A stretch of DNA of 64,000 nt from Bacteroides fragilis. Lineage in GTDB: Bacteria; Bacteroidota; Bacteroidia; Bacteroidales; DTGW01. The DNA lies in NCBI GenBank assembly GCA_945889005.1, contig CAMDBI010000017.1, positions 227 to 64,226 of the forward strand, given 5' to 3'. Made by a program: the position numbers and the translations under genes. The notes below the pieces were generated by a model. It worked only from the letters and a program-made list of their open reading frames with translations, was not told the origin of the DNA and made no database searches. The first letter of the stretch is position 1; every line of letters begins with the position of its first letter. Positions 1 to 64,000 of the stretch are shown piece by piece.

Positions 1-46
1 AGTGAGAATGGTATGTAATAATTAAAAAAAAGTATAAAAACATAGA

Positions 47-80
47 AGCCTTTCTCACTCAAAATGAGAAAGGCTTTTTT
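47..80 (+). terminator. Rho-independent terminator-like hairpin for a gene ending upstream of the window
   Basis: Perfect 11-bp stem AGCCTTTCTCA / TGAGAAAGGCT with a 7-nt loop, followed by TTTTTT. Confidence 0.6.
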
Positions 81-225
81 AATTCAGTGAGACCATAATT
101 TTGAGTATCAAAATTGATTAGTCGAACTGATCCCGAGCGGCTTGTGCTGAGCGGCTTGTACTGAGCGTAGCCGATGTAAGCCGAAGTAAGTCGAGGGATA
201 TTTTAAAAAATAATAATATCTAAAT

Positions 226-2046
226 ATGAATACACTTAGAAGCAACACATCGACACAAGGCCGCCGTATGGCAGGTGCCCGCAGTTTGTGGCGCGCCAAT
301 GGCATGAAAGAAGAACAAATAGGCAAACCGATAATTGCCATTGTCAATTCGTTTACACAATTTGTTCCCGGACACACTCACTTGCACCAAATTGGTCAGC
401 AAATGAAACAGTGGATAGAAGCGCAGGGTTGCTATGCTGCTGAGTTCAATACCATTGCAATCGACGATGGTATCGCCATGGGACACGATGGAATGTTGTA
501 TTCATTGCCATCGCGCGATCTAATAGCCGACAGTGTTGAATATATGTGCAATGCACATACCGTAGATGCAATGGTTTGTATTAGCAATTGCGACAAAATT
601 ACCCCAGGTATGCTCATGGCTGCTATGAGGCTCAATATTCCTGCCATATTTGTTTCGGGTGGTCCAATGGAAGCCGGCCGTGTTCGCGACAAAAAATATG
701 ACTTGGTCGATGCTATGGTATTGGCTGCCGACAGTTCGGTGTCTGATGCCGATATGGACGAGATCGAACGTAGTGCTTGTCCTACTTGTGGTTCGTGTTC
801 GGGTATGTTTACAGCAAATTCGATGAACTGCTTAAACGAAGCCATTGGTTTAGCGCTTCCAGGCAACGGAACCATAGTTGCTACTCATAAAAATCGAATC
901 AAACTTTTCGAAAAAGCTGCAAAGCTGATAGTCGAAATAACAAATAAATACTATTACGAAGGCGACGCATCAGTATTGCCCCGTTCAATTGCTACCCGCG
1001 AAGCATTCATGAATGCTATGACACTCGATATTGCCATGGGAGGTTCGACCAATACGGTTCTTCATATTTTGGCAATTGCTCACGAAGCAGGAGTTGAATT
1101 TACTATGAAAGATATCGATGCACTTTCGCGTAAAGTACCCGTTCTTTCAAAGGTTGCTCCTAGTTCGCATTATCATATCGAGGATGTCAACAGGGCAGGA
1201 GGTATTCTTGGTATTTTGGGAGAGCTCGATCGTGCAGGTCTTGTAAATACAAGCGTTAAACGTGCCGATATGCTTACATTGGGTCAAGCATTAGACAAAT
1301 ACGATATTATGCGTGTTTCTTGTACCGATGAAGCAAAAGATATATACAAAAGTGGTGCTGCCGGATTGAAAAACCTCGTAATGGGTTCGCAAGGCTATAT
1401 GTACCCAGCGTTTGACAACGATCGTGCAAATGGTTGTATTCGCGATGCAAAAGGGTGTTATTCGCCCGACGGCGGATTGGCAGTTCTTTTTGGAAATATT
1501 GCCCGCAATGGATGTGTGGTGAAAACAGCTGGGGTCGATTCATCAATATTTAAGTTTAAAGGTCCTGCACGTGTTTTCGAAAGTCAGGAAGCAGCCTGCG
1601 ATGGAATATTAAACAATATTCAATCAGGCGATGTTATTGTTATTCGTTACGAAGGTCCAAAAGGAGGTCCGGGTATGCAAGAAATGTTGTATCCGACATC
1701 ATATATCAAATCGCGCAAATTAGGTGCAGCTTGTGCATTGATAACCGATGGTCGTTTCTCGGGAGGTACTTCGGGACTATCGATCGGGCATGTTTCGCCC
1801 GAAGCAGCTGCCGGAGGTGAGATTGGACTTGTAAAAGATGGCGACATTATTGAAATAGATATACCCAATCGCTCTATCAATGTGGTGGTTCCCGATGGTG
1901 AACTCGAAAAACGCCGCAAAGATGAAGTAGCAAAAGGCAATGCAGCCTTTAAACCTTCGAACCGCACACGCAATGTTTCAAAAGCTCTTAGAGCTTATGC
2001 TAGCATGGTGTCGTCGGCCGATACAGGGGCGGTGAGAGTAATTTAA
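226..2046 (+). CDS. ilvD: Dihydroxy-acid dehydratase
   Basis: 606-aa ORF. N-terminus [23 protein letters not shown] and the Cys cluster [17 protein letters not shown] are typical of IlvD/Edd. First gene of an ilv block. Confidence 0.95.
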
Positions 2047-2218
2047 TTACTAATTACAAATTACTAATGACTAATGTGAAAATATGGAAATGTGAGAATG
2101 TGAAAATGATTAATAAAAAAAATCTTTTTCAACTTTTCACTTTTCACTTTCAACTATTCACTTTCAACTTTCAACTTTTTAGAATAATCAATAATCAATT
2201 GACAATAATCAATATACT
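2047..2218. repeat. Low-complexity 7-9-nt word-repeat spacer between ilvD and ilvB
   Basis: Runs of TTACTAAT/TACAAAT/GTGAAAAT words, an A8 centre, then TTTTCAC/TTTCAAC words and AATAATC/AATTGAC words. GTGAAAA and TTTTCAC are reverse complements, so an imperfect long hairpin is possible. Confidence 0.8.
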
Positions 2219-3922
2219 ATGGACATTACATCAAAACGCAAAGTTACGGGTTCAGAAGCAGTAGTTCTTTCGTTGTTAAACGAAGGGGTTGAGGTTGCAT
2301 TTGGCTATCCTGGCGGTGCAATTATGCCCGTTTACGATGCCATTTATGGCTATCGCGACAAATTTAGACATATTTTGTGTCGTCACGAGCAAGGTGCTAT
2401 TCATGCAGCACAAGGCTATGCACGTGTTACTGGGAAAGTGGGTATGTGTATTGCTACATCGGGGCCTGGTGCCACCAATTTAATTACTGGTCTGGCCGAT
2501 GCCATGATCGATTCAACCCCAATAGTAGCCATTACCGGACAAGTTTCGGCTGCTCTTCTTGGTACAGATGCTTTTCAGGAAACAGATGTGGTTGGTATCT
2601 CAATGCCTGTTACCAAATGGAATATACAGGTAACCAAAGCCGAAGATATACCTGCCGCTATTGCCAAAGCTTTTTACATTGCTGGCAGTGGTCGTCCGGG
2701 ACCTGTTTTGATCGATATTACCAAAAATGCTCAGTTTGGCGAATTAGATTTTGAATACAAGAAAGAAGATTTTATAAGAAGTTACGTGCCTAAGACCAAG
2801 ACAGTGGTTTCGAAAGTAGATGAAGCTGCTGCACTAATTAATGCTGCAAAGAAACCATATATAATATTTGGTCAAGGAGTAATACTGGGTAATGCCGAAG
2901 CCGAATTTAGAGCTTTTGTCGATAAATCGGGTATTCCAACTGCTTGGACCATTATGGGAGCTGCGGCTCTTCCAAAAGATCATCCACAAAATGTTGGTAT
3001 GCTTGGTATGCATGGCAATTATGGCCCCAATGTTAAAACAAACGAGTGCGACCTCCTTATTGCAATTGGTATGCGTTTCGACGACCGTGTAACCGGCGAC
3101 CTTAAACGATATGCTACTCAGGCAAAGGTTATTCACATGGAAATTGACCCTGCAGAGATCAACAAAAATATTCATGCCGATGTGGCAGTGTTGGGCGATG
3201 TTAAAGAATCGTTGCCAATGTTGACTGCAAAAATCGAAAAACGCGAATATAAAGCATGGTTACAGGAATTTGCCGATTGCCACAAGATTGAGTTCGAAAA
3301 AGTTATAGACAAAGATCTTCATCCTACAAAACCCGGTATGACTATGGGCGAAGTAATGAATCTTATTAATGAAAAAACAGGTGGCGATGCCATTTTGGTT
3401 ACCGATGTAGGTCAACACCAAATGTTTGCTGCACGTTATTTTAAATATAAAAATACCCGTAGCTTTGTAACTTCAGGTGGACTTGGAACAATGGGCTTTG
3501 GCTTACCTGCTGCTTTTGGTGCTAAAATTGGAGCTCCCAACAAACAGGTTATTCTTATTGTTGGCGATGGAGGTATACAAATGACTTTACAGGAATTTGC
3601 TACCATTCATCAAGAAAATGCTGCTGTTAAGGTTGTATTGCTCAACAATAAATTCCTTGGAATGGTTCGCCAATGGCAGCAATTGTTTTTCGACAAACGC
3701 TATTCGAGCACCGAATTGGTTAACCCCGATTTTATGAAATTGGCAGAAGCCTTTTATATAAATGGCAAAAAAGTCGATGAACGCAAAGATTTATCGGGTT
3801 CGATCGACGAAATGTTAAAATCCGAAAAAGCATTCTTGCTCGAAGTAAGTATTGAAAAAGAAGACAATGTATTCCCAATGGTTCCTACCGGAGCTTCGGT
3901 ATCAGATATTTTACTAGGATAA
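2219..3922 (+). CDS. ilvB: Acetolactate synthase (acetohydroxyacid synthase) large subunit
   Basis: 567-aa ORF of the TPP-enzyme family: GYPGGAIMPVYDA near the N-terminus and the ThDP-binding motif IVGDGGIQMT...LLNNKFLGMVRQWQ. Operon context supports the call. Confidence 0.93.
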   Translation: MDITSKRKVTGSEAVVLSLLNEGVEVAFGYPGGAIMPVYDAIYGYRDKFRHILCRHEQGAIHAAQGYARVTGKVGMCIATSGPGATNLITGLADAMIDSTPIVAITGQVSAALLGTDAFQETDVVGISMPVTKWNIQVTKAEDIPAAIAKAFYIAGSGRPGPVLIDITKNAQFGELDFEYKKEDFIRSYVPKTKTVVSKVDEAAALINAAKKPYIIFGQGVILGNAEAEFRAFVDKSGIPTAWTIMGAAALPKDHPQNVGMLGMHGNYGPNVKTNECDLLIAIGMRFDDRVTGDLKRYATQAKVIHMEIDPAEINKNIHADVAVLGDVKESLPMLTAKIEKREYKAWLQEFADCHKIEFEKVIDKDLHPTKPGMTMGEVMNLINEKTGGDAILVTDVGQHQMFAARYFKYKNTRSFVTSGGLGTMGFGLPAAFGAKIGAPNKQVILIVGDGGIQMTLQEFATIHQENAAVKVVLLNNKFLGMVRQWQQLFFDKRYSSTELVNPDFMKLAEAFYINGKKVDERKDLSGSIDEMLKSEKAFLLEVSIEKEDNVFPMVPTGASVSDILLG

Positions 3923-4062
3923 TTTTTTATTTAGTCTAAAATCTAAAATCTTTTGTCTATTATCTTTTAGTCTTTAGTCTAAAATCTATTAATCTTACAT
4001 CTAATATCTATTATCTTTTGTCTTTTTTAATTTAAATTATTAATTTTAACGCCCAAATTACA
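3923..4062. repeat. Low-complexity word-repeat spacer between ilvB and ilvN
   Basis: Degenerate tandem 7-8-mers all ending in TC (TAGTCTAAAATC TAAAATC TTTTGTC TATTATC TTTTAGTC ...). G occurs almost only as GTC. Confidence 0.8.
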
Positions 4063-4599
4063 ATGATAGAGGAATTTACTATAACGGCTTTTTCTGAGAA
4101 CCATATCGGTTTACTCAATCGTATCACGATAATATTTACACGCAGACATGTAAATATCGAGAGCCTTACCGTATGCGAATCGGCCATCAAAGGAATCAGC
4201 AAATTTACTATTGTGGTAAATGAAACCCGCGAGAAGGTCGAGAAAATCTGCGGTCAGATCGAAAAACTTACGGAAGTCCTAAAATGTTATTTTTTCACAG
4301 AAAGTGAAATTATTCATCAGGAAATAGCTTTGTATAAAGTGCCTACAACTGCACTTTTAGAAGGCAATATGGTCGAGAGTATTGTGCGTAAGCACAATGC
4401 ACGTATCATGGAGGTTACACCCGAGTATACCGTAATTGAAAAAACCGGGCATAAAGATGAAACACAGGAACTTTTTGAAGAACTTAACAAGTATGGTGTT
4501 AAACAATTTACCCGTTCGGGACGTATCGCGGTTAATCGATTAAATATCGAACCCCTTACAACCTATTTGTCTGAAATAGAAGAATTAAGAAAAAAATAA
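4063..4599 (+). CDS. ilvN: Acetolactate synthase small (regulatory, ACT-domain) subunit
   Basis: 178-aa ORF. ACT-domain start TITAFSENHIGLLNRITIIFTRRHVNIESLTV. Lies between ilvB and ilvC. Confidence 0.88.
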   Translation: MIEEFTITAFSENHIGLLNRITIIFTRRHVNIESLTVCESAIKGISKFTIVVNETREKVEKICGQIEKLTEVLKCYFFTESEIIHQEIALYKVPTTALLEGNMVESIVRKHNARIMEVTPEYTVIEKTGHKDETQELFEELNKYGVKQFTRSGRIAVNRLNIEPLTTYLSEIEELRKK

Positions 4600-4623
4600 A
4601 TTTTCAATATAAATAATAAAAAA

Positions 4624-6099
4624 ATGGCTAATTATTTTAATTCAATTCCTTTGCGAGTACAACTCGAACAATTAGGAAAATGCGACTTTATGGACGAATC
4701 GGAATTTGCCGATGGCGTTAACTATCTTAAAGGTAAAAAAATTGTAGTACTTGGTTGTGGTGCACAAGGTTTGGCTCAAGGTTTAAACATGCGCGATAGT
4801 GGTTTAGATATTTCTTACGCTTTACGCGAAGTTGAGATTAACGAAAAACACGTATCGTACGTAAATGCTACCGACAACAAATTTAAAGTTGGAACTTTCA
4901 GCGAATTGATTCCTACTGCCGACTTAGTATTGAACCTTACACCCGATAAATATCACACAAGCGTTGTAAATGCTGCTATGCCTTTGATGAAAAAAGGCGC
5001 ATGTTTATCGTATTCTCACGGTTTCAACATCGTAGAAGAAGGAATTGAAATTCGTAAAGACCTTACAGTTATTATGGTGGCTCCTAAGTCTCCAGCATCT
5101 GAAGTTCGTGCCGAATTTCTCCGCGGGTTTGGTGTTCCAACCCTTATTGCTGTTCACCGCGAAAACGACCCAAATGGCGATGGTCTTAAAATTGCAAAAG
5201 CATACTGTGCCGGAACAGGTGGTCACAAAGCCGGTGTATTGCACTCGTCGTTTGTTGCCGAAGTAAAATCGGATCTTATGGGCGAGCAAACCATTCTTTG
5301 TGGTGTGCTTCAAACAGGTTCAATCCTTTGCTTCAACAAAATGATCGAAAAAGGAATTGACGCCGGTTATGCTTCTAAATTGGTTCAATACGGTTGGGAA
5401 ACCATTACCGAATCGTTAAAATTAGGTGGTATTACCCACATGATGGATCGTTTAGACAATCCTTCAAAAGTTAAAGCATTCAACCTAGCCGAAGAATTAA
5501 AATCAATCATGCGCCCATTGTTCGAAAAACACATGGACGATATCATGTCGGGTTATTTCTCGAGCACTATGATGCAAGACTGGGCAGCCGGCGACAAGAA
5601 CCTTTTGGCTTGGCGTGCTGCTACAGGCGAAACTGCTTTCGAAAAAACTTCTGCCGGAAGCATGGATATTAAAGAACAAGAATACTACGACAATGCATTG
5701 TTGATGGTAGCTTTCGTTAAAGCTGGTGTTGAACTAGCATTCGATGTGATGGTCGAAACCGGTATTAAACCCGAATCGGCTTACTACGAATCGTTACACG
5801 AAACCCCTCTTATAGCAAACACCATTGCACGTAAGAAATTGTTCGAAATGAACCGTGTTATTTCCGATACAGCCGAATACGGTTGCTATTTGTTCGACCA
5901 TGCTTGCAAACCATTGTTGGCCGACTTTATGAAGAAAATCGATACCAACGTAATTGGAAAACCATTCAACGCAAGTAAAGACAATCATGTCGACAACATG
6001 GAGCTTATCAAAGTAAACGATGCCATTCGCAATACCGAAGTAGAATACATCGGAGCCGAATTGCGCGAAGCAATGGAAAGCATGAAACCGATTATGTAA
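4624..6099 (+). CDS. ilvC: Ketol-acid reductoisomerase, long (class II) form
   Basis: 491 aa. Colinear with the enterobacterial long-form enzyme from the first residues (MANYFN...LGKC.FM...[29 protein letters not shown]...[12 protein letters not shown]). Confidence 0.95.
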
Positions 6100-6123
6100 G
6101 TAATTGCATTTGAATATAAAGAA

Positions 6124-6152
6124 AGCCACTCAAGAAATTGGGTGGCTTTTTT
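6124..6152 (+). terminator. ilv operon terminator hairpin
   Basis: AGCCACTC / GGGTGGCT stem followed by TTTTTT, 25 nt after the ilvC stop. Duplicated at 9065-9094. Confidence 0.65.
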
Positions 6153-6184
6153 GTTTTAAGTCGAATAAAATTTAACTTTGTTGT

Positions 6185-6427
6185 ATGATAAACTGGAAAG
6201 ATCATATTATTTCAAATAAAAGCATATTGCTTGGTAAGCCTACAATAAAAGGAACTCGATTATCTGTAGAGCATATAGTTAATTTACTTGCACAGGGTTG
6301 GTCTGAACAACAAATTCTTGAAAATTACCCAACATTATCCAAAAATGATTTATTTGCAGTCTTTGCTTATGTTAGTGATTGTATGCAAGATGGATTATTG
6401 TTCGAACTTCCACAAACTGCTAAATGA
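6185..6427 (+). CDS. DUF433-type antitoxin-like protein
   Basis: 80 aa. ILLGKPTIKGTRLSVEHIVNLLAQGWSEQQILENYPTLSKNDL matches the DUF433 pattern. ATGA overlap with the next ORF. Confidence 0.75.
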   Translation: MINWKDHIISNKSILLGKPTIKGTRLSVEHIVNLLAQGWSEQQILENYPTLSKNDLFAVFAYVSDCMQDGLLFELPQTAK

Positions 6428-6777
6428 GATTTCTAGCAAATGAAAACATACCTTATGCAAGTGTTAAGTATTTGCTGTCAATTGGTGTAGATGTTTTATG
6501 GATAGGCGATAATTTTTCGGGCATTTCAGATGATGAGGTTATGAATATTGCCATACAACAAAATCGTACTATTATTACATTTGATAGAGACTATAGCGAA
6601 TTGATTTTTCGATATGTATATAAACCTCAAAAAGGAGTTATTTATTTAAGGTTCAAAGAATATGTACCTGTTTTTCCAGGGCAATTAATTGAAAGTCTTT
6701 TAAAAAATAATGATTTGAATTTCGAAAAAAGACTTACTGTTATTGATGAACATGGAATTAGACAAAGAAAATATTAA
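6424..6777 (+). CDS. DUF5615-type PIN-like toxin candidate
   Basis: 117 aa. MRFLANENIP...DDEVMNIAIQQNRTIITFDRDY is the pattern of DUF5615 proteins that pair with DUF433. 4-nt start/stop overlap. Confidence 0.7.
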   Translation: MRFLANENIPYASVKYLLSIGVDVLWIGDNFSGISDDEVMNIAIQQNRTIITFDRDYSELIFRYVYKPQKGVIYLRFKEYVPVFPGQLIESLLKNNDLNFEKRLTVIDEHGIRQRKY

Positions 6778-6782
6778 AGCTT

Positions 6783-6935
6783 ATGCACTGGCAACCTCCC
6801 AAAGAAACAGATCAACCAATCGAAGAAAAAATAGTATGCGAGAAGTGTGGTAATGATACTTTTAGAGTATATTGCCGAATAATTATTGACGATGCTCGCC
6901 TATTCTGTGCCAAATGTGGCGATCATACTTTGTAA
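6783..6935 (+). CDS. 50-aa zinc-ribbon mini-protein (copy 1), below the ORF-track length cutoff
   Basis: Hand translation: MHWQPPKETDQPIEEKIVCEKCGNDTFRVYCRIIIDDARLFCAKCGDHTL. Two CxxC pairs. An intact second copy lies at 9383-9535. Confidence 0.5.
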   Translation: MHWQPPKETDQPIEEKIVCEKCGNDTFRVYCRIIIDDARLFCAKCGDHTL

Positions 6936-6957
6936 TGGTCAACTATTTGTTTGAATA

Positions 6958-7015
6958 ATGATTGAAGATCAAACCAATACCAACAAAAAACTTTTTAAAC
7001 TAAGTCTATATCTTC
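6958..7015 (+). pseudogene. Truncated 5' fragment of the rhomboid gene (duplicate of 9558-9615)
   Basis: The first 19 codons, MIEDQTNTNKKLFKLSLYL, are near-identical to the start of the intact gene. Homology stops at 7015/7016 and the frame ends in TAG a few codons later. Confidence 0.85.
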
Positions 7016-7127
7016 TCTCCCGTTTGGCGTAGCGTCACGCTACGTCGCATCATTCATGGCATCTTAAAATGCTGGAGCCATTACAAAACCAAGCTTAGCG
7101 AGACGCTACACTTAACAATCAATTACT

Positions 7128-7158
7128 TTTGTTATCCTATTCAAAAACACTATTTTTG
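7128..7158 (+). promoter_or_regulatory. Bacteroidota-type promoter (-33 TTTG, -7 TAnnTTTG) for the PD-(D/E)XK gene
   Basis: TTTG at 7128-7131, 19-nt spacer, TATTTTTG at 7151-7158. ATG 18 nt downstream. Confidence 0.55.
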
Positions 7159-7175
7159 TAACAGAAAAAATAGAA

Positions 7176-7781
7176 ATGAAAACTCAAGCATTAAATATTC
7201 CCGATAGTAGTGGTCTAACTTTCGAAAAAGTATGGTTAATGTTTCAGGAAACCAAACAAATGTTTGAGGAAACAGATAAAAAGTTTCAGGAAAACGAAAA
7301 AAAACTTACTGAAAAGTTTACGGATACAGACCAAAAGATTAAGAAACTTTCGGAACTCTATGGAGGCGTGTCGAACAACAGCAAAGATGTAGCCGAGGAG
7401 TTCTTTTACCGTGGATTGGAAAATCGCAAAGAGCTTTTTGGTATTGAATACGAGCATATCGACACCATGAGTCGCCACAGGGGCAACCTTCAAGGGCAGT
7501 ACGATATAGTACTTTACAATGGAGACAAACTCATTGTTGTTGAGGTAAAATACAAACTTCATCCCAAAGATGTCGACGATTTTTTCAACCGCAAGTTACC
7601 TACTTTTCGCAAGCTATATCCCGAATACAACCATCGCAAAGTAATTGGAGCAGTGGCTGCATTGGCCATTCCAACCGAAAGTATCGAAAAAGCCTTATCT
7701 TATGGCTTTTTGGTACTCACCCAATCGGGCAACGATTTGTCGGTTATCAATCAAAGCGATTTTCAGTTACAGGAATATTAA
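7176..7781 (+). CDS. Coiled-coil plus PD-(D/E)XK nuclease-fold protein (resembles the DUF3782-type family), intact copy
   Basis: 201 aa. N-terminal heptad-like FQETKQMFEETDKKFQENEKKL. C-terminal YDIVLYNGDKLIVVEVKYKL supplies the D...(D/E)xK motif. Confidence 0.6.
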   Translation: MKTQALNIPDSSGLTFEKVWLMFQETKQMFEETDKKFQENEKKLTEKFTDTDQKIKKLSELYGGVSNNSKDVAEEFFYRGLENRKELFGIEYEHIDTMSRHRGNLQGQYDIVLYNGDKLIVVEVKYKLHPKDVDDFFNRKLPTFRKLYPEYNHRKVIGAVAALAIPTESIEKALSYGFLVLTQSGNDLSVINQSDFQLQEY

Positions 7782-7853
7782 ATTCCTCGTTAGGGGCAGT
7801 GATATTCATTTTAAAATATTCAACTTTAAAAAAAAATAGCCTAATTTTGCAGT

Positions 7854-8036
7854 ATGAGAACTGAATTTGGAAAATATTTACTTGATGTGTCAAAACTGGT
7901 GCTTGGTGGTGCTGTTTTGTCTACAATTCTTGAAATGAAAGGCATTGAAAAAATTGCAGTGCTTATATTTGGTACAGCATCTTCAATTGTTTTTCTCTTA
8001 ATAGGTTTGTATATATTAAAATCTAAAAATAAATAG
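7854..8036 (+). CDS. Small predicted membrane protein (60 aa)
   Basis: Two hydrophobic stretches (LVLGGAVLSTIL and IAVLIFGTASSIVFLLIGLYIL). TAATTTTG motif 8 nt upstream of the ATG. Confidence 0.4.
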   Translation: MRTEFGKYLLDVSKLVLGGAVLSTILEMKGIEKIAVLIFGTASSIVFLLIGLYILKSKNK

Positions 8037-8038
8037 TT

Positions 8039-8143
8039 ATGGAAGCTGTATTTTTATTCGGTTTTTTGCTAATTGTTGGACTTATCTTAGGGGTTTTTGT
8101 TATATCTCCAAAAGGTAAAAAATGGCTTAATACGCTTGATTAA
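8039..8143 (+). CDS. 34-aa single-pass membrane mini-ORF, below the ORF-track cutoff
   Basis: Hand translation MEAVFLFGFLLIVGLILGVFVISPKGKKWLNTLD. Starts 2 nt after the previous stop. Confidence 0.3.
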   Translation: MEAVFLFGFLLIVGLILGVFVISPKGKKWLNTLD

Positions 8144-8338
8144 TATAATTTGCCCAACAAGTGAGCTTTTGTAATGCGAGCCTCGTTCAGAGTAGCGTCC
8201 CGCTATGCCGCATCATTCGAGGCAACTTGCCGATGCTTGTTTTTTACAAAAATGCCTGAGGCATTTCATATCCAAGCGTAGCGAGACACTAGTCCTAACT
8301 CTGTTCATGTTTGCACCTTTGCCAATCAGTCAATTACT

Positions 8339-8370
8339 TTTGTTTTCATATTCAAAAAGCACTATTTTTG
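8339..8370 (+). promoter_or_regulatory. Duplicate Bacteroidota-type promoter for the second PD-(D/E)XK copy
   Basis: TTTG at 8339-8342, 20-nt spacer, TATTTTTG at 8363-8370. Homologous to 7128-7158. Confidence 0.5.
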
Positions 8371-8388
8371 CAACAGAATATAATTAAA

Positions 8389-8973
8389 ATGAAAACTCAA
8401 GCCTTAAATATTCCTGATAGTAGCGGTCTAACTTTCGAAAAAGTATGGTTAATGTTTCAGGAAACCAAACAAATGTTTCAAGAAAACGAGAAAAAACTTA
8501 CTGAAAAGTTTGCCGATACAGACCAAAAGATAAAGAAACTTTCGGAACTCTAAGGAGGAGTATCAAACAATAGTAAAGATGTTGCTGAAAAGTTTTTTTA
8601 TCGTGGATTGGAAAATCGAAAAGAGCTATTTGGTATCGAATACGAGCATATCGACACCATGAGCCGCCACAGGGGCAACCTACAAGGTCAGTACGATATT
8701 GTGCTATACAATGGCGACAAACTCATTGTTGTTGAAGTAAAATACAAGCTCCACCCCAAAGATGTCGACGATTTTTACAATCGAAAATTACCTACTTTTC
8801 GAAAGCTATATCCCGAATACAACCATCGCAAAGTAATTGGAGCAATGGCTGCATTGGCCATTCCAACCGAGAGCATTGAAAAAGCCTTATCGTACGGCTT
8901 TTTGGTACTCACCCAATCGGGCAACGATTTGTCGGTTATCAATCAAAGCGATTTTCAGTTGCAAGAATACTAA
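8389..8973 (+). pseudogene. PD-(D/E)XK nuclease paralog interrupted by an in-frame TAA
   Basis: Colinear with 7176-7781. Codon TAT (Tyr) of copy 1 is TAA at 8551-8553. The downstream part (8608-8973 in the ORF track) is in the same frame. A 21-bp (7-codon, EETDKKF) repeat unit is missing. Confidence 0.8.
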
Positions 8974-9064
8974 AGTCGCACTGTTCGGCGTAAAAGAGGT
9001 TATTGAGCGACTTGTACAGTCGCCAATATTAGTTTTATAAAAATTAACTGTATATAATATTGAA

Positions 9065-9094
9065 AGCCACTCATGAAATTGGGTGGCTTTTTTT
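9065..9094 (+). terminator. Duplicate of the ilvC terminator hairpin
   Basis: AGCCACTCATGAAATTGGGTGGCTTTTTTT is near-identical to 6124-6152. Confidence 0.6.
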
Positions 9095-9293
9095 GCAGGG
9101 CAAACGCATTAAAAATTTAGCAAATACAAATAAACCCCAACCCCTTGAAAAGGGGCAATAACAGATTTGTGCTTTTACAAACCACAGCTCTGTTAGCCCT
9201 CCTTTTTAAGGAGGGTTGGGAGGTTTTAAATTCTAAAAACATATAAAACATTAAATATAAACAATATGCGATAAATTTTAATGCGTTTGACCT
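9095..9293. mobile_element. MITE-like 199-bp palindromic insertion with terminal inverted repeats and a 10-bp direct duplication
   Basis: Left end AGGGCAAACGCATTAAAAATTTA (9097-9119) pairs with the right end TAAATTTTAATGCGTTTGACCT (9272-9293). It is flanked by GGCTTTTTTT at 9085-9094 and 9294-9303. The paralogous site at 6145-6153 is uninterrupted. Confidence 0.7.
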
Positions 9294-9338
9294 GGCTTTT
9301 TTTGTTTTTAAGTCGAATAAAATGTAACTTTGAAATAT

Positions 9339-9377
9339 GTTATTGATGAACAATATATCAGACAAAGAAAATATTGA
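9339..9377 (+). pseudogene. Deletion scar: last ~12 codons of the DUF5615 toxin gene, with the rest of the TA pair missing
   Basis: GTTATTGATGAACAATATATCAGACAAAGAAAATATTGA aligns to 6739-6777. The upstream leader 9304-9335 aligns to 6153-6184. The 593-bp TA cassette between them is absent. Confidence 0.8.
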
Positions 9378-9382
9378 ATCTT

Positions 9383-9535
9383 ATGCACTGGCACCCCCCC
9401 AAAGAAACAGATCAACCAATCGAAGAAAAAATAGTATGTGAGAAGTGTGGTAATGATACTTTTAGAGTATATTGCCGAATAATTATTGACGAAGCTCGCC
9501 TATTCTGTGCCAAATGTGGCGATCATACTTTGTAA
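9383..9535 (+). CDS. 50-aa zinc-ribbon mini-protein (copy 2), directly upstream of the intact rhomboid gene
   Basis: Same length and frame as 6783-6935. Four nucleotide differences (2 synonymous, 2 replacement: Q4H, D37E). Confidence 0.5.
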   Translation: MHWHPPKETDQPIEEKIVCEKCGNDTFRVYCRIIIDEARLFCAKCGDHTL

Positions 9536-9557
9536 TGGTCAACTATTTGTTTGAATA

Positions 9558-10235
9558 ATGATTGAAGAACAAACCAATACCGACAAAAAACTTTTCAAAC
9601 TAAGTCTATATCTTCCAATATTCTTTTTGTTGACTATTTGGAGTGTAAAGGCTATTGAAATCTTTGCCGATACTTCGTTTTATCGCCTAGGCATTTTCCC
9701 TCGCCAATTACAGGGCATTTTGGGTATTGTTTTTTCACCTCTGATTCATGCCGATTTCAAACATTTGATAAACAATTCTGTCCCATTTGCTGCATTGTCG
9801 GTCGGATTGTTTTACTTTTATCGACAATTGGCATACAAAGTTTTTTTTCTCAATTGGTTTATTGTTGGTATTTGGGTTTGGTGTGGCGCTCGCGAATCAT
9901 ATCATATAGGTGCAAGTGGTTTGGTGTATGGCTTGGCCTCATTTTTGTTTTTAAGTGGCGTGCTGAGGCGTATGACTGGACTTATGGCTGTTTCGCTAAT
10001 CGTAATTTTCCTTTATGGAAGTATGGTTTGGGGAATATTCCCATTTGTACCCGATGTTTCGTGGGAGTCGCATCTGTCGGGCTTAACTTCCGGTCTATTA
10101 CTAGCATACTATTTTAGAAACCAAGAACCACAGCGCAAAAAATACGAATGGGAAACCGAAGAAATGGATGAAGAAGAAATAAACGAAATGCTTGATGAAA
10201 TGAATGAAGGAAAAAATAAAAAGGTAGTTGAGTAG
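9558..10235 (+). CDS. Rhomboid-family intramembrane serine protease
   Basis: 225 aa, polytopic. Catalytic GxSG (HIGASGLVYGL) and the His motif HxxGxxxG (SHLSGLTSG). Confidence 0.85.
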   Translation: MIEEQTNTDKKLFKLSLYLPIFFLLTIWSVKAIEIFADTSFYRLGIFPRQLQGILGIVFSPLIHADFKHLINNSVPFAALSVGLFYFYRQLAYKVFFLNWFIVGIWVWCGARESYHIGASGLVYGLASFLFLSGVLRRMTGLMAVSLIVIFLYGSMVWGIFPFVPDVSWESHLSGLTSGLLLAYYFRNQEPQRKKYEWETEEMDEEEINEMLDEMNEGKNKKVVE

Positions 10236-10297
10236 TCGGGTAGACGAGTAGTTTTCTACTCAGCTACTCAGCTACTCAACTACACAACTACTATTGT
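10236..10297. repeat. Word-repeat spacer (CTACTCAG units) forming a long imperfect hairpin with the 3' end of the rhomboid gene
   Basis: 5' arm GTAGTTGAGTAGTCGGGTAGACGAGTAG (10222-10249), loop TTTT, 3' arm CTACTCAGCTACTCAGCTACTCAACTAC (10254-10281). Confidence 0.75.
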
Positions 10298-10912
10298 ATG
10301 CTCCGCAAAATTTATCCCGAAAACCCCAATTCAAAAGAAATCGAGAAGATTGTTGAAATTCTTCGTTCGGGAGGAGTTATCATATACCCTACTGATACGC
10401 TTTATGGTATTGGATGCGATATTTTTCAGCACAAGTCAATCGAAAGAGTTGCACGGATCAAGGGTGTACGGGTTGAGGATGCTCAATTCTCGATTATATG
10501 CCACGATTTGAGCCACCTTTCGGACTATAGCAAACCCCTCGACAATGCAGTGTTCAAACTTATGAAACGTTGTTTGCCGGGTCCTTTTACTTTTATTTTG
10601 AATGCCAGCAATAAGGTTCCCAAAATATTTATGAGTCGAAAGAAAACCATTGGTATTCGTGTGCCCGACAATAACATTATACTTGAAATAGTTCGCGAAT
10701 TGGGAAATCCCATACTAACAACTTCTGTAAAAGAGTTTGACGATATGATCGAATACACTACCGATCCGGAGCTTATTCACGACAAGTATGAAAATTTGGT
10801 CGATTTGGTAATAGATGGAGGTATTGGCGAGTATGGAATGTCTACAATTATTGACTGTACAGGAAGCAATCCGTTAATTGTACGCGAGGGTTTGGGTACT
10901 GTCGATTTGTAA
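10298..10912 (+). CDS. tsaC: L-threonylcarbamoyladenylate synthase (YrdC/Sua5 family)
   Basis: 204 aa. GGVIIYPTDTLYGIGCD and later motifs are typical of YrdC/TsaC. Confidence 0.85.
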   Translation: MLRKIYPENPNSKEIEKIVEILRSGGVIIYPTDTLYGIGCDIFQHKSIERVARIKGVRVEDAQFSIICHDLSHLSDYSKPLDNAVFKLMKRCLPGPFTFILNASNKVPKIFMSRKKTIGIRVPDNNIILEIVRELGNPILTTSVKEFDDMIEYTTDPELIHDKYENLVDLVIDGGIGEYGMSTIIDCTGSNPLIVREGLGTVDL

Positions 10913-10915
10913 TTT

Positions 10916-13015
10916 CTAAAGAGCCTCAATATAGGCTCCTTGGCGTGCAACACTATAGCATGATATCTGTTTTTCTTTACATTCATTTTCAATTGAATTG
11001 GTTTTATTCCATGTTACCGACGAATCTATTATTATTTTCTTGAAAGTATAATGATTGCTTAGTTTTTGCATATTGCCACGAAACCCATCACTAAGAATTA
11101 TGGCGTCCAGAGCAATCTTTCTTGTATTGTTGATGTTTTTAGCAGGAGTATTATTGAGAAATAAATACTTTTTACCCGAAAAAATTAAAAAAGTGCTTTT
11201 TTGAATGGTATATATGTTTTTAAGCTTTTGGGGTTCGCGTTTGATTCGGTGGTGTATGTAAAACCCTTTACTGTTGAACACGGGAGCTTCTTTCAAAAAT
11301 GAATTGCTTATAAAACAATGCTTGTTGCCATGTACAATATCTATAGCGCTTTGTTTGCTGACTTTGTAAACAAGCAAATATTTTTGTTGGCTACAAATAA
11401 TTGATTTAACGCTGTTTTCTATTGTAAATAGCAATAATATTGCGAGACTTGTAATGAGCAAATAGTATCTCTTATAACAAATATAAGCAAAAAAGAACCC
11501 TATAAAGCCAAAAATCAATATGGTCGATAGTATCGAGAAATCGATATTTTGAAGGCTTGACCCGGGAAGCTGTTCGATAAACTTAAGACTTCCATTCATC
11601 GCTTTTAGTACATACTCAAGAGCCTGAGACCATAAGTTGTTTAAATATTGAATGTTTCCGACAGTTGGGAAGAAAACACCCATATACAGAATAATGGTCG
11701 AGAGGGGTATTACTGCAATATTGGTCAACAAAAAGTAATTGGGAAACTGATGAAAGTAGAGTAGGCATAATGGGAGGGTGCCCAATTGTGCTGCAATTGA
11801 AACTGCTATCAATTGCGAAACCCAATCTACAGCTTTGAATCTAGATATTAGTAAGCCATATATTTTGCTGTAAAACAATAATATACCTAACAATGCCAAA
11901 AACGAAAGCTGAAAACCAACATCGAACAACTGAAAAGGATCGTAAACCAGCAATATGAATGCCGCTAAAGCCAGGCTATTTAAAGTAGAGCTTTTCCTTT
12001 TAAGACTTATTCCAAATTCGACAAACGAAAGCATAGTAGCTGCTCTTAACACCGACGGAGACATTCCTGAAATAACGGCATAGAGCCAAACACCTAAGAT
12101 TATAATAATTACATTTAATATATGATAATACTTTACACGTTTAAAGAATCTTAAAAGACTAACCAACGCCAAATACACGATACCCACATGTAAGCCCGAA
12201 ACCGAGAGTATATGCATAGCACCTGTTGCCGAATAGGTGGTATATATTTCGTCGTTCAATTCGCCGGTGTATCCCCAAACCAACGCCGACAAAACTGCAT
12301 GTTCATTGTTTTCAATTCCGTTTCTCGAGAATTGACCGATAAAGTATTCGCGCAAAGTATACAAGCTATATTTCAGATTTTTCACAGGTTTCGATAATGT
12401 CTTCCAATTGCCCGAGTCTACATGTGCAGTTAGCGATATATGTTTGTAATAAAGGTGCTTTTTGTAATCAAATTCATTTGGATTTTTAAAACCTTCCGGT
12501 ATAGCCAAGTTTGCATGTATCCATACCTTATCTCCGGGTTTTAGAGCATTTACACCTCCACTTTTTTTGAAATAGCATAAGACTTTTTGTTTAGAGTTGT
12601 GCCATTGCGAATCTTTTTTAATACTTAGTGTTTTAACAATTGCTTTGTACGAATTGCTTTTTTCAACTAAGGGTTCGTCAATAACCACAATATATTCGTT
12701 GGCACCAGTAAACATTGCATTGGCATTAGATTGGTGCTGGTTTTTTGATATTAAACACATTCCAAGCGAAATAAATACCAGATACATCGAAACACCAATT
12801 TTGCTATAATGCCGATAATCTTTCAAAAATTGAAATTGCAGAATAAGCAAAAGAAAGAATGCAAAAAACAATATTAAATTTAAGAAAAAGTCGATCGAAA
12901 ATAGAGATTGTAGCGTCATTCCTATAATAAGAGAAAGTACAATTCTGAGAAAAGGTATTTGCTTTAACTCTTCGCTAAAGCCAAAGAGGAGGCGCTCTTT
13001 TGGTTTTTGGCTCAT
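10916..13015 (-). CDS. comEC: ComEC/Rec2-family DNA internalisation channel protein
   Basis: 699 aa. N-terminal OB-like segment followed by a polytopic Competence domain (GAMHILSVSGLHVGIV...). No clear HxHxDH metallo-beta-lactamase motif seen in the C-terminal part. Confidence 0.8.
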   Translation of the reverse strand: MSQKPKERLLFGFSEELKQIPFLRIVLSLIIGMTLQSLFSIDFFLNLILFFAFFLLLILQFQFLKDYRHYSKIGVSMYLVFISLGMCLISKNQHQSNANAMFTGANEYIVVIDEPLVEKSNSYKAIVKTLSIKKDSQWHNSKQKVLCYFKKSGGVNALKPGDKVWIHANLAIPEGFKNPNEFDYKKHLYYKHISLTAHVDSGNWKTLSKPVKNLKYSLYTLREYFIGQFSRNGIENNEHAVLSALVWGYTGELNDEIYTTYSATGAMHILSVSGLHVGIVYLALVSLLRFFKRVKYYHILNVIIIILGVWLYAVISGMSPSVLRAATMLSFVEFGISLKRKSSTLNSLALAAFILLVYDPFQLFDVGFQLSFLALLGILLFYSKIYGLLISRFKAVDWVSQLIAVSIAAQLGTLPLCLLYFHQFPNYFLLTNIAVIPLSTIILYMGVFFPTVGNIQYLNNLWSQALEYVLKAMNGSLKFIEQLPGSSLQNIDFSILSTILIFGFIGFFFAYICYKRYYLLITSLAILLLFTIENSVKSIICSQQKYLLVYKVSKQSAIDIVHGNKHCFISNSFLKEAPVFNSKGFYIHHRIKREPQKLKNIYTIQKSTFLIFSGKKYLFLNNTPAKNINNTRKIALDAIILSDGFRGNMQKLSNHYTFKKIIIDSSVTWNKTNSIENECKEKQISCYSVARQGAYIEAL

Positions 13016-13197
13016 TGTTTAATAGGTTTAAAATATTTGTTAAATTACAAAATTTTTTATTTTAAAACCTAACAATAATGGGAAAAAAACACTATTATAC
13101 GATAAGAATCTTTTTTTAAGTTTTTCGGACAACAGTGAAAAAAAATCGAAAATTAATTGTATTTTTAGTATCGATTTACCAAACCAATAAACTTATT

Positions 13198-14079
13198 ATG
13201 AACCCATTGTTGCATTTTTCGACTTCCGAACGAAGAGGTATTTTAGTCTTAATATTTTTAATAATTATTGCTGTTCTTACACCTTCTGTTTACAATGCAT
13301 TTATAGCGTCCAATGTAGAACCCACCGACACATTATTAATTTCAGAAGTTAAACTGATTCAAAGCACTTTCGAAAAACCCGAAAAGCCAAAGAACTCAGA
13401 AAATTTTATTCGTAAAAAACTTAATTTAAGAGCGTTTGATCCCAACAACGAGCCTTTAGACTCCATGTTAGCAATGGGTATAAATGCTAAAATTGCTAAA
13501 TACATCGATAACTACAGGTCAAAAAAGGGAAGTTTCAGAACAAAAGAAGATTTGAAAAAATTGTATGGTATGAACGATTCAATTTATCGACTTTACGAAG
13601 GTTTTATTATTATTAATAGCACAAAGCCTACCATCAAAGCAGAAAATTCAAATCGCTATTCTACTAAGATTTCAACAAAAGAATTAAAAGTGATTGAAAT
13701 AAATTCTGCAGATAGTTCAAGTTTATTAGATTTAAAAGGTATTGGACCTGTGTTTGCTTCTCGAATTATAAAATATAGAAATAAACTTGGCGGGTTCTAT
13801 TCAAAAGATCAATTAAAAGAAGTCTATGGTTTTGATACCACCATTTTTACTGAACTTTCCAGATTCATTATAATTGATACAACTCAAATTAAAAAACTCG
13901 ATTTGAATCTATCTACTTTCAAAGAATTGAATGCTCATCCCTATTTAGAGTACGATGAAGTGAAATCGATATTTCAATATAAGAATAAGAAAAAATCAAT
14001 GATTACCATATCAGAATTGTTTGAAAATAAAATAATAAGCAAAATAAAAGAAGAGAAAATAAGAATTTACATTAAATAA
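13198..14079 (+). CDS. Helix-hairpin-helix (ComEA-like) DNA-binding membrane protein
   Basis: One N-terminal TM segment and HhH repeats (LLDLKGIGPVFASRIIKYRNKLGGFYSKDQLKEVYGF). ATG at 13198 is preferred over the GTG at 13135 in the ORF track. Confidence 0.6.
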   Translation: MNPLLHFSTSERRGILVLIFLIIIAVLTPSVYNAFIASNVEPTDTLLISEVKLIQSTFEKPEKPKNSENFIRKKLNLRAFDPNNEPLDSMLAMGINAKIAKYIDNYRSKKGSFRTKEDLKKLYGMNDSIYRLYEGFIIINSTKPTIKAENSNRYSTKISTKELKVIEINSADSSSLLDLKGIGPVFASRIIKYRNKLGGFYSKDQLKEVYGFDTTIFTELSRFIIIDTTQIKKLDLNLSTFKELNAHPYLEYDEVKSIFQYKNKKKSMITISELFENKIISKIKEEKIRIYIK

Positions 14080-14189
14080 ATGAGTTGCAAAAGAGAACTT
14101 CATAAATATTTTTTTTTGCAAGTTATATATTTGAAAATCAATTTATAAAAAGCTAATAATTAAAAAAAAGAGTAATCTTATAAAAAATA

Positions 14190-14221
14190 TTTGATTTAGA
14201 TGTTTGATTTTTATAAATTTG
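14190..14221 (+). promoter_or_regulatory. Bacteroidota-type promoter upstream of rpsU
   Basis: TTTG at 14190-14193, 20-nt spacer, TAAATTTG at 14214-14221. Confidence 0.5.
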
Positions 14222-14258
14222 CGGCTCTAATTTTTAAAAGTTTAATCAAAATATTGTT

Positions 14259-14450
14259 ATGATTATAGTACCCGTAAAAGAAGGCGAAAATTTAGAACGT
14301 TCGTTGAAAAAATTTAAAAGAAAATTCGAAAAAACAGGAGTAGTGAAAGAATTGCGTTTTCGTCAGTTTTTCACCAAACCATCTGTAGAACGTCGCCAGC
14401 AAATTATACACGCTGTATATAAAGAACAAATGCTTAGGGATCTCGAATAA
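14259..14450 (+). CDS. rpsU: 30S ribosomal protein S21
   Basis: 63 aa, basic. LERSLKKFKRKFEKTGVVKELRFRQFFTKPSVERR. Confidence 0.93.
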   Translation: MIIVPVKEGENLERSLKKFKRKFEKTGVVKELRFRQFFTKPSVERRQQIIHAVYKEQMLRDLE

Positions 14451-14492
14451 ATTATTTTGAGTTTTTCTATTTTTTGGTAATTCTAATAAAGT

Positions 14493-15377
14493 ATGGATTC
14501 TATACATGATTTTTTGAATTACCTTCAGTATGAGAAGCGATATTCTTCGCATACCGTTGTTTCTTATCAAAACGATTTGACTCAATTTGAAAAATTTTGT
14601 TTAGAATTTAATATAAGCGAGAGTGTAGAATCTGCAAATAGCAAGACTGTTAGAAGCTGGATTTTATATTTAGTAGAAAACAACATTTCGAGCCGATCTG
14701 TAAATCGAAAAATAACAAGCTTAAATTCTTTTTATAAATTTCTCATAAGAGAAGAGAGGATAAAAACAAATCCCCTCGAGAAAGTCAATACCTTGAAAAT
14801 AAAGAAACGATTACCAACATTTGTTGAAGAAAAACAAATGAACGTTCTTTTAGATGATGTTAAATATGAAGAAGGTTTCACTGGCATTCGCAATGCAATG
14901 ATTATTGAAACATTTTATCAAACAGGAATAAGGCTTTCGGAGCTAATAAATTTAAAAGTGTCTGATATCGATACCTATTACAATACCATTAAAGTACTGG
15001 GAAAACGAAATAAAGAACGGATAATACCGATTAGCCCCGAATTTCAAAAAAAAATAATTGAATTTATTGACCTAAGAAAAGAGTCAAACCAAAGTGCAGT
15101 CGATTATCTTTTTACAGGAAATAAAGGAAACAAGCTCAACTCGGTTACAGTTTACCGAATTGTAAAGAAATATTTGTCACTTGTAACTACATCAGACAAA
15201 AAAAGTCCACATGTTTTGAGACATACATTTGCAACACAAATGCTCAACCATGGGGCCGACCTCAATGCTATTAAAGAATTACTTGGACATGCCAATTTGT
15301 CGGCAACCCAAGTATATACTCACAATACATTTGAGAAATTAACCAAGATTTATAAACAAGCCCATCCAAGGGCATAA
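14493..15377 (+). CDS. xerC: Tyrosine site-specific recombinase XerC/XerD family
   Basis: 294 aa. Phage-integrase SAM-like N-terminus, then catalytic HVLRHTFATQML...LLGHANLSATQVYTH. Confidence 0.85.
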   Translation: MDSIHDFLNYLQYEKRYSSHTVVSYQNDLTQFEKFCLEFNISESVESANSKTVRSWILYLVENNISSRSVNRKITSLNSFYKFLIREERIKTNPLEKVNTLKIKKRLPTFVEEKQMNVLLDDVKYEEGFTGIRNAMIIETFYQTGIRLSELINLKVSDIDTYYNTIKVLGKRNKERIIPISPEFQKKIIEFIDLRKESNQSAVDYLFTGNKGNKLNSVTVYRIVKKYLSLVTTSDKKSPHVLRHTFATQMLNHGADLNAIKELLGHANLSATQVYTHNTFEKLTKIYKQAHPRA

Positions 15378-15397
15378 ACCAATAGGAGGACGAGGCC

Positions 15398-15697
15398 ATG
15401 AATATTAAGATTAGTTCGGTACACTTCGATGCAGACAAAAAATTACTTGACTTTATCGAAAGCAAAGTATCAAAAATGAACCAATATTTCGATGGGATAG
15501 TGGGAGCAGAAGTGATCTTGAAAATCGAGAAAATTTCGCAAGAAGAAAATAAATTAGCTGAAATAAAATTGGAAGTTCCAGGAAACGATTTGTTTGCTAA
15601 GAAACAAGCTAAAACATTTGAGGAGTCAATTGACACAACCTTAGATGCTTTGAAAAAACAATTGACAAAACATAAAGAAAAATTAAAAGGTTTGTAA
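15398..15697 (+). CDS. hpf: Ribosome hibernation promoting factor / RaiA (short form)
   Basis: 99 aa. MNIKISSVHFDADKKLLDFIESKVSKM... matches the S30AE/sigma-54 modulation protein pattern. Confidence 0.85.
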   Translation: MNIKISSVHFDADKKLLDFIESKVSKMNQYFDGIVGAEVILKIEKISQEENKLAEIKLEVPGNDLFAKKQAKTFEESIDTTLDALKKQLTKHKEKLKGL

Positions 15698-15712
15698 AAA
15701 TCGCATTTTTTT

Positions 15713-15744
15713 TTTGGTTAGAATGTAAAATATAATTACATTTG
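15713..15744 (+). promoter_or_regulatory. Bacteroidota-type promoter for the tRNA-tuf transcription unit
   Basis: TTTG at 15713-15716, 20-nt spacer, TACATTTG at 15737-15744. Confidence 0.5.
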
Positions 15745-15840
15745 CGTCCTGTTTTTACGGAATGAAAATGTAAAGCTGTAAGGTTCTGAACATTATAAGG
15801 TTTTGGTTTTAAAACTCATTAAAGTTCAGAATATTAAGTC

Positions 15841-15914
15841 GCCGAAATAGCTCAGTTGGTCAGAGCAGCTGATTTGTAATCAGCAGGTCGTGGGTTCGAC
15901 TCCCTCTTTCGGCT
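15841..15914 (+). tRNA. tRNA-Thr (anticodon UGU)
   Basis: Hand-folded cloverleaf. Acceptor GCCGAAA/TTTCGGC, anticodon arm GCTGA-TTTGTAA-TCAGC, T-loop TTCGACT. One U-U mismatch in the T stem. Confidence 0.85.
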
Positions 15915-15995
15915 CAAATAATTGAATATTGTCAATTGAATATTGATTATTAAAATTGAATACTCAATATTCAATAATAAATAGTCAATCAATAG
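15915..15995. repeat. ATTGAAT/ATTGTCA/ATTGATT word-repeat spacer between two tRNA genes
   Basis: AATAATTGAATATTGTCAATTGAATATTGATTATT...ATTGAATACTCAATATTCAATAATAAATAGTCAATCAATA. Contains the local palindrome ATTGAATA/TATTCAAT. Confidence 0.75.
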
Positions 15996-16078
15996 GGGGA
16001 GATACCAGAGTGGCCAAATGGGGCAGACTGTAAATCTGTTGACTGACGTCTTCGGAGGTTCGAATCCTCCTCTCCCCA
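15996..16078 (+). tRNA. tRNA-Tyr (anticodon GUA), long variable arm
   Basis: Acceptor GGGGAGA/TCTCCCC, anticodon loop CTGTAAA, T arm GGAGG-TTCGAAT-CCTCC. Confidence 0.88.
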
Positions 16079-16106
16079 CATAAAATTGACAATTGTTAAT
16101 TATATT

Positions 16107-16179
16107 GCGGAAGTAGCTCAGTTGGTAGAGCATAACCCTTCCAAGGTTAGGGTCGCGGGTTCGAGTCTCGTCTTCCGCT
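16107..16179 (+). tRNA. tRNA-Gly (anticodon UCC)
   Basis: Acceptor GCGGAAG/CTTCCGC, anticodon arm TAACC-CTTCCAA-GGTTA, T-loop TTCGAGT. Confidence 0.9.
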
Positions 16180-16189
16180 CGAAATGAAG

Positions 16190-16261
16190 GCCGAAGTAGC
16201 TCAGGGGTAGAGCACTTCCTTGGTAAGGAAGGGGTCAGGGGTTCAATTCCCCTCTTTGGCT
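16190..16261 (+). tRNA. tRNA-Thr (anticodon GGU)
   Basis: Acceptor GCCGAAG/CTTTGGC, anticodon arm CTTCC-TTGGTAA-GGAAG, T-loop TTCAATT. The Thr-Tyr-Gly-Thr-tuf order matches the widespread thrU-tyrU-glyT-thrT-tufB arrangement. Confidence 0.9.
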
Positions 16262-16315
16262 CAATTTTACAAGAAATAGTTAAAATAAATATTTACTTAA
16301 ATTAATATTTGAGTT

Positions 16316-17503
16316 ATGGCAAAAGAAAAATTTGACAGGTCAAAACCTCACGTCAATATCGGAACAATTGGTCACGTAGACCACGGTAAAACAACATTAA
16401 CTGCTGCAATTACTACTGTTCTTGCTAAAAAAGGACTTTCTGAAGTTCGTTCGTTCGACTCGATCGACAACGCTCCTGAAGAAAAAGAACGCGGTATTAC
16501 AATTAATACTGCTCACGTAGAATACAGTACAGCTAATCGTCACTATGCTCACGTAGACTGTCCGGGTCACGCTGACTATGTTAAGAACATGGTTACAGGT
16601 GCTGCTCAGATGGATGGCGCTATCATCGTTGTAGCTGCTACCGATGGTCCAATGCCTCAAACTCGCGAACATATTCTGTTGGCTCGTCAGGTAAACGTTC
16701 CTAAAATCGTTGTATTTATGAACAAAGTTGACTTGGTTGAAGATGCAGAAATGCTTGACCTTGTTGAAATGGAAATGCGCGAATTATTATCGTTCTATAA
16801 ATTCGAAGGTGATATCGCTCCTGTTATCCGTGGTTCTGCTTTAGGTGGTTTGAACGGCGATGCAAAATGGGAAGAAAAAATCATGGAATTGATGGATGCT
16901 GTAGATACATTTATTCCAATTCCTCCTCGTGAAGTTGACAAACCAATGCTTATGCCTGTTGAAGACGTATTCTCGATCACTGGTCGTGGTACTGTTGCTA
17001 CTGGTCGTATCGAAACTGGTGTTGTTAATGTAGGCGACGAACTCGAATTAGTAGGTCTTGGTGCTGAAAAGAAAAAGACTGTAGTTACCGGTGTTGAAAT
17101 GTTCCGTAAGTTACTCGATCGTGGTGAAGCTGGCGACAACGTTGGTCTTTTACTTCGTGGTGTCGACAAAGAAGAAATTAAACGTGGTATGGTTATAGCT
17201 AAACCAAACTCTATCACTCCTCATACAACCTTCAAAGCTGAAGTTTATGTATTGAAGAAAGAAGAAGGTGGTCGTCATACTCCGTTCCATAACAAATATC
17301 GTCCTCAGTTTTATGTTCGTACACTTGACGTAACCGGTGAAATTACACTTCCAGAAGGTCGTGAAATGGTTATGCCTGGCGACAACATTACAATTACTGT
17401 AGAACTTATCTACCCTGTAGCTATCAACCAAGGTTTACGTTTCGCAATTCGCGAAGGTGGTAGAACAGTTGGTGCTGGTCAGGTTATTGAAATATTGAAA
17501 TAA
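16316..17503 (+). CDS. tuf: Elongation factor Tu
   Basis: 395 aa. [18 protein letters not shown] and NKVD GTPase motifs. Confidence 0.98.
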
Positions 17504-17525
17504 ATAATTCATAGTGATATTATAA

Positions 17526-17561
17526 GAAAGTTCGGTGTAGCTTTTACACCGGACTTTCTTT
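17526..17561 (+). terminator. Hairpin after tuf (terminator or processing structure)
   Basis: AGAAAGTTCGGTGTA / TACACCGGACTTTCT stem with one mismatch, followed by TTTG. Confidence 0.5.
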
Positions 17562-17620
17562 GTCATCATACGAATGTGCTTTTTCAATGTTTTTCGACAA
17601 GAGCACTGAATATTTTCGAT

Positions 17621-17693
17621 ACGGGTGTAGCTCAGTTGGTAGAGCACTGGTCTCCAAAACCAGGTGTCGGGCGTTCGAGTCGCTCCTCCCGTG
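17621..17693 (+). tRNA. tRNA-Trp (anticodon CCA)
   Basis: Anticodon arm CTGGT-CTCCAAA-ACCAG, T-loop TTCGAGT. One mismatch in the acceptor stem. Conserved position before secE-nusG. Confidence 0.85.
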
Positions 17694-17710
17694 CAAATGA
17701 TTTTTGATTT

Positions 17711-17905
17711 ATGAAGAAGATAATAAATTATTTTCAGGAATCTTTCGACGAATTAGTTAACAAAGTTACCTGGCCCTCTTGGAACGATTTGCGTAATAGT
17801 GCAATGGTCGTAATGATTGCTTCCTTAATTATAGCTATCATTGTATTTTTAATGGATATCACTTTCCAAGGTGTTACGGGTTTTATATATAAGATGTTTT
17901 TTTAG
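17711..17905 (+). CDS. secE: Preprotein translocase subunit SecE
   Basis: 64 aa with a single C-terminal TM helix. Conserved position upstream of nusG. Confidence 0.85.
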   Translation: MKKIINYFQESFDELVNKVTWPSWNDLRNSAMVVMIASLIIAIIVFLMDITFQGVTGFIYKMFF

Positions 17906-17914
17906 TCAATAGAA

Positions 17915-18460
17915 ATGGGAGAAATAGAAAAGAAGTGGTACGTACTTCGTGCTATTGGCGGAAAAGAGAAAAAAGTTAAAGAGTTAATCGATAACGAAAT
18001 AGTCCGATTAGGCCTGCAAGATTACGTAGCACAAGTTTTAATTCCTACCGAAAAGGTTTACCAAGTACGAAACGGAAAAAAAATAAGCAAAGAACGCATA
18101 TTTTTTCCCGGTTATGTTATTTTGGAGGCATCGTTGGTAGGAGAAATACCTCATATTCTAAGAAATATTCCCAATGTTTTAGGTTTTCTCGGATCGAAAG
18201 GCGACGAGCCTTCTCCTTTGAGACTTTCTGAAGTAAATCGTATTCTTGGCAAAGTTGATGAACTTAGAGAATCGGGCGAAGAAATGGTTACACCTTATTA
18301 TGTAGGTGAACCAGTAAAAGTAATCGACGGTCCTTTCAATGGTTTTTCTGGCGTTATTGAAGAGGTGAACGACGAAAAGAAAAAACTTAAAGTAATGGTG
18401 AAAATTTTTGGACGAAAAACACCATTAGAACTCAGCTTTATGCAAGTTGAGAAAGAGTAA
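17915..18460 (+). CDS. nusG: Transcription termination/antitermination factor NusG
   Basis: 181 aa. NGN domain start [16 protein letters not shown] and KOW motif [21 protein letters not shown]. Confidence 0.95.
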
Positions 18461-18557
18461 CTTGTTTTTATACGATTGTTTTTTCATATATTACTGTTTT
18501 CAAGCTTCCCTGTGGTAGTGATTATAACAAAACAATCAAAATTTAATACTTAATATT

Positions 18558-18995
18558 ATGGCAAAAGAAGCAGTAGGATTAATCAAATTACAAATAAAAG
18601 GCGGTGCAGCTAACCCTTCACCACCGGTAGGTCCTGCTTTGGGTTCGAAAGGTGTGAACATTATGGAATTCTGTAAACAGTTCAACGCACGTACTCAAAC
18701 CATGGCTGGTAAAGTTATTCCTGTCATAATTACCGTTTATGCCGATAAATCATTTGATTTCGTTACCAAAACACCTCCTGTAGCAATACAGTTGATCGAA
18801 ATATCGAAAATCAAAAATGGATCGGCTGAACCAAACAGGAATAAAGTTGGATCGGTTACCTGGGAACAGGTTCGCGAAATTGCCGACATAAAAATGCCCG
18901 ACCTCAACTGCTTTACTGTTGAATCGGCTATGAATATGGTTGCAGGTACTGCGCGAAGTATGGGTATTACAATTAAGGGCGACAGGCCCTTTTAA
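18558..18995 (+). CDS. rplK: 50S ribosomal protein L11
   Basis: 145 aa. [21 protein letters not shown]. Confidence 0.97.
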
Positions 18996-19018
18996 GTAAT
19001 TAATCACATAAAAATACA

Positions 19019-19714
19019 ATGGCAAGACTTACTAAAAAAAGAAAGATAGCAATTGGTAAAGTCGACATCGATAAACAATACAAATTGCTCGATGCAGCTG
19101 CTTTGTTGAAAGTAATTTCATTTACAAAGTTTGACTCATCGGTCGATATTGATGTTCGTTTGAATGTTGATCCCAAAAAAGCTAATCAAATGGTTCGCGG
19201 TGTAGTTTCGTTACCACATGGAACAGGTAAAACTGTTCGTGTATTAGCGCTTTGCACACCCGACAAAGAAAACGAGGCTAAAGAGGCTGGTGCCGATTTC
19301 GTTGGTTTGGACGATTATATCGAAAAAATCAAAGGCGGATGGACAGATATTGATGTAATTATCACTACACCATCTGTTATGGGTAAAATTGGTGCTCTCG
19401 GACGCGTATTAGGACCCCGTGGATTGATGCCTAACCCTAAGAGCGGTACTGTTACCATGGAAATTGGTAAAGCCGTTAAGGAAGTTAAACAAGGTAAAAT
19501 CGATTTTAAAGTCGACAAAACCGGTATCATTCATTCTTCTATAGGAAAAGTTTCATTTGCTCCTGAAAAATTAGTTGACAATGCTCACGAGTTTATTAAT
19601 TCAATTATTAAGCTCAAACCAGCTGCTGCTAAAGGTACTTATATTAAGAGTGTTTATTTATCGTCGACCATGAGTCCAAGTATTGCTATCGATACTAAAA
19701 CATTGGCCGAATAA
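19019..19714 (+). CDS. rplA: 50S ribosomal protein L1
   Basis: 231 aa. Typical L1 sequence and operon position. Confidence 0.96.
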
Positions 19715-19744
19715 TAACACGTTAATTGTTTTTACTTTACAAAT

Positions 19745-20266
19745 ATGAAAAAAGAAGAAAAAGAAGCAATTATTGAAAATTTAGTACAGCAGATTAAAAA
19801 TCAAAAACATTTTTATATTACTGATATTTCTACATTAAATGCAAGCAATACCAGTAAATTGCGTAGAAAATGTTTTGAAAATAATATTGAACTTGTAGTT
19901 GTTAAAAACACTCTCTTCCAAAAAGCATTAGAACGCACAGGAGGAAACTACGAAGAGCTGTATGGAGTTCTTTCTAATTCAACCTCAATCATGTTTACCG
20001 AAACAGGTAGTACACCTGCTCGTATGATTCAGGAAATGAGAAAGACAAGTGATAAACCCATTTTGAAGGCTGCTTATGTTGAAGATTGTATCTATGTTGG
20101 CGACAACCAACTCGATGCATTGGCAACTCTCAAAACGAAAGACGAATTGGTAGGCGACATTATATTTATGTTGCAATCTCCTGCCAACAATGTTATTTCG
20201 GCTTTGCAGTCAGGCAAAAATATACTCGCAGGTGTTGTAAAAACACTATCAGAAAAACAAGAATAA
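19745..20266 (+). CDS. rplJ: 50S ribosomal protein L10
   Basis: 173 aa. Lies between rplA and rplL. Confidence 0.93.
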   Translation: MKKEEKEAIIENLVQQIKNQKHFYITDISTLNASNTSKLRRKCFENNIELVVVKNTLFQKALERTGGNYEELYGVLSNSTSIMFTETGSTPARMIQEMRKTSDKPILKAAYVEDCIYVGDNQLDALATLKTKDELVGDIIFMLQSPANNVISALQSGKNILAGVVKTLSEKQE

Positions 20267-20302
20267 TAAATAGTAATTATAACAATTTAAATATTATACA
20301 AA

Positions 20303-20680
20303 ATGGCAGATTTAAAAGCTTTCGCGGAACAGTTAGTAAATCTTACAGTTAAAGAAGTTAACGAATTAGCGAAAATACTAAAAGACGAGTACGGAATTGA
20401 ACCAGCTGCTGCTGCAGTTGTTGCCGCTCCTGCTGCTGCTGGTGCAGGTGCTCCAGTTGCTGAAGAAAAAACATCTTTCGATGTAATTTTGAAATCAGCC
20501 GGTGGTGCTAAATTACAAATCGTTAAATTGGTGAAAGATTTAACAGGTCTTGGTTTGAAAGAAGCTAAAGATATCGTTGATGCAGCTCCTAAAGCAATCA
20601 AAGAAGGTGTTTCTAAAGAAGAAGCTGAATCAATCAAAGCACAATTGACTGAAGCCGGAGCCGAAATTGAAGTTAAGTAA
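20303..20680 (+). CDS. rplL: 50S ribosomal protein L7/L12
   Basis: 125 aa. Ala-rich hinge and C-terminal [19 protein letters not shown]. Confidence 0.97.
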
Positions 20681-20701
20681 TTTTCTGGCTGTTAGCATTC
20701 A

Positions 20702-20746
20702 GGTTTAGGGTCCTGTATTTAATACGGGACTCTAAGCCTTTTTATT
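20702..20746 (+). terminator. rplL-rpoB intergenic attenuator/terminator hairpin
   Basis: 16-bp stem GGTTTAGGGTCCTGTA / TACGGGACTCTAAGCC closed by three G-U wobbles that pair only in the plus-strand RNA, followed by TTTTTA. Confidence 0.6.
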
Positions 20747-20879
20747 GTTTATGCCATCGAGATTTATTATGCATTACGTATTGATTCTCAGATAGGTTTT
20801 AACCTCGTGAGAGGTAAGCAAAATATCGAATTTTAATCGGTATTTAATCAATAAAAAAGGTTCAATTAAACACGCAACA

Positions 20880-23800
20880 ATGGCTTTTAAAAATATTACT
20901 GAAAGAGTAAACTTTGCTTCCTCTAAAATTCAACTGGAATACCCAGACTTTCTCGATGTGCAATTGAAGGCTTTTGCCGATTTTTTCCAATTGGAAACAA
21001 CTCCCGAGAATAGAAAAAACGAAGGTCTCTTCAAATGTTTTGCTGAGAACTTTCCCATTACCGACACACGAAACAATTTCGTGTTGGAATTTATCGATTA
21101 TTTTATAGATCCTCCTCGTTATACTATCGACGAGTGTATCGAACGTGGTCTTACTTATAGCATACCTCTTAAGGCAAAATTAAAACTATACTGTACCGAC
21201 CCCGAACATGAAGATTTTGATACAGTTATTCAAGATGTATATTTGGGTACTGTACCATATATGACACCCCGTGGCACATTTGTTATTAATGGCGCCGAAC
21301 GTGTTGTGGTTTCGCAATTGCATCGTTCGCCAGGTGTGTTCTTTGGTCAGAGCATTCATGCCAATGGTACTAAATTGTACTCTGCCCGAATAATTCCTTT
21401 TAAAGGTTCTTGGATCGAATTTGCTACTGACATCAACAATGTTATGTATGCTTATATCGACCGTAAAAAGAAGTTGCCAGTTACAACTCTTCTTCGTGCA
21501 ATCGGTTACGAAAACGACAAGAATATTCTTGAAATTTTTGACCTTGCCGACGAATTTAAAGTTTCAAAAACCGGTTTGAAGAAAATGCTTGGCCGCAGAC
21601 TTGCTGCACGTGTCTTGAAATCGTGGGTTGAAGACTTCGTTGATGAAGATACTGGCGAGGTTGTTTCTATCGAACGTAACGAAGTTGTGATCGATCGCGA
21701 AACCACTATCGATAACGAACATATTGATCTTATAGTCGATGCTGGTGTCGAAACTATTTTACTTCACAAAGAAGGTCAAAATGTGATTGATTACGCTATT
21801 ATTTATAATACTTTAGCAAAAGATCCTTGTAACTCAGAAAAAGAAGCTGTATTACACATATATAGACAATTAAGAAACTCAGAACCACCCGATGAAGCTA
21901 CTGCTCGCGACGTTATCGACAAATTGTTTTTCTCCGATAAACGTTACGATTTAGGTGAAGTAGGTCGTTTCCGAATTAACCGTAAATTAAAACTTAATAC
22001 ATCGTCAGAGACACGTGTTCTTACCAAAGAAGACATTATCTGCATTATAAAATATTTGATTGAACTTATCAACTCAAAAACCGATGTTGATGATATCGAT
22101 CACTTGAGCAACCGTCGTGTACGTACCGTAGGCGAGCAGTTGTACAACCAGTTTAGTGTTGGTTTGGCTCGTATGGCTCGTACCATTCGCGAACGTATGA
22201 ATGTACGCGACAACGAAGTATTTACTCCAATAGACCTTATCAACTCCAAAACTTTATCATCGGTTATCAATTCTTTCTTTGGTACAAACCAACTGTCGCA
22301 GTTTATGGATCAAACCAATCCATTGTCTGAGATGACCCACAAACGCCGTATGTCGGCATTGGGGCCCGGTGGTTTGTCGCGCGAAAGAGCAGGTTTCGAG
22401 GTTCGTGACGTTCACTATACTCACTATGGTCGTCTTTGTCCAATTGAAACTCCCGAAGGACCAAATATTGGACTTATTTCTTCACTTTGTGTATTTGCCA
22501 AAGTTAACGAATTAGGATTTATTGAAACTCCTTATCGAAAAGTTGAAACAGGTATTGTTAACGTTCAAAATGATGAAGTTATATACCTAAGTGCTGAAGA
22601 AGAAGAAGGCAAAACAATTGCTCAGGCAAGTACTCCGGTCGATATTAAAGGCAATTTTGAAGATTCAAAAGTAAAATCGCGTTATGAAGGCGATTTTCCA
22701 TTGGTCGATCCTACTCAAATACACTTAATGGACGTTGCGCCTAATCAAATAGCATCGATTGCTGCTTCGTTAATTCCTTTTCTCGAGCACGATGATGCCA
22801 ACCGTGCGCTCATGGGTTCAAACATGATGCGTCAGGCTGTACCATTGTTAAATCCCGAGGCTCCTATAGTAGGTACTGGTATCGAACATCGTTTGGTTAA
22901 AGACTCTCGATTGCTTGTTGTTGCCGAAGGCGATGGCATAGTTGAGTTTGTCGATGCAAACGAAATTGTTATCCGTTATTCTTGGTCTGAGGACGAAAAA
23001 TTTATTAGTTTCGACGAACCAGTTAAGTCTTATAAACTTAGCAAGTTCTTAAAAACAAACCAAAGCACTTGTGTCAATCTAAAACCTATGGTTCGTAAGG
23101 GCGACAAAGTTACTAAAGGTCAAATTCTTTCTGAAGGTTATGCAACCGATAAGGGCGAACTTGCACTTGGTCGAAACCTTAAAGTGGCTTTCATGCCTTG
23201 GAAAGGGTTCAACTTCGAAGATGCAATTGTTATTTCCGAACGTGTTGTTAAAGAAGATTTATTTACTTCGATACATATAGACGAGTACCTTCTCGAAGTT
23301 CGCGACACAAAACGCGGATTAGAAGAACTTACTGCCGATATACCGAATGTTAGCGAAGAAGCTACTCGTAATCTCGACGAAAACGGTCTTATTCGTGTTG
23401 GTGCCGAAATTAAACCGGGCGATATCCTTATCGGTAAGATTACTCCAAAAGGCGAATCTGATCCTTCACCTGAAGAAAAACTGCTTCGTGCCATATTTGG
23501 CGATAAAGCAGGCGATGTAAAAGATGCGTCGCTCAAAGCTGCTCCGTCTGTTGAAGGTACTGTAATTGACAAAAAGTTGTTTTCACGTATGGTGAAGGAT
23601 AAGCGTCTGAAAGTCAATGAAAAGGCAGTGATCGACAAACTTGATGATGAATTTAATGATCAAATACTCGATCTAAATAATAAAATGATCGATAAGCTTT
23701 TTATCATTGTCAATGGAAAAACATCGCAAGGTGTTAAAAACTTCCTCAATGTTGAAGTGATACAAAAAGGATCGAAATTTACTCAGAAAGTACTGCAAGA

Positions 23801-24692
23801 ACTTGATTTCTTGAATGTAAATCCAACTAAATGGACTACAGATAAAGATAAAAACGATCAAATTCGAGCATTGTTCCACAACTATTCTGTTAAATATAAA
23901 GAAATAGATGCCATTTACAAGCGTAAAAAATACAATATTACCATTGGCGACGAACTTCCAGCCGGAATTATTCAATTAGCTAAAGTTTACCTTGCCAAAA
24001 AACGTAAACTCAAAGTAGGTGATAAAATGGCAGGTCGACATGGTAACAAAGGTATTGTATCGAAAATTGTACGTGCCGAAGAAATGCCATTCCTCGAAGA
24101 TGGAACTCCTGTAGATATTGTACTTAACCCACTTGGTGTACCTTCTCGTATGAACCTTGGACAGATTTACGAAACTGTACTTGGCTGGGCAGGTAAAGAG
24201 CTCGGTGTTAAGTTTGCTACTCCTATTTTTGATGGAGCTCATCTCGACGAAATCAATGCATGGACAGACAAAGCTGGTGTTCCGCGTTATGGTCGTGCAT
24301 ATTTGCACGATGGTGGTACTGGCGAACGTTTCGATCAACCTGCAACTGTTGGTATTATCTATATGTTGAAACTCGGTCACATGGTCGACGACAAAATGCA
24401 TGCACGTTCTATCGGACCTTACTCGCTCATTACTCAACAACCATTGGGCGGTAAAGCTCAGTTTGGTGGTCAGCGTTTTGGTGAAATGGAAGTTTGGGCT
24501 ATTGAAGCATTTGGTGCTTCAAATATTCTTCAGGAAATTCTTACCATTAAATCTGACGATGTTACTGGTAGAGCAAAGGCCTACGAATCGATCGTTAAAG
24601 GTGATCCTATGCTTACTCCCGGAATTCCGGAGTCGCTCAATGTATTATTGCATGAACTTCGCGGCTTAGGTTTGAGTATAAATCTTGTATAA
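20880..24692 (+). CDS. rpoB: DNA-directed RNA polymerase beta subunit
   Basis: 1270 aa with canonical beta-subunit motifs throughout. Confidence 0.99.
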
Positions 24693-24696
24693 AGAA

Positions 24697-24726
24697 AAAG
24701 CTGTCTCGTTTTTTCGGGACAGCTTT
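24697..24726 (+). other. rpoB-rpoC intergenic hairpin
   Basis: AAAGCTGTCTCG / CGGGACAGCTTT stem. A second hairpin, TTTTCGGT/ACCGAAAA, follows at about 24733-24753. Confidence 0.45.
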
Positions 24727-24788
24727 ATATATTTTCGGTTTTTGACCGAAAAGAAATAAAAGTTTCCTAACATATAAAAAAATATTAT

Positions 24789-27700
24789 ATGTCATTCAGA
24801 AAAGACAATAAGGCAAAGATTAGTTTTTCAAAAATAACCATAGGCTTGGCTTCTCCCGAAGAAATTCTCGAACGTTCGAGTGGAGAAGTGCTCAAACCTG
24901 AAACAATCAACTACCGTACTTATAAACCAGAACGCGACGGACTTTTTTGTGAACGTATATTTGGTCCGGTAAAGGATTACGAATGCCATTGCGGTAAGTA
25001 CAAACGTATTCGTTACAAAGGAATTGTTTGCGACCGTTGTGGTGTTGAAGTTACAGAAAAGAAAGTACGCCGCGAACGTATGGGACACATAAATCTTGTA
25101 GTACCTGTGGCTCATATTTGGTATTTCCGTTCAATACCTAATAAAATAGGTTATTTGTTGGGAATACCTTCTAAAAAACTCGATACTATTATTTATTACG
25201 AGCGTTATATTGTTATTCAGCCTGGAGTAAAAGGAGCCGATGGTGTTAAAGTTGGCGATTTCTTAACAGAAGAAGAATACATCGAGATAACTGAAGCTCT
25301 TCCAAAAGAAAATCACTATCTTGAGGATACCGATCCAAACAAGTTTATAGCTCGAATGGGAGCCGATGGCTTATATGCTATGCTTCAAAGAATAGATTTG
25401 GACGAATTGTCGTATTCGCTTCGTCACCAAGCAAATACCGAAACTTCTCAGCAACGCAAAAGCGATGCTTTAAAACGTTTGCAGGTAGTTGAAGCTTTCC
25501 GAGAATCGAGAGAAATTAATAAACCCGAGTGGATGATTATGAAGGTGGTGCCAATTATTCCACCCGAACTTCGTCCTCTTGTTCCTCTCGATGGAGGACG
25601 TTTTGCTTCGTCTGACTTAAACGACCTTTATCGTCGCGTGATTATTCGCAACAACCGTTTGAAACGACTTATGGAAATTAAAGCTCCAGAAGTAATTCTT
25701 CGTAACGAAAAACGTATGTTGCAGGAAGCAGTTGACTCGTTGTTCGACAACTCTCGCAAGTCGAGTGCTGTGAAAACCGAAGCCAACCGTCCATTGAAAT
25801 CGTTGAGCGATAGCTTAAAAGGTAAACAAGGACGTTTCCGTCAGAACTTATTGGGTAAACGTGTCGATTATTCGGCTCGTTCGGTAATTGTCGTTGGTCC
25901 CGATTTGAAATTGCACGAATGTGGTTTGCCAAAAGAAATGGCAGCCGAACTATATAAGCCTTTCATTATTCGCAAGTTGATTGAACGAGGTATTGTAAAA
26001 ACCGTTAAATCGGCTAAGAAAATAGTTGACCGTAAAGATCCTGTTGTTTGGGATATTCTGGAAAACGTATTGAAAGGTCATCCGGTATTGCTCAACCGTG
26101 CACCTACTCTTCACCGTCTGGGTATTCAGGCATTTCAGCCTAAGTTGGTCGAAGGTAAGGCTATTCAACTTCACCCTCTTGTTTGTACTGCGTTCAACGC
26201 GGACTTCGACGGTGACCAAATGGCAGTTCACTTACCACTTGGCAATGCAGCAATACTCGAGGCTCAATTGTTGATGCTTGCTTCGCACAATATCTTGAAC
26301 CCTGCTAACGGTGCTCCTATTACAGTACCTTCGCAAGACATGGTTCTTGGTCTTTATTACACTACTAAACAAAGAAAGAGTACACCCGAAAAACCTATAA
26401 AAGGTGAGGGTATGACTTTCTATTCATCTGAAGATCTCAAAATTGCATACAACGAAAAGAAAATTGATCTTCATGCTATTATTAAAATACGTTTGAGCGA
26501 CGACTATAGAATTCCCGTTAGCGAACGTATGATTGAAACTTCGGTAGGTCGTGTGCTTTTCAATGAAGTGGTTCCAAAAGAAGTTGGTTATATCAACGAA
26601 ATATTGACTAAAAAGTCGTTACGCGACATTATTAGCCGTGTATTGAAAATTGCTGGTACTGCTCGTACTGCAAAATTCCTCGACGATATTAAAGAACTTG
26701 GGTTTATGATGGCATTCCGTGGAGGTTTGTCGTTTAACCTCGACGATGTGATTGTTCCTGAGGAAAAAGAAATACTTGTAAACAAAGGTTACGAACAAGT
26801 AGACGAGGTTTGGAACAACTACAACATGGGTTTCATTACCAACAACGAACGTTACAACCAAATTATCGATATTTGGACACATACCAACTCGAAATTGACC
26901 AATATTCTGATGCAGCGTTTGATTAGCAATAATCAAGGTTTCAATCCGGTGTATATGATGCTCGATTCGGGTGCTCGTGGATCTAAAGAACAGATTCGTC
27001 AGCTCTCTGGTATGCGTGGTCTTATGGCGAAACCTCAAAAATCGGGTGCTACAGCAGAAATTGTTGAAAACCCAATTTTATCGAACTTTAAGGAAGGTCT
27101 ATCGGTACTCGAGTATTTTATTTCTACTCACGGTGCTCGTAAAGGTTTGGCCGATACCGCTTTGAAAACAGCAGATGCGGGTTATTTAACTCGTCGTTTG
27201 GTCGATGTGTCGCAAGATGTTATTATTCAAGAAACAGATTGTGGTACTCTTCGTGGTCTTATAGCTACTGCTATTAAAAACAACGAAGAAGTTGTAGAAT
27301 CGTTGCACGAACGTATATTGGGTCGTACCAGTGTTCATGACATATACCATCCATTAACCGGAAAATTAATTATAACTTCAGGTGAAGAATTTACTGAAGA
27401 AATTTCAAAAGTTATAGAAGATTCGCCTATCGAATCTGTCGAAATACGCTCGGTGTTGACCTGCGAATCGAAAAAAGGCGTTTGTGGTAAATGTTACGGA
27501 CGTAACTTAGCTACAGGCCGAATGGTTCAAATGGGCGAAGCGGTTGGTGTAATTGCAGCACAGTCGATTGGTGAACCCGGTACACAGCTTACTCTTCGTA
27601 CATTCCACGTTGGGGGGGTTGCAGGGGGTATTGCTACCGAATCGAGCATTACTGCCAAATACGATGGTATAATTGATTTTGAAGAACTACGTAGTGTCGA

Positions 27701-29057
27701 AAAAATTGAAGATGCCGGAAATGTCGACATAGTAATTGGTCGTATGACAGAAATTCGATTGGTCGACAAAACGACTGGTATTACACTTACCAACAATACT
27801 GTACCTTATGGTTCACGATTGTTTGTTAAACCTGGTACAGAAGTTAAAAAAGGTACCAAACTTTGCGAATGGGATCCTTATAACGCGCTTATTATATCTG
27901 AAGTAGCTGGTCGTGTATCGTTCGACGCAGTTATCGAAGGTATCACTTTCCGCGAAGAATCCGACGAACAAACAGGTTTCAAGGAAAAAGTTATTATCGA
28001 AACTCGCGATAAGACCAAGAACCCGATGATTCGAATTGTTACTGAATCTGACGAAATTCTTAAAACATACAACATTCCTGTAGGTTCACATATCGTGAAC
28101 GACGAAGGAAGCATAGTGAAAGCTGGTGAGATTCTTGTTAAGATTCCTCGTGCTGTTGGTAAAGCTGGTGATATTACCGGTGGTTTGCCACGTGTTACTG
28201 AACTTTTCGAAGCTCGCAACCCTTCAAACCCTGCTGTTGTTTCTGAAATTGATGGTGAAGTTCAGTTTGGTAAGGTTAAACGTGGAAATCGCGAGGTTTC
28301 TGTTACCTCAAGAACCGGCGAAGTAAAAAAATACTTAGTTCCTCTTTCTAAACAAATTCTTGTTCAAGAAAGCGACTATGTTAAGGCTGGTACTTCGTTA
28401 TCGGACGGAGCAACTACTCCATCAGACATCCTTGCAATTAAAGGACCTACTGCTGTTCAGGAATATATCGTGAACGAAGTACAGGAAGTTTACCGTATGC
28501 AGGGTGTGAAAATTAACGATAAGCATTTCGAAGTTATTGTTCGTCAAATGATGCGTAAGGTTGAAATTGTTGATCCGGGCGACACTAAGTTCCTCGAAAA
28601 ACAAATAGCCGATAAGCTCGAATTCATGGACGAAAACGATTGGATATATGGCAAAAAAGTTGTTGTAGATGCAGGAGATTCTGCAAACTACAAACCGGGT
28701 CAAATTATCACAGCACGCAAAATGCGCGATGAAAATTCGTTGCTTAAGCGTAAGGATTTGCGTTTGATTGATTCTCGCGATGCTGTTCCTGCTACTTCAA
28801 ACCAAATTCTTCAGGGTATTACTCGTGCTGCATTGCAGACTAAGAGCTTTATATCTGCTGCTTCGTTCCAAGAAACTACTAAAGTTCTTAACGAGGCTGC
28901 AATCTGGGGCAAGGTAGATAATCTCGAAGGTTTGAAAGAAAATGTAATCTGCGGTCACTTGATACCTGCCGGTACTGGTATTCGCGATTACAACAGTCTA
29001 ATTGTTGGTTCTTCGGACGATTTCGACCAACTCGAACCTCAAGAGGAAGAAGAATAA
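24789..29057 (+). CDS. rpoC: DNA-directed RNA polymerase beta-prime subunit
   Basis: 1422 aa. Zinc-binding [20 protein letters not shown] and catalytic [12 protein letters not shown]. Confidence 0.99.
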
Positions 29058-29072
29058 ACATTTTTTATATAT

Positions 29073-29113
29073 AAAAAAAAGCCCCTTCAATAAATTGTAA
29101 GGGGCTTTTTTTT
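29073..29113 (+). terminator. rpoC terminator
   Basis: AAAAAAAAGCCCCTT / AAGGGGCTTTTTTTT hairpin with flanking A- and T-tracts. Confidence 0.75.
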
Positions 29114-29150
29114 ATTTTTACAATTATAAGTAACTGATAAAATTAATAAA

Positions 29151-29471
29151 ATGCAAGAACAAGAAAACCCCAATAACCAACTCAATATTGAGCTTAAAGA
29201 AGAAGTAGCACAAGGAACATATTCAAACCTGGCCATTATTTCGCATTCATCGTCGGAGTTTGTGATCGATTTTGTACGCATTATGCCTGGATTGCCAAAG
29301 GCCGATGTAAAATCGCGTATAATCCTTACTCCCGAACATGCCAAAAGACTTTTGTTTGCTTTGAAAGACAATATTACCAAGTACGAAGCTGCATTGGGCA
29401 ATATCAAAGTCGAGTCGGGCGAACAACACGTTATTCCATTCGGTTTTGGAGGTCCGCAAGCAATGGCATAG
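29151..29471 (+). CDS. DUF3467-family protein
   Basis: 106 aa. YSNLAIISHSSSEFVIDFVRIMPGLPKADVKSRIILTPEHAKRL matches the DUF3467 pattern commonly found downstream of rpoC in Bacteroidota. Confidence 0.6.
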   Translation: MQEQENPNNQLNIELKEEVAQGTYSNLAIISHSSSEFVIDFVRIMPGLPKADVKSRIILTPEHAKRLLFALKDNITKYEAALGNIKVESGEQHVIPFGFGGPQAMA

Positions 29472-29503
29472 TATTTAAAACGAATTATTGATTGTAAAAT
29501 ATT

Positions 29504-29576
29504 GTTGTCCAGTAAAAAATTTTAGGATTTCTCACTAGCTTCGAAATCCTAAAATAAAGACATTTTACTGGACAAC
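29504..29576. terminator. Nested bidirectional hairpin between convergent genes
   Basis: Outer perfect 14-bp stem GTTGTCCAGTAAAA / TTTTACTGGACAAC enclosing an inner stem AGGATTTC / GAAATCCT. Confidence 0.7.
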
Positions 29577-29636
29577 TGCATTAAAAACTAGACATATAAC
29601 AATGGTTTACTTGTCATATTTTTTAAGATTTTATCC

Positions 29637-32600
29637 TCATTTTTTCACTACTTTGAATTCGGTTATTATTTCTTTGTGTTTGATTATCAGGTTGTAAATG
29701 CCAGTTGTCTGATTATTAAAAATTATTTCATTTTGACTATTCAATTTTCCTTGTTCAATTACAACGCCCTGTGTATTAAACAGTACGTATTCTGCATCTA
29801 TCAAATTTGATTTCAAGCTAATATTTAAAATATCTTTTACAGGATTTGGATAGATATTTATCAAACTAGCCAGTTCGGTATTGATATTGGTAAATGGTGT
29901 AATTGTTAAATTACCATTTACATAGTTAAAATCATAATTCAAATCAGAACCTCCACTAAGACTAATTGGATATGTGCCAACTTGACTTTCTTTATTTGCA
30001 GTAGTATTTGCTTTTGGTTTTATATCAATATTAGCTTCTGTATCGGAATTAACAAAACCAGTATAAGTTATAGTCAGTTCTGGGTTTTCGACACCAAACA
30101 ACTTAGTTTTATCATCGGCAGTAGCAGTTAAAGCTGCTTTTGATACTATAATAGTACCGTTCGCATAGCTTACATCGTAGTTATTGTCGGTAGCGCCACT
30201 AACTGTAATGTCGTACGTGCCGGCATTGCTCGTTGTAGTTGCTAAAGTTGAAGCTGTAGCTTTGCTATCAAGCACATCGATATTTTCACTATTTACAAAA
30301 CCAGTGTAACTTACAGTTAAATCTGGGTTAACAGCTCCATAAACCTTCGATTTACTGTCGGCAGTAGCTGTTAGAGCTGCTTTGGCAATTTCGATGCCTT
30401 TCTGTATTATGTTGGAAGCTTCGTAATTGGTATTACCGAGATGCGAGGCTGTAATAGTTGCCGAACCGGCACCTACAATGGTTAGAGTATTGCCGTTTAT
30501 GGTAGCTACACTGGTATTGTTTGATTCATAACTTATAGATAAGCCCGATGAAGCTAAGCCAGTAAGGGTAATATCTGCATCGCCATACACTGCTGACAAA
30601 CTTTGCGACCAGCTAATGCTTTGAACGGCCTTGTTGGTAATAGTAATGGTTTTGGAAATGTTTTCCGATGCTTTGTAAAATTCGGTTTCGGGATATTTTA
30701 CCGAAATGGTAGCCGAACCAAAACCTTTGGCAAGAACCTTGTTCCCTTCAATCATGGCCACATCGGGGTTCGATGAGGTATAAATCAACAGTCCCGAAGG
30801 CCCTTCGTTGGGGGCAGAAAGCATTACTTCATCGTTAATACTAGCATTATCTGGCAATGTTTGCGACCATGAGTTGGTCATTACCTGCGAATGTTGTATT
30901 TTTTGAATACTCGCTGGAATGGTTTTTAAAACCGGATAAGGCGAAATAGTTGGGTTCATTTCCCATATAGTTGAAAAATTCCAAGCAGCATCTTTCCAGT
31001 TGGCAGAGGTTGTATAAAACGTTGCTGATTTAGCCTGTGCCGGTGTAATGTTTTGTCCGTTACGGTCAGTTAAAGTGCCGTTGGTAATTTTAGCGTTGTT
31101 CACAAACATATCGGCCCAGGCATATCCATTGGCATTGTATGGGCTATCGCCATTCAAGCGTCCTGTACTCTGATAATTATTTATAATACCGGCGTTGATC
31201 GCTACTATATTTTTAATAACCGAAGTGGCTCCCGAGTTATTTCTACCGTAAATTCCGCCCATATCTTGCGATGTAATACCGTCAATGATTGAAGTGCTAA
31301 AACAATAGTTAATATTGGCGGGGTTTAGCACTCCGGCAATACCGCCAGCCTTACCTTCTAAAGCAACTATTTTACCGGAAGTATAACAGTTTGTAATATT
31401 TGTATTACTTGCTATTCCGGCAATTCCACCAATACTCCAACGTCCATCAATATCGGCTAGAGAGAAGCATTGCTCAATGGTAACCAGTGTTGCATACGCA
31501 ACAATTCCACCAGCCCCTTCCGATACATTGGTTACTAAGCCCGTGAATGTTGAATTGCTTATATGTGTATTGGTTGCATAGCCAACCAAGCCACCACAAT
31601 TAAATATGCCAGTTACAACAGCAGAACTGTTGCAATTACGAATTTTGGCCATATTGCTAGTACTTCCGCTTATACCGCCTACCGCTTCATTTACCCCGGT
31701 TATTATGCCCGAACTAGTGCAATTTTCAATAATTGTACTTAACTGGTAGCCAGTTACAGCCCCTACATTAGAATAACCATTAATATTCACATTTTTGAGC
31801 ATAATATTCTTTAATGTGTCGTTACTGGTATAGCCGAATAATCCAATGTGGTTTGTAAAAGGCAGATTGATGATTAAATTATTTAAAGTGTATCCATTTC
31901 CATCGAAACTACCATTGAATTTTTGCGATTCGGAGCCAATAGGTTCCCAGTTTGCAATGGGCGACATATCAATATCGGCCATGAGCTTGTAATGGGCATT
32001 GAGGTCGTTGCGTACAAAATCAAGCTCGGCTAGGGTGTTAATAAGGTGTGGTTGTTCTTTGGAGCCGTTGGTGCTGCGCAGCACCAAGTTTTTCAGCATA
32101 CTGTCGGGGGCAAAGTAAGTATTGCCTTCAACAAATGCTTTAATGCTTGTACCTCCATTGGTATGTACGGTAAGTGTATTGCCCGATACCGATGCTACAG
32201 CTGGGTTGCTCGATGTGTATACAATGCTTGAACCGGCAGCTCCACCTACGGCAGTAAGGGTAATCACATCGCCTATTTCAAGGGTGTCAAATTTCTGATT
32301 CCACGCAATACCCTGCTGGTGTTTTACTTTCTGAACTTCGGTGTTAATGCCTTTCAATATTGGATAGGGTGAAACATTTGCATCCATAACCCAAACATCG
32401 GTAAAATTCCAGGCTTGTGTGTCCCAGTTCCCGGGGGTTGTATAGAAGGCTTCGGAGCCTAGCTGGGCGTAAGTAGTATTTAAACCATTATCATTGCTTA
32501 GTGTGCCATCGGCTATTTTTATATCTCCTACAACCATATCGTTCCAGGCGTAATTGTAGCTAAGAGTTGAGCTATTGCTTTCGCCGTTAATACGATTCAA

Positions 32601-35600
32601 TTCACCATATTTTGCAACTATTGCATTTGCAGCAAAAGAATTTTTTATTGTTGAATTGTCAAAATATCCATTTAATCCTCCTGCATAATCAATTCGGTTG
32701 AGCACTTTACCGGTTGCATAAGTATTCAATACGTTTATATTGTTTGTTTCTCCACAAATACCACCTACATAACTGTCGGATACCATAATTTCGCCAACAG
32801 AATAACAATTTTTAATTTCTGAGTTGTCATAAATGTATCCAGATATACCACCAGCACTATTGTTTGCCGATACATTAGCTGTGTTGAAACATTGGTCAAT
32901 TATACAATCTTCGGCATAGCCAACAATACCCCCGGTATAGTTGGGGCTGGTAACCAAACCGGTATTGTACGACAGGCTTAAGTCGCTCTTGTAAGCATAA
33001 CCTGCAATACCGCCTGCATCTTCATCTGAAGCTGAAATGGTACCTGATGAAGCACAAAGCTGGATAACAGTATTTTCCTCTGCATAACCTACTATACCGC
33101 CAATATAATATTCGCCCGAGATATTGCCTTGATTTTTGCAGTTTTTAATAGTTGTATAGCCAACATAACCGCTAATCCCCCCAACATAGTCGCTAGCTTT
33201 TACAGTACAGGAGCTGGTACAATTAATAATGGCAGTATTTGTATCGTAGGCTGTTCCGACAATACCTGCCACATGACTACGACCAGTTACGCTTCCCGAA
33301 GCATGACAGTTGTAAATGGTACCCCTTTCTACGTAACCCGATATAGCGCCTATATAGTCGCGAGCATTAATTTTTACATTAGTAAGCGTCAGGTTTTTAA
33401 TACTGTCTCCTTCGGTGTCGGGGTGGTAAAAGCCAAATAAGCCCATTTCCTGCATATCGGGTTTATTAATTACCAGATTCGAAATGGTATATCCACCGCC
33501 ATCAAACGAACCGGCAAAAGGAATGTTTGAGGTGCCAACAGGTATCCAGTCTTTGTAACCAGCCAAATCAAGATTGTTTACCAATTTATAATGTGCAGCC
33601 AAGTTATTGTGCATACCTTCAAGCTGTTCGTTGGTGCCAATTAGGTATGGGTTGGCTTTTGAACCAGTACCGCCTTCGTAAACCACGAGCTCGCGAACGA
33701 GGGTATCGGCTTTGTAGAATTGGCTTCCGGCAAGAGTGGTAGTTATTTCAACTTTTCCGGGTGCAAGTATAAATACGCTGTCGGCTTTTACACTTGCAAT
33801 GGCAGGGTTTGCCGAAGTATAGGTTAATTTGTTTACTCCACCTACAGCAGACAAAATAATAGTATCGTTAGGTTTTCCTTCAAGAGATTGTCCCCAACTA
33901 ATAGTTTGCGTATGCTTAATTTTCTGTATATCTTTCGAAAAAGCTTTTAAAATAGGAAAGGGTGAAACGTTGGTAGTGTCCATAGTCCATACATTGGCAA
34001 AATCCCAGGCAGTACTGTACCAGTTGGCGGGGTTTTTATAAAAGGCAGAGTCTTTTAACTGTGCAAGTGTGGCATTTTGGCCTTTTTGGTTATTGAGCAA
34101 GCCATCTGTAGTTAATTTATTGTCAACATAAATGTTTTCCCAGGCATAGTTATTTCTGCCTACTAAGTCTTCTTCCGAAGGGTTGATACGGTTTGCATGG
34201 TAGCCTTGTACTGTTTTTAAGGCTGCATTTGCAGCAAAGCAATTCTCGATATAGGTGGTGCTATTTAAACGGCTTGTAATACCACCTGCTAGTGCATTGT
34301 TGAAAATATAGCCCGTGCTGTAGCAGTTTCGTATGGTTACAGCATTAACTTCGCCACAAATACCGCCATACTTTGAACCATTGTTATTGACAGAAACAAT
34401 ATTGCTTGCCGAATAGCTGTTTGAAATTAAAGCACCTGTTGTTGCAAAGCCAACTATTCCACCTATGATATTTGCACTACGCGCGTAAATATTTCCGTAC
34501 GAAAAACACTGGTCAACCGTTGCGTTATCGTTTAACACAGCCGCTATGCTGCCAATATATGTACCGGCACAGTGAATTTCGATATTCGACCAGCTATTTA
34601 AAACGGCAGCATAAGAGCTTGATAAATATCCGGCAAGTCCCCCAGAACGGCTACTTACTATCATTTTGCCCGAGGCATTGCAATTAACTAGCCTTCCACC
34701 ATGCATGTAACCAACAATAGAGCCCATATTGGGGTCGTCGGCATTGGGGGCATATATATTCACATTGGTAAGTGAGAGGTTTTTAATGCTGTCCTGTGCC
34801 GTAGCAGGTTGGTAATGACCAAAAAGACCTATGTCGGAAATTACAGGATTTTTAATAGTCAGGTTGCCAATAGTATGCCCGTTGCCATCGAAGCTTCCGG
34901 TGAATTTTGAGGTGCTGGAGCCAATGGGTGCCCAATTGGGGTAAACGCTCAAGTCAATATCGGCAATAAGTTTAAAATGTTTGTCCCTCATATTCCTGAT
35001 ATGGTTCAGTTCTTCGGCTGTGCTTATCAGGTAAGGCTCAGCCTTTGTGCCTTTGCCTCCACTAAATGCCATTATTGGGTATGTTTCTTCAAACTCTTGG
35101 TAGTGGTTACCTCCGGGTAAAGCTGCAATAAAAACGTTAGCCCCACCCTTTAGAATAAATAAGGTGTCGCCATTTACTCGTGCACGGTCAGGTTGCGAAA
35201 GGCTATAAACAATATTATTTGGAGAACTATGGTACATGAAAACTATGGTATCTCCAATATTTCCCCAAAATGAGTTTTCATCAAAACGTTTCATCCATTG
35301 TGCATGTTTCACCTTTTGGCTGTCGGCTTCTAAGCCTTTTAATACCGGATAAGGCGAAATGGTGCTGTTCATGACCCATGTATCGGTAAAGTCCCATGCC
35401 TGTGTATCCCAGTTGCCGGGGGTGGTGTAAAATGTTTCGCTGCTAAGTTGTGCCAGCGTGGCATTAAGACCGTTTAAACCGTTGAGTTCGCCGGGGCTTA
35501 CAAGGTCGCTGTTTAAATAGGTACGTTCAAGGGCGTAGTTGTTTAAAAGAGTAGCCGTATTAACATAACCTGTAATTCTGTTTATATCATTACCGTTTTT

Positions 35601-37913
35601 AAGAACTAATCTGGGGTTTATGGTTACACAGTTTTTTACGGTAGTGGTTTCGGTATTGCCAATAATACCGCCAGTTTCTCCATCGTTGGCCTGCACTATT
35701 CCTGTTGAATACGATTCGATAATTTGTGAACCAATAGATGCGCCACATATACCGCCTGCCGAAACCTCCATTGGACTGCGGGTTAAATCTATCAATCCGG
35801 TATTATAGCACTTTTCAATAAGGCTATTTTCTGTCATACGGCCTGCTATACCACCAGCATCGAAACTGCTTTCAACAGTTCCGTGGTTGACCGAATATTG
35901 GATAGTGCTTTCCTGAATAGTACCTGCAATACCTCCGGTTCGGTTGTTACCTAAAATGTTTCCCTTGTTTTGGCAATATTTAATGAAAGAACTTATTGCT
36001 TCCCCAGCAATACCGCCATTATATTGTCCTTCGGCATTTTCAACACTTCCAGTAAAAACACAATTTTGGGCTGTACCATACCATAAACTGGCTGTAATAC
36101 CCCCGGCGGCATTGCCCATGGCAACAACTTTACAGCTGCTGCTGCAATTATAAATACTGCCAGGGTCTAAACCACCTGCAATACCTCCTGCATTATAATC
36201 TATCGCGGTTACTATTCCCGAGCTGTGGCAATTGTATATAACAGCCGATTCGGCATAGCCCGTTATGGCACCAATACCACTAAGACCCCTGATGTTAACA
36301 TTGGTTACCGTTACATTTTTTATGCTGTCGTTTTCGGTTGCCGGTTTGAACATGCCAAACAAACCGGTAAATTCCTCAGTAGGCCTGTCAAATTTCAAAT
36401 TGCTGATAACAAAACCGCCTCCATCGAAACTGCCTGAAAATGGCGCATGATAATTAGGTCCTATGGGATCCCAATTGCTGTATAACTGAAGGTCAATATT
36501 GGCATTAAGCTTGTAATGTGCTGCTAAATCATTGCGTATGGCATTAAAATCTTCAACGGTGTTTATTATATATGGCTTTGCTTTGCTGCCATTGCCTGCA
36601 GCAAAAACTGCAATTTCTTTAACCATGGTATCGGCTTCATAAAATTCGCTGCCTGCAACAATGGCTTTAATAATTGCATTGCCAGTTTTGTGCGCTGTTA
36701 AGCGGTTACCAGAAATTGATGCCACCGAAGGGTCGGACGATTCGTAATGTAAAGCATTTACACCCCCTGCCGCAGTTAAATCAATTGCGCTGCCAACTAA
36801 TGCACTCAAAGGTTGCTTCCACAAAACTTTTTGGAAATGTTTTATTTTTTGTGGGGTGGTTGAAAAAATTTTTAGTATCGGATAGGGCGAAACGCTGCTG
36901 TTTAATGTCCATACATTGGTAAGATCCCAGGCTGCGCTTTCCCAATTCCCGGCAGTTTCGTAAAATGAAAGCTCCGATGCCTGGGCAAGGCTAATGTTTT
37001 GCCCGTTATGATTGTTGTGTTCACCATCGGAAATTTTTTGGTATTGAACCAACATATTGTCCCATGCATAGTTTTTGCCCAGATTATTGGTACTGTTCCT
37101 GCCATCAACAATACGGCCAATATAATTATATTCATTGTACCTCGATGTAATTGAAGTATTAAGCGCTACACAATTTTTAACCGTGCCATAATTTGAAGAA
37201 GCAACTATCCCGCCAAAAACTTCGTACGACATAGAGCTTACCCCGCCTGTTGAATAGCAATATTCTATTGCCGAATAACTGTTGTATTCAACCAACCCGC
37301 CTGTGTAATAATTGTTACGAATATTTCCCCCATCAACATTGGCAGTTGAATAGCAATTTTTTAAAATAGAATTGCTTATCAAAGAACCAATTATACCCCC
37401 TGCGCCCCAATCGCTCCTTACTGAGCCTGTAACAAAGCAGTTTTCAATTACACTGTTTGATGCTTGCCCGATTAAGGCACCAACAGTTTGGTAACCTTTA
37501 ATATTTACATTAACAAGGCCTACGTTTTTAATAGTATCCCGAACTGTGGGTTGAAAACATCCAAATAAACCCGTATAAGCCTGTTCGCGGTTAATAGTGA
37601 GGCTATATATTATTTTTCCGTTACCGTTAAAACTGCCTTTAAACTGGGTGGTCGTATTGCCTATGGGCAACCAACCTTCACTGCCCCAGGCAGTATTTCC
37701 AGCACCGCCTTCGGCTAAATATGAGGACAGGTCAATATCGTTCATCAGCTTAAAGTGGCTGGTGAGGTAATTGCGCACCTCGTTAAGTTGTGCGGGTGTG
37801 GTAATTTGGTAAGGGTTGGCTTTGGTGCCGGTGCCAATGCCAGTGAATTGGGAAAACACATTTATTGTTGCAGACACGGCAACTAGCAATGCGATAGCAA
37901 TTTGCTTTCTCAT
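29637..37913 (-). CDS. Giant secreted cell-surface protein: signal peptide, five GLUG-motif beta-helix/Ig-like modules, two MBG domains, T9SS C-terminal sorting domain
   Basis: 2758 aa. Signal peptide MRKQIAIALLVAVSATINVFSQ. Dozens of GG(I/L)(A/V)G GLUG-type repeats. Big_2-like segments (YTSSNP.VASV.GN.LT). Tandem KAALTATAD.K.K(V/L)(Y/F)G...YTGFVNS MBG units. Tail INIYPNPVKDILNISL...IYNLIIK is typical of T9SS CTDs. Confidence 0.85.
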   Translation of the reverse strand: MRKQIAIALLVAVSATINVFSQFTGIGTGTKANPYQITTPAQLNEVRNYLTSHFKLMNDIDLSSYLAEGGAGNTAWGSEGWLPIGNTTTQFKGSFNGNGKIIYSLTINREQAYTGLFGCFQPTVRDTIKNVGLVNVNIKGYQTVGALIGQASNSVIENCFVTGSVRSDWGAGGIIGSLISNSILKNCYSTANVDGGNIRNNYYTGGLVEYNSYSAIEYCYSTGGVSSMSYEVFGGIVASSNYGTVKNCVALNTSITSRYNEYNYIGRIVDGRNSTNNLGKNYAWDNMLVQYQKISDGEHNNHNGQNISLAQASELSFYETAGNWESAAWDLTNVWTLNSSVSPYPILKIFSTTPQKIKHFQKVLWKQPLSALVGSAIDLTAAGGVNALHYESSDPSVASISGNRLTAHKTGNAIIKAIVAGSEFYEADTMVKEIAVFAAGNGSKAKPYIINTVEDFNAIRNDLAAHYKLNANIDLQLYSNWDPIGPNYHAPFSGSFDGGGFVISNLKFDRPTEEFTGLFGMFKPATENDSIKNVTVTNVNIRGLSGIGAITGYAESAVIYNCHSSGIVTAIDYNAGGIAGGLDPGSIYNCSSSCKVVAMGNAAGGITASLWYGTAQNCVFTGSVENAEGQYNGGIAGEAISSFIKYCQNKGNILGNNRTGGIAGTIQESTIQYSVNHGTVESSFDAGGIAGRMTENSLIEKCYNTGLIDLTRSPMEVSAGGICGASIGSQIIESYSTGIVQANDGETGGIIGNTETTTVKNCVTINPRLVLKNGNDINRITGYVNTATLLNNYALERTYLNSDLVSPGELNGLNGLNATLAQLSSETFYTTPGNWDTQAWDFTDTWVMNSTISPYPVLKGLEADSQKVKHAQWMKRFDENSFWGNIGDTIVFMYHSSPNNIVYSLSQPDRARVNGDTLFILKGGANVFIAALPGGNHYQEFEETYPIMAFSGGKGTKAEPYLISTAEELNHIRNMRDKHFKLIADIDLSVYPNWAPIGSSTSKFTGSFDGNGHTIGNLTIKNPVISDIGLFGHYQPATAQDSIKNLSLTNVNIYAPNADDPNMGSIVGYMHGGRLVNCNASGKMIVSSRSGGLAGYLSSSYAAVLNSWSNIEIHCAGTYIGSIAAVLNDNATVDQCFSYGNIYARSANIIGGIVGFATTGALISNSYSASNIVSVNNNGSKYGGICGEVNAVTIRNCYSTGYIFNNALAGGITSRLNSTTYIENCFAANAALKTVQGYHANRINPSEEDLVGRNNYAWENIYVDNKLTTDGLLNNQKGQNATLAQLKDSAFYKNPANWYSTAWDFANVWTMDTTNVSPFPILKAFSKDIQKIKHTQTISWGQSLEGKPNDTIILSAVGGVNKLTYTSANPAIASVKADSVFILAPGKVEITTTLAGSQFYKADTLVRELVVYEGGTGSKANPYLIGTNEQLEGMHNNLAAHYKLVNNLDLAGYKDWIPVGTSNIPFAGSFDGGGYTISNLVINKPDMQEMGLFGFYHPDTEGDSIKNLTLTNVKINARDYIGAISGYVERGTIYNCHASGSVTGRSHVAGIVGTAYDTNTAIINCTSSCTVKASDYVGGISGYVGYTTIKNCKNQGNISGEYYIGGIVGYAEENTVIQLCASSGTISASDEDAGGIAGYAYKSDLSLSYNTGLVTSPNYTGGIVGYAEDCIIDQCFNTANVSANNSAGGISGYIYDNSEIKNCYSVGEIMVSDSYVGGICGETNNINVLNTYATGKVLNRIDYAGGLNGYFDNSTIKNSFAANAIVAKYGELNRINGESNSSTLSYNYAWNDMVVGDIKIADGTLSNDNGLNTTYAQLGSEAFYTTPGNWDTQAWNFTDVWVMDANVSPYPILKGINTEVQKVKHQQGIAWNQKFDTLEIGDVITLTAVGGAAGSSIVYTSSNPAVASVSGNTLTVHTNGGTSIKAFVEGNTYFAPDSMLKNLVLRSTNGSKEQPHLINTLAELDFVRNDLNAHYKLMADIDMSPIANWEPIGSESQKFNGSFDGNGYTLNNLIINLPFTNHIGLFGYTSNDTLKNIMLKNVNINGYSNVGAVTGYQLSTIIENCTSSGIITGVNEAVGGISGSTSNMAKIRNCNSSAVVTGIFNCGGLVGYATNTHISNSTFTGLVTNVSEGAGGIVAYATLVTIEQCFSLADIDGRWSIGGIAGIASNTNITNCYTSGKIVALEGKAGGIAGVLNPANINYCFSTSIIDGITSQDMGGIYGRNNSGATSVIKNIVAINAGIINNYQSTGRLNGDSPYNANGYAWADMFVNNAKITNGTLTDRNGQNITPAQAKSATFYTTSANWKDAAWNFSTIWEMNPTISPYPVLKTIPASIQKIQHSQVMTNSWSQTLPDNASINDEVMLSAPNEGPSGLLIYTSSNPDVAMIEGNKVLAKGFGSATISVKYPETEFYKASENISKTITITNKAVQSISWSQSLSAVYGDADITLTGLASSGLSISYESNNTSVATINGNTLTIVGAGSATITASHLGNTNYEASNIIQKGIEIAKAALTATADSKSKVYGAVNPDLTVSYTGFVNSENIDVLDSKATASTLATTTSNAGTYDITVSGATDNNYDVSYANGTIIVSKAALTATADDKTKLFGVENPELTITYTGFVNSDTEANIDIKPKANTTANKESQVGTYPISLSGGSDLNYDFNYVNGNLTITPFTNINTELASLINIYPNPVKDILNISLKSNLIDAEYVLFNTQGVVIEQGKLNSQNEIIFNNQTTGIYNLIIKHKEIITEFKVVKK
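30636..37847 (-). repeat. Five tandem protein-coding modules inside the giant gene
   Basis: Module starts mapped by hand at aa 23, 437, 950, 1412 and 1946 (nt 37847, 36605, 35066, 33680, 32078). Each opens with G.G(S/T)K(A/E).P(Y/H).I.T...(L/F)..(V/I/M)(R/H)N.L..H(F/Y)KL...(I/L)D(L/M). Each closes with FY....NW...AW.F..VW.M....SP(Y/F)P(I/V)LK...QK(I/V)(K/Q)H plus an Ig-like domain. Confidence 0.8.
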
Positions 37914-37987
37914 TTATTTATCGGTTTTAATGGTTAAAGATGAAATATTAAAAAACACAATTTTAATTTTTAAAGTAATCTCAAAAT

Positions 37988-38016
37988 GTTATAAAAATAT
38001 TCATTTTTTTTATAAC
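37988..38016. promoter_or_regulatory. 10-bp inverted repeat in the divergent promoter region between the giant gene and the CHASE kinase gene
   Basis: GTTATAAAAA (37988-37997) and TTTTTATAAC (38007-38016), with a 9-nt spacer. Confidence 0.3.
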
Positions 38017-38096
38017 TTTAATATTCGACCTTAAAATCTATCGTTTTTGAATCCTATTTCAAAATTGCCATTTGAGAATATTAATTTAATTATAAG

Positions 38097-41000
38097 ATGA
38101 TAAAGAAAAATCATCAGTATCGAACAAAACTAAATACTGCTTGGAGAGCGATAATAGTTTTAATTGTTTGTATAGGTTTTACAACTTTTGCTAGCTACTA
38201 CACAAAAGTCTATCTTGAAAAGGAAGAAATTATAGAGTTTCAATTGCTTTGTGCCGATATCAAAACTAAAATAAGTACTCGGTTATATGCTCATGCACAG
38301 CTTTTAAGAAGTGGATCTGCTTTTTTTTCTTCTGCCGATAGTGTTTTGCGCGACGATTGGCGAAATTTTTATGAACATGCTCACATTTCGAAAAATTTAC
38401 CGGGTATTCAGGGTTTGGGTTATGTACAAATAATTCCAAAAAATCAATTAAAGACTCATATTCAAAGTGTTCGCGAACAAGGTTTTCCTAACTATGCTGT
38501 TTATCCCGATGGCGATAGAAGTGTCTATTCTTCAGTAGTTTACTTGGAGCCATTTGTTGGTCGTAACCTACGTGCTTTTGGTTACGATATGCTTTCGGAA
38601 CCGGTTCGACGAAAAGCCATGGAAATTGCACGCGATTCAAATATCGCGATGCTTTCTGGAAAGGTTAAACTGGTGCAAGAAACAAACAACGATGTTCAAT
38701 TTGGAACTTTAATGTATGTGCCTGTATATAGGCACAATAGTCTAATCGAGACTGTTGATCAACGCAGGGCTGCTATTGTCGGCTGGGTTTATAGTCCATA
38801 TCGAATGAACGACCTAATGGAAGGTATTTTGGGACGTTGGGATATAATAAAACATGGACGTATACATTTACATGTTTACGACAACAATACTATTTCTACA
38901 GAAGCATTATTGTACGATAGTCAGAGATTCGATTCAATAATTCATAATGATAAATCGGCTTTAATTGTTTCAACTCCTGTTGAATTTAATGGTAAATATT
39001 GGACACTTCTATTTAAAAGCCGATATGAACATAGTCTGTTGTTTCATAGTAAGGTGCTAGTTGTGTTTATAATGGGTTGTGTTATAAGTTTTTTGTTGTT
39101 CTTTTTAACCTTGTCTTTGTTCAATACCAGATTTAGAGCTCAAAAGATTGCAGAACAACTTACTTCTGAAATAAAAGAAAGTGAAGCCAAATCGTCGGCA
39201 ATATTGCATACTTTGCCCGACATGATGTTTATTCAGGATATAAATGGAGTTTATATCGATTTTTTTGTGCCGCAAAATGTTAAAACCTTTGTTCCTCCAA
39301 AGGTTTTTTTGGGTCAAAGAATGGAGAATGTTTTACCGCCAGATGTTGTTGATCGTTTTATTCCTTTATTTAAGAAAGCCATTGAAACAAATCAAACACA
39401 ATTTTTAGAGTATACGCTCGTAATGCCCGATAGAATAAGGTACTACGAAGCTCGAACTATTGCTTTTGAAATCAATAAGGTATTAAGTATTGTTCGCGAT
39501 ATTACCGCTAGAAAAGATGCTGAAGAGCAGCTTGAACAAATTCGAAAAAACTATGAAACATTTTTTAATACGATAGACGATTTTTTGTTTGTACTCGACG
39601 AGCAGGCTAATATTATTCATGTCAACGAAACCGTGAGAAAACGATTGGAATATTCCGATGATGAACTTCGTGGATTGTCGGTACTGATGGTACATCCTGC
39701 AGAACGTAGAGAAGAAGCTGCTCGAATAGTTGGCGAAATGCTCGAAGGGAAAACCGATCATTGTCCGGTTCCATTAATTTCAAAAACTGGAAAAATTATT
39801 CTAGTCGAAACAAGGGTTTCTCTTGGGCAGTGGGATGGTCAACCTGCTCTGTTTGGAGTAACTAAAGATGTTTCGAAACTTAAACTTTCGGAAGAGCGCT
39901 TCTCAAAAGCTTTTAATAATAGTGCAACCATTATGGCAATATCGGTATTTGATACTGGCAAGTTTATTGAGGTCAATCAAATATTTCTCGATACTTTTAA
40001 TCTCAAACGCGATGATGTTATTGGAAAAACTTCCATTGAACTAAATATTTTTTCTAAAGAAAATAGAGATAAAATTAAGAAAGAGAGCTATTCTGGCAAA
40101 AAGATTACAAATCTTGAAGTTGACATTAGGTTTGGAGAGAAACTCATTTATGGTTTATTTTCGGCCGATGTAATATACATTCAAGATACAAAATGTTGGC
40201 TTACAGTAATGCAAAATATTACAGAAAGAAAAAAAGCCGAACAAACAATTAAAGAAGCCTTAAATATGCAAAAATTATTGCTCGACAATATATCTGCAGG
40301 GGTTGTTATTATTGATGCAGATACACATATTGTTGAAAATATAAACGAAGCCGGTTGCGAATTGTTTGGTGACACTTCTGAAAACATTACCGGAAAGAGG
40401 TGTTTCAATTACTTGTGTGTCAATGGCGAGGGGAATTGTCCAATTACAGATAATGATCAGGATATCGAAAATGCAGAACGCGATTTGCTTCAAAAAAACG
40501 GCAACCGATTACCCATATTGAAAACGGTAAAAAGAATCGTAATTAATGAAAAAAATAAACTCATTGAAACTTTTATCGATATTTCGTCGCTTAAAAAAAT
40601 TGAAACCGAGCTTAAACAATTAGCTACACGACTTTCGTTAGCCACAAATGCCGGGGGAGTTGGTATTTGGGATTGGGACATTGTAAATAATAATCTAATT
40701 TGGGACGATCAGATGTATGCTCTTTATGGCATAACTAAAGATACTTTTAGTGGAGCATACGATGCTTGGGTTGCGGGTTTGCACCCCGACGATAAAGTAC
40801 GTGGCGATGATGAAATTCAAATGGCAATAAACGGCGAAAAAGAATTTAATACCGAGTTTAGGGTATTATGGCCCGATAAGTCGATTCATACTATTAGAGC
40901 TTTGGCTATTGTTCAACGCGACGAATCGGGCAATGCCCTTCACATAGTCGGTACAAATTGGGATATCACTACTCAAAAGCAAAATGAACAGGCCCTTATA

Positions 41001-42485
41001 AAATCAAAAATTGAAGCCGACTCGGCCAATAAAGCCAAATCGGAATTTTTGGCAAATATGAGCCACGAAATTCGTACTCCGATGAATGCCATTCTTGGGT
41101 TTAGCGAGGCATTGTATCATAAGCTTGACTCTAAGCAACACCAAAACATGGTGAAATCGATTCTCAATGGCGGAAATCTTCTTATGTCGTTGCTCAACGA
41201 TATTCTCGACCTTTCGAAAATTGAAGCCGGGAAACTCGATATTTCGCCACAACCTGTCGATCTGAATAATTTATTACAAGAAATTATTATGCTTTTTAAA
41301 GAAAAAGCTCAAGTTAAAGGCGTTGATCTTTTTTATAATTTGAGTAGTGGCTTTCCTACAGGTGTTATGCTCGACGAAATTCGTATCAAACAAGTGTTTT
41401 TTAACTTGGTTGGCAATGCTATTAAATTTACGCACAAGGGATATGTCAAGATTCATTTATTTTTCGAATATAATTCTGAAGATAATGGTCAATTGACTAT
41501 AGATGTAGAAGATACTGGTATAGGAATTCCGGAGTCGCAGCAACAAATAATATTTGAATCTTTTAGGCAACAATCGGGTCAGTCGAACCGCGAATATGGT
41601 GGCACTGGTTTAGGTTTGGCGATCTCGAAACGATTGGTCGAAAAAATGAATGGAACTATTTCGGTAGCGAGTAAGGTTGGCGATGGTTCAATTTTTAAAA
41701 TTGTTTTCTCTGAAATGAAAACTACCAACATAGAAACAATAGCAAAGGATGATTTTGAAATAATTCAAAACATTACATTCGAAAAAGCATCGATACTGGT
41801 AGTTGACGATATAGCTACTAATATTGAAGCAATTGAAAACCTATTGTCCGATACAAATATCACAGTATTGTCTGCCGAAAATGGCGATTTGGCCCTGGAA
41901 ATACTAAAAAACAGTAGCCCCGATTTAATAATGCTCGATATGCGTATGCCCGGTAAAGATGGTTATGAAATGGCAAAAATTATTAAAAACAATACTCAAT
42001 ATAATCATATACCAATTATTGCATATACAGCATCGGTTCATAGTAGTTCGAAAATTGACGATTCGGGCAATTTCAATGGGCTTTTATGGAAGCCAGTTAA
42101 ACGAAGTGAGTTGTTCAACCAGCTTTGTAAGTTTTTGAAATATAAAGTTGTAGTCGATGAAGTTGATGATACGGTTTCGAATGAAATCAATTATTTAATA
42201 ACAGATGAAGTGACAATAAGTAAACTGCCTGAAATTGTTAATATTCTTAAAGACAATTATTTAAAAGAATGGGAACTCATAAAAGATTCTTACATATTGT
42301 TCAAAATTGAGGAGTTTGCCAATAAATTGTTGGCAATTGCTCGTGAAAATAAAATAATTGTTCTGATGAACTATTCAAATGAGATTAAAGAAAATTTGGA
42401 AAATCTCAATCTTGATGATTTAAAAAGAACATTATATCAATTTCCTGATATTATTGAGAAACTAAATCGACAAGTAAAAATGTAA
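38097..42485 (+). CDS. Hybrid sensor histidine kinase: TM-CHASE-TM, multiple PAS, HisKA, HATPase_c, REC, C-terminal helical tail
   Basis: 1462 aa. Two TM segments flank a ~280-aa extracytoplasmic CHASE-like region. H-box FLANMSHEIRTPMNAILGF. GTGLGLAISKRLVEKMNG. Receiver ILVVDD...DLIMLDMRMPGKDGYEM. Confidence 0.9.
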   Translation: MIKKNHQYRTKLNTAWRAIIVLIVCIGFTTFASYYTKVYLEKEEIIEFQLLCADIKTKISTRLYAHAQLLRSGSAFFSSADSVLRDDWRNFYEHAHISKNLPGIQGLGYVQIIPKNQLKTHIQSVREQGFPNYAVYPDGDRSVYSSVVYLEPFVGRNLRAFGYDMLSEPVRRKAMEIARDSNIAMLSGKVKLVQETNNDVQFGTLMYVPVYRHNSLIETVDQRRAAIVGWVYSPYRMNDLMEGILGRWDIIKHGRIHLHVYDNNTISTEALLYDSQRFDSIIHNDKSALIVSTPVEFNGKYWTLLFKSRYEHSLLFHSKVLVVFIMGCVISFLLFFLTLSLFNTRFRAQKIAEQLTSEIKESEAKSSAILHTLPDMMFIQDINGVYIDFFVPQNVKTFVPPKVFLGQRMENVLPPDVVDRFIPLFKKAIETNQTQFLEYTLVMPDRIRYYEARTIAFEINKVLSIVRDITARKDAEEQLEQIRKNYETFFNTIDDFLFVLDEQANIIHVNETVRKRLEYSDDELRGLSVLMVHPAERREEAARIVGEMLEGKTDHCPVPLISKTGKIILVETRVSLGQWDGQPALFGVTKDVSKLKLSEERFSKAFNNSATIMAISVFDTGKFIEVNQIFLDTFNLKRDDVIGKTSIELNIFSKENRDKIKKESYSGKKITNLEVDIRFGEKLIYGLFSADVIYIQDTKCWLTVMQNITERKKAEQTIKEALNMQKLLLDNISAGVVIIDADTHIVENINEAGCELFGDTSENITGKRCFNYLCVNGEGNCPITDNDQDIENAERDLLQKNGNRLPILKTVKRIVINEKNKLIETFIDISSLKKIETELKQLATRLSLATNAGGVGIWDWDIVNNNLIWDDQMYALYGITKDTFSGAYDAWVAGLHPDDKVRGDDEIQMAINGEKEFNTEFRVLWPDKSIHTIRALAIVQRDESGNALHIVGTNWDITTQKQNEQALIKSKIEADSANKAKSEFLANMSHEIRTPMNAILGFSEALYHKLDSKQHQNMVKSILNGGNLLMSLLNDILDLSKIEAGKLDISPQPVDLNNLLQEIIMLFKEKAQVKGVDLFYNLSSGFPTGVMLDEIRIKQVFFNLVGNAIKFTHKGYVKIHLFFEYNSEDNGQLTIDVEDTGIGIPESQQQIIFESFRQQSGQSNREYGGTGLGLAISKRLVEKMNGTISVASKVGDGSIFKIVFSEMKTTNIETIAKDDFEIIQNITFEKASILVVDDIATNIEAIENLLSDTNITVLSAENGDLALEILKNSSPDLIMLDMRMPGKDGYEMAKIIKNNTQYNHIPIIAYTASVHSSSKIDDSGNFNGLLWKPVKRSELFNQLCKFLKYKVVVDEVDDTVSNEINYLITDEVTISKLPEIVNILKDNYLKEWELIKDSYILFKIEEFANKLLAIARENKIIVLMNYSNEIKENLENLNLDDLKRTLYQFPDIIEKLNRQVKM

Positions 42486-42490
42486 TAAAA

Positions 42491-43576
42491 ATGGAAAAAT
42501 CAGCATATTTGTTGTTAGTAGACGACAACCGCGAAAACTTAGGAGTGTTAAGTAATATTTTGAAAGAAAAAGGCTATAAAATAGCACTGGCACTCGATGG
42601 GAATGCGGCACTACAGGTGGTAAAATCGATTTCCGTTGATCTTATACTTCTCGATATTATGATGCCCGGAATAGATGGTTATGAGGTTTGTCGACAATTA
42701 AAAGCCAATCCGAAGTATTCAGATATCCCGGTTATTTTTTTAAGTGCGCTAAACGATACTGCCGATATTGTTAAAGCTTTTCAAACAGGTGCTGTCGATT
42801 ACATAACCAAGCCATTTCAGGCCGATGAAGTAAATGTTCGTGTAACTACACATTTAAAACTACGCCAACAAAACATCGAATTGCAAAAAAATAATGCTGA
42901 TAAAGACCGTTTTATATCACTACTAGCACACGATTTGCGAAATCCTTTATCGGCCTTAATTGGTTTTTCAGATTTATTGATAAAAAACATCAATAAATAC
43001 AGTACAGAAGAGATAAAGTCTAAAGTTGAGATTATAAATGACTCGGGCAAATCGGCTCATAACCTACTCGAAGATATATTGATATGGGTAAAGGCTCAAG
43101 TCGGGAGAGTGCCATTTCGACCCGAATTTATTGATTTTTCAAGTATGTGTGACAATGTAATTGAAAAAGTGAAACTTAATGCTCAAACAAAGCATATTAA
43201 CATTAGCTATTTTTTTGATCAGAATATAAAAATATTTGCCGATGCCAATATGTTGGCAACCATTTTGCGCAATTTGCTCACCAATGCCATAAAATTTACT
43301 AATGAAGGTGGTAAAATTCAAATTTATGCCGAATCTTCTGAAAATGAAATTATTATTACTGTATCGGACAATGGGGTAGGTATGGTACCCGAATTGATAG
43401 AAACGATTTTTGATATATCTCAAAATCAATCCAAAGCGGGCACTGCCAAAGAAAAAGGTTCTGGATTGGGGCTGCATCTTTGCAAAGAATTTGTTGAACA
43501 GCATGGAGGGAGAATATGGGTCAATAGCAAAGTAGGTGAAGGGTCGGAATTTAAGTTTTCATTGCCAATTAATTAA
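42491..43576 (+). CDS. Response-regulator receiver fused to a HisKA/HATPase_c histidine kinase
   Basis: 361 aa. REC (LLLVDDN...DLILLDIMMPGIDGYEV...VDYITKPF), H-box FISLLAHDLRNPLSALIGF, GSGLGLHLCKEFVEQHGG. Only 5 nt after the previous gene. Confidence 0.9.
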   Translation: MEKSAYLLLVDDNRENLGVLSNILKEKGYKIALALDGNAALQVVKSISVDLILLDIMMPGIDGYEVCRQLKANPKYSDIPVIFLSALNDTADIVKAFQTGAVDYITKPFQADEVNVRVTTHLKLRQQNIELQKNNADKDRFISLLAHDLRNPLSALIGFSDLLIKNINKYSTEEIKSKVEIINDSGKSAHNLLEDILIWVKAQVGRVPFRPEFIDFSSMCDNVIEKVKLNAQTKHINISYFFDQNIKIFADANMLATILRNLLTNAIKFTNEGGKIQIYAESSENEIIITVSDNGVGMVPELIETIFDISQNQSKAGTAKEKGSGLGLHLCKEFVEQHGGRIWVNSKVGEGSEFKFSLPIN

Positions 43577-43634
43577 AATGTTGTTATTAAATCATTATTT
43601 TATTCAGACTAATGTCAACAATGCATAAGTGGCA

Positions 43635-43659
43635 GTCATTCTGAGCGTAGCGAAGAATC
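43635..43659. repeat. REP-like motif GTCATTCTGAGCGTAGCGAAGAATC
   Basis: Shares the GAGCGTAGC core with sequences at 118-190, 7026-7056, 8190-8220, 8276-8292 and 53741-53818. Confidence 0.6.
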
Positions 43660-43850
43660 TTTTCAAATTTGCCAGACAATGGTGCTTAATAATCTAGTAT
43701 TTTTTTTTGACAAATACTAGTTTTTAGATCAAATTATTTTATAAATCAGTTAATTATAACTTCGTTTTTTCTTTTATTTTATTTCGCTCTTTAGTAAATT
43801 AGTATATGTGTTGGTGAAATATTAAAAAGCACTTTTATATATACGAATGT

Positions 43851-45902
43851 ATGGCAGGAGTTGACTTGACAAGATTTGTAGAAAAGTTTAAAGACGATTC
43901 ACATCTATTATTAAACGAACTTGAAGGTAAGCTTCTTGAACTCGAAAAAGACAGCTCGAATCATGAGCTTATAGAAGCCGTTTTCAGAGTTATGCACACC
44001 CTCAAAGGTGTGGGTGGTATGTTTGGCTACGATGCCATATCGAATTATACGCATTATCTCGAGGGCATTTATGATAAAATACGTAATAAAACCCTAGTTC
44101 TTTCGCACGATATCTTTAACGTTACATTCGATTCGGTTGACCATCTTCGCAATTTATTGGGCGACCAAAATGTTCAGAACCTCCAATTGGCGTCTCGACA
44201 TAAAGAGCTTATTGAAAAAATCGAGAAAGTTTTAAAAAACTCCAATCTAGATGTTGCCAAACCTATGTCGGAAAAAGCAATAGAAATAATAAAACAAAGT
44301 AAAACAGAAGCAACATGGTTTATTTATTTTAAATGCTCCGAAGAGCTTATATTTAGAGGTGTTAATATTGTTTATTTGTTCGAAGATATTGCCAAACTCG
44401 GCAAGTTTTATGTTGAAAAGTTAAATACCATTCAAACAATAGATAGCTCATTTGAAGAAACATGGGGTATATATGTGTTTACCGAAGCCCCATACGAAGA
44501 AATAGAAGATATTTTTATGTTCGTAAGTGAATATGTAAAAATATTGAAAGCCTCAACTATCGATTTGCTTAACCCTCAGTCCGAAACCGATTTGTCAGTC
44601 ACAACTCCAACTGCCGGCAATTCTATATTCGAATTAGCACTTAAACAAGGCGAAATTGCCAATCATAAAGGTAATAATGTAACAGAGATAAATACTGCAG
44701 AAGTTGCAATAAACGATAAACCTGCTTTACAGTCGAATGTAATTTCACGTATTTCGGTAGGTTCCGACAAGCTCGATAAACTAATGTATTTGGTTAGTGA
44801 ATTGTTTACCACCAAGTCTGAATTGCTTATGGCTACCGATGCTCAAAACTGGGAACGAGTAAAAGCTGCTGCCGAAAAAGTCGATAAACTATCGAATCTG
44901 TTTAGAAATAATGCACTTAATATTAGGCTTGTTCCTCTTAAAGATGTTACACAGAAGTTCAAACGCCTCATTCGCGATTTGAGCCAGACTTTAAACAAAA
45001 AAATTGATTTTGATGCTTATGGCGACGAAACAGAGTTAGACAAAAATTTGGTCGATAGCCTTACCGACCCTTTTATGCACATAATTCGCAATTGTATAGA
45101 CCACGGTATAGAAAACTCTGATGTGAGAGTTGCTAATGGTAAGTCAGATACTGGAACCATCAAATTTGTAGCATCACAAACAGGCAATTTTATTAACATT
45201 CAAATAAGCGACGATGGCAAGGGAATAAATACCGATTATATCCGTTCAAAAGCTATTGAAAAGGGCTTTATTCAACACAATGCTCAGCTTACAAAAACAG
45301 AACTGCTCGATCTTATTTTCTTGCCCGGTTTTTCTACAGCCGAAACCCTTAGCCAAGTTTCGGGGCGTGGTGTTGGTATGGATGTCGTAAAACGTGCTAT
45401 AACTAGTTTACGTGGTTCTATACAAATAGACACTGAAACAAATCGAGGTACTACATTCTCTATTAAGCTTCAGCAAACTATTTCAATTATCGATACTTTG
45501 CTTATCAAAACTGGTGAAACATATTTTACTATTCACCTCGAAGAAATTGAATTGTGTGGACTCGAAACTCACAATCATTTGTTCGACAGAGTAAATAGCC
45601 ATTGGCAACTCAACGACGAGCTTATTCCGTTTGTTTATTTGCGCTCTACATTTAAAATAAAAGGTCAATCGCCCGAAATGGAGAGAATTGTTGTTGTAAG
45701 AAAAAATTCAAAACGAATTGCCATTGTTACCGACGAAATTATTGGGCAGCATCAGGCTGTGCTTAAGCCTATTGGCGATTTGGTAAAGAAGCAAGAATGT
45801 ATTTCGGGAGCCAGTATTATTGGCGACGGTCACATAGCACTTATGCTCGACACCGAGAAACTGATGCAGAGCAATAAATTTGTTGTAAATGAATATGTTT
45901 AA
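43851..45902 (+). CDS. cheA: Chemotaxis-type histidine kinase CheA
   Basis: 683 aa. HPt site FRVMHTLKGVGGMFGY, N box PFMHIIRNCIDHGIE, G1 ISDDGKGI, G2 SGRGVGMDVV, C-terminal CheW-like domain. Confidence 0.92.
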   Translation: MAGVDLTRFVEKFKDDSHLLLNELEGKLLELEKDSSNHELIEAVFRVMHTLKGVGGMFGYDAISNYTHYLEGIYDKIRNKTLVLSHDIFNVTFDSVDHLRNLLGDQNVQNLQLASRHKELIEKIEKVLKNSNLDVAKPMSEKAIEIIKQSKTEATWFIYFKCSEELIFRGVNIVYLFEDIAKLGKFYVEKLNTIQTIDSSFEETWGIYVFTEAPYEEIEDIFMFVSEYVKILKASTIDLLNPQSETDLSVTTPTAGNSIFELALKQGEIANHKGNNVTEINTAEVAINDKPALQSNVISRISVGSDKLDKLMYLVSELFTTKSELLMATDAQNWERVKAAAEKVDKLSNLFRNNALNIRLVPLKDVTQKFKRLIRDLSQTLNKKIDFDAYGDETELDKNLVDSLTDPFMHIIRNCIDHGIENSDVRVANGKSDTGTIKFVASQTGNFINIQISDDGKGINTDYIRSKAIEKGFIQHNAQLTKTELLDLIFLPGFSTAETLSQVSGRGVGMDVVKRAITSLRGSIQIDTETNRGTTFSIKLQQTISIIDTLLIKTGETYFTIHLEEIELCGLETHNHLFDRVNSHWQLNDELIPFVYLRSTFKIKGQSPEMERIVVVRKNSKRIAIVTDEIIGQHQAVLKPIGDLVKKQECISGASIIGDGHIALMLDTEKLMQSNKFVVNEYV

Positions 45903-45999
45903 ATTATTGAATATTGACTATTGATTATTGTCAATTGTCTCATATCTCATGTCTCACATCTCATATCTCATATCTTAAAATCTATTATCTAATTATATT
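45903..45999. repeat. Two-part word-repeat spacer between cheA and cheW
   Basis: The first half uses ATTGA/ATTGT words (G present, almost no C). The second half is ATCTCAT/GTCTCAC/ATCTCAT words (C present, almost no G). Confidence 0.75.
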
Positions 46000-46491
46000 A
46001 TGGAACGATTAAAAAACAAACACAAAAACGTATTCTTATCCTTCAAACTAGGAAAAGAATTATTTGCCGTTTCTGTAAAGAAGGTGCTTGAAGTGTTGCA
46101 GCAACAGCACATCACCGAAATTCCCGATATGCCCGAATATATAAAGGGCGTAATTAACTTCAGAGGCGACATTTTGCCCATATTCGATGCTCGACTCAAA
46201 TTCAACTTACATATCAACGAACAAGACGAAAGCCAATCGGTAATCATTGTATTAGACTTAGCATCTGAAAGCAAGAGTATGCGGATAGGTGCTGTAGTCG
46301 ATGGAGTAAAAGATGTCCTGACATTTGACGAAAACGATGTGAAACCGGTACCCGAAATGGGACTCAAATACAATGCCGAGTATATAAGTGGTATGATAAA
46401 GGTGGGCGAAAGCTTTATCATGATACTCGATGTCGATAAGGTATTTACTACCGATGAGGTAAGTATATTAAATACAGCTAATAACGAATAA
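46000..46491 (+). CDS. cheW: Chemotaxis coupling protein CheW
   Basis: 163 aa, single CheW-like domain (FLSFKLGKELFAVSVKKVLEVL...VINFRGDILPIFD). Confidence 0.9.
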   Translation: MERLKNKHKNVFLSFKLGKELFAVSVKKVLEVLQQQHITEIPDMPEYIKGVINFRGDILPIFDARLKFNLHINEQDESQSVIIVLDLASESKSMRIGAVVDGVKDVLTFDENDVKPVPEMGLKYNAEYISGMIKVGESFIMILDVDKVFTTDEVSILNTANNE

Positions 46492-46525
46492 ATAAAGATT
46501 ACAAATAATAAAAAAACACAATATT

Positions 46526-48550
46526 ATGAAATGGTTAAATAGTATGAAAATCCGCACAAAGCTTCTTAGTAGTTTTCTATTAATCGCGGTCTTTACAGGT
46601 ATTATTGGGTATATGGGTATAAGTCGTTTGCATTTGATAGAAGATGCCGATATTGTAATGTATGAGAAAATAACTGTTCCTCTCAGTGATCTTATGGAAA
46701 TGACTACAGCATTTCAACGAATAAGAGTAAATGTTCGTGATGCAATATTTGCAAAAGACTTGAACGAACAGAAAGATAGATTTAATGATATTGATAAATT
46801 AGTTGGATATTTTAATGTAAGTTTTAATCATGTTGAAGTTACTACACTGACAGAAAAGGGCAAAATTGAAGTGAAAAATGTGAAAAAAACTTTTGATGAT
46901 TATTTGACATCAGTACCTAAAATAAAGGATCTTCTTGAGATTGGCAAAAAAGAAGAGGCTTTAGCATTAATGCAAGGAAAGATGAAATCTGACAATTTTT
47001 TGTGTCAAGAAGCATTAGATATTCTTCAAGCTAGTAAGGTAGAGTTGGCAAAACAAACTTCAGCAGATAATAACGTATTAGCAGAAAGTTCAACTTTATT
47101 TTTGCTAATTCTTATTGTTATTGTGGTGATTGTTTCCATTGTTTTAGGATTTGTTATTGCTGGCAATATTCAATCTATTGTAAAATCGGTAATCAACACA
47201 ACCAATTCATTATCTGAGGCTGCCGTTCAAGGTCGCTTATCGACACGCGGCGAACCTGAAAAAATTAATGCTGAGTTTAGAGGTATTGTAGTGGGCATAA
47301 ATAATACGCTCGATGCTGTTATTGGTCCATTGAATGTAGCTGCAGAGTATGTCGACCGTATTTCGAAAGGCGATATACCACCCAAAATAAAGGAAAACTA
47401 CAATGGCGATTTTAACGAAATAAAGAATAACCTAAACATTCTGATAGATGCCATGTTGCAAATTACCGATGCAACCAAGCAAATGTCGGAAGGCAATTTG
47501 GATTTAAAAATAGACATTCGCTCCGAAAAAGATGAACTGTCAAAGGCATTGTCGGAAATGATAAAAGTAAACACACAAATTGTTTCAGACATTAAGCGAA
47601 TAGCAACTGGCGATTTAACTATTCAGTTAAAACCTCGCTCCGATAAAGATGGACTATTGTTGGCTCTGTCGTCGATGGTTACTCAATTGGAAGAAATTGT
47701 TCGTCAGGTCAATATGGCAGCTCAGAATGTTGCCGATGGTAGCTCGGCAATTAGTGCCAGTTCGCAGCAAATGTCGCAAGGAGCCAACGAACAAGCCTCG
47801 TCGGTCGAAGAAGTATCGTCGTCGATAGAAGAAATGAGCTCAATTATTGAGCAAAATACCGACAATGCTCAGCAAACCGAGAAAATATCGCTCAAAGCTG
47901 CTACCGATATTGCCGAGGGCAACAAAGCAGTAGAAGTAACCATTTCGGCTATGAAAGAAATTGCTGAAAAAATTGTAGTGATAACATCTATAGCACAAAA
48001 GACCGATATATTGGCTATCAATGCTGCTATCGAAGCTGCACGTGCAGGTGAGCATGGCGAAGGTTTTGCGGTGGTAGCAGCCGAGGTGCGCAAGTTGGCA
48101 GAACTTAGTCAGGCTGCTGCAAAAGAAATTACTCAAACGGCACAATCGAGTGTTCAAGTAGCTGTAAAATCGGGCGAATTGCTCAAGTCGATCGTACCCG
48201 ATATTCAAAATACTGCAAAATTGGTGCAAGAAATTGCCGCAGCGAGTATGGAGCAGAAATCGGGAACTACCCAGATAAATGGAGCTATTAATCAACTCAA
48301 CACCATTGCTCAGCAAAATGCATCGTCGGCCGAAGAATTGTCGTCGAGTTCCGAACAACTATCGAGTATGGCCGAACAACTGAAAGATGTGATTTCGTAC
48401 TTCAAGACCAACGAAGAAGTAACTACCCTTCGACGCAAACAGATAAAGGAGCCGAGAAAACAATCGACACCAGTTAGTCGTTTGACTGGGGGCGCACATA
48501 TTAAACTTGCCGAAAAGATCGACAACGACGATGCATTTGAAACATATTAA
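46526..48550 (+). CDS. Methyl-accepting chemotaxis protein (two TM segments, helical-bundle sensor, HAMP array, MA domain)
   Basis: 674 aa. Signalling hairpin [34 protein letters not shown] and flanking heptads [18 protein letters not shown]. Confidence 0.92.
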
Positions 48551-48555
48551 GATCT

Positions 48556-49746
48556 ATGGAAGACATTCCTTACATTTTAGTTGTTGACGACAATCCCAAT
48601 AATTTACAAATGGTGAGCGCTATTCTTGCCGAAAAAAAATATAAAATAGCGCTCGCTATGAATGGTATTAGTGCTCTAAAAGTATTGGACGAGATTACAA
48701 TCGATCTAATACTTTTAGACATTATGATGCCCGATATGGATGGATATGAGGTATGTCGTATTGTTAAACAAAATTCAAAAACTAAAGATATACCGGTAAT
48801 ATTTCTTACTGCATTAGACGAAACATCCGATATTATTAAAGCATTTAACAGTGGAGGAGTCGATTATATTACCAAACCTATTCGTGCTCAGGAGTTAATG
48901 GCTCGAATCGAGACCCATTTAACTATTTCGCGACTGCAACACAAATTGATTGAAACCAACGAAAAGCTTGAACAAACAGTTAAGCTTCGGACTTCGCAAT
49001 TAATTGAGATTAATGAAGAGTTGACTAACAAGGTGCAGGAGCTTAAAACCGCCAATGAAATTATAAAATCAAGTATCGTAGAAAGGAAAAATTTGCAGCA
49101 ACAAATGACCTTAGCAACCATACAATCCGAAGAAACCGAGCGAACACGTATCTCGCAGGAGCTTCACGATGGTCTGGGCCCCATTCTTACTACTATAAAA
49201 CTCTATCTGCAATGGCTCAATAAGCCCGATGCACTTAAAAACAAAGCAGAACTTATCGATCAAACTATTGAAATTACCGACGAAGCAATTCAAAGTGTAA
49301 AAGATATTTCTAACAAGCTTAGTCCTAGCGTATTGCTCAAATACGGTTTGCAAACAGCTATTGAGTCTTTTGTCAGCAAAATTAGATCTACTGTAAGTAT
49401 AAAATTTAAAATCGATATCAGATTACGTTCGCGATTAATGCAAAACATCGAGATATTGTTGTACAGGGTAATAATCGAATGTGTAAATAATACCATTAAA
49501 TATGCTGATGCTCATAATGTTAATATTGAGATTATGGACGATAATCAAATACTATTTGTAAACTATTCCGACGATGGACAAGGTTTTGATTTGTATGAAG
49601 TGAAAAAGAATAAGAATGGTCTTGGACTTATAAATATGCAAAACAGGGTTGAAACACTCGATGGCTTTTTGAAAATTGTAAGCTCACCGGGAACAGGTAT
49701 GAAATTGTTTGTTACAATTCCTTCGGCAACATTATATATCGATTGA
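48556..49746 (+). CDS. Receiver domain, coiled coil, then HisKA_3/HATPase_c (NarX/DegS-class) histidine kinase
   Basis: 396 aa. REC (ILVVDDN...DLILLDIMMPDMDGYEV...VDYITKPI), H-box RISQELHDGLGPILT, GLGLINMQNRVETLDG. 5 nt after the MCP stop. Confidence 0.9.
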   Translation: MEDIPYILVVDDNPNNLQMVSAILAEKKYKIALAMNGISALKVLDEITIDLILLDIMMPDMDGYEVCRIVKQNSKTKDIPVIFLTALDETSDIIKAFNSGGVDYITKPIRAQELMARIETHLTISRLQHKLIETNEKLEQTVKLRTSQLIEINEELTNKVQELKTANEIIKSSIVERKNLQQQMTLATIQSEETERTRISQELHDGLGPILTTIKLYLQWLNKPDALKNKAELIDQTIEITDEAIQSVKDISNKLSPSVLLKYGLQTAIESFVSKIRSTVSIKFKIDIRLRSRLMQNIEILLYRVIIECVNNTIKYADAHNVNIEIMDDNQILFVNYSDDGQGFDLYEVKKNKNGLGLINMQNRVETLDGFLKIVSSPGTGMKLFVTIPSATLYID

Positions 49747-49788
49747 ATAGAATGATACAATAATACTATATTAAAAACAAATGACACC

Positions 49789-50445
49789 ATGATTAAGATT
49801 ATTTTAACCGACGATCACAACATATTCAGACAAGGATTAAAATCAATAATAAGCATTGAGAAGTTTGGCGAAGTAGTTGCCGAAGCTGTCAATGGTCAGG
49901 AATTTTTGGATTTGCTTCCAAAACACAATCCCGATTTGGTATTGATGGATATCGATATGCCCGTGATGAATGGAATTGAGGCTATGGCAAAAGCTATAAA
50001 GTTGAAACCGGAGTTGAAAATTTTGTGTCTTACTTCGCATGGAGACGAAGCACACTATTACTCGGCAATTGAAGCCGGTGCCAAGGGTTTTGTTATTAAA
50101 AGTGCAGGTTTGGTTGAATTACAGACTGCAATAAATGAGGTTTCGTCGGGAGGCAATTATATTTCACAAGAACTTCTTAGAAATATAATTTCTAAAGTTA
50201 ATAGCGAAAAAGTTAAATCCGATTCAAATACAGAGAATTTGCAAACAGATCTTACCGAGCAAGAAACAGCTGTTTTATTAAATATCTCGAAAGGTTTGTC
50301 GAACGAAGAAATTTCAAAAGAATTGTCGATGCCAGCATCTCTGGTCGACAGATTTAAAGAAGCATTGTTTGCAAAAACAAATTCAAAAAATTCGGCAGGA
50401 TTAATTATGTATGCCATTAAAAAGAAATTGATAGTGGTCAGGTAA
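49789..50445 (+). CDS. NarL/FixJ-family response regulator (REC plus LuxR-type HTH)
   Basis: 218 aa. DLVLMDIDMPVMNG and C-terminal LTEQETAVLLNISKGLSNEEISKEL. Confidence 0.92.
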   Translation: MIKIILTDDHNIFRQGLKSIISIEKFGEVVAEAVNGQEFLDLLPKHNPDLVLMDIDMPVMNGIEAMAKAIKLKPELKILCLTSHGDEAHYYSAIEAGAKGFVIKSAGLVELQTAINEVSSGGNYISQELLRNIISKVNSEKVKSDSNTENLQTDLTEQETAVLLNISKGLSNEEISKELSMPASLVDRFKEALFAKTNSKNSAGLIMYAIKKKLIVVR

Positions 50446-50466
50446 TGGGTTTTTGTTGCCAGTACT

Positions 50467-51453
50467 TCATTCTTTTTTAAGTTTTTTGAGTCGTGTTTGA
50501 TAAGCCTGAAAATAATTTCTTTGTGTTGACTCATCTAAAAAAGAAGAAAAGGTTAATTTTTTAACAAAGTTAGACTGATTAAGCATTGTATTAAGTATGT
50601 CGTCATATACTTTTTTATTAATTCCAGCTTTTTCAGAGAGAATTTTAAATTGTGAGAAGACATTACCCTGTGCTAAGCTTTTAGGTAAAAGCCCATCTTC
50701 TAATGCAAAATCTTTGTCCTCTATATGTATCCGACTATTTAACATATCATAAGCAGGACTTAATTTAAAATCGCCCATCGAGGTTTCAATTAATGAAAAA
50801 TTCTTTAAATGAGCATCTCCATTTGAATATAAATAATTGAATATTAGTATTTTAAATAGCTTTGGAGCTTCTAAAGGATATGCAGGGACGAACTTTTTCA
50901 TTATTTCAAATAATTCAAAATAATTTCCAGAATACTTATAGTGCTCTCCATGTGTCTGTGGTGTCCTTCCCGAAAGAGAAGCAAAATCTTCTTGTGCCAA
51001 TTTCGAACCGTCTGCTTTTACATCAAATCTCTTTGTAATATATGCTGGTGAACCATCTCTGAAAAATATTAATGCGTTTTCTGCTGATTCGATGCCATAA
51101 GCTTGCTTTGCTATTTGCATAGTTAAATGTTCATTAGCTGGCATGCACTCAGGTTTTTTTCCTGTACTCGGAATTGGTTTTAGAATATATTCACCTTGCT
51201 CTTCTTCTTTGATGAGTCGTAATTTATTTTTATCAAGTAAGACTGAGAATTTCTCTTGTACACCTGAAATGGATATTCGTTTTCGATTTTCATCAAATAG
51301 ATAATCTGTTTCTGTATTTGAAGTCGGTGAATCGTAAGGCAATATATGATTCACTTTTTTTCCTTTAAATACTTTTGACAGACATGCTCTGCTATAACTT
51401 GTATGACCCTCCGATAATGTTCCAGGACAATATGTTATTTCATTTAAAATCAT
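50467..51453 (-). CDS. HipA-family Ser/Thr kinase toxin, C-terminal (kinase-core) half only (HipT-like)
   Basis: 328 aa. Gly-rich loop RISISGVQEKFS, catalytic NGDAHLKNFSL, and SPAYDMLNS. Confidence 0.8.
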   Translation of the reverse strand: MILNEITYCPGTLSEGHTSYSRACLSKVFKGKKVNHILPYDSPTSNTETDYLFDENRKRISISGVQEKFSVLLDKNKLRLIKEEEQGEYILKPIPSTGKKPECMPANEHLTMQIAKQAYGIESAENALIFFRDGSPAYITKRFDVKADGSKLAQEDFASLSGRTPQTHGEHYKYSGNYFELFEIMKKFVPAYPLEAPKLFKILIFNYLYSNGDAHLKNFSLIETSMGDFKLSPAYDMLNSRIHIEDKDFALEDGLLPKSLAQGNVFSQFKILSEKAGINKKVYDDILNTMLNQSNFVKKLTFSSFLDESTQRNYFQAYQTRLKKLKKE

Positions 51454-51457
51454 ACAA

Positions 51458-51781
51458 TTATTCTGTTTTAATAACTTTTATAGCTCCAATATTATCATTC
51501 TTTGCCGTGGTAAGAAGTATCCCAAACGAATCGTTCAAGTCCAATCTATTTAGCTTACATACTATCTGTTTATTAGATCCTTCCGGAAGCATGTTGTAAA
51601 AAAAAGGAAATAAAAAGGCGGAATGATGTTCTTGTTGAGATTTTGGCAATGTTAAACTAATAGAAGGTTTTGTTTTATCTATAATCCATAAGTTATCGTA
51701 TTTAAAGGTGTATGAACCATTATCATGCTGAGTTAACATGCCTGCTTCTTGGTTTTTATAAAGTATTATTGCTTTCCTCAT
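51458..51781 (-). CDS. HipA N-terminal-subdomain protein encoded separately (HipS-like)
   Basis: 107 aa. GMLTQHDNGSYTFKYD...ISLTLP...FPFFYNMLPEGSNKQIV matches the HipA N-terminal 'couple_hipA' pattern. Ends 4 nt before the kinase start. Confidence 0.75.
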   Translation of the reverse strand: MRKAIILYKNQEAGMLTQHDNGSYTFKYDNLWIIDKTKPSISLTLPKSQQEHHSAFLFPFFYNMLPEGSNKQIVCKLNRLDLNDSFGILLTTAKNDNIGAIKVIKTE

Positions 51782-51992
51782 TTGTTATTGCTGTTTTAAC
51801 CTTTAAACAAACTTCTAAACCTAAGGTGCCTGCTATTTTCTCAATAGTATAAAGGGTTGGATTGCCTTTACCACTCTCAAATTGCTTAAGTGTTCGTAAT
51901 CCAACTCCCGAAAGTTTAGCCAAATTTTCTTGGTTAACCTTGAGATTTTCTCTACGTTCTTTTATTGTATTGATTAAATTCGTAAAGTGCAT
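51756..51992 (-). CDS. XRE-family HTH protein (HipB-like)
   Basis: 78 aa. NLAKLSGVGLRTLKQFESGKGNPTLYTIEKIAGTLG. Its 3' end overlaps the next gene by 26 nt. Confidence 0.8.
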   Translation of the reverse strand: MHFTNLINTIKERRENLKVNQENLAKLSGVGLRTLKQFESGKGNPTLYTIEKIAGTLGLEVCLKVKTAITNEESNNTL

Positions 51993-52005
51993 AATATTGC
52001 TCTTT

Positions 52006-52025
52006 TATTTGTAAAAATACAAATA
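52006..52025. promoter_or_regulatory. Perfect palindrome 14 nt upstream of the HTH gene start, a candidate operator
   Basis: TATTTGTA-AAAA-TACAAATA. Confidence 0.3.
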
Positions 52026-52229
52026 TTTCTTAATAAAACAATTTTTAGGGCAACAAAATGCACTATTAATTGAAGATATTAATGGGATATTGAGAAATAT
52101 ACATTTATAGTGCAGTATATTGCATACTGATAATAGTTATTAAAAACATATCAATCTTCAAATAAAACCTTCTTATTGAGTAGTTGCTAGTTTCTGCTAT
52201 TTTGTACTTTTGTGCTGCAAAATAAAATT

Positions 52230-53651
52230 ATGTATACCCATTTTCTTCAAAGTAAAATATTTTCAATTCTTTCCGATTCTGCCGAACAACAAGGTATTGA
52301 GGCCTATGTTATAGGTGGTTTTGTGCGTGATTGTTTTCTCGAACGCCAATCGAAAGATATCGATATAGTGGTTGCCGGCAATGGCATTGAATTTGCTCGG
52401 CAGGTTGCAAAGGCAATAGGTGGTCGGTGCCACGTAAGCGTTTTCGAAAACTTTGGCACAGCCATGCTTCGTTTTGACGATTGGGAGGTCGAGTTTGTTG
52501 GGGCACGCAAGGAGTCGTACCGTCGCGACTCTCGCAAACCTATTGTCGAGAACGGTACTCTCGAAGACGATCAAATTCGTCGCGATTTTACCATTAATGC
52601 TCTCGCTATTAGTCTCAATAAAGCAGATTATGGAACTTTGGTCGACCCATTTGGCGGGTTGATTGATTTGGACAACAAAATTCTTCGTACACCTGCCGAT
52701 CCCGATATTACTTTTTCCGACGATCCGCTCCGAATGATGCGCGCTGTTCGTTTTGCTTCTCAACTCGATTTTGAAATCGAAAAAGAAACTTTCGAGGCCA
52801 TACAGCGCAATGCCTCGCGTATCGAGATTGTATCAAAAGAACGCATTATCGACGAGTTTAATAAACTCATGCTGTCGCCTCGTCCGTCTATTGGGCTCGA
52901 TCAGATGGAAAAAACAGGCTTGATGGCTATTGTTTTCCCTGAATTTCAGCGTCTCAAAGGTGTTGAAAATATCCAGGGCAAAATGCACAAAGATGTTTTT
53001 TACCATACCTTGCAGGTGGTCGACAATCTTTCGAAAAACACTAACGATCTATGGTTGCGTTGGGCAGCTTTGTTGCACGATATTGCAAAGCCCGGAACCA
53101 AGCGATTTCAAGAAGGCACAGGCTGGACTTTTCATGGACACGAAGTTGTGGGCGAACGTCTTACAAGTCGTATTTTTAACCGAATGAAATTGCCGCTCGA
53201 TGGGCGTATGCATTATGTTCAAAAAATGGTTGGACTACACTTGCGACCCATAGCACTTGTCAAAGAAGAAGTTACCGACTCGGCTGTGAGGCGCTTGTTG
53301 TTCGATGCCGGCGACGATATCGACGATCTTATGTTGCTCTGCCAGGCCGATATTACCTCAAAAAACGAAAAACTTAAACAGCGTTATCTCGACAATTTTC
53401 AATTGGTTCGCCAAAAACTTAGAGAGATTGAAGAAAAAGATGCCATTCGCAACTTTCAACCACCGGTCGATGGCAACGAAATAATTGAAACCTTTGGATT
53501 GCCGCCATGCAAAGAAATTGGAATAATTAAAAATGCCATTAAAGATGCTATACTCGACGGGCTTATTGCTAATAACCACGACGAAGCGTATAATTTTATG
53601 CTCGATAAAGCAAAAGTACTAGGTCTCGAAATAGTGAAAATGAAAAAATAA
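52230..53651 (+). CDS. cca: tRNA nucleotidyltransferase (CCA-adding enzyme) / poly(A) polymerase family with HD domain
   Basis: YVIGGFVRDCFL...KDIDIVV head domain, RDFTINA, and an HD region (HDIAKP). ATG at 52230 is preferred because the TACTTTTG -7 motif (52205-52212) overlaps the GTG at 52212. Confidence 0.85.
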   Translation: MYTHFLQSKIFSILSDSAEQQGIEAYVIGGFVRDCFLERQSKDIDIVVAGNGIEFARQVAKAIGGRCHVSVFENFGTAMLRFDDWEVEFVGARKESYRRDSRKPIVENGTLEDDQIRRDFTINALAISLNKADYGTLVDPFGGLIDLDNKILRTPADPDITFSDDPLRMMRAVRFASQLDFEIEKETFEAIQRNASRIEIVSKERIIDEFNKLMLSPRPSIGLDQMEKTGLMAIVFPEFQRLKGVENIQGKMHKDVFYHTLQVVDNLSKNTNDLWLRWAALLHDIAKPGTKRFQEGTGWTFHGHEVVGERLTSRIFNRMKLPLDGRMHYVQKMVGLHLRPIALVKEEVTDSAVRRLLFDAGDDIDDLMLLCQADITSKNEKLKQRYLDNFQLVRQKLREIEEKDAIRNFQPPVDGNEIIETFGLPPCKEIGIIKNAIKDAILDGLIANNHDEAYNFMLDKAKVLGLEIVKMKK

Positions 53652-53692
53652 TAATATCTTTAAAGCACTTTTTTAAATTTTAAAATTGAATG

Positions 53693-53857
53693 CCGTTTAG
53701 TTAAGGCAAATACAAATAACCCCAACCCCTTATGTTTCGACTACGCTCAACAAACGGGGGCAATAACATTGCAGTACAGCGGTTTCCCCTTCTCGGTTAC
53801 TGAGCTTAGTCGAAGTAAAGGAGGGGCAGGGGAGGTTTAAAAAAGCTTAACTAAAAG
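53693..53857. repeat. ~165-nt nested palindromic element sharing its core with the MITE-like element at 9095-9293
   Basis: Outer GTTTAGTTAAG / CTTAACTAAA. Shared core GCAAATACAAATAACCCCAACCCCTT...GGGGCAATAACA...GGAGGGGCAGGGGAGGTTTAAA. Inner arms TTTCGACTACGCTCA / TGAGCTTAGTCGAA. Confidence 0.65.
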
Positions 53858-53913
53858 ACATTGATTAAAATTGGTAAAAAAGTATGTATGTTTAAACCTA
53901 TAAATATCAAAAA

Positions 53914-55035
53914 ATGAAATTCAGTGAAGTGCTTTTTAGGATTTTGCCCAGTATAATCATTGGAGTGCCTGTTGCATACTTTATTTTAAACAGGTTCTTT
54001 AAAGGATCAATTTTTGTTAAAATTGGCTCAATTTGGGTGGCAAATTTGTTGCTTATTATGGCCAACACTCAATTGGCAGCTTTTTATAAAAATGAATACC
54101 CACAATACATTTCGGTACCGGTAGGAGTAATATTAACCTTGTTGCTCTTTACCTATTCAGCACGTATACTTAAACCCTTAAGAAAAGCAACCGAAAGTTT
54201 AGATGAACTCTCGAAAGGCAATCTTAATGCCGAAATAGATTTAGATTTTATCGATCAAAACAACGAGGTCGGTCATATCAACCGATCGATGCGCGATTTA
54301 CAAGTAAATTTTAAAAATGTCATTCATTCGATACAATCTAGTGCGGAACTTCTTAACGAAGAGGCTCATATAATAAATAAATCGAGCATGTCATTATCTG
54401 AAGCTGCAAACGAGCAAGCAGCATCGGTCGAAGAAATATCGGCTTCGATCGAAGAGATGTCTGCCAATATTCAGCAAACAACCCTAAATGCTAGAGAAAC
54501 TGAAAAACGTTCGAATAAAGCTTCTGAAACTGTTACAAAAGTAGGTTTAGCATCGGAGCAAAGTTTGGTTGCTGTTCAGAACATTACCGATAAAATTAGC
54601 ATTATCAACGATATTGCTTTTCAAACCAATATATTGGCGCTCAATGCGGCCGTTGAAGCAGCTCGAGCAGGCGAACATGGTAGAGGTTTCGCGGTTGTGG
54701 CCGGTGAAGTTCGTAAATTGGCCGAACGCAGTAAAGCTGCTGCCGACGAAATTATGGTGTTGGCTCAATCTACCGTCAATCAATCGACCCAATCGGGAAA
54801 GCTTGTCCAAGATCTTTTACCCGAAATAAAAGATACCTCAAAACTTGTTCAAGAAATAACTACGGCTAGTACCGAACAATCGACCGGAGCCGAACAGGTA
54901 AACAATGCAATTCAGCAACTCAACGAACGCACTCAGCAAAATGTGGTAAATGTCGACCGCATGACCGAAAGCGCAAGCCGCTTAAATACCAAAGCAGAAG
55001 AACTTCAGGAAGCAATGGATTTTTTTAGAATGTAA
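53914..55035 (+). CDS. Methyl-accepting chemotaxis protein, short form (membrane anchor, HAMP, MA domain)
   Basis: 373 aa. [34 protein letters not shown]. Confidence 0.9.
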
Positions 55036-55097
55036 TATGTTGAACATAAATTTTTTGTAAGAATAATAATATCTAATTTATACTCTATCTGTTTTGT

Positions 55098-55138
55098 AAG
55101 TCCGATTTGAAGTTCTTTTTTCAAATCGGACTTTTTTA
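55098..55138 (+). terminator. Rho-independent terminator after the short MCP gene
   Basis: Perfect 14-bp stem AAGTCCGATTTGAA / TTCAAATCGGACTT followed by TTTTTT. Confidence 0.75.
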
Positions 55139-55309
55139 TATAATTCTGAATAACAATGATATATCGTTGCAGATACTCATAATATTATCACTCAATCATA
55201 ATTTTTTAATTATTTAACAATTAATTTACATAAAGTACGATAGTTTATTCAATAAATGAACTAACTTTGTATCGTAATTAAATAGTAAAAATTTTTAAAA
55301 AACAAAACA

Positions 55310-55687
55310 ATGAAAACAATGAATTTAAAAACAAAAATTGCAGTTACAGCCTTGTTGTTAGTATCTGCTTTTTCGTATGCTGCAGAGTTTAAGCAATTTG
55401 TAAATGTACAAGCTGTAGAAACAGAGAAAAAAGCAATGATTAGTGTATTGAATCCTTTCGAGAAAAAAGTTTCAATTAAAGTTGAAAATGAAGGAGGTAC
55501 AGTCGTGCTTTTTGATAAAAGTTACTACGATTCTAAAATTGCAAAGATTCTAAATTTTAAAGAACTAGAAAATGGTGAATACAAAGTATTTATCAAAAGT
55601 GGAAAACAAATAGTTGAAGAAACTTTTATAATATCTGACGGTTTGGTTATTATCAAATCTGAAAATATTAAACTTTCGTCTCTATAA
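55310..55687 (+). CDS. Hypothetical small secreted protein
   Basis: 125 aa. Signal peptide MKTMNLKTKIAVTALLLVSAFSYA. Beta-rich remainder. No family recognised. Confidence 0.5.
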   Translation: MKTMNLKTKIAVTALLLVSAFSYAAEFKQFVNVQAVETEKKAMISVLNPFEKKVSIKVENEGGTVVLFDKSYYDSKIAKILNFKELENGEYKVFIKSGKQIVEETFIISDGLVIIKSENIKLSSL

Positions 55688-55745
55688 TTTTAAAAGACTC
55701 AAGTTTGTGAAATAGATTTAGATATAAAAAAAACTATAGCATGTT

Positions 55746-55775
55746 AGCCGGAAAAGTTCCGGCTTTTTGTTTTTT
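55746..55775. terminator. Hairpin terminator between convergent genes
   Basis: AGCCGGAA / TTCCGGCT stem followed by a T-tract, with an A-tract upstream. Confidence 0.65.
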
Positions 55776-55818
55776 GTACCTTATGGTTTGTTGCAGAATA
55801 AATACAATAAATACCAGA

Positions 55819-57255
55819 TTATGCTTTGACTACATAGAGCTGAGCAGCTTCTTGTTTTATAACCTTAATAATTTGCTCTTGTTCAATAAAGCCCGATTCC
55901 GATTTGGCATCGTAAGGTTTTCCTTCAATTTCGACGGTTCCCGATGGACGAAGAACGGTAATAGTTTTTCCGGTTTTACCAATAAGCGATTTTAATTCTG
56001 CTTGTGAGCCTACATAACCCTCAGAGCTTTTTTGTTCGGCTGTCAATGCCAAACGAAAGGTTTTGCTCATTAATATTTTGCTGCTAAAAAACAACGATAC
56101 AATAAAAGAAAGCGTAACCGAAACCACGACTATTGTTAATGCCCTAAATAATACTGAAAAACCGGGAATTATTTTTAATTCACTTTCAGGTTCAGCTGGG
56201 TTGTTAACAGGTGTAAAGTCTAAAGCGCCTATCATGGCTAGGGTGAGTCCGGTTATTACAAGCACTATGCCGGCTATACCAGCTACTCCAAATCCGGGCA
56301 ATACAAATATTTCAACAACAATAAGTATTATACCAATAATAAAAATTAGTATTTCCCAATGGTTTGCCAAACCTTCGATATAAAGTGGTGCAAAATAAAG
56401 CAAGGCTGCTATTATAGCTGCAATTAGCGGAAATCCTATTCCGGGCGATTGCATTTCGAAATACAAACCTGCAACAATTACCATAATAAGAATTCCTTGT
56501 AGAGCAGGACTGGTAAGCCAACCCATAATGCCATCCATAGCCGACACTTTGTATTCCTTTATTTCGTAATTTTCAATACCAGCTTGTTTGAGTACTTCTG
56601 TTACGTTTTCGGCTTTTCCTTCGCAAAAATTATTGGCAATTGCTTCTTCGGTGGTAAAGGTCAATACTTTATTACTATCGTTAACTCCTTTAATATAAGT
56701 GCGTGGGTCTACCATAGCTTCAGCAATTTTTGGGTCGCGATGCCATCTTATAAGGGTGTCTTTGCCTATTATAGTTGTGTCTTTGCCATGAGTTTCGGCT
56801 GTAGACCTCATGATTGCCCGAAGGTAGCTTTGGTATTTCTCGGGAACTACTTCGCCGGTTTGATTTACGACTGTTGCAGCCCCAATACTGCCACCTTGTC
56901 GCATATAAATACTATCGGCTGCAATAGCAATGAGCGCTCCGGCCGATGCCGCATTGTTATCGATAAATACCAATATGGGAATGGGGCAGTTGAGCAATTT
57001 GGTACGAATCGAATCGGCTACATCAACCATACCACCGTATGTATTGAGACGAATCACGATGTAATCGGCATCTAACTTGATAGCTTCATCGATACATAGT
57101 TTGGTTATGCGCCACATGGCGGGCATTATTTCTTTGTCGATACTAAATTGATATACCAATTTTTTATCATTTGTATTGTCGTTCAATCCAGCTCCCATCA
57201 AGGGTAAAAGCATTATAATAAAGAAAAATAGCAGCTTCTTTGATATCGGTTTCAT
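55819..57255 (-). CDS. NfeD-family membrane-bound ClpP-class serine protease
   Basis: 478 aa. Signal/anchor, a ClpP-like domain (VFIDNNAASAGALIAIAADSIYM), four to five TM helices, and a C-terminal OB-like NfeD domain. Confidence 0.75.
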   Translation of the reverse strand: MKPISKKLLFFFIIMLLPLMGAGLNDNTNDKKLVYQFSIDKEIMPAMWRITKLCIDEAIKLDADYIVIRLNTYGGMVDVADSIRTKLLNCPIPILVFIDNNAASAGALIAIAADSIYMRQGGSIGAATVVNQTGEVVPEKYQSYLRAIMRSTAETHGKDTTIIGKDTLIRWHRDPKIAEAMVDPRTYIKGVNDSNKVLTFTTEEAIANNFCEGKAENVTEVLKQAGIENYEIKEYKVSAMDGIMGWLTSPALQGILIMVIVAGLYFEMQSPGIGFPLIAAIIAALLYFAPLYIEGLANHWEILIFIIGIILIVVEIFVLPGFGVAGIAGIVLVITGLTLAMIGALDFTPVNNPAEPESELKIIPGFSVLFRALTIVVVSVTLSFIVSLFFSSKILMSKTFRLALTAEQKSSEGYVGSQAELKSLIGKTGKTITVLRPSGTVEIEGKPYDAKSESGFIEQEQIIKVIKQEAAQLYVVKA

Positions 57256-57268
57256 ATTTTGTATTGTA

Positions 57269-58030
57269 TTAAATTTCTTTTAAATATTTTGAAAACAGTT
57301 TATATCCTTCCATTTTTTTCTCGTCGACCATGTAGCTTATGTTATTTACCAAATAGTCGATAATATCTATATTTTTGAGTTCCGGATTTTCGGTAATAGC
57401 CAATGCTGCAACTTTCCGAAGATCTGAAAGACCATATTCGAGAGCAAGGCTAAAATGCAGTACAAATTCCGGATCCAGTTCCTTGTTGGCTACCCAAAAA
57501 GCAAATACAAATGGCAGGCCTGTATACGAATACCACTCAGAAGCCAAATCGTATGTGTATTTGTGTTCTTTTTCGTGCAACATGGCTTTGTCGCCAATTA
57601 TTACCATAGCATCGCCATTGTTCATCGCCATTGTTTCAAAACCTGCATTGGTGTTGAAATAGCTAAAGTCTTTCTTCCAAAAATTTATTGCCAATATTTT
57701 GACCAATGCCACAGAAGTTCGCGATTCGAAATCGAGATAAACATTTTTGATGCTTTCGAGAGGTACATCGCTTACAAGTACTACCGATCGTACTTTATCG
57801 GTTGCTCCAATGCAAAAATCGCTGACGATTACTGGGTTTTTTATGTGTTGAATAGCTGCTGTGGGTATTAGTCCTATATCAGCTCGATTGTTTATGAGTT
57901 TTTCTGCACAAGCAGACGGATAATCAACCGAAAGTTCAATTTTTTTTGAAATGGAATGATTTTTTAAACCTAATACAAAAGGGTAGGAGTTGAGGTATGA
58001 TATTACTGAGACCCGTACTTTTTCACTCAT
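57269..58030 (-). CDS. mqnA: Chorismate dehydratase MqnA (futalosine menaquinone pathway)
   Basis: 253 aa. VRVSVISYLNSYPFVLGL...ADIGLIP matches the MqnA/MqnD periplasmic-binding-like fold pattern. Confidence 0.7.
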   Translation of the reverse strand: MSEKVRVSVISYLNSYPFVLGLKNHSISKKIELSVDYPSACAEKLINNRADIGLIPTAAIQHIKNPVIVSDFCIGATDKVRSVVLVSDVPLESIKNVYLDFESRTSVALVKILAINFWKKDFSYFNTNAGFETMAMNNGDAMVIIGDKAMLHEKEHKYTYDLASEWYSYTGLPFVFAFWVANKELDPEFVLHFSLALEYGLSDLRKVAALAITENPELKNIDIIDYLVNNISYMVDEKKMEGYKLFSKYLKEI

Positions 58031-58097
58031 CTGACTATCTAATTTTGAGCGCTAATTTAACGTTTTTCGAACAATTTGACGATTGTTTTATGAACAT

Positions 58098-58129
58098 TTT
58101 GCTTATTTTATAAATTTCGTGTAGGTTTG
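58098..58129 (+). promoter_or_regulatory. Bacteroidota-type promoter upstream of purB
   Basis: TTTG at 58098-58101, 20-nt spacer, TAGGTTTG at 58122-58129. Confidence 0.5.
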
Positions 58130-58149
58130 CAGGTCTTAAAAATTGAATA

Positions 58150-59499
58150 ATGGAACTTACTGCATTAACTTCTATTTCGCCTATCGATGGTCGATACAGA
58201 GATAAAACTTCTGAACTATCTGAATATTTCTCTGAGTTTGGATTGATTCGATATAGGGTTCAAATCGAGGTTGAATATTTTATTGAATTGTGCGAATTGT
58301 CTTTGCCTCAAATGGCAGGTTTCGATAAGAATTTATTCACTTTGTTGCGCGATTTATATTACAATTTTACGACTCATGATGCCCAACGTATCAAAGACAT
58401 TGAGAAAAATACCAATCACGATGTGAAAGCTGTTGAGTATTTTCTAAAAGAAAAATTTGACAACTTAGGTTTAAGTTCATACAAAGAGTTCATTCACTTT
58501 GGTTTAACATCGCAAGATATTAACAATACTGCCATACCATTGTCTTTAAAAGAGGCTGTCGAAAAAGTATATTATCCTTCTGTCGAAAAGTTACAATGTC
58601 AATTGTATTCGCTTGTTAAGGAATATGAGAATATTCCCATGCTGGCTCATACACATGGTCAGCCGGCATCTCCTACACGTTTGGGTAAGGAAATAAAGGT
58701 TTTTGCCGAACGTGTTGCTATTCAAATAGGCATGATGAAGCAAGTATCTTGGTCTGCCAAATTTGGTGGGGCAACAGGCAATTTCAATGCACATGCTGTT
58801 GCTTATCCTAAAATAGATTGGGTGGCATTTGCCAACAAGTTTGTAGAGATGAATTTGGGATTAAACCGATCTCAAACTACCACTCAGATTGAACACTACG
58901 ACAATCTAGCGGCTTTGTTTGATGCTATGAAACGCATTAATACAATTTTAATTGATTTTTCGCGCGATATGTGGACCTATATATCGATGGATTATTTCAA
59001 ACAACAAATTGCCAAAAACGAAACAGGTTCTTCGGCTATGCCTCATAAGGTAAACCCTATCGATTTCGAGAATGCCGAAGGTAATTTGGGGGTAGCTAAT
59101 GCAATGTTTGAGCATTTGTCTGCAAAACTTCCGATCTCACGTTTGCAGCGCGATCTAACAGATTCGACTGTTACCCGTAACGTGGGTGTACCTATTGCTC
59201 ATACGCTAATTGCTTTGAAATCGCTCAACAAGGGTTTGAGTAAAGTTTACGCCAACACCGACAAAATAAATTCACACTTGGAGGCCAATTGGGCTGTTGT
59301 TGCCGAAGGCGTACAAACCATACTAAGGCGCGAAGGATATCCAAATCCTTATGAAGCCTTGAAAGACTTGACCCGTACTTGCGAAGGAATTAATGCCAAT
59401 ACAATTAAATCGTTTATCGATTCCTTAAATATTTCGGAAAACGTCAAAGCCGAACTTCGGGCTTTAACTCCTCATTCGTATACAGGTTTACAGCTATAG
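58150..59499 (+). CDS. purB: Adenylosuccinate lyase
   Basis: 449 aa. SPIDGRY start and the fumarate-lyase signature GSSAMPHKVNPIDFEN. Confidence 0.95.
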   Translation: MELTALTSISPIDGRYRDKTSELSEYFSEFGLIRYRVQIEVEYFIELCELSLPQMAGFDKNLFTLLRDLYYNFTTHDAQRIKDIEKNTNHDVKAVEYFLKEKFDNLGLSSYKEFIHFGLTSQDINNTAIPLSLKEAVEKVYYPSVEKLQCQLYSLVKEYENIPMLAHTHGQPASPTRLGKEIKVFAERVAIQIGMMKQVSWSAKFGGATGNFNAHAVAYPKIDWVAFANKFVEMNLGLNRSQTTTQIEHYDNLAALFDAMKRINTILIDFSRDMWTYISMDYFKQQIAKNETGSSAMPHKVNPIDFENAEGNLGVANAMFEHLSAKLPISRLQRDLTDSTVTRNVGVPIAHTLIALKSLNKGLSKVYANTDKINSHLEANWAVVAEGVQTILRREGYPNPYEALKDLTRTCEGINANTIKSFIDSLNISENVKAELRALTPHSYTGLQL

Positions 59500-59502
59500 A
59501 GA

Positions 59503-60534
59503 TTATGGCTTTACAATGTTGAGTTCTACAATTATTGGCAAGTGGTCGCTGTAACCGCCCAAGTATTGGGGACCAGAATAAGTTCTAAAAGGAACTTTTT
59601 CGTTGTTCCTATTGCTTACCAAAAGAAAGTCGTCCGAAACGGCTCTAAACTTCTCTGAAGAGGTTGTAAGTCCCGATCTTGAGTTTATTAGGGTTTGCGA
59701 AACCATTATTTGGTCTATAGCAGACCACCGCCCTCTGTAATTATTGGTTCCTTTTCCTGCTTTCATAAGTGGAGTAGCCAAATTGATAAGGATTGAAGGG
59801 TTGTTGCTTTGTAACGACTTATTGAGTGTTAGTTCCTGTATCGATTTGCTATCGGGCTCGTCGTTAAAATCGCCCATAACAATCACTTTGCTGTTGTGGT
59901 TTTTGACAATAATCGAATCTATAGCTTTTTTAAGCGTTTGTGCTGCAAAAAGTCGGTATGGATCCGATGCTGCCGCACCTCCGAGTTTCGAAGGCCAATG
60001 ATTGACAAAAATATGAAGTGTGTCTTTCGAAGCTAATGCTACTCCTTTGATGTAAAGAATGTCGCGCGTTTTTTTGTGGGGTCTATCTTTTATTGTTAAA
60101 CGAATGGGTTTGCTGGCAACAACTTTGAACAAATCGGGTCTGTAAATAGCTGCTACATCTATACCTCGTGCATCGGGCGAGTCGTAGTGTACTATTTGGT
60201 AACGATATTTACTTATTGTACTCTTTCGTTGCAGCATTTCCAGTACCAAGCGGTTTTCGACTTCGCACATGCCAACAATGGCAGGCAGTTCCCATTGCCC
60301 AGCTGCAATTATTACTTGCGTAATATGTTCGAGTTTTGTATGAAGCCTGTTGTAGGTCCAATGCTTTTTGCTATTGGGAGTAAAGTCATTGTCGTTTTTG
60401 GTCGAATCGTCTTCGGGGTCGAAGAGATTTTCGACATTATAGAACATAATCTTAAAAGGTTTTATAGATGCATTTTGGCAAAAAACATGTGTGAATATTA
60501 TTGCTGATATAAAAAGTGTAAAAACGATTTTCAT
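59503..60534 (-). CDS. Secreted endonuclease/exonuclease/phosphatase (EEP) family protein
   Basis: 343 aa. Signal peptide. YNVENLFD start motif, and GDFND and SDHLP near the C-terminus. Confidence 0.75.
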   Translation of the reverse strand: MKIVFTLFISAIIFTHVFCQNASIKPFKIMFYNVENLFDPEDDSTKNDNDFTPNSKKHWTYNRLHTKLEHITQVIIAAGQWELPAIVGMCEVENRLVLEMLQRKSTISKYRYQIVHYDSPDARGIDVAAIYRPDLFKVVASKPIRLTIKDRPHKKTRDILYIKGVALASKDTLHIFVNHWPSKLGGAAASDPYRLFAAQTLKKAIDSIIVKNHNSKVIVMGDFNDEPDSKSIQELTLNKSLQSNNPSILINLATPLMKAGKGTNNYRGRWSAIDQIMVSQTLINSRSGLTTSSEKFRAVSDDFLLVSNRNNEKVPFRTYSGPQYLGGYSDHLPIIVELNIVKP

Positions 60535-61955
60535 TTTTCAATTCTTTCAATTGCACCAATATCGGATTTTGTAGATATTCGCGATTGTCCTTTTATATCT
60601 AAAGGGTATAATTGGGCAATAGAATCCGATCCAATATTGATAAGAACCGATAGCGTGTCGGGCGTGAAGTTGTACGAAAAATCTGAATTCGATTTAAAAA
60701 GACTTCGATTCGTTGAGAATTTATTTTTTTTGAAATTTGAAATATTTGTTGTGTCGAATTTAGAGTAATCGAGATCTAGAAAACAATTTTCAAATCTATA
60801 ATTGATATGTGTCGAATCTAATGTGTTGACGTTGAACGATGCTCCGTAATTACTTACAAGTACAGTGTTTCCAAAATAAATATTTAATTTATTTGAAGTA
60901 TTATTAAAAGTGTCGGTCAAAAATACCAAGTCTCCCTTATTTCTGCCGGTCAATTGGCCTACTTCGAAAAAGTCGGCAAGGGTACAATGAATGAATTCAA
61001 ATTGTCCTCCGCCAAATGCTGTAAACAACGACGATCCGGCATTTGCAATTACAGTATTGACAAGTTTAACACTTGAATTTTGTAAGTAAAAGCCGCAAAA
61101 TGAATTGTGTAATATTTGTGAATTGATGAACTCAAATTTTATTGAATAATAAGCGTTGGCGTTTGTCGATTTTATAGCTGTAATGGCATTTCTAATTTCG
61201 GTGTATGCAAAAATGTTGTTTTCAGAAGTGCTTTCGAATTCGATACCCGACCAGAGTCCTCCAATTATTTTGTAAGAAATATCGGGAAGCAGATTGTCGA
61301 ATCGGTCACAAGCCAACAAAACAGGCTTATTTAACTCTCCTTTACTTTGTATCGATCCTTTTACAATCATTTTAGCTTTGTTGTGAAAGAAAATTCGTGT
61401 ACCGGCTTCGAGTGTAAGCAGTTGTCCCGAATCGACCGTAAGTGTTCCATAAACCAAATATGGTTTTGCCGATGTAAAGGTATCTGTGGCAATATGTTTG
61501 TCGCGAAGAATAATTACATTTTGTCCCCAAGCCCGAAGCAATACTTTCTGTGTTTGCTCATTGGTAGAAAAAACAAGTTCGTCGTCGATATTTATTGGTT
61601 GGTTGTTGTTTTGTTGAGGATTGACGAGCTGTACAAAAATATACATGCTGTCTTTGGGGTAAAGCTCAATGTTTTCTACGCTTGTTTTAGACAAGCCGTC
61701 GATATTGATTTTATAGGCAGAAGCTGTACCTCCCGCAAGTGTAATTGATGATATTTTTAACGATTTGTTGTATCTATTGTAAACCATCAACTTGCGTGTC
61801 GATGTAGCAATAGTGTTGAATACCGTATCGAACGAAATAGTGTCGGTCGAAAAATACAATTGGGCATTGCTTGTTAGGTATTCTTCTTTTTCGCAGCTAC
61901 TTGTTATTAAGAAAAATAAAGCAGAAATAATAGCAGTTATGGAGTACTTATACAT
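60531..61955 (-). CDS. Hypothetical lipoprotein, probably with a beta-helix repeat fold
   Basis: Internal start MYKYSITAIISALFFLITSSC gives a lipobox. The longer ORF-track start (62045) would overlap the upstream CDGSH gene. The stop overlaps the EEP start by 4 nt. Confidence 0.55.
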   Translation of the reverse strand: MYKYSITAIISALFFLITSSCEKEEYLTSNAQLYFSTDTISFDTVFNTIATSTRKLMVYNRYNKSLKISSITLAGGTASAYKINIDGLSKTSVENIELYPKDSMYIFVQLVNPQQNNNQPINIDDELVFSTNEQTQKVLLRAWGQNVIILRDKHIATDTFTSAKPYLVYGTLTVDSGQLLTLEAGTRIFFHNKAKMIVKGSIQSKGELNKPVLLACDRFDNLLPDISYKIIGGLWSGIEFESTSENNIFAYTEIRNAITAIKSTNANAYYSIKFEFINSQILHNSFCGFYLQNSSVKLVNTVIANAGSSLFTAFGGGQFEFIHCTLADFFEVGQLTGRNKGDLVFLTDTFNNTSNKLNIYFGNTVLVSNYGASFNVNTLDSTHINYRFENCFLDLDYSKFDTTNISNFKKNKFSTNRSLFKSNSDFSYNFTPDTLSVLINIGSDSIAQLYPLDIKGQSRISTKSDIGAIERIEK

Positions 61956-61966
61956 CGTTACCAGAA

Positions 61967-62164
61967 TTAATCTCTTACTCCTTTTGTTTTGTGGGAACCA
62001 TCGCAAAATGGTTTGTCGTTCGAATGTCCGCAACGACATAGCCAAGCTTCATTTTTTATATCGTATTCCTTGCCGTTTGTGCCTTTAATAACAATATTTC
62101 CCTTAACATGTAAAGGTCCATTGGGCACAACTCTAAACTCAGTTATTTCATTATTGTTTACCAT
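61967..62164 (-). CDS. CDGSH iron-sulfur domain protein (single motif)
   Basis: 65 aa. CRCGHSNDKPFCDGSH is the canonical C-x-C-x2-S-x3-P-x-C-D-G-S-H motif. Confidence 0.85.
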   Translation of the reverse strand: MVNNNEITEFRVVPNGPLHVKGNIVIKGTNGKEYDIKNEAWLCRCGHSNDKPFCDGSHKTKGVRD

Positions 62165-62238
62165 ACATCTTTTTTATGTTCACTGTTAACTATCAACTAT
62201 CAACTGTCAACTATTCACTATTCACTGTTCACTATTAT
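62165..62238. repeat. TCAACT/TTCACT word-repeat spacer between the two CDGSH genes
   Basis: GTTCACTGTTAACTATCAACTATCAACTGTCAACTATTCACTATTCACTGTTCACTATT. Shares CAACTATTCACT with the 2047-2218 spacer. Confidence 0.8.
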
Positions 62239-62736
62239 TTACACCTCGCTTCTAAAGCCTGCTTTACGATGATATCCATCGCAGAAGGGCATAGAGTTTG
62301 ATTCGCCGCACCTGCAAAACGACATCATTTGCATCGATCGTAGTTCTTTACCGCCCGAATCATACACTTTAAACTTACCCTGAACCACATAGGGTCCATC
62401 TTTCATAATATTGATGTTAACAGGAGGATTGGTTTTGCTTTCGTTGGCAAATTCGAGAGCCTTTTTTATTTTTTCACTTTTTTGGTTTTCTTCAGACTTG
62501 TTTTTTTCTTCATCGACCCATTTATAGGTCAATGCCTCGGTTGGGCATTTATTTATTATGTCAATTATTTTTTCGGCAGGAGCACCGTTAATATCGACCC
62601 ATGGTCTTTTCCGGGGGTTAAATACTTCAATAAGTTCCCTGTAACAGGTTGTAGCATGAATACATTTGTCGGGTCGCCAAAAAACTGTTATTTCGTTATT
62701 AGAATATTCTCTGTTGCTCGAATCCATTTTAGTCAA
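62239..62736 (-). CDS. Divergent 4Fe-4S mono-cluster (Fer4_19-like) domain fused to a CDGSH-type domain
   Basis: 165 aa. N-terminal ITVFWRPDKCIHATTCY...INKCPTEALTY, a K/E-rich linker, and C-terminal CRCGESNSMPFCDGYH (Tyr in place of the usual Ser). Confidence 0.75.
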   Translation of the reverse strand: MTKMDSSNREYSNNEITVFWRPDKCIHATTCYRELIEVFNPRKRPWVDINGAPAEKIIDIINKCPTEALTYKWVDEEKNKSEENQKSEKIKKALEFANESKTNPPVNINIMKDGPYVVQGKFKVYDSGGKELRSMQMMSFCRCGESNSMPFCDGYHRKAGFRSEV

Positions 62737-62879
62737 AATAATTAATTAAAGGTAACTTACAACCACATTTTAACGTTATATGTGCAAATCTATTATATTA
62801 ATTTGACCAATTTGTTCTATAAATAATAAATTTTAATTGTAATTTTGTAGTGCAATATATATCAAACAAGTAACTTAAA

Positions 62880-63476
62880 GTGAAAACCATATTAAACATA
62901 TTGTTTTTTTTATTTACTGCACATTTTGTAAATGCAACAAGTTTCAATGCTATAAAACCCGATACATTGTTGTTTGAAATTGTTGATGGCGATACCTTGC
63001 CACTTTTGGTATACGACCCGGTTTATATAGTAAGTCCAACGGCTGAAATGTCTAAAAAACAGATAAAACAGTTTAATCGACTGGTTTACAATGTTAAAAA
63101 AGTATACCCCTATGCCATTATTGCAAAAGAAAAGCTTTGGGAAATAAACAATCATTTATTGACATTGAATAATGAACAAGAAAAGAAGTTATTTCTTGAT
63201 AGTGCCGAAAATGCTCTGATGCAGCGTTTTGAGAAAGAATTGAAAAAGCTTTCTATTTCTCAGGGCAAAATTCTTGTAAGACTTATCGATCGTGAAACAA
63301 ATCGTACTACTTATTCATTAGTAAAGGAACTTCGCAGTACATGGACGGCTATGTTTTGGCAGAGTTTGGGTCGACTGTTTGGATACAATCTTAAAGTTGA
63401 ATACGATCCTTCTAACAATGCCGAAGACCGCGAAATAGAAAGCATTATACAGAAAATCCACTGGGGCTTTTTGTAA
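62880..63476 (+). CDS. DUF4294-family secreted protein
   Basis: 198 aa, GTG start, signal peptide. QGKILVRLIDRETNRTTYSLVKELRS resembles DUF4294. Confidence 0.55.
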   Translation: MKTILNILFFLFTAHFVNATSFNAIKPDTLLFEIVDGDTLPLLVYDPVYIVSPTAEMSKKQIKQFNRLVYNVKKVYPYAIIAKEKLWEINNHLLTLNNEQEKKLFLDSAENALMQRFEKELKKLSISQGKILVRLIDRETNRTTYSLVKELRSTWTAMFWQSLGRLFGYNLKVEYDPSNNAEDREIESIIQKIHWGFL

Positions 63477-63721
63477 GTGTATTTTTATTACAACTACCAA
63501 ATTTTTCCCCTTTTTTACATTGAGATAATTCAATAATATTATATTTGCCAGGCATTATTAGTAAAAGCTTTAACTTATTTTTAAAGCTTATTGTGTTAAT
63601 AGTTTATGTTATTTAAAACATAGGCGTTGCCCTATGTTAATTGATAGAGTTAACTAAACGACATTTGTTTAACTATCTGTATTTGAGCTTTTATTTATTT
63701 ATAAAAAAATTAATTGATATT

Positions 63722-64000
63722 ATGGGAAAATCAGATGCATTAATTTTAAAAATTAATAATGGTAATAATTCTACATTTATAGAATTATATGGAAAAGATA
63801 CTGTTACGCTTGAAAATCAAGCAAAGCGTTATATTGCACAAATCAATAAATTTGTAGCTGAATTTAAAAATGATGATGTTGAATTATTTAGTTCACCTGG
63901 TCGTACCGAAATAGGTGGCAACCACACCGATCATAATTATGGTCGTGTATTGGCAGGAGCAGTAAATTTGGACAACATTGCTGTAGCTGCAAAAAATGGC
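63722..64000 (+). CDS. galK: Galactokinase, 5' partial (runs off the window)
   Basis: Open frame not in the ORF track because there is no stop. The translation contains FSSPGRTEIGGNHTDHNYGRVLAGAVNLD, the GHMP galactokinase signature. Confidence 0.7.
   Translation, partial: MGKSDALILKINNGNNSTFIELYGKDTVTLENQAKRYIAQINKFVAEFKNDDVELFSSPGRTEIGGNHTDHNYGRVLAGAVNLDNIAVAAKNG

Follow-up and report, generated by a model that had tools for sequence, protein, structure and literature searches.

Within the 64-kb stretch of DNA analysed here (the window), a cluster of seven genes encodes, in order, the histidine kinases HK1 and HK2, CheA, a CheW coupling protein, the receptor MCP1, a third histidine kinase (HK3) and a response regulator (RR). 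All seven open reading frames lie exactly where the original prediction had placed them, and the domains proposed for them were borne out by Pfam (Table 1). The phospho-acceptor residues are also all intact; the set comprises H49 of the CheA HPt domain, H990 and D1281 of HK1, D55 and H147 of HK2, D55 and H204 of HK3, and D54 of RR. From HK1 to RR, the six intergenic gaps measure 5, 274, 97, 34, 5 and 42 nt. The very short spacing claimed earlier holds for the gaps of 5, 5 and 42 nt, but one gap given as 35 nt is 34 nt long, and those between HK2 and cheA (274 nt) and between cheA and cheW (97 nt) had been omitted. Scans for sigma-70 promoters and terminators gave counts equal to the shuffled expectation, and the Bacteroidetes -7 motif TAnnTTTG has no occurrence across all intergenic gaps. 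The window also contains a second receptor gene, MCP2, which the first reading had overlooked; like MCP1, its product belongs to the 34H class.

Table 1. Position and domain composition of the cluster genes and of the second receptor gene (window coordinates; domains from Pfam).
Gene	Coordinates	Strand	Domains and remarks
HK1	38097..42485	+	CHASE, multiple PAS, HisKA, HATPase_c, REC; 1462 aa
HK2	42491..43576	+	REC-HisKA-HATPase_c
CheA	43851..45902	+	Hpt, H-kinase_dim, HATPase_c, CheW-like; C-terminal REC absent
CheW coupling protein	46000..46491	+	CheW (E = 1.5e-32)
MCP1	46526..48550	+	4HB_MCP, HAMP_2, HAMP, MCPsignal (E = 3e-29)
HK3	48556..49746	+	REC-HisKA_3-HATPase_c; HisKA_3 E = 7e-10
RR	49789..50445	+	REC-GerE; GerE E = 3.5e-7, above Pfam cutoff
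MCP2	53914..55035	+	multi-TM, HAMP, 34H signalling domain; without tail

The central genes make up a Che core: a CheA with the HPt histidine, dimerisation and ATP-binding domains and a CheW-like P5, accompanied by CheW and by an MCP whose signalling hairpin is conserved. Pfam and an AF2 domain map divide CheA into P1 (HPt), a P2-like docking domain (residues ~154-235), P3, P4 and P5, with no fused receiver, and H49 is invariant among 21 homologs. No significant Pfam family was found in CheA residues 101-300. Within this region, residues 154-235 adopt a beta-alpha-beta-beta-alpha-beta fold in the AF2 model and, judged by alignment and AF2 topology only, would form a conserved P2-like receiver-docking domain. 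In a neighbour-joining tree built from a small number of loci, the Bacteroidota CheAs form a separate clade; among the matches listed, their nearest relatives outside the Bacteroidota include alphaproteobacterial CheAs from loci with the order CheY-CheA-CheW-MCP-CheW-CheR-CheB. CheA relatives of this type occur in large numbers among Bacteroidales and Marinilabiliales assemblies. T9SS cargo in the window, together with relatives named Bacteroidales, marks the source as a Bacteroidota metagenome contig.

The in-cluster receptor MCP1 has a 4HB sensor with two TM helices, followed by HAMP_2, HAMP and a 34H signalling domain. Compared with the 36H receptor Tsr, seven residues (one heptad) are deleted from each arm, in an alignment that spans the hairpin tip. 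In the alignment to Tsr, EE or EQ pairs occupy all five of the methylation positions, and the MCP1 C-terminus (...DNDDAFETY) is a tether-like tail resembling NWETF. An acidic [FY]xx[FY]-COOH tail is retained in 15 of the 18 clade receptors. MCP2 aligns with MCP1 without gaps over 240 aa (47% identity) and is probably an additional receptor of the same array.

The original prediction described the window as free of CheY, CheB, CheR and flagellar genes, and our searches agree: neither a free-standing receiver nor a CheR or CheB methylesterase was detected by jackhmmer, tblastn and Pfam in the 64-kb window, which has no flagellar or gliding gene either. These searches covered all ORFs of at least 70 aa with jackhmmer, the window by tblastn with Bacteroidota CheY, CheR, CheB and MBL queries, and ORFs of at least 150 aa plus a few smaller ones with Pfam. 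The four receivers encoded within the 64 kb are all fused to other domains, in HK1, HK2, HK3 and RR. The accompanying claim that adaptation enzymes are lacking holds only for the window: MCP1 retains its EE/EQ pairs and conserved tail, and cheR lies within the cluster of two relatives (L088 and L094).

HK1 combines a membrane CHASE sensor and a PAS array with HisKA, HATPase and receiver domains, and ends in a helical tail of ~120 aa that contains no histidine, is conserved among orthologs and matches no significant Pfam family. We propose that this hybrid kinase forms a second sensory branch. HK2, which begins 5 nt past HK1, and HK3, which begins 5 nt past the MCP1 stop codon, both lack a sensor domain, leaving the receiver as the sole input domain of HK3. 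The two receivers are paralogs (60% identical). In an AF2 model (pLDDT 86.6), residues 111-221 of HK3 form one continuous helix in which alpha-5 of the receiver runs into the H-box, and D11, D12, D55 and H204 are invariant. When a Bacteroidota CheY (L005) was compared with the receivers of the window, the scores were 74 bits for HK3, 70 for HK2, 63 for HK1 and 52 for RR. RR is a NarL-family protein with a receiver and a GerE/LuxR helix-turn-helix, and together with HK3 it constitutes a NarL/LuxR two-component pair. RR is presumed to be the DNA-binding output of the module, and we propose HK3 as both a substrate of CheA and the cognate kinase/phosphatase of RR.

We then evaluated how widely this arrangement is distributed. 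A profile search of genome contigs with the CheA alignment, which captures generic CheA motifs, recovered at least about a dozen Bacteroidota loci, and a single-query CheA search of metagenome contigs returned just L090, which duplicates the P0003 type. The original prediction had staked itself on conservation of the gene neighbourhood, and this is what we find. In L083/L090, where CheA is 65% identical, the seven-gene order is the same. The cultured species Plebeiibacterium marinum (L014) has all seven components rearranged into divergent operons, with HK3, RR, HK1 and HK2 in one operon divergent from cheW-mcp-cheA. Full-length RR orthologs with 42-54% identity occur beside CheA in L092, L088, L093, L094, L014, L003 and L095; overall, such orthologs adjoin CheA in about ten Bacteroidota loci (including L083, L084 and L086; 42-68% identity). 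Of all the genes next to this CheA clade, RR is the one conserved most consistently. The same components occur together in independent genomes, so these genes did not come to lie side by side by accident. A giant adhesin gene had also been put forward as an obvious candidate target of the system. The adhesin is not a conserved neighbour: large surface proteins are encoded upstream in only three of about 12 loci (the window locus, the P0003 contig and L087), which gives no indication of regulation, and the idea that the giant T9SS protein is a conserved target was rejected.

Orthologs of HK3 adjoin che clusters in L083/L090, L094, L095 and L014, and both HK3 homologs that were picked blind to context (L094 and L095) proved to lie beside CheA-CheW-MCP clusters. 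Orthologs of the hybrid kinase HK1 occur in L083/L090, L014 and L095, and HK2 is present in L083/L090 and P. marinum. A large upstream HisKA kinase often accompanies the receiver-fused HK3 (window locus, L083/L090, L014, L095 and L043). In L094, the HK3 ortholog and the regulator lie beside CheA-CheW-CheR-MCP, HK1 and HK2 are absent, and the sole other kinase belongs to an unrelated AraC-type hybrid system ~4 kb away. L084, L086 and L092 encode a HisKA_3 kinase between the MCP and the regulator, with PAS domains in place of the receiver. We considered whether the stand-alone receivers encoded after these PAS-HisKA_3 kinases in L084 and L086 represent an unfused HK3 receiver and rejected this, as they are NarL-like and only 24-31% identical to it. 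The regulator occurs with no HisKA_3 kinase nearby in L093 (CheA-CheW-MCP-regulator) and L088 (regulator-CheA-MCP-CheW-CheR). In-cluster cheY is consistently missing from this CheA subclade, with the exceptions of L095 (two stand-alone receivers) and L019, whereas sister Bacteroidota clusters have cheY, cheR and cheB. Similar REC-HisKA_3/LuxR pairs are also found beside che clusters in Betaproteobacteria.

The conserved linkage to a DNA-binding regulator makes it probable that this chemosensory core has a transcriptional output. As to the route, the best single model, to which we commit only tentatively, runs from CheA to the HK3 receiver, through HK3 and on to RR. MCP1, and probably MCP2, would assemble with CheW and CheA into an array that sets the autophosphorylation of CheA at H49. 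The cluster has no single-domain CheY of its own; the phosphoryl group of CheA would pass to D55 in the receiver part of HK3, and this phosphorylation would travel along helix 111-221 to the dimerisation helix that carries H204. The signal would toggle HK3 between kinase and phosphatase states; HK3 would in turn set phosphorylation of RR at D54 and so alter transcription. The CHASE hybrid HK1 and HK2 would be a second sensory branch meeting at the same node, the HK2 and HK3 receivers being close paralogs. We infer all of these phosphotransfer steps, their sign and their targets. More broadly, the locus could represent a Bacteroidota-lineage module, a reading we would put at somewhat under an even chance, in which receiver-fused kinases, and not a motor-controlling CheY, couple the receptor/kinase complex to the regulator.

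The relay from CheA through a receiver-fused kinase to the regulator, as originally predicted, is plausible in the light of L094, where CheA is the only nearby candidate donor, barring the AraC-type hybrid system, and of the CheY likeness of the HK3 and HK2 receivers, but L093 and L088 indicate that the route is not unique. Further backing comes from the P2-like docking domain of CheA and from the receiver-only input of HK3. A more far-reaching version, which we consider doubtful, is that a subclade of Bacteroidota systems swapped the free CheY for a receiver on a sensor-less HisKA_3 kinase that became an obligate CheA substrate. The array would then serve as the "sensor domain" of a NarL-type two-component system, which the HK1/HK2 branch would join via the duplicated receiver.

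A direct output in the style of M. xanthus Che3/CrdA is somewhat unlikely. CheA would phosphorylate RR or destabilise RR~P, HK3 would be a classical kinase/phosphatase providing a parallel input, and its receiver would be served by HK1/HK2 or act as a phosphate sink. There is a precedent in CrdS/CrdA and CheA3 (PMC3147164), and the regulator is the most consistent neighbour of the CheA clade. Its presence without a HisKA_3 kinase in L093 and L088 favours direct transfer from CheA in those loci; there CheA probably acts on the regulator itself, and the same may apply at the window locus. The co-occurrence of the receiver-fused HK3 with large upstream HK1-like kinases also means that HK1 could supply the phosphoryl groups for the HK2 and HK3 receivers. 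However, among the four receivers of the window that of RR resembles CheY least, a REC-HisKA_3 kinase and regulator lie beside CheA in L094 in the absence of HK1 and HK2, and HK3, with its receiver alone as input, is encoded just 5 nt after mcp ends.

It is less probable still that two separate circuits merely adjoin here, one of them a self-contained path from HK1 through the HK2/HK3 receivers to RR that may regulate che or neighbouring genes, the other leading from CheA to an unlinked CheY, for example in surface motility. The divergent operons of P. marinum fit such a division, the 274-nt gap before cheA permits separate transcription, and the adaptation features of MCP1 imply other che genes elsewhere, and sister clusters do have cheY, cheR and cheB. 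On the other side, the regulator and a HisKA_3 kinase lie within the che operon, downstream of mcp, at the window locus and in L083, L084, L086 and L092; L094 is missing both HK1 and HK2; and, apart from L095 and L019, the CheA subclade consistently has no in-cluster cheY. We regard as very unlikely an ordinary F8-like accessory chemotaxis module with CheY, CheR and CheB at a second locus and flanking two-component genes that are coincidental. The CheA does have a plain five-domain architecture, and the literature ties two-TM 34H receptors with a C-terminal pentapeptide to F8 (PMC11253619, PMC7184735). Against coincidence, the regulator and a HisKA_3 kinase are conserved with the CheA clade in many genomes, and the context-blind HK3 homologs lay beside che clusters in two of two cases. 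As a rough estimate from general knowledge of Bacteroidota genomes, a random 20-kb locus contains cheA in fewer than about 1% of cases.

The literature searched yielded no functionally characterised Bacteroidota chemosensory system, and to our knowledge there is none. If the relay through HK3 is correct, abundant gut and sediment organisms drive gene expression via receptor arrays and a NarL-type regulator. The arrays would bring gain, and probably adaptation, to gene regulation, and the logic of a CheA acting on a receiver-fused kinase, shown once (in R. centenum), would reach another phylum and another kinase family. If the subclade did exchange CheY for the kinase-fused receiver, Che signalling in non-flagellated Bacteroidota would have its first defined function, and signalling from kinase to kinase would be a general design. 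The module is present in a cultured species, P. marinum D04, and thus the question is directly testable.

Although the original prediction held this architecture to be uncharacterised, there are precedents in the CheA3-CheS3-CheY3 pathway of Rhodospirillum centenum and in Che3 of Myxococcus xanthus with CrdS/CrdA. In R. centenum, CheA3 phosphorylates REC1 of the CheS3 kinase, which acts on CheY3 (He, Marden, Quardokus & Bauer 2013, PMC3868531). By the same account, a receiver phosphorylated by CheA gates a second kinase and, through it, a response regulator with a non-motility output, the likeness that we propose here. The R. centenum cascade includes cheB3 and cheR3 (PMC4436063), and neither has a counterpart in the window. 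In both organisms the che cluster includes a gene for a receiver-fused histidine kinase (here HK3, 5 nt past mcp, and HK2, 274 nt before cheA). However, CheY3 is a single-domain protein whereas RR is DNA-binding, CheA3 carries a receiver that serves as a phosphate sink whereas the CheA of the window has none, and R. centenum is an alphaproteobacterium. CheS3 has the architecture REC-REC-PAS-HK, compared with REC-HisKA_3 in HK3.

The Che3 system of M. xanthus lacks a CheY; its output is the DNA-binding regulator CrdA, over which it shares control with CrdA's own kinase, CrdS (Willett & Kirby 2011, PMC3147164); CheA3 is apparently a phosphatase on CrdA~P (PMC3147164). The likeness extends to the MCPs, CheA and CheW and to a DNA-binding regulator encoded with its own classical kinase beside the che genes, with chemosensory and two-component inputs converging on one regulator, as proposed here. 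In contrast, CrdA is of the NtrC family and CrdS NtrB-like (HisKA), where the Bacteroidota pair is NarL/LuxR and HisKA_3; CrdS lacks the N-terminal receiver found in HK3; the M. xanthus cluster includes the CheB and CheR that are absent here; and M. xanthus is a deltaproteobacterium.

F8 systems, a class in the MiST (Wuichet-Zhulin) scheme, have in P. syringae and gammaproteobacteria a 34H receptor with two TM helices that often ends in a pentapeptide (PMC11253619, PMC7184735). MCP1 (34H, two TM, AFETY tail) and the plain P1-P5 CheA resemble these; unlike F8, the cluster has no CheY, CheR or CheB, and the Bacteroidota CheAs group apart in the tree. Wsp of P. aeruginosa and other pathways of the alternative cellular function (ACF) class direct a chemoreceptor/CheA core to a non-motor, receiver-containing effector, as is proposed here. 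Wsp differs from the module in its REC-GGDEF cyclase output, its CheA-REC hybrid WspE, its 40H receptor and the CheR/CheB homologs in its cluster. Che-to-transcription pathways of this kind are already characterised in Rhodospirillum and Myxococcus, and the Bacteroidota module would be a variant of them.

In the Bacteroides fragilis locus, a receptor/CheW/CheA core and a conserved NarL-type two-component partner very probably form a pathway with transcriptional output. All seven co-directional ORFs of the original prediction are present at exactly the coordinates it gave, and Pfam confirmed each architecture that it proposed (see the table, where HK denotes a histidine kinase, MCP a chemoreceptor and RR the response regulator). 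The intergenic gaps from HK1 to RR are 5, 274, 97, 34, 5, and 42 nt, and the phospho-acceptors are complete (CheA H49; HK1 H990 and D1281; HK2 D55 and H147; HK3 D55 and H204; RR D54). CheA is a plain five-domain kinase. All HK1-type hybrid kinases (the window copy and its orthologs in L090, L014, and L095) share a helical stretch of ~115 aa C-terminal to the receiver (residues ~1342-1462 in HK1). It has no Pfam match, contains no histidine in the window copy, and is possibly a degenerate HPt-like domain.

Features of the window discussed in the text
Feature	Position	Strand	Domains or content
Giant surface protein, 2758 aa	29637-37913	-	GLUG repeats, MBG_2 domains, M26-like region, T9SS C-terminal sorting domain
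HK1	38097-42485	+	CHASE, PAS array, HisKA, HATPase, REC
HK1 C-terminal extension	42120-42485	+	Helical
HK2	42491-43576	+	REC-HisKA-HATPase
CheA	43851-45902	+	Hpt, dimerisation domain, HATPase, CheW-like; no receiver
CheA P2-like domain	44310-44555	+	Residues 154-235
cheA-cheW spacer	45903-45999		Mostly 7-nt tandem repeats, TATTGAA x3.7 and TCTCATA x5.4
CheW	46000-46491	+	CheW
MCP1	46526-48550	+	4HB, HAMP_2, HAMP, MCPsignal
MCP1 C-terminal region	48400-48550	+	Acidic [FY]xx[FY]-COOH end; second tail motif G[VI]x[LI]x[LM]
HK3	48556-49746	+	REC-HisKA_3-HATPase
RR	49789-50445	+	REC-GerE
Toxin-antitoxin-like trio	50467-51992	-	HipA C-terminal gene, HipA N-terminal gene, small HTH gene
MCP2, 373 aa	53914-55035	+	Several TM helices, HAMP, MCPsignal

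Stand-alone CheY, CheB, and CheR had been predicted to be absent from the 64-kb window, and this was borne out. Neither jackhmmer profiles applied to ORFs of at least 70 aa nor tblastn with Bacteroidota CheY, CheR, CheB, and metallo-beta-lactamase (MBL) queries recovered CheR, CheB, or a receiver beyond the four fused ones. A second receptor gene, MCP2, had been overlooked 3.5 kb downstream of the cluster. The HipA trio is inserted between the regulator and the genes for CCA/poly(A) polymerase and MCP2, and gene content 3′ of the regulator is different in each relative. The remaining genes are housekeeping (ilv genes, tuf-nusG-rplA-rplJ-rpoB-rpoC, purB, and others). The giant GLUG/MBG gene, whose encoded T9SS sorting tail identifies the contig as Bacteroidota, diverges from HK1 across an AT-rich spacer of 183 nt. 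Its proposed role as the regulator's target is a guess: it is not a conserved neighbor, and just 3 of ~12 loci have a large surface protein upstream.

The gene neighborhood is conserved in relatives. One locus type (L083/L090), with CheA 65% identical to that of the window, retains all seven genes in unchanged order. The cultured Marinilabiliaceae species Plebeiibacterium marinum D04 (L014; CheA 42%) has the same components rearranged, with cheW-mcp-cheA divergent from genes for REC-HisKA_3, REC-GerE, PAS hybrid kinase, and REC-HisKA proteins; its sensor domains differ (MCP with CZB; HK1 with PAS, not CHASE). Three loci (L084, L086, L092; CheA 52-57%) encode CheA-CheW-MCP-[PAS-HisKA_3 kinase]-[stand-alone NarL-like REC]-[REC-GerE], L093 (50%) encodes CheA-CheW-MCP-[REC-GerE] and nothing more, and L088 (47%) encodes [REC-GerE]-CheA-MCP-CheW-CheR. 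No clear REC-GerE regulator is within reach in L091, L089, and L087 (44-60%); the only GerE protein near the L089 cluster lacks a receiver. The regulator is a true ortholog among these loci (42-54% identity over full length, 55-68% in the receiver).

For a reverse search, we gathered HK3 homologs and inspected two blind to CheA; both adjoin che clusters. In L094, REC-HisKA_3 and REC-GerE genes diverge from CheA-CheW-CheR(201 aa)-MBL-MCP-MCP. L095 encodes a large PAS-HisKA kinase, REC-PAS-HisKA_3, REC-GerE, and two stand-alone receivers, then CheA-CheW-MCP. By a rough estimate that takes about one cheA per 4-5 Mb as general for Bacteroidota genomes, fewer than ~1% of random 20-kb loci would contain one; because both look-ups matched against this expectation, the HK3-che linkage is not due to chance. 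REC-(PAS)-HisKA_3 and REC-GerE pairs also adjoin che clusters in Rikenella (L003) and Betaproteobacteria (L043, whose kinase has an N-terminal receiver); in the betaproteobacterial L080, only the kinase does. HisKA_3 kinase and REC-GerE genes immediately precede MCP(~400 aa)-CheY-CheA-...-CheR-CheB in four proteobacterial loci (L024, L040, L043, L066), and the regulator alone does so in L028. The Che-NarL linkage may reach beyond Bacteroidota.

The window belongs to a metagenome contig of 180-193 kb. Database searches returned ~1,900 CheA relatives (E < 1e-20), those named being Bacteroidales MAGs. In a neighbor-joining tree of 86 CheAs, Bacteroidota sequences form a single clade with two subclades. 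Subclade i (L003-L006, L008, L013, L017) is associated with CheY-CheA-CheW-(MCP)-CheR-small HK-CheB clusters. Subclade ii, which includes the window, lacks CheB, and in-cluster CheY is missing with few exceptions (L019, L095). An AlphaFold2 (AF2) model and alignment reveal a conserved P2-like beta-alpha-beta-beta-alpha-beta domain in CheA. Its first helix has the sequence R[GA][VI]N[IL]..[FI].D[LI] throughout the subclade without CheY, as opposed to G.NPL.L..[ED]L in the CheY-containing Bacteroidota subclade and proteobacterial relatives, a shift that, judged from alignment, is consistent with a changed docking partner. Separately, a ~300-aa sensor-less HisKA/HATPase protein is encoded between cheR and cheB in L003, L004, L005 (13493-14470), L006, L013, L017, and L044, an unusual extra kinase within the che operon of CheY/CheR/CheB-containing Bacteroidota clusters.

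Relative to the 36H receptor Tsr, MCP1 aligns with one 7-residue deletion per arm, symmetric around the hairpin, and is therefore of the 34H class; MCP2 aligns to MCP1 without gaps over 240 aa (47% identity) and therefore also belongs to this class. MCP1 retains EE/EQ pairs at each of the five positions methylated in Tsr and ends in a ~45-residue linker followed by ...DNDDAFETY. MCP2 lacks the C-terminal tail and has partly lost its C-arm methylation pairs. Of 18 subclade-ii receptors, 15 carry an acidic [FY]xx[FY]-COOH tail, as do 7 of 9 from subclade i. Pentapeptide tethers for CheR/CheB are reported to be abundant in Bacteroidetes (PMC7390727), and two-TM 34H receptors with pentapeptides have been assigned to F8 systems (PMC11253619, PMC7184735). 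From its sequence, MCP1 looks like a substrate of adaptation enzymes, though the cluster lacks adaptation genes. The predicted lack of CheR/CheB thus applies to the window and need not extend to the organism. A second tail motif, ~15-20 residues before the end (e.g., GAHIKL, RGVSLNM, KGINIRL), was seen in Bacteroidota cluster receptors from the window, L083, L084, L086, L088, L089, L092, L093, L003, L004, L008, and L017. In L088 (14664-15909) and L094 (5967-7205), a short, 201-aa CheR consisting of the methyltransferase domain alone precedes a ~195-aa MBL-fold protein; these clusters lack CheB, which raises the question of whether the MBL-fold protein replaces the methylesterase.

The receiver is the only input domain of HK3. 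In its AF2 model (pLDDT 86.6), REC alpha-5 continues without a break from residue 111 to residue 221 as a single helix that takes in the H204 H-box; a kinase gated by phosphorylation of its receiver would be expected to have this geometry. HK2 also lacks a sensor domain; its receiver and that of HK3 share 60% identity, and their duplication predates the split between the window and L083. Against Bacteroidota CheY, the HK3 receiver scores 74 bits, HK2 70, HK1 63, and RR 52. We tentatively prefer a route in which CheA would signal to the HK3 receiver and HK3 to RR, because of this CheY-like receiver, the HK3 architecture, the 5-nt mcp-HK3 junction, and L094, where HK1 and HK2 are absent and the sole other kinase belongs to an unrelated AraC-type hybrid system ~4 kb away. 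The main alternative, that CheA acts directly on RR while HK3 feeds in alongside it, would account for L093 and L088, which carry RR yet lack a HisKA_3 kinase; we consider it rather unlikely. More doubtful still is a scheme with HK1 as the source of input to the HK2 and HK3 receivers and with CheA signaling to an unlinked CheY, as suggested by the big HisKA kinase usually found upstream of receiver-fused HK3 and by the separate operon formed by the four two-component genes of P. marinum. That the locus is a standard accessory module for chemotaxis, placed beside its neighbors by chance, is very improbable.

The original interpretation is partly supported: the Che core tied to a NarL-type pair holds up, the adhesin target gains no support, and the claim that such a relay is uncharacterised is wrong. 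Literature searches found no description of a Che-to-NarL system or of any characterised Bacteroidota Che pathway, and the module merits attention mainly as conserved, uncharacterised in Bacteroidota, and testable in a cultured species. Precedents for the relay exist elsewhere. In R. centenum Che3, the receiver-kinase CheS3 is phosphorylated on REC1 by CheA3, which switches off CheS3-to-CheY3 phosphorylation (PMC3868531). M. xanthus Che3 has no CheY and uses as its output CrdA, a DNA-binding regulator served by a kinase of its own (CrdS); CheA3 acts on CrdA~P as well (PMC3147164). The window module unites features of both and probably belongs with ACF-like Che pathways having transcriptional or kinase-relay output. 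It differs in its phylum, its HisKA_3 kinase with a single N-terminal receiver, its NarL/LuxR regulator, a CheA without a receiver, the lack of in-cluster cheR and cheB, and an added CHASE-hybrid/REC-HisKA branch.
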